A DNA stretch of 18,228 nucleotides from a bacterium (GTDB taxonomy: Bacteria > Eisenbacteria > RBG-16-71-46): assembly GCA_043779265.1 (NCBI GenBank), contig JAYWEM010000139.1:1-18228 (forward strand), written 5' to 3'. Position numbers and translations under genes: made by a program. The notes beneath the pieces are model-generated. The model was not told the DNA's origin and searched no databases. It saw only the letters and a program-made list of their open reading frames with translations. Of the stretch, positions 1-18,228 are shown piece by piece; the stretch's first letter is position 1; each line of letters begins with the position of its first letter.

Positions 1-505
1 CTCACGCCACTCTCCCGACTCTCCGCCTCGCGGCGTTGTCCTTGAACTGAGGCCCCTTCCCTCCACCGGCGTTACCCGGCTTCGTCGGTACTACGAGCCC
101 CTCCGCCACCCGATCCAACCCGGCCTGTCCCTCGCGGGCGTCCGGTTGGAGGTCGCTACCCTCCGCCGCATCGGGCTTCCCGTGTTGCGTTCCATCCCCG
201 TGTGCATGCATGCCGTCGCCACTACCCCGGCGGAACCGTTGGGGCTGTCGCTCATCCTCCCCAGCGGCGGCGGCCTTCCTCCAAATTCAGCGGAGTCGGC
301 TTCCGCATCACCCTTCTCGAGGCCTGCTCGGCGTTCACTCGCGTTACGGCCCGCATGCTCGCCAGGTCACCCTGCGGTGACCCTCTACATCGAAGGCTCC
401 GTCGAGTTCGTCGCCTCCCTCGACGCTCCGATTGCTACCGGCTGGAGCGACAGTTGCCGGGCGGGATTCACACCCGCTGAGGACGTACGCCTTTTCACGG
501 CGCAC
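1..505 (-). mobile_element. Group II intron, 5' part (domains I-III and start of IV), probably IIB-type structure; inserted in an attC site and truncated by the window edge
   Basis: Minus strand starts with canonical GTGCG at 505 (GTGCGCCGTGAAAAGGCGT). Typical domain III at ~106-48 (GCGGAGGGGCTCGTAGTACCGACGAAGCCGGGTAACGCCGGTGGAGGGAAGGGGCCTCA). Id3 stem-loop GCCGACTCC-GCTGAATTT-GGAGGAAGGC has a loop TGAAT (289-285) complementary to the last 5 exon nt ATTCA (510-506). A probable RT start GTG at 5-3 follows GGAGAG. Confidence 0.9.
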
Positions 506-524
506 TGAATAGGTCGGGTTAGGC
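506..524 (-). other. Left arm (R'' plus part of L'') of the attC of cassette 2, interrupted by the intron
   Basis: Minus strand GCCTAAC (RYYYAAC) at 524-518. The extended GTGCTGCCTAAC (529-518) is the perfect 12-nt reverse complement of the cassette start GTTAGGCAGCAC (1060-1049). The intron begins 12 nt after the AAC. Confidence 0.85.
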
Positions 525-570
525 AGCACCACGTGCGCGAGGACTGGACGTCTTGATTCTGTAGCAGGAC

Positions 571-939
571 CTACTTCATGGAGTGAAGGCCGACCTTGTT
601 GCCTTCCGTGTCTACGAAGTGGGCAAAAAAGCCAAAGTCATTGCCGATCTCGGTCTTCGGCACAACTACTGACCCTCCTGCGTGCTCCACTCGGGCAAGC
701 ATTGGGGCCAAGTCGTCTCCACCATTGAGGTATACGAGTGTCCCGTTCTTGGATGGTGAGCCGTCCTCGCTGTGCACTATGGCCCCGCCAACAGCATTCG
801 GGTCGGAGGACAGCATTCCCATCATGATCGGGCCCATGGCCATCGGTTCGATGGTGATACCAAGCACCTTCTCGTAGAAGGACTTGGCGCGGGTGAAGTC
901 TATGACAGGGATCTCAAACCAGCTCACTGCGTGGGCCAT
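571..939 (-). CDS. VOC/glyoxalase/bleomycin-resistance family protein (integron cassette 2)
   Basis: 122 aa: WFEIPVIDFTRAKSFYEKVLG...GGSVVVPKTEIG...FAHFVDTEGNKVGL, a typical VOC fold. RBS AGGAGAG upstream. Lower GC than the host genes. Confidence 0.92.
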   Translation of the reverse strand: MAHAVSWFEIPVIDFTRAKSFYEKVLGITIEPMAMGPIMMGMLSSDPNAVGGAIVHSEDGSPSKNGTLVYLNGGDDLAPMLARVEHAGGSVVVPKTEIGNDFGFFAHFVDTEGNKVGLHSMK

Positions 940-1053
940 GTAGCTCTCCTTGTGGATGAGGGGGGGGGGGGTGAAAAGTAACGGCGTGATTCTGCACTGT
1001 CTGGAGTGAGCGGTAGTTTCGGTCGCCGACCGGGGAACTGAATTGACTGTGCT

Positions 1054-1113
1054 GCCTAACGCGCAGCATCAGCGGCGGCGCGAAGCGCCGTCCGCTGCAT
1101 GCTGTTGTTGGGC
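1054..1113 (-). other. Complete 60-bp attC recombination site of cassette 1
   Basis: Minus strand GCCCAAC-AACAGCATGCAGCGGACGGCGCTTCGCGCCGCCGCTGATGCTGCGC-GTTAGGC. RYYYAAC and GTTRRRY ends, an imperfect palindrome with bulged bases and a short TTCG loop. Starts 4 nt after the HNH stop codon. Confidence 0.95.
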
Positions 1114-1117
1114 GGCG

Positions 1118-1780
1118 TCATCGATCCTTCTTTCCTTGGTTGCATTTCCGACACAGTGTTTGGAGGTTTGCGAGGTCATTCGATCCGCCTCTGGCTACGG
1201 CGACCACATGATCGACCTCAAGCTCCACCGAATGGTCGTTTGAGGGCGCCGCGCCACACTTCGCGCAACGGTAGTTGTCGCGCTTCAAGACAGCCCACCT
1301 GTCCTTCAATGGAATGGTCTCGCGAACCTGCCGGTCTGAGTCCCCGGTGAGGAGTTGCTCGCGGGAGATCCGGCCGTCGTGAAACGCCGCCAGCGCCTCG
1401 CAAGCTCCGCGGACGCTACCCCAGTAGCGCTTGTAGGGCGTCTCCGAGATCCGTTTGCCGAGTTGCGCAATCTGCCTCTTGCCAGGGGGAAACCCGAGTT
1501 CCTTCCAAACTTCTTCGAGGTTCTCGATCAACTGAGCGGGCTCGTGACGCCGCTCACGACCGCCCTCAATTCCGATCAACGCAAGGGCCTTCTTCCACGA
1601 TCCGAAGCGCTCGATGACTGTCGCAGAGTGGGGACGCTTCCCGGGGAGCTTGTCGTATCGCGTGGAAGCGAAGTATCCCTCGCCCAGAGTCCCTGCAGCA
1701 GACTCCAGAGCTTGCAAGAGATCCCCGTCCGTCAGGCGGGTCCGCTTCGCCCCAAGATCGAACTTGAACTCTTCAGTCAC
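1118..1780 (-). CDS. HNH endonuclease with two N-terminal homing-endonuclease-associated-like repeats (integron cassette 1)
   Basis: C-terminal CAKC...LEVDHVVAVARGGSNDLANLQTLCRKCNQGK zinc-HNH motif. Two repeats end in RFGSWKKAL and RYWGSVRGAC. Likely start is GTG 1780 after AGGAG (1795-1791); the ORF-track TTG at 1804 lies inside the recombination core. Confidence 0.9.
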   Translation of the reverse strand: MTEEFKFDLGAKRTRLTDGDLLQALESAAGTLGEGYFASTRYDKLPGKRPHSATVIERFGSWKKALALIGIEGGRERRHEPAQLIENLEEVWKELGFPPGKRQIAQLGKRISETPYKRYWGSVRGACEALAAFHDGRISREQLLTGDSDRQVRETIPLKDRWAVLKRDNYRCAKCGAAPSNDHSVELEVDHVVAVARGGSNDLANLQTLCRKCNQGKKDR

Positions 1781-1798
1781 TTCCGCGTCACTCCTGCC

Positions 1799-1840
1799 GC
1801 CCAACGCGTAGTGGACGGTTCTGCGTAATCAGCTACGCAC
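1799..1840 (-). other. Putative attI site (core GTTGGGC)
   Basis: Minus GTTGGGCGGC (1805-1796) is the perfect 10-nt reverse complement of GCCGCCCAAC at the other end of cassette 1 (1116-1107). No RYYYAAC partner is seen between it and intI, so it is attI-like rather than an attC. The upstream boundary is uncertain. Confidence 0.7.
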
Positions 1841-2005
1841 CCCCGCCCGGTCAGTGTAGTCAGCTTGGCAGATCGCTTCATACTCGAATCCCCCGCTCGC
1901 ATCCGGCCCCCTCGCTCAGCGACACGGCCACCATGTAGCAGGATACGCCGCAGCACGCTGGCGGTGTAGCACCGCCTGGCTCTGTCGGCGTGCCCGACGC
2001 CGCCC

Positions 2006-3100
2006 TCATCCCCACCCCCCATCCAGCGGGCTGCGCACACCGCGGCCGCCGCGGTTCAGCACGTGGGTGTAGATCATGGTCGTGCTCACGTCTCGGTGAC
2101 CCAGCAGCTCCTGGATCGTTCGGATGTCATAGCCCGCCTCGAGGAGATGCGTCGCGAACGAGTGCCGCAGCGTGTGGCACGAAGCGCGCTTCGTGATCCC
2201 GGCGCGCTGCACCGCAGCCCGCACCGCCTTCTGCACCACCGACTCGTGCAGGTGATGCCGACGTTCGAGCCCGGTGGCGGGGTCGCGGTAGTGGCGCGTG
2301 GCGGGGAACACCCACTGCCACGCCAAGTCGAACGCGGCGCGCGGGTACTTTCGCGCCAGCGCGTCGGGCATCTCCACACTGCCACGACCGCCGGCCAGAT
2401 CCTGCGCGTGCTGGGCCCGCACGCGCTCGATCTGCGCGGCGATCTGCGGCACGAGCCGCTTCGGCGGCATGGTCATGCGATCGCGCGCGCCCTTGCCGTC
2501 GCGCACCACGAGTTCGCCGCGCGCGAGATCCACGTCTTTCACGCGCAGCCGACAGCCCTCGAGCAGCCGCAGCCCCGAGCCGTAGAGCAGCGACGCGATC
2601 AGCGCTTCGGGGCCGCGAAGATGCCCGAGCACCGCCGCCACCTCCTCGCGCGTCAGCACCGACGGCACGCGCTCGGGGCGCCGTGCGCGCACCACATCGT
2701 CGAGCCAGCCGATCTCGGTGGCGAGCACATCGCGGTACAGGAACAGCAACGCGCTCAACGCCTGGTTCTGCGTCGAGGCGCTCATCCGACCCTGCGTCGC
2801 CAGGTGCGACAGGAATGCGGTCACTTCGGCGCGTCCCATCTCGGCCGGGTGCCGCTTGCCGTGGAAGAGCACGAAACGGCGCACCCAGCCCACGTACGCC
2901 TTCTCGGTGCGTCTGCTGTAGTGCCGCAGCCGGATCGCGTCGCGCACTCGGTCCAGCAGTCGCGGGGCTGCGGGCGCCGGCGGCGCGGGCGTGACTCGCC
3001 CTGAGCTCGGCGCTTCGCGCACGACCTCGGCCGCAGCCGCGTTCCACGGCGCGAACCGCCACGCATCGTTCGGTTGCCGCACCTGCCACATCGCTTCCAT
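2006..3100 (-). CDS. intI: Integron integrase (tyrosine recombinase, IntI family)
   Basis: [13 protein letters not shown]-terminal domain, [17 protein letters not shown], integron-specific insertion ALARKYPRA...WQWVFPA, and [39 protein letters not shown]. Start taken as ATG 3100 after GGGAG; the start is uncertain. Confidence 0.97.
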
Positions 3101-3221
3101 CACGCGTCTCCCAGGGGCGATCACTCCGGCGCAAACCGCCCCCAACCCTCATCCCCCATCCCGCAACCCGTCAAGCAATACCGCGCGCGCCCACTCGCCC
3201 CACCCCACGCCAAACGAACCC

Positions 3222-3251
3222 TTGCCTCCCTGCACATCCGTGCAGTAGCCT
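3222..3251 (+). promoter_or_regulatory. Sigma70-like promoter (TTGCCT-N18-TAGCCT) with a LexA-box-like palindrome CTGCAC-ATCC-GTGCAG (3230-3245) in the spacer
   Basis: A perfect 6-4-6 palindrome lies between the -35 (3222-3227) and -10 (3246-3251). It fits the TGCNC-N4-GTGCA LexA motif described for Fibrobacter and is one mismatch from the Myxococcus LexA consensus as I recall them. It precedes error-prone polymerase genes. Confidence 0.7.
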
Positions 3252-3266
3252 CCCCCTCGCCAGGTC

Positions 3267-3521
3267 ATGCGAAGCGAAACCATCGACGAGCCCGTGGGTG
3301 TGCGCGCGGATTTCCATGGCGGAGTCATCACCCCGGTGATGTTCCGTCGGAAGAACCGCGACCACCGCGTCACCCGGGTCAACGCGCGGTGGCTCGATCG
3401 TGCGGGGCGCCACCCGAGGTTGTTCTTCTCGGTCACCGACGCCAGCGGCGACGTCTATCAGCTGCAGCTGCAGACCGGCGACATGTTGTGGTGGCTCGAC
3501 TCGGTCTCCCTGGAGGGATGA
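3267..3521 (+). CDS. Small DUF6504 / ImuB C-terminal-like beta-rich protein
   Basis: 84 aa: IDEPVGV...PVMFRRKNRDHRVTRVNARW...FFSVTDASGDVYQL...WWLDSV, the pattern of DUF6504-like proteins. First gene of a dinB/dnaE2 cluster. Confidence 0.78.
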   Translation: MRSETIDEPVGVRADFHGGVITPVMFRRKNRDHRVTRVNARWLDRAGRHPRLFFSVTDASGDVYQLQLQTGDMLWWLDSVSLEG

Positions 3522-3846
3522 TGTCCCGCTCCCCCTCGCTCTCGGCTGCGGCGTCTGGCGGTGCGCAGGATGCACACCGTCACTCGGGCACGAACCCCAC
3601 GGCACCCGTGCGTCCCGAGCACGGCGCCGCAGTCGAGCGCAGCACCGAGTCGGCCGCGCCACCACCGTCGGGAGGGCCCGCGTCCGGACTCGGCATCGCG
3701 GGGATGGCCGGTACGCCCGGCGCGGGCTCCTCTCACGAAACGTACACTCTGAGCCCCCGTGGAACAGATGCCGCTGACCTGAGAGGCTGTGCTGGCCAGA
3801 GGCGAAGGCACTGGCGCGCGACAACGCAAGTGAAGGGGGTCCAACG

Positions 3847-5445
3847 GTGACCAGCATGATTCGGCCAGACCCGGTGGGCGAGTGGTCAGAGGTCAAGCTC
3901 GAGATCATCCGCAAGTACGCGTCAGCCTACTCCAAGATCCTGAGCAGCCAAGCGCGCTTTGAGCACTACTACATCGACGGCTTCGCAGGATCCGGCGTTC
4001 ACCTATCGAAGGCCAGTGGCGAGCTGACTCCCGGCAGTCCGATCAACGCGCTCTACGTGAAGCCGCCATTCCGACGCCACTTCCTGATCGACCTGGACAG
4101 CTCGCAGATCGCCAGCCTGAAGGCGCTGCTCGGTGACCGGCCCGACATCGAACTCTTCGAGGGTGACTGCAATCGTGTGCTGCTCGACAAGGTGCTGCCG
4201 GAGGTCAGGTATGAGCAGTTTCGGCGGGCGCTCTGCCTTCTCGATCCATACGGCTTGCACCTGAACTGGGAGGTCGTCGCGGCGATAGGCAAGACGCGCA
4301 CCATCGACCTCTTCCTCAACTTCCCCATCATGGACATGAGTCGCAACGCGCTCTGGACAGAACCGGACAAGGTCCGCGCCCACGAAGCCGAGCGGATGAC
4401 AGCGTTCTGGGGCGACGAGACATGGCGCGACGCGGCTTATGCTGTCAGCCCACAGGAGAATCTCTTCGGTGAGAAGGCCACCGAGAAACTGCCGAACAGC
4501 GCAATCGTCGAGGCTTTCCGACAGCGCCTCAAGACGGTTGCAGGATTCGAGCACGTACCCGCACCTGTTCCGATGAAGAACAAGACACAGGCAGACATCT
4601 ACTACCTCTTCTTCGCCTCACCCAACGCAACCGCAGGCAAGATTGCCCGCGAGATCTTCGATGCCTCCCGCGGTGGCGGTCCCCGCGGCAGAGGAGCCCC
4701 CATGAGTGACCACTCCGCCATCGAATGGACCGACGCCACGTGGAACCCGGTCACCGGATGCAACAAGGTGAGTCCAGGGTGCAAGCACTGCTATGCGCAG
4801 GTGTTCTCCGAACGCTTCCGCGGCGTGCCGGGGCATCCGTTCGAACAGGGGTTCGACCTGCGCCTGTGGCCCGAGCGCATCGAACTGCCGCTTCGCTGGC
4901 GACAGCCCAAGCTCATCTTCGTCAACTCGATGAGCGACCTGTTCCACGAGCGCGTCCCCGACGAGTTCATCGCGCGCGTGTTCGGCACCATGCGCCAGGC
5001 GTCCTGGCATCGCTTCCAGGTGCTCACCAAGCGCCCCGAGCGCATGGCGCGGTTCGTCCGCGACCACCTCACCGACGGCCCGCCGCGGATCACGCATCCG
5101 AACGTCTGGCTGGGAACGAGTGTCGAGAGCGAGCGCTACGTGGGCCGCGCCGAGATCGTGGCATCGCTCGATGCGGCGGTGCGGTTCCTCTCGTGTGAGC
5201 CGCTGCTCGGCCCGCTCGACCTGCGCCACGTGCTCGGCCGCACGGGCATCAACTGGGTGATCGTCGGCGGCGAGAGTGGCCACGGGGCCCGCCCGATGGA
5301 CGCCGAGTGGGTGCGCGAGATCCGGCGCCAGTGCCGCACGGCCCGCGTGCCGTTCTTCTTCAAGCAGTGGGGCGGGCCGCAGAAGAGCCGCACGGGGCGC
5401 ATACTCGACAAGCGCACCTACGACGGCATGCCGGTGGCGCGGTAG
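3847..5445 (+). CDS. tcmP: In-frame fusion of three-Cys-motif partner protein TcmP (~aa 1-275) and DUF5131/phage Gp37-Gp68 family protein (from Met at 4702)
   Basis: N-part: VGEWSEVKLEIIRKY, YIDGFAGSG (SAM-binding-like), LLDPYG, IYYLFFAS. C-part: SAIEWTDATWNPVTGCNKVSPGCKHCYA, FVNSMSDLFH, LTKRP, SCEPLLG, WVIVGGESG, FFFKQWGG. No stop between them; internal RBS GAGGAG at 4691-4696 before ATG 4702. Confidence 0.88.
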   Translation: MTSMIRPDPVGEWSEVKLEIIRKYASAYSKILSSQARFEHYYIDGFAGSGVHLSKASGELTPGSPINALYVKPPFRRHFLIDLDSSQIASLKALLGDRPDIELFEGDCNRVLLDKVLPEVRYEQFRRALCLLDPYGLHLNWEVVAAIGKTRTIDLFLNFPIMDMSRNALWTEPDKVRAHEAERMTAFWGDETWRDAAYAVSPQENLFGEKATEKLPNSAIVEAFRQRLKTVAGFEHVPAPVPMKNKTQADIYYLFFASPNATAGKIAREIFDASRGGGPRGRGAPMSDHSAIEWTDATWNPVTGCNKVSPGCKHCYAQVFSERFRGVPGHPFEQGFDLRLWPERIELPLRWRQPKLIFVNSMSDLFHERVPDEFIARVFGTMRQASWHRFQVLTKRPERMARFVRDHLTDGPPRITHPNVWLGTSVESERYVGRAEIVASLDAAVRFLSCEPLLGPLDLRHVLGRTGINWVIVGGESGHGARPMDAEWVREIRRQCRTARVPFFFKQWGGPQKSRTGRILDKRTYDGMPVAR

Positions 5446-5447
5446 CT

Positions 5448-6674
5448 GTGGAGCCCACGCCCACCCACCCCCGCTCGGTCCTTCACGTCGACATCGACGC
5501 GTTCTTCGCCAGCATCGAGCAGCAACGAGACCCGCGGCTGCAGGGTCGGCCGGTCATCGTGGGCAATGGCGTGATCGCGTCGTGCTCCTACGAGGCGAGG
5601 CGGTTCGGGCTCAAGGCGGGCATGCCGCTCTCCGAGGCGCGCCGGCGCTGCCCCGAGGTGGTGATCCTCGATGGGCACGCGCAGATCTACCGCTGCTACG
5701 CCGAGCGCATCTTCGAACACTGCCGCGCGCTGTCGCCCGACGTCGAGACGTATCTCGATGAGGCCTACTTGGAGCTCACGGGCACCGAACGCGCGCACGG
5801 CGGCGACCTGCTGGCGGCGGCGGCGCGGCTGCGGCGCGACGTGCAAGAAGAGACCGGCCTCACGGTCACCTGCGGCCTGGGGCCCAATCGCATGCTGGCC
5901 AAGCTGGCGGGCAAGACGGTCAAGCCCGACGGGCTCGCGGCGGTGTCGGCCGAGGAGGCCGAGGAGTTCCTGGTGGCGCGGCCGATCGAGCAACTGGCGG
6001 GCGTGGGCCACGCGCACGCGCGCACGCTGCGCAGCATGAACCTGCGGATTATTGGAGAACTGCGCGCGCTGCCGATCGGCACGCTCGAGGCATTGTTCGG
6101 CGCGCCGGGCCGGCTGCTGTTCGAACGCTGCCGCGGCCGCGACACGGCGCCGGTGATGGCGCGCGAGGTGCCGGTGTCGCTCTCTCGCGAGACGTCGTTC
6201 CACGAGGACACATCCGACCCGCACATCGTCGAAGGCATGCTCGAGTACCTGGTGGGCCGCGCGTGCCGCGCCTGCCGCGAGCGCGGCCTGTCGCCGCGCA
6301 CGGTGGCGGTGCGCCTGCGCTGGAGCGATGGCGAGTGGGCCGAGCAAGCGCGCACGTTGGCCCAGCCCTCGGCCGTGGACCCGGTGGTGCTGGCACTGGC
6401 GCGCGACGTGCTCTCGCGGCTCGACACGCGGCGCGTCACGCTGCACGCGCTGGGCGTGGTGCTGTCGCAGTTCGTCTCGGGCGCCGCCGAGCAGGGCGCG
6501 CTGTTCGATGAACGAGAGGCCGGCCGACGCGCGGCGCTGTTCGAGGCGCTCGATGACGTGCGCGGAGCGTTCGGCCACGGCGCGGTGCTCTCGGGCCGCG
6601 CGCTGCACCTGAAGGGCCGCGTGAGGCAGGATCGCTACGGGCTCGTGCTGCGCACGCCTTCGTTGACGCAATAG
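5448..6674 (+). CDS. dinB: Y-family DNA polymerase (DinB / Pol IV-like)
   Basis: HVDIDAFFASIE, CSYEARRFG, YLDEAYL, NRMLAKLA...KPDG, and clamp-binding-like QGALF (6492-6506). GTG start 2 nt after the upstream stop. Confidence 0.93.
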   Translation: MEPTPTHPRSVLHVDIDAFFASIEQQRDPRLQGRPVIVGNGVIASCSYEARRFGLKAGMPLSEARRRCPEVVILDGHAQIYRCYAERIFEHCRALSPDVETYLDEAYLELTGTERAHGGDLLAAAARLRRDVQEETGLTVTCGLGPNRMLAKLAGKTVKPDGLAAVSAEEAEEFLVARPIEQLAGVGHAHARTLRSMNLRIIGELRALPIGTLEALFGAPGRLLFERCRGRDTAPVMAREVPVSLSRETSFHEDTSDPHIVEGMLEYLVGRACRACRERGLSPRTVAVRLRWSDGEWAEQARTLAQPSAVDPVVLALARDVLSRLDTRRVTLHALGVVLSQFVSGAAEQGALFDEREAGRRAALFEALDDVRGAFGHGAVLSGRALHLKGRVRQDRYGLVLRTPSLTQ

Positions 6675-6678
6675 CGAG

Positions 6679-6708
6679 TTGACAAATAATCAAGTGCGAA
6701 AATAACCT
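6679..6708 (+). promoter_or_regulatory. Sigma70 promoter TTGACA-N18-TAACCT with an overlapping inverted repeat TTGA-N7-TCAA (6679-6693)
   Basis: Consensus -35 in a conspicuously AT-rich patch directly upstream of an HTH antitoxin-like gene. Confidence 0.7.
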
Positions 6709-6752
6709 TGGAGCCACCATGGATGAGGACCCGAGAGGATGGAGGCGAGTCG

Positions 6753-7238
6753 ATGAAGTGCACGCAGTGCGGGGCCGCGATGAAGGCGCGCAAGGAGAAC
6801 CACCGCTACGACGAGTGCGGCCTCAAGCACGTCACGTTGGTGGGCGTGCAGGTCAGTCGCTGCCCCAAGTGCGGCGACCACGAGATCTCGATCCCCCGGA
6901 TCGAGGGGCTGCACCGATTGATCGCCCGCGTTCTGATCGACAAGGCGACCCGGTTCACCGGCGACGAGGTCCGCTTCCTCCGAAAGAACCTCGGCTGGTC
7001 GGGATCGGACTTCGCCAAGCACATGGGTGTGGCCGATGAGACCGTCTCACGCTGGGAGAACGACGCAGCCCCGATCGGCCCGCAGGCCGATCGTCTGCTC
7101 CGCCTGATGGTCGCCCAAGGCAGGCTCACGACGAGCTATCCCGCCGAGCGCCTGACGCGGATCGACGCCCGCAAGGCGAAGGTCACGCGCCTCCAAGTGG
7201 AGTCACGACACGACCAGTGGGAGCTGTCGGCATCGTGA
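6753..7238 (+). CDS. MqsA-family antitoxin-like protein (YgiT-type zinc finger plus XRE HTH)
   Basis: MKCTQCG...CPKCGD zinc finger; HTH EVRFLRKNLGWSGSDFAKHMGVADETVSRWEND; RBS GGAGG upstream of ATG 6753. Confidence 0.88.
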   Translation: MKCTQCGAAMKARKENHRYDECGLKHVTLVGVQVSRCPKCGDHEISIPRIEGLHRLIARVLIDKATRFTGDEVRFLRKNLGWSGSDFAKHMGVADETVSRWENDAAPIGPQADRLLRLMVAQGRLTTSYPAERLTRIDARKAKVTRLQVESRHDQWELSAS

Positions 7239-7311
7239 AGGAGGCCCGCATGTCCTCGTCCAGGGCGATCCTCCCTCGCCGCGGCTGACGGGTCTCGCCC
7301 ATAGGCACCCC

Positions 7312-10300
7312 ATGCCCTTCACTCCCCTTCGCGTCCGCTCGCACGGCACCCTCCTCGCAGGCGTCGCCTCGCCCGAGGCGCTCGCCGAACGCGCCGCCGA
7401 ACTCGGCCACTCGGCGCTCGCGCTGACCGATCGCGACAACCTCTATCTGTCGATTCGCTTCCTCACCGCGTGTGCCGCCACGGGGCTCCAGGCGCTGCCG
7501 GGCGCCGAACTCACGGCACGCGATGCCGCCCCCGGCGAGTCGGTGCCGCGCGTGCTGCTGCTGGCGTTCGATCGCCGCGGCTGGGCCACGCTGTGCGCGC
7601 TCCTCACGGCGCGCCATCTCGAGGCCGACTTCGACCTGGTGCCCGCGCTCGGCGCCTCACACGCGGGGCTGCATGTGATCGCCGAGTCGGTGACGCTCGC
7701 CGCAGCGCTGCTCGCCGCGGGCGTCCCGGCCGCCATGCGCAGCGCCGATGCGTCGCACCGCCCGCTCACGCATCGAGGCGGGTTGTGGCTCGGGGTGCGC
7801 GGCATCGCGGCCGAACGCGCCGGGCTGCGCGATCGCTTGGCCGCGGCGTGGCGGCTCGGCGTGCCGGCGGTCGCGACGGGCGATGTGTGCCTGCTGGTGC
7901 CGGGCGATCACGAGGCGCACCGCGTCGCGGTCACCGCGGCGGCGGGCGAGCGCCTGGAGCGCATGCCGCCCACGGCGTTCGCCTCCCGTGAGGCATGGCT
8001 CGCCTCGCCCGCCGAATGGACGCGCCGCATCCGCGCCATGTGCGCCGCGGCCGGCTGCGCCGAGGCGGCCGATGGGCTGCTCGCCGAGAACGAGGCGCTG
8101 GTCTCGCGCAGCCGCTTCGAACTCGAACTGGGCTCGCCCATCTTCCCGCACGCGCCGCTGCCGCAGGGCGTCACGCCGGTGGCCGAACTGCGGCGACAGG
8201 CCGAAGCGGGACTCGCGCGGCGATTCCCGGCGAGTCGCGCACTCTCGGTGCGCGGCGCCGCGCGCGCGCGCCTCGAATCCGAACTGGCGCTGATCGCGCA
8301 CATGGGGTTCACCGACTACTTCCTGCTGGTGGCCTCGATCGTCGGGTTCGCGAGAGAGCGCGGCATCCCCACGGTGGGCCGCGGTTCGGGCGCCAGCAGC
8401 ATCGTCGCCTACGCGCTCGGGGTGACCAACGTGGACCCGATCCGCTACGGGCTCTGCTTCGAGCGGTTCCTGCATCCGCAGCGGCGCGACTGCCCCGACC
8501 TCGACATCGACCTGTGCTGGCAGCGCCGCGACGAGGTGATCGCGTTCGTCTACGAGGCCTACGGCCACGACCGCGTCGCGATGATCTCCACGCACAGCAC
8601 GCTGGGCGCGCGCTCGGCGTTTCGAGAGACCGCCAAGGTGCTGGGCCTGCCGCTGCCGCGCGTCAACCAACTGGCGCGGCGCGTGCCACGGGACCTTTCG
8701 GCGAGCGCGCTCGAGGACGCGCTCTCGGGCCGCACGCCGCACGCGCTGGGCCCCGAGTTCGCCGAGCCGCGCGTGCGAGAGGCGCTGCGGTTGGCCGCTC
8801 GCCTGGCCGGTGCGCCGCGCCACTTGTCGGTGCACTGCGGCGGACTGGTGATCGCCGATCGGCCACTCACCCACTACCTGCCGTTGGAGCGCAGCGCCAA
8901 GGGCGTGGTGGTGTCGCAGTTCGAGATGCGCGCGGTCGAGGCGATCGGGCTCGTGAAGATGGACCTGCTCGGCAACCGCGCGCTGAGCACGATCGGCGAG
9001 TGCGTCTCGCTCGCCGCGCACGACGCCGATTCGGCGGCGGCGGGGCACGATGCGCGCGGCACACCGCTGCCCTCGCCCGACGACATCCCCGAGGACGACG
9101 CGGTCACCGCGGCCGCGGTGGCGCGCGGCGACACGCTCAACACGTTCCAGCTCGAGTCGCCCGCCATGCGCAACCTGCTGCGCATGCTGCGCGCGTCCAC
9201 GTTGGACGAGACGGTGGCGGCGGTGGCGCTGGTGCGGCCGGGCCCCGCCGAGTCCGGGATGAAAGAGGCGTTCTGCCGCCGGCACCGAGGTCTCGAGCCC
9301 GATCGCTTCGCGCACGAACGCCTGCGCGCGCCGCTCGCCGACACGCACGGGCTGCTCCTTTATGAAGAGGACTGCATGCGCGTGATGCACGCGCTGTGCG
9401 GCATGCCGCTGGCCGAGGGCGAAACCCTGCGGCGCGCCATCGGCAAGGCCAAGGACGACGACGAGCGCGCGTTCCTGGAGCGCGGGTTCCTGGCGCAGGC
9501 ACGCGGCGCGGGCGTCGATGAGCCGAGTGCGCGCGCCGTGTGGCGCGAGCTGCTGCGGTTCGCCGCGTACGCGTTCTGCAAGGCGCACGCGGCCGGCTAC
9601 GGCGCGTTGGGCTGGCAGAGCGCCTACTACCGCGCGCGCTTCCCCGCCGCATGGGCGGTGGGCATGCTGCACCACCACGCCGGCATGTACCCGACGTGGG
9701 TGCACGTCGAGGACCTGCGCCAGGGCGCGGTCGATCGCGCGCCCGTCACGTTCCACGCGCCGTGCGTGCAGCGCTCGCGGTGGTCGAGCGCGCTCGAAGG
9801 CGCCGCGGTGCGCGTGGGGCTGCACCGCGTGGCGGGGCTGGCGCATGCGACCGGCGAGCGCCTGGTGGCGGCGCGCGCTGAGCGTGCGTTCGCGAGCCTC
9901 GCCGATCTGGCCGACCGCGTGCGGCCGACGCCGCCCGAGCTGGAGGCGCTGATCCTCGCGGGCGCACTCGATACGCTGCCCGCCGCGCCGACGCGAGCGA
10001 GCCTGCTGCTCGAGGCGCGCGTGCACGCCGCGATCGAGTCCTCGGCCGGCGGCCGCGCGAGACGCGCACTCGGCGCCGCCGCGCCGGCATTGGTCGCCGC
10101 CGATGGCGCGAGGCTCGCGCCCGCCGAGGCGGCGCCCCGCCCGGGCGGCGAGGCGCTGCCTCAGTTGGCCGAGCTGCCGCTCGCCGATCGCGTGCGCGGC
10201 GAGTTCCGCGCCACGGGCCTGTGGTTCTCGGGTCACCCGCTCGAGGTGCTGGCACCCGCGCTCTCGCACGTGGGCACCACGCCCGCCGCCGAAGTCGAGC

Positions 10301-10695
10301 GCCATGCCGGCCGCCGCATCGCGGTGGTCGGGCTGCCGTGCGCCGCACGCCGCGTCGAGGCCAAGCGAGGCGGCATGGTCCTGTTCACCACGCTCGCCGA
10401 TCGCACGGGGCTCGTCGAGTGCGTGCTGTTCCCCGACGCCTACGCGCGGTTCGCACCCGCGATGCGCGCCGAGATCGTGCGCGCCGAGGGGCGGCTCGAC
10501 GACAAGCTCGGCGCGTTCACGCTGGTCGTCGATCGCGCCGAGGGCGCCGGCGCCGCCGCATCGAGCGACACGCACTGGGGCGCATGGGGCGACGCGGGGC
10601 CGGCGTCGGCCTACCGAGACGAGCGCCCGATGGGACCGGTCGAGCCGCACCCGGGCTCTCGCAACCGCGCGCCGAGAGCGGCGCCGGCGGCTTGA
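7312..10695 (+). CDS. dnaE2: DNA polymerase III alpha paralogue, probable error-prone DnaE2-like
   Basis: PHP domain (ALTDRDNL), GRGSGASS, FERFLHPQR..PDLDID, KMDLLG, RPGP, FCKAHA and a C-terminal OB fold (TLADRTGLVECVLF). Degenerate PHP ligands and clustering with dinB indicate a non-replicative copy. Confidence 0.9.
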   Translation: MPFTPLRVRSHGTLLAGVASPEALAERAAELGHSALALTDRDNLYLSIRFLTACAATGLQALPGAELTARDAAPGESVPRVLLLAFDRRGWATLCALLTARHLEADFDLVPALGASHAGLHVIAESVTLAAALLAAGVPAAMRSADASHRPLTHRGGLWLGVRGIAAERAGLRDRLAAAWRLGVPAVATGDVCLLVPGDHEAHRVAVTAAAGERLERMPPTAFASREAWLASPAEWTRRIRAMCAAAGCAEAADGLLAENEALVSRSRFELELGSPIFPHAPLPQGVTPVAELRRQAEAGLARRFPASRALSVRGAARARLESELALIAHMGFTDYFLLVASIVGFARERGIPTVGRGSGASSIVAYALGVTNVDPIRYGLCFERFLHPQRRDCPDLDIDLCWQRRDEVIAFVYEAYGHDRVAMISTHSTLGARSAFRETAKVLGLPLPRVNQLARRVPRDLSASALEDALSGRTPHALGPEFAEPRVREALRLAARLAGAPRHLSVHCGGLVIADRPLTHYLPLERSAKGVVVSQFEMRAVEAIGLVKMDLLGNRALSTIGECVSLAAHDADSAAAGHDARGTPLPSPDDIPEDDAVTAAAVARGDTLNTFQLESPAMRNLLRMLRASTLDETVAAVALVRPGPAESGMKEAFCRRHRGLEPDRFAHERLRAPLADTHGLLLYEEDCMRVMHALCGMPLAEGETLRRAIGKAKDDDERAFLERGFLAQARGAGVDEPSARAVWRELLRFAAYAFCKAHAAGYGALGWQSAYYRARFPAAWAVGMLHHHAGMYPTWVHVEDLRQGAVDRAPVTFHAPCVQRSRWSSALEGAAVRVGLHRVAGLAHATGERLVAARAERAFASLADLADRVRPTPPELEALILAGALDTLPAAPTRASLLLEARVHAAIESSAGGRARRALGAAAPALVAADGARLAPAEAAPRPGGEALPQLAELPLADRVRGEFRATGLWFSGHPLEVLAPALSHVGTTPAAEVERHAGRRIAVVGLPCAARRVEAKRGGMVLFTTLADRTGLVECVLFPDAYARFAPAMRAEIVRAEGRLDDKLGAFTLVVDRAEGAGAAASSDTHWGAWGDAGPASAYRDERPMGPVEPHPGSRNRAPRAAPAA

Positions 10696-10714
10696 GCAGG
10701 GCGCGCGAACCCGC

Positions 10715-11671
10715 TCAGCTCTCGCTCGGCGCCTTCTTCAACGACAGCGCGTTGATGCAGTAGCGCAGCCCGGTCGGCGGCGGACCGTCGGGGAACACGT
10801 GCCCCAGGTGCGCATCGCACACGTGGCAGGTCGCCTCCACGCGCTCCATGCCGTGGCTGTCGTCGAGCACATGCGCCACGACGCCCGGCGTGAGCGGCGC
10901 CGTGAAGCTCGGCCAACCCGAGCCACTGTCGAACTTGGTGGTCGCATCGAACAACAGCGTGTCGCAACAGGCGCACTGGTAGAGACCGGGCTCGAACAGC
11001 GAGCACAGGTCCGAGCTGAACTGCTGCTCGGTGCCGTGCAGACGGGTGACGCGGAACTGGTCGGGCGTGAGCAGCGCCCGCCACTCGTCGTCGGACTTCT
11101 CGACGCGCCGAGGCGGCGCGATGTCACCGTGCCGTGCCCACTCGAGAACGGTCGCCCAGCGAAGTGGCGCGGTGCCGCTGTCCGGGCTTGCGGCAGGCAC
11201 CACGGCACCCAACAGCTCGATCGCCCGCTCGACGTCGATGCGGAAGTCCGAGTGGATCACGCGGCCCGCGGGGTCGATCACGATGAACCAAGGCGTGCCC
11301 TGCGTGCGGTAGTCGTGCATCACGGTGGGCATGCCATCGAGGCCGCCATCGTGGCCGAACGGGATGCGAAGACGATAGCGCTCCTGCGTCTCGCGCAGCC
11401 GCTCGGGCGTGTTCTCCTCGGCGCCCTCGAACACCGTCTGCACCACCGCGAAGCCGACGCCGCGCGGCGACAGCGCCTGCACCAGCTGGACGAGCGCCGG
11501 GAATCCGCTCTCGTGGCAGCCCGCGCACCAGTGCTGGAAGCAGTAGAGCACCTTGTAGCCCGTGCCCAGTTCGGCGAGCGTGAGCGCGGCGCGCGAGCGC
11601 CCTTCGCCGTCGATCCAATGTGGGACGCGCAGCTCCGGGGCCATGCCAGCCGTGAGCGTGGAATGGGACAT
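10715..11671 (-). CDS. msrB: Redoxin/thioredoxin-like domain fused to peptide-methionine (R)-S-oxide reductase MsrB
   Basis: N-terminal FQHWCAGCHESGFP...QGTPWFIVIDPAG. C-terminal GTEQQFS, CACC, KFDSGSGWPSF, CHVCDAHLGHVFPDGPPPTGLRYCIN. Confidence 0.9.
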   Translation of the reverse strand: MSHSTLTAGMAPELRVPHWIDGEGRSRAALTLAELGTGYKVLYCFQHWCAGCHESGFPALVQLVQALSPRGVGFAVVQTVFEGAEENTPERLRETQERYRLRIPFGHDGGLDGMPTVMHDYRTQGTPWFIVIDPAGRVIHSDFRIDVERAIELLGAVVPAASPDSGTAPLRWATVLEWARHGDIAPPRRVEKSDDEWRALLTPDQFRVTRLHGTEQQFSSDLCSLFEPGLYQCACCDTLLFDATTKFDSGSGWPSFTAPLTPGVVAHVLDDSHGMERVEATCHVCDAHLGHVFPDGPPPTGLRYCINALSLKKAPSES

Positions 11672-11707
11672 GCGAGGCTCCTTTCACTCCGGGGGGTGGT
11701 GCGAGTC

Positions 11708-11733
11708 TACGACGCGGGCGCCACAAGTGTGAC
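11708..11733 (-). promoter_or_regulatory. Possible ECF sigma-factor promoter GTCACA-N16-CGTA
   Basis: Located 36 nt upstream of the redoxin-msrB start; resembles the TGTCACA-N16-CGTC type of ECF promoter. Confidence 0.4.
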
Positions 11734-11741
11734 GCGCTGCG

Positions 11742-12764
11742 CTACCTCGCGTACGGGCTCACCTGCACGCCCGCGGCCTCTTCGGCGGCATCCGCCCACT
11801 CGCGCACGATCAGGCCCGCGGGGTCGATCGAGTGGATCGCATCGACGCTCTTGCCCGCCTGCCAGAACTCGCCGCGGCCCTTCGCCACGCGCAGTGACTT
11901 CTTGAGCTTGGTCAGCGAGCCCAGCGCGAAGATCGTGCGCATCAGATGTTTGGTGCGCGGCTGCTTCAGCATCCAGCGCTCGAACGCGTTGGCCTTGAGG
12001 CCCAGGCGGCGCACCGAGGGCGAATCGAGCACGGCCACCGGCACGCCGGTGATGCGCTCGGTCATCACCACGTCGCGCGCGCGCGCATCGAGCAGCGCCT
12101 GCTTGTAGTCGGCGCTCGCCGAGCACTCGGGCGTGGCGATGAACCGCGTGCCGCACTGGACACCCGCATAGCCCATGGCGAGCGCATCGATGAACCCGCT
12201 CGCATCGCCGACGCCGCCCGCGCATACGACCGGCAGGTTGAAGGGCGCGAGTTCATCGAGCAGCGCGCGCGGCTCGCGCGGTCCGGCATGGCCCCCGGCG
12301 CGCACGTTCACCGCGATCAATCCATCGGCGCCGCCGTCACGGGCCTTGGCGGCCCACTTGGCTTCGGTCACGTCGTGGTACACCACACCGCCCACGGCAT
12401 GCGCCTTCTCGGCCACCCAGCGAGGATCGCCCAACGAGGTGACGAAGAACCGCACGCCCTCTTCCAGCGCGATGTCCACCCAGGCGCGCATCTGGTCCAG
12501 GTAGCGCTTGGACGACTTCTCGATCAGCGCATTGAAGCCGATGGGCTTGTCGGTCTGCGAGCGGATGAGCTTGAGCCCCTCGCGGAAGTCATGCCCCAGC
12601 ACGAACGTCAGCGTGAGCGGCTGCACCACGCCGATGCCGCCGGCCTCCGACACCGCCGCCACCAGTTCGGGATCGCTGCACGGGTACATCGGGCCGCAGA
12701 TGAGCGGCACCGCGATGCCCGCATGCCGCGTGAGCGGCGTGTCGAGCGGACTCGCCGGGCTCAC
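11742..12764 (-). CDS. Nitronate monooxygenase / FabK-like flavin oxidoreductase
   Basis: PLICGPM, LVAAVSEAGGIG, AGGHAG, PVVCAGGVGD, GVQCGTRFIATPEC, WQAGKSV. Confidence 0.9.
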   Translation of the reverse strand: MSPASPLDTPLTRHAGIAVPLICGPMYPCSDPELVAAVSEAGGIGVVQPLTLTFVLGHDFREGLKLIRSQTDKPIGFNALIEKSSKRYLDQMRAWVDIALEEGVRFFVTSLGDPRWVAEKAHAVGGVVYHDVTEAKWAAKARDGGADGLIAVNVRAGGHAGPREPRALLDELAPFNLPVVCAGGVGDASGFIDALAMGYAGVQCGTRFIATPECSASADYKQALLDARARDVVMTERITGVPVAVLDSPSVRRLGLKANAFERWMLKQPRTKHLMRTIFALGSLTKLKKSLRVAKGRGEFWQAGKSVDAIHSIDPAGLIVREWADAAEEAAGVQVSPYAR

Positions 12765-13234
12765 GCCCGCACGTCCAGGCGCCAGTGCACGTGGATGCGC
12801 GCGACGACATCGTTCGAGCGGTCGGTCAGCGTCGCCACGACGAGGTGGTCGGTCGGGCCGGTCACGCTGGGCACCGTGACGCGCGCCTCGGCGGTGATGC
12901 GGCCGCGCGCCTTCTTCACGAACTCCACCTCGATGCGCGTCACGATGCTGCGCAGCGACGCTGGCAGCGCGGCGATCATCGAGATGCCGCTCGTCAGCTC
13001 GCCCAGGTTGGTGAGCGCCACCGCGTGCACCGAGCCCAGGTGATTGCGATTGCCGCGGCGGTCCGACATCGAGACGCGCGCATGGCCCGGCTCCAGCAGC
13101 TCGACGCGCGGCCCGACGCTGGCGCTGTAGGGCACCATGCGGCTGATGACCAGCGCGAACAGGTGGCTGCCGAGCGGCAGACCACTACAGATTCGCCACA
13201 CCGAGAGCAGTTGCTGGGCCGCGTCACGCGCCAT
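12761..13234 (-). CDS. Hot-dog fold thioesterase (PaaI/DUF4442-like)
   Basis: NRNHLGSVHAVAL..LGELTSG and IEVEFVKKARG; 4-nt overlap with the downstream gene. Confidence 0.85.
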   Translation of the reverse strand: MARDAAQQLLSVWRICSGLPLGSHLFALVISRMVPYSASVGPRVELLEPGHARVSMSDRRGNRNHLGSVHAVALTNLGELTSGISMIAALPASLRSIVTRIEVEFVKKARGRITAEARVTVPSVTGPTDHLVVATLTDRSNDVVARIHVHWRLDVRA

Positions 13235-13261
13235 GGATCTGCTCCCCGCTCGTCGCCGCGA

Positions 13262-13831
13262 TCACAGACCCAGCTCGTCGGACTGCGCCTGCAGCGCCGC
13301 CAGCACGAACGCGATGTGGGCGTCGAGCTCCACGCCCAGTTCGGCGGCACCCGTCACGATGTCGTCCCGGTTCACGTTGCGGGCGAACCCGGCGCTCTTC
13401 ATCTTCTTCCTCACCGACGGCACCTCGACCGACGCGAGCTTGCGATCGGGCTGCACCAGCGCGCACGCGGTGAGTAGACCGCACAGCTCATCGCAGGCGA
13501 ACAGGGCTTTCGCCATGCGCGACTCGCGCGCGGTGCCGGTGTGCGGCGCGTGCCCCAGCACCGCCGTCAGCACGTCGTCGGGCCAGCCGAGCGTGCGCAG
13601 GTGCGCGACGCCTCGGACCGGGTGGCGCTCCAGATCGGGGTGACGCTCCCAGTCGAAGTCGTGGATCAGACCCGCCAGCCCCCAGCGCGCCTCGTCTTCG
13701 CCCAAGTGACGGGCATAGGCGCGCATCGCCATCTCGACCGAGAGCGCGTGCTTGCGCAGGTTCGGGTTCTCGACCCACTCGTGCAGCAGCGCGAGCGCCT
13801 GCTCGCGGGTCGGCAGCGTTCCCGTGGTCAC
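13262..13831 (-). CDS. HD (HDIG) domain metal-dependent phosphohydrolase
   Basis: LRKHALSVE, GLIHDFD, ALFACDELCG, KKMKSAGFARNVNR. Start taken as GTG 13831, just after the ferredoxin stop. Confidence 0.87.
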   Translation of the reverse strand: MTTGTLPTREQALALLHEWVENPNLRKHALSVEMAMRAYARHLGEDEARWGLAGLIHDFDWERHPDLERHPVRGVAHLRTLGWPDDVLTAVLGHAPHTGTARESRMAKALFACDELCGLLTACALVQPDRKLASVEVPSVRKKMKSAGFARNVNRDDIVTGAAELGVELDAHIAFVLAALQAQSDELGL

Positions 13832-13838
13832 GCGAGTG

Positions 13839-14075
13839 TCACTTGTCGAAGTGGACGCGGTTCTTCTCGGTGAAGCTCGACCACTTCTCGGGCACGCCGT
13901 TGTCCGGGAAGATCGCCTGCACCGGGCACGCGGCCTCGCACGCCTGGCAGTCGATGCACTCATCGGGGTGGATGTAGAACTGGTCCTCCCCCTCGTAGAT
14001 GCAGTTGACCGGGCAGACTTCGACGCAGGACTTGTCCTTCACCCCGATACAGGGTTCGGCGATGACGAACGGCAT
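13839..14075 (-). CDS. Dicluster ferredoxin (FdxA / 7Fe-type)
   Basis: MPFVIAEPCIGVKDKSCVEVCPVNCI...CIDCQACEAACPVQAI; RBS GGAGG. Confidence 0.93.
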   Translation of the reverse strand: MPFVIAEPCIGVKDKSCVEVCPVNCIYEGEDQFYIHPDECIDCQACEAACPVQAIFPDNGVPEKWSSFTEKNRVHFDK

Positions 14076-14189
14076 GGGGGGTTCCTCCGGGCAAGGTGGC
14101 GATGGCCGTGGGCTACGGGCCAAGGGCTGTTCTCGATGCGGTCGCCGCCAGTCTAAGGTGGGCTCCCGGCAGCGGCAAGACTCACCCGT

Positions 14190-15554
14190 TCATCGGCCGG
14201 CGCCCGCCGAGGCTGCAGCGGCAGCCGCGCGGCCGTGCGCGGGCATCATGCGCACGGCCAGTTCGCCCTGGCGGGCGTAGTCGATGGCCTCGCCCAGGAT
14301 GCGGGCGGCCTCCTGGGGCGCGTGGAACCCCATCGAGTTCTCGGCGTTGATGAAGTCGATCCGCCACTGCGCCTTGCGCTGCAGCGCGTGCACGCCGGCC
14401 CGGCTGAGAGCCGCACTGTCGGCGCCGGCCTTGCGCGCGTCCTTCACGGCGTCGAACAGCCCGATCAGCGCATCCTCGGCGCGCAGCAACAGCTTCTTGT
14501 TGCGGCTCTGGATCTGCTCGGCGCGCTGCTTCATCTCCTCGGCCGGGAACGCATGGCATCCGAGGCAGGCGCGATCGACATTCAGGAGTGGGCTGCGGAT
14601 GTGGTGATCGCTGATCTTGACCGCGCCGTCTCGCATGTACGGCATATGGCAGTCGGCGCACGCCACACCACTTCGCGCATGGATGCCCTGGCTCCACAGC
14701 TCGAACTCGGGATGTTGCGCCTTGAGCACCGGGGCGCGGGTCTCGGCGTGCGTCCAGTCGGCGAACCCGATGCTGTCGTAGTGCGCCTCGAGGTTCTCCA
14801 TCTTGAGGCCGCGGAACCACGGGTAGGTGACCACCTTGTCGGGCTTGCGGAAGTAGTACTCGACGTGGCACTGGCCGCAGACGTAGCTGCGCATCTCCTG
14901 CCGCGTTGCGTCTCGATTGGGATCGTAGTCGGCGATGCCTTCTGAGGCCTTGAGAGCGGCGATGCCCTTGATGAAGCCCGGGCGCGTCACGCGCAGCGCC
15001 ATGCTCGTCGGGTCGTGGCAGTCGATGCAGGCGACCGGGTGCTCCACCAGCTCGCGCGCCTCCGCCCACGGCTTGGCGCTCACGATCTCGAAGCCCTTCA
15101 TCACATCGCCGCCGCCCGCCTTGCGGTACGCCGGGATGATCGACGCGTGGCAGTGCAGGCACGAGCCCGGCTGCTTGAACTCATGGATGCGGCGCGTCTC
15201 GTCCTGGTCGAGGAGCGTGTAGGCGTGGCCGCGCTCCTCCTTGAACTCCACGCCGAACGCGTAGCCCGAGAAGATGCGCAGCAGCCGCGGATCGTCCTCG
15301 AGACGCGAGAACGCCTCGCTGCCGCCATAGCGTGTGCGTTCCATGTCGACGGTGCGCTTGTAGCCGTCGTACTGACGCGGGAACACCTTGCCCCACTCGG
15401 CGGGGTCCACTGTGTCCTCGGTCAGCGAGGCGAGCGGCACGTAGGCGCGCGAGCCCTCGGCCTTGCGGTCGCGGATGTTCACGAGCAGCGCCGCGATGCC
15501 GAAGGCCACGGCAGCCGTCAGGGCGATGAGGCCGATGAGCATGGGTCTCGACAT
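14190..15554 (-). CDS. nrfA: Ammonia-forming cytochrome c nitrite reductase c552 (CxxCH variant at heme 1)
   Basis: Five heme motifs (CLHCH, CIDCH, CGQCH, CADCH, CLGCH); EERGH, CHVEYYF, KAQHPEFE, AENSMGFHAP; N-terminal hydrophobic anchor. Confidence 0.95.
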   Translation of the reverse strand: MSRPMLIGLIALTAAVAFGIAALLVNIRDRKAEGSRAYVPLASLTEDTVDPAEWGKVFPRQYDGYKRTVDMERTRYGGSEAFSRLEDDPRLLRIFSGYAFGVEFKEERGHAYTLLDQDETRRIHEFKQPGSCLHCHASIIPAYRKAGGGDVMKGFEIVSAKPWAEARELVEHPVACIDCHDPTSMALRVTRPGFIKGIAALKASEGIADYDPNRDATRQEMRSYVCGQCHVEYYFRKPDKVVTYPWFRGLKMENLEAHYDSIGFADWTHAETRAPVLKAQHPEFELWSQGIHARSGVACADCHMPYMRDGAVKISDHHIRSPLLNVDRACLGCHAFPAEEMKQRAEQIQSRNKKLLLRAEDALIGLFDAVKDARKAGADSAALSRAGVHALQRKAQWRIDFINAENSMGFHAPQEAARILGEAIDYARQGELAVRMMPAHGRAAAAAASAGAGR

Positions 15555-15563
15555 GGCGGTCTC

Positions 15564-16028
15564 CTAGGGTCCGTGCCCGACGCCGGCGTGGCAGTCCACG
15601 CAATGCAGGTCGCCGGCGCGGGGGCCCGAGTGCGCATCCGCCGAGGCGGGGAACACCCCCTCGACGAGCGTGCGGTGACAGTCGATGCAGTTGTGTTCGA
15701 GATTGCGGGCGTTGTGGGGTGTGATGCGGATGTGCTCGGGGTAGTCCTGGAGCGTGAAGCGGACCGAGTGATTCCAGCCGTTGATCGCCTTGGAGATGAG
15801 CTTGGGGATGGGCGCATGCGGCGTGTGGCAGTCGTTGCAGGTCGCGACGCTCTGGTGCGGCGACTTCTGCCACGAGGCCAAGTGCTCGCGCATCACATGG
15901 CAGTTGGCGCAGGCGGCGGGGTCATTGCTCATATACGAGAGCCCCTGCGCGTCGACGAACGTGTAGATCCCGAGGCCCAGAACGGCGCCCGCGAGCACAG
16001 CGGCCAGGATCGAGAGTGGGGAGCGCAT
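15564..16028 (-). CDS. nrfH: Tetraheme cytochrome c nitrite reductase small subunit
   Basis: N-terminal TM helix, SYMSNDPAACANCHVM, CNDCH, CIDCH, CVDCHAGVGHG; directly upstream of nrfA. Confidence 0.95.
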   Translation of the reverse strand: MRSPLSILAAVLAGAVLGLGIYTFVDAQGLSYMSNDPAACANCHVMREHLASWQKSPHQSVATCNDCHTPHAPIPKLISKAINGWNHSVRFTLQDYPEHIRITPHNARNLEHNCIDCHRTLVEGVFPASADAHSGPRAGDLHCVDCHAGVGHGP

Positions 16029-16291
16029 CGGAGAGCGAACCTAGCACTCGCTCGAATCGATTTCATATGGGCCCATCGCATACCTACCGCCCATCCCCCG
16101 CAATCGACCGTCCGGCGGCTGACCGCACCGTTCGTGCAACCCGGCTGCGAGGTTCGACGTGTGAATCGTTAGCGCCGTGGCGGGTTGCGGCACGTCCGAC
16201 GCCCGACTCCTTGACCTGTTCCGTGGGCGAGGCCAAACTCGCCGCCCCCGCTGAGTCTCGCGATCCCCCTCCACCTCGGACGCCCCGATCC

Positions 16292-17476
16292 ATGAGCACT
16301 CCCCAGGACCTCTCGTCGCTTCGCATCGATCGCTCCCCTCCGCCCTCCGACGAAGGTGCCGGCCGCAAGCGCCTGTTCGCCCTCGTGGCCGGCGTCGCGG
16401 TGCTGATCGTGATCGCGATCGTGCTGATGACACGCGCGGGCGGTGGCGGCGTCGCGGTGCAGGTCGGCACGGCCGAGGCGACAGGCGGCGGAAGCGCGTC
16501 GGCCGATGGCATCACGGCCAACGGCTACGTCGTGGCGCGCACCAAGGCATCGGTCTCGAGCAAGATCCTCGGACGACTGGCGTGGACCGGCGTCACCGAG
16601 GGCTCCAAGGTCAATGCGGGCGAGGTGCTCGCGCGGCTCGAGGACGCCGACTATGCCGCGGCCGTGCGCGTCAGCGAGGCCGCCGTGGCGCAAGCCGAGG
16701 CGCAGTTGGCGCAGGCCAAGCGCGAGTCGGCGCGCGCCGTGACGCTGCGGCGCGACCAGGTGATCGCCGAGCAGCAGTTGGAGGATGCGCAGACGACAGT
16801 GCAGCTGCTCACCGCGCAGCTGCAGTCGGCGCGCGCACAGTTGTCGCTGGCCCAGGCCAACTTCGAGAACACCCGCGTGCGCGCGCCGTTCAGCGGCACC
16901 GTGCTGCGGCGCGATGCGGAAGTCGGCGAGATCGTCGCGCCGTCCTCGGCCGGTGGCGGGCTGACGCGCACGGCGATCGTGACGATGGCCGATCTGACCA
17001 CGCTCGAAGTCGAAGTCGATGTGAACGAGGCCTACATCGCACAGGTGCGCAACGGCCAGCCGGCCCGCATCACGCTCGATGCCTACCCGGACACCTCGTT
17101 CGTCGGCCAGATCCGCCAGGTGGTGCCGACCGCCGACCGCCAGAAGGCGACGGTGCTCGTGAAGGTGTCGATCACCGATCGCGACCCGCGCATCCTGTCG
17201 GAGATGGGCGCCAAGGTGGTGTTCTCGAGCCGCGATGCCGTGCAACTGGCGGCGCCGCGCCGCGTGCTGGTGCCGAGCACCGCCGTGGTGCAGCAAGGCG
17301 ACGGCGCGTTCGTCTGGGTGGTCGAAGAGGGCGCGGTCAAGCAGGTGAAGGTGGATGTCGGCCCCGCGCGGGGCGAGAAGACGGAGATCCGCAGCGGGCT
17401 GTCCGGCGGCGAGAGCCTGGTGCTCTCCCCTCCTGCCTCGCTGTCCGACGGCACGAAGATCAAGATCGAAGGCTAG
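16292..17476 (+). CDS. Efflux membrane-fusion (periplasmic adaptor) protein, MacA-like
   Basis: N-terminal TM helix, ANGYVVAR, alpha hairpin, VRAPFSG, LEVEVDVNE, PTADRQKATV. Confidence 0.9.
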   Translation: MSTPQDLSSLRIDRSPPPSDEGAGRKRLFALVAGVAVLIVIAIVLMTRAGGGGVAVQVGTAEATGGGSASADGITANGYVVARTKASVSSKILGRLAWTGVTEGSKVNAGEVLARLEDADYAAAVRVSEAAVAQAEAQLAQAKRESARAVTLRRDQVIAEQQLEDAQTTVQLLTAQLQSARAQLSLAQANFENTRVRAPFSGTVLRRDAEVGEIVAPSSAGGGLTRTAIVTMADLTTLEVEVDVNEAYIAQVRNGQPARITLDAYPDTSFVGQIRQVVPTADRQKATVLVKVSITDRDPRILSEMGAKVVFSSRDAVQLAAPRRVLVPSTAVVQQGDGAFVWVVEEGAVKQVKVDVGPARGEKTEIRSGLSGGESLVLSPPASLSDGTKIKIEG

Positions 17477-17489
17477 GAGGAATCTCGCG

Positions 17490-18161
17490 ATGGCATCCGT
17501 GGTGGTCAGCAACGTTCGCAAGGTGTACCGACGCGACGCGCAGGAGGTGTCGGTGCTCGACGGCCTGTCGCTCGAGATCCCGAGCGGCGAGTTCGCCGCG
17601 CTCATGGGCCCGTCGGGCTCGGGCAAGACGACGCTCCTCAACCTGATCGGCGGCATCGACCAGCCCACGAGCGGCGATGTCGTGGTCGGCGGCACCAAGA
17701 TCTCGGGCATGAAGGGGCCGGCGCTCGCCAAGTGGCGCTCGACCTCGATCGGCTACATCTTCCAGATGTACAACCTGATTCCGGTGCTGACCGCGCTGCA
17801 GAACGTCGAGTTGCCCCTGATGCTCGTCAAGATGAAGGGCTCCGAGCGCAAGAAGCGCGCTCAGTTCGCACTCGACCTGGTCGGGCTCGGCGATCGCATG
17901 AAGCACTACCCGCGGCAGCTCTCGGGCGGGCAGGAGCAGCGCGTCGCGATCGCGCGGGCGCTGGTGGCCGACCCCAAGGTGCTGCTCGCCGATGAGCCGA
18001 CGGGAGATCTCGATCGCAAGAGCGCCGAGGACGTGCTCAGCCTGCTCGCGCGGCTGAACACCGAGTTCGGCAAGACCATCGTCATGGTCACGCACGACCC
18101 GCACGCCGCGGAACGCGCCACGCGCACGTTCCACCTCGACAAGGGCACGCTCACCTCCTGA
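17490..18161 (+). CDS. ABC transporter ATP-binding protein (LolD/MacB-like)
   Basis: [41 protein letters not shown]. Confidence 0.95.
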
Positions 18162-18173
18162 GGGGGATCGATC

Positions 18174-18228
18174 ATGAACTTCGTCTCTCTCGTGCTGGTC
18201 AATCTCGGACGCAACAAGCTCCGCACGG
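18174..18228 (+). CDS. ABC transporter permease (MacB/FtsX-like), N-terminal fragment
   Basis: [18 protein letters not shown], a typical permease start directly after the ATPase; truncated by the window end. Confidence 0.75.

What the first reader, a model, noticed from the sequence alone, without database searches (positions are those of the whole stretch)
3222..10695. Candidate expanded SOS mutasome: DUF6504 + TcmP::DUF5131 + active DinB + DnaE2 under one LexA-like box
Seen: five co-oriented genes follow a promoter with a perfect palindrome, and the DUF5131 stop (5445) is 2 nt from the dinB start, implying translational coupling. Known: imuA-imuB-dnaE2 and dinB-dnaE2 cassettes are SOS mutagenesis modules, while the TcmP/DUF5131 pair has no well-established function that I know of and is not a recognised mutasome part. 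Inference: a SAM-binding enzyme plus an Fe-S radical-SAM-like enzyme may act with the translesion polymerases in lesion processing or base modification, which would be an undescribed damage-response system.
Basis: partly seen in the sequence, partly recalled or inferred. Interest (0 to 1): 0.82.

Follow-up and report, generated by a model that had tools for sequence, protein, structure and literature searches.

The report
SOS polymerase operon carrying swappable cargo
An uncultured bacterium's error-prone DNA polymerase operon, likely switched on by DNA damage, holds a swappable two-gene passenger (a catalogued but untested phage-defence candidate) and a conserved, predicted RNA fold that matches no Rfam family; the passenger is likely co-induced cargo, not a new part of the polymerase complex.

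Summary
The genes, the in-frame TcmP::DUF5131 fusion, the 2-nt gap and the palindrome are all real. The palindrome is a well-supported SOS box: 53 of 61 orthologous promoters carry it, as do this genome's lexA and recA. The organism is probably Ca. Eisenbacteria. The conserved unit is only DUF6504-like gene–dinB–dnaE2, a known mutasome type.

TcmP/DUF5131 is PADLOC's untested candidate PDC-M41 and behaves as cargo. DUF5131 lies upstream of this dinB in 14 of 79 family genomes and 0 of 45 others. TcmP is swapped, lost or broken between close relatives, and the fusion occurs in 0 of 36 comparable loci. The same slot elsewhere holds other defence candidates.

DUF5131 is long-resident, under purifying selection, and folds most like spore photoproduct lyase. 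The pair also sits in dinB/dnaE2 or lexA operons of other lineages, and an earlier unchecked note of this scan reports a Bacteroidota case.

New here: a covarying two-domain RNA structure (3540–3737), single-copy and confined to one family. In relatives it lies in frame inside the 5′ end of dinB. In this genome the cargo landed between it and the polymerase domain.

The parts
3222..3251 (+). Predicted sigma70 promoter (-35 at 3222-3227, -10 at 3246-3251) with the SOS box in its spacer
   Evidence: TTG...TA arrangement conserved around the box in relatives; too weak for the consensus scanner
3230..3245 (.). LexA box CTGCAC-N4-GTGCAG (family consensus TACTGCACATATGTGCAGTA)
   Evidence: 53 of 61 X promoters vs 0 of 231 controls; the genome's top four PSSM hits are a second X-dinB cassette, recA, lexA and this site; lexA sits directly upstream of X in G038
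3267..3521 (+). X: 84-aa all-beta DUF6504-like protein, likely a standalone ImuB-C-type subunit
   Evidence: 13 of 25 relatives hit PF20114; ESM Atlas 0.93 to a cluster with 22% DUF6504; seven strands, pLDDT 94.5; invariant W75, R13, R45; direct homology to ImuB tails not shown
3518..3850 (+). 110-aa low-complexity leader ORF: the former 5' end of dinB, cut off by the cargo insertion; starts on X's stop and stops on TcmP's start
   Evidence: In 21 of 26 relatives where dinB follows the element directly, this frame runs open into dinB; overlaps seen in sequence
3540..3640 (+). Structured RNA module 1: predicted three-way junction with invariant loop GGCACCC
   Evidence: 20 of 32 pairs change on both sides in 31 sequences, 0/500 shuffles, 89% paired vs 30-50% when slid; single copy; 36/59 family genomes, 0/90 others; no Rfam match at E<=5
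3663..3737 (+). Structured RNA module 2: predicted long hairpin with invariant TCGCGGGGAT apex
   Evidence: 15 of 26 pairs change on both sides in 26 sequences; 32/59 family genomes, 0/90 others
3739..4698 (+). Exchangeable segment carrying TcmP
   Evidence: Similarity to same-genus G002 stops at about 3740 and resumes at 4699; a contig in run X3 (another study) joins 3738 to 4699 with 27 nt between
3847..4701 (+). TcmP domain (PDC-M41A type; SAM-binding-like YIDGFAGSG and LDPYG motifs), GC3 0.79, lower than the flanking genes
   Evidence: TIGR04474 E 8e-61; PDC-M41A E 5e-66; motifs; GC3
4702..5445 (+). DUF5131 (PDC-M41B/M30B) radical-SAM-like domain, C-x6-C-x2-C, with its own ATG and an AGAGGAG RBS at 4690-4696 inside the fusion
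   Evidence: PF07505 E 5e-92; Foldseek best hit spore photoproduct lyase, E 7.6e-4, TM 0.49; GC3 0.915, dN/dS 0.09-0.28
5448..6674 (+). dinB: Y-family polymerase with intact catalytic residues D15, D104, E105, a clamp-like motif QGALF and a RecA-NT-like tail
   Evidence: PRK02406-type hits; aligned to E. coli Pol IV; residues conserved in 31 sequences; tail resembles this genome's RecA N-terminus by eye only
6663..6690 (+). Internal sigma70-like promoter site upstream of the antitoxin
   Evidence: 10 of 12 consensus matches
6753..7238 (+). Orphan MqsA-family antitoxin; cargo in the dinB-dnaE2 junction
   Evidence: TIGR03830 above cut-off; a relative in run X3 has 779 other letters in place of 6677-6729; other relatives hold VOC, HicB, PaaI, ParD or membrane genes here
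7312..10695 (+). dnaE2-type C-family polymerase (D398, D400, D551), second DnaE of the genome
   Evidence: TIGR00594 and PRK05672 hits; motifs; other dnaE pieces on C95 and C127

Best explanation
This is a likely LexA-repressed mutagenesis operon whose conserved core is X (likely standalone ImuB-C), a DinB with intact catalytic residues and DnaE2, and TcmP/DUF5131 is a mobile passenger that would be co-induced by DNA damage but likely acts on its own rather than as a polymerase subunit. Mechanism. (1) RecA-triggered LexA cleavage would free the promoter at 3222-3251 (box shown; induction inferred). (2) Ribosomes would be handed along X -> leader ORF -> TcmP::DUF5131 -> dinB through overlapping or adjacent stop and start codons (geometry shown; coupling inferred). 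(3) DinB would bind the clamp and RecA, and X would bridge to the DnaE2 PHP domain, as modelled for DnaE2-[ImuB-C]-PolY-RecA (from literature; not tested here). (4) In this family both junctions are landing sites for accessory genes (shown), which would gain SOS-timed expression. (5) DUF5131 is the long-resident half and TcmP the rapidly replaced half (shown). This fits a SAM-dependent nucleic-acid-modifying defence module with a variable specificity partner (inferred). (6) The covarying RNA, originally in dinB's 5' coding region (shown), likely damps or gates translation of the downstream gene unless ribosomes arrive from X (inferred).
For: Core conservation: X-dinB-dnaE2 with X-dinB gaps under 100 nt in 13 of 14 non-family loci; this dinB in 124 of 206 phylum genomes; no ImuA or ImuB found in G000 with one query each. 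Cargo behaviour: DUF5131 linked in 14 of 79 family and 0 of 45 other genomes; scattered on the DinB tree (12 changes vs 13.1 shuffled). TcmP is M41A type in G000 but M30A type in G002 beside a 94% identical DUF5131, absent in G019, G104, G115, G132 and run X3, and broken in G124, G125, G129; its GC3 is 0.66-0.79 vs 0.89-0.97 for the polymerases. The same slot holds PDC-M45B/C, a type II methyltransferase and ParE plus antitoxin in other genomes. Outside the family TcmP is the only common neighbour of DUF5131 (114 of 157 loci). The fusion is in 0 of 36 other TcmP-upstream loci, and DUF5131 keeps its own RBS.
Against: DUF5131 is intact and under purifying selection also between two TcmP-less copies (G104/G115, dN/dS 0.14), has host-like GC3, and the cassette copies cluster on the tree (15 of an 18-member group with SH-aLRT 98; quick tree). 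That is more than a neutral passenger needs. Its best fold match is a DNA-repair lyase. The pair recurs in dinB-dnaE2 junctions of two Acidobacteria-related genomes with different TcmP types (L100, L234) and in two lexA operons (L290, L334). PDC status is guilt-by-embedding only: no activity is shown in the passages I read. No RNA data were available.
Confidence: 0.6

Rival explanations
1. DUF5131 is a radical-SAM damage-reversal enzyme related to spore photoproduct lyase. It has been recruited repeatedly into SOS operons because it repairs a lesion in parallel with the polymerases, with TcmP an optional partner.
For: Foldseek ranks SPL structures 1, 2, 4 and 5; RadicalSAM.org lists DUF5131 and SPL in the same megacluster 5; intact without TcmP in 4 genomes plus run X3, whereas TcmP without DUF5131 is broken in 3 of 3; two insertion sites in the family, before and after the RNA element; SOS-linked copies in other lineages.
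Against: Only 3 of 157 mostly non-Eisenbacteria DUF5131 loci are SOS-linked, while 114 of 157 have TcmP (many loci are short: 94 of 160 had full flanks). The fold match is weak (E 7.6e-4, 10% identity). L290's lexA operon also carries a methyl-directed restriction enzyme, which points to defence cargo.
Confidence: 0.22
2. One reading: the SAM-binding TcmP and the Fe-S DUF5131 are working parts of an expanded mutasome and act together with DinB and DnaE2 at lesions.
For: Single promoter box, a coupling chain into dinB, long residency of DUF5131, and a second lineage with the pair between dinB and dnaE2.
Against: Absent from about four fifths of family loci and from all 45 other genomes with the same dinB. 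TcmP subtypes are swapped freely. The fusion is a one-strain read-through. Unrelated genes (VOC, PaaI, DUF2461, TA modules) occupy the same junctions.
Confidence: 0.08
3. The pair is a selfish or neutral insertion tolerated at a permissive junction. SOS co-expression is incidental, and the fusion may be an early step of decay.
For: Frequent loss and pseudogenes in the slot; patchy distribution; diverse landing sites elsewhere.
Against: dN/dS 0.09-0.28 for DUF5131; start/stop coupling is kept at the new junctions in G000, G104 and G115.
Confidence: 0.1

Closest known systems
DnaE2-[ImuB-C]-PolY-RecA module (fourth DnaE2B group, e.g. Tessaracoccus; PMC12926913) and Geobacter lexA-imuB-C-polY (PMC6511836)
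   Same: Small standalone beta protein, an active Y-family polymerase with a RecA-NT-like tail, DnaE2, LexA control, no ImuA/ImuB detected
   Different: The paper's passage says this module is found only in Actinobacteria and does not mention Eisenbacteria. Here the junctions carry cargo and an in-frame RNA element. I did not place this DnaE2 in their tree.
[quoted passage not shown]
   Same: Three-gene SOS mutagenesis cassette with an about 80-aa standalone protein and no imuA
   Different: ImuY is predicted inactive and ImuB-C lies between imuY and dnaE2; here DinB keeps its catalytic residues and X comes first
PADLOC phage-defence candidates PDC-M41 and PDC-M30 (TcmP + DUF5131; Payne et al., bioRxiv 10.1101/2024.01.29.577857)
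   Same: Both components hit with E 5e-66 and 4e-100, in the A-B order
   Different: Fused in frame here and embedded in an SOS operon rather than in RM/BREX/DISARM; A subunits of M41 and M30 type are interchanged beside one B lineage
Spore photoproduct lyase (SplB) radical-SAM family
   Same: Best structural match of the DUF5131 model; same RadicalSAM.org megacluster
   Different: 10% identity, TM 0.49; C-x6-C-x2-C instead of the canonical C-x3-C-x2-C (the canonical motif is recalled); no sequence hit to any PDB chain
Fibrobacter-type LexA box TGCNC-N4-GTGCA (recalled, not confirmed in any paper read)
   Same: The core here reads TGCAC-N4-GTGCA
   Different: No paper with Eisenbacteria and LexA was found; the one paper opened gave no motif

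Membership tests
DnaE2-[ImuB-C]-PolY-RecA mutasome | Y-family polymerase with intact active site | tested here: met
   D15, D104 invariant and E105 near-invariant in 31 sequences; aligned to Pol IV
DnaE2-[ImuB-C]-PolY-RecA mutasome | RecA-NT motif in the polymerase tail | tested here: inconclusive
   L364, D369, R372, G376 invariant; likeness to this genome's RecA N-terminus judged by eye only
DnaE2-[ImuB-C]-PolY-RecA mutasome | Standalone ImuB-C protein | tested here: inconclusive
   Size, all-beta fold, conserved C-terminal Trp and Arg residues, context and lack of a PDB match all fit. A 128-sequence profile hit a small protein between PolY and dnaE2 over only 22 aa (E 3e-5 among 10 targets) and none of 3 ImuB-like proteins; hhalign probabilities 3.8% and 0.2%
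DnaE2-[ImuB-C]-PolY-RecA mutasome | Second, non-replicative DnaE in the operon; no imuA/imuB in the genome | tested here: met
   Other dnaE pieces on C95/C127; no ImuA or ImuB hit with one query each in a 92% complete genome
DnaE2-[ImuB-C]-PolY-RecA mutasome | DnaE2 falls in the DnaE2B clade | not tested
   No reference DnaE2 tree was built
LexA (SOS) regulon | Palindromic box shared with lexA and recA promoters, overlapping the promoter | tested here: met
LexA (SOS) regulon | LexA binding and damage induction | not testable with these tools
   Needs EMSA and RNA data
PDC-M41 (TcmP + DUF5131) | Adjacent A and B components matching the PADLOC models | tested here: met
   both in one ORF
PDC-M41 (TcmP + DUF5131) | Anti-phage activity | not testable with these tools
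   PDCs are described as candidates; the supplementary tables were not seen
Radical SAM, SPL-like | Three-Cys cluster motif and partial TIM barrel | tested here: inconclusive
   C20, C27, C30 conserved with non-canonical spacing; Foldseek E 7.6e-4; cluster binding not testable
Any Rfam RNA family | Covariance-model match of 3480-3880 | tested here: not met
   None at gathering or at E<=5; no tRNA/tmRNA
REP/MITE-like dispersed repeat | Multiple copies per genome | tested here: not met
   One copy in G000; one per genome in 36 of 37 genomes, two in G116, which has two dinB cassettes

The most novel reading that the evidence does not exclude
Eisenbacteria of this family regulate translesion synthesis through a new cis-acting RNA built into the coding start of dinB. 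They also use the operon as an SOS-timed platform for DUF5131, a lyase-like radical-SAM enzyme acting on damaged or foreign DNA that swaps TcmP specificity partners. This would give both a new RNA class and the first physiological trigger for PDC-M41/M30.
Probability: 0.25. Interest if true: 0.8.

Novelty: new variant of a known kind. Interest (0 to 1): 0.5.

Why it matters
TcmP/DUF5131 is very widespread (about 9,300 genome stretches estimated) and has no known reaction. This locus supplies testable handles: a defined inducing signal, natural alleles with, without and with swapped TcmP, and a natural fusion that can be expressed as one protein. The work also gives an SOS box for an uncultured phylum and suggests a mutasome type reported only from Actinobacteria reaches further. 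The RNA element is the least explained part: a strongly covarying structure held in frame inside a polymerase gene would be an unusual way to control mutagenesis.

Tried and rejected
DinB-DUF5131 complex prediction: no verdict; it is not used for or against binding. No RNA holder was listed among sequencing runs, so expression is untested. Foldseek found no fold for X; pdb_via_wide was not run. PDB sequence searches with the fusion and with a DUF5131 profile were empty. Direct X-to-ImuB homology was not obtained. A viral-contig pattern scan gave 50 loci, none matching the RNA model. An alternative short hairpin in module 1 is compatible with the alignment but has no covariation. A pairing between the two invariant loops cannot be tested, as all positions are invariant, and module 1 occurs without module 2 in several genomes. 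The careful DUF5131 tree and its one-clade test did not finish, so only the quick tree is used. TcmP/DUF5131 as an integron cassette: the window's attC-bearing cassettes lie on the other side of intI and I saw no attC at the cargo borders (judged by eye). An assembly error behind the fusion: not seen in X1/X2 contigs, which may be the source data. Literature: 'DUF5131' gave 1 paper; PDC-M41/PDC-M30/PF07505/Gp37Gp68/TIGR04474 gave 5 listings, not opened; TcmP searches were swamped by unrelated acronyms; Eisenbacteria + LexA gave 0; the dinB RNA-motif search gave no relevant title among 12 of 64 listed.


Full report
OBSERVATION. The ORF list and family scans confirm five co-oriented genes: an 84-aa ORF X (3267-3521), a 532-aa TcmP::DUF5131 ORF (3847-5445), dinB (5448-6674), an MqsA-family antitoxin (6753-7238) and dnaE2 (7312-10695). 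The fused ORF matches both halves of PADLOC PDC-M41. An integron (intI 2006-3145, minus strand) with HNH and VOC cassettes and a group II intron 5' end lies to the left. Named relatives point to Ca. Eisenbacteria (L085 title; P0132; atlas); for G000 itself this is an inference.

THE BOX. CTGCAC-N4-GTGCAG at 3230-3245 is kept between diverging flanks in same-genus G002. A degenerate form occurs upstream of X in 53 of 61 loci with at least 80 nt of flank, against 0 of 231 windows inside dinB. A matrix built without this window ranks, genome-wide, a second X-dinB-DUF72 cassette (C99), recA, lexA and this site as the top four. G038 has lexA directly before X. This is strong comparative support for a LexA box. 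The likeness to the Fibrobacter box is recalled and was not confirmed. It is the only box in the window, and a separate sigma70-like site precedes mqsA.

THE CORE. This dinB is found in 37 of 41 relatives and 124 of 206 phylum genomes. In 14 loci from other families the X-dinB gap is 4-94 nt in 13 and 224 nt in one, and dnaE2 usually follows closely. DinB keeps D15, D104 and E105, and DnaE2 keeps its three aspartates. No ImuA or ImuB was found with one query each. X is all-beta with an invariant late Trp; 13 of 25 relatives hit DUF6504, and 535 representatives match its profile, the 150 listed being 50-200 aa. Aravind et al. (PMC3765255, passages) describe standalone ImuB-C with these traits, most often beside dinB. 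Timinskas and Venclovas (PMC6511836, passages and section 17) and PMC12926913 (passages and section 20) describe active PolY + ImuB-C with or without DnaE2; PMC8072749 (passages) covers the Deinococcus form. My direct homology tests of X against ImuB tails were weak or negative, so 'X is ImuB-C' is likely but not shown.

THE CARGO. In family f1 both junctions vary from a few bases to over 4 kb. They hold VOC, PaaI, DUF2461, HicB, ParE plus antitoxin, MqsA, PDC-M45B/C and a type II methyltransferase (28 and 10 chosen ORFs were annotated, not all). Comparing coordinates, DUF5131 lies co-oriented within 3.3 kb upstream of this dinB in 14 of the 79 family genomes that have it (14 of 17 family genomes with any DUF5131) and in 0 of 45 other genomes; short contigs make 14 a floor. 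Presence is scattered on a 76-sequence DinB tree (12 changes; 112 of 500 shuffles as low). On a 108-sequence quick tree, 15 cassette-type copies fall in one 18-member group that roughly tracks genera. DUF5131 has host-like GC3 and dN/dS 0.09-0.28 in 11 pairs. TcmP has low GC3 in all six loci measured. G002 carries an M30A-type TcmP beside a 94% identical DUF5131, with borders at 3740 and 4699. A contig from an independent study joins 3738 to 4699 with 27 nt between. TcmP is missing in G019, G104, G115 and G132, unknown in G001, G122 and G151 (contig ends), and broken without DUF5131 in G124, G125 and G129.

THE FUSION. None of 36 other loci with TcmP upstream on the same strand is fused. Of the 120 best hits of 292-931 aa, 107 are fusions in the reverse order and 4 scored in this order, two of them full length. 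DUF5131 keeps its own ATG and RBS. The fusion is best read as a recent read-through; that such fusions recur suggests the two proteins work together.

OUTSIDE THE FAMILY. Among 157 further DUF5131 loci (the best 80 from each of two partial scans, minus three cassette loci L085, L260, L262; L261 also proved family-type), TcmP is the only common neighbour (114 loci). Three are SOS-linked: L100 (dinB-TcmP-DUF5131-dnaE2, Terriglobia), L334 (lexA-TcmP-DUF5131) and L290 (lexA, a methyl-directed restriction enzyme, a hypothetical gene, TcmP, DUF5131). Of 30 loci from relatives of L100's genome, two have dnaE2 downstream: L100 itself and L234, which has another TcmP type. So SOS linkage recurs but is a small minority, and I have no formal enrichment test. 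The DUF5131 model (pLDDT 83.6) matches spore photoproduct lyase best but weakly, in line with RadicalSAM.org (PMC9477430, one passage). Payne et al. (passages and section 10) define PDCs as candidates for future study. PDC-M41 is not named in the main text, and the supplement, which may bear on it, was not seen.

THE RNA ELEMENT. The X-dinB spacer holds two conserved modules in 36 and 34 of 50 complete family junctions and 0 of 14 others (motif counts; one module-1 match, L053, was mis-anchored). On hand-drawn structures, 20 of 32 and 15 of 26 pairs change on both sides, above all 500 shuffles and all slid controls (the alignments used 31 and 26 of those sequences, leaving out rows with odd indels or near-duplicates; one measure for module 2, further pair types, did not beat the shuffles). 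Frequent G-U pairs favour the + strand. The loops are invariant even at third codon positions, so the constraint is on nucleotides. Covariance models find one copy in G000 and matches in 36/59 and 32/59 family genomes but 0/90 others (training sequences included), and Rfam has none. In 21 of 26 loci where dinB follows directly, the frame through the element is open into dinB (five rows dropped: two false motif matches, one mis-anchored, two with other cargo). The naive binomial P is 9e-7, but kin are not independent, although the spacer lengths differ. In 8 of 11 element-free family loci dinB starts on X's stop codon, and 11 of 24 element-bearing ones use the same overlapping ATG. So the element sits just inside dinB. 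In G000 the cargo landed between element and polymerase domain, leaving a 110-aa leader that ends on TcmP's start; in G019 and G122 DUF5131 lies before the element. Its function is inferred only: most likely translational gating.

VERDICT. The five-gene mutasome is not. The locus is a known mutasome type whose junctions act as an SOS-controlled cargo site. The TcmP/DUF5131 pair is a catalogued candidate, and earlier notes of this scan found it at many other sites. What remains new is the long residency of DUF5131 with partner swapping, the SOS box, and the in-frame RNA. Novelty: new variant of a known kind. Interest 0.5.

Noticed in passing
window 2-3145 (minus strand): Integron with intI on the same strand as its cassettes: HNH (1118-1804) and VOC (571-939) cassettes with attC-like sites, and a group II intron 5' end (Rfam RF02003, 339-479) at the second attC. 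intI is divergent from X across the LexA box; shared control was not tested.
   Followed up: partly
G000 C13:6199 and C13:5272-6024: The alpha/beta hydrolase that lies divergent from X in most family relatives is on another contig here, preceded by a degenerate copy of the same box core. The ancestral promoter region was probably split by a rearrangement or by the integron's arrival.
   Followed up: partly
G000 C99:321-2765 (minus strand): Second SOS cassette: box, X paralogue (84 aa), a distant dinB (34% identity) and a DUF72-like gene (named from its sequence by recall).
   Followed up: partly
G000 C100:20480 and C165:10406: Further box hits upstream of a 172-aa and an about 800-aa ORF, possible additional SOS regulon members; not annotated.
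   Followed up: no
dinB-dnaE2 junction in L037, L039, L040, L041, L042, L049, L050, L052, L054: A recurring 180-240 aa membrane-type protein with an RHRPEALCFAL motif; the three copies scanned had no Pfam hit. It often sits with a VOC gene and a PaaI thioesterase.
   Followed up: no
L194 (G136:C136): The X-dinB slot is expanded to about 5 kb with two TcmP copies and PDC-M45B/C.
   Followed up: partly
run X4, joint 3254->7311; run X3, joint 3251->6730: Weak contig joints linking the promoter box to dnaE2 or to mqsA in other organisms; short sides, possibly chance. The second was not reproduced as a box.
   Followed up: partly
window 14190-16028 (minus strand): nrfH-nrfA cytochrome c nitrite reductase pair; unrelated to the finding.
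   Followed up: no
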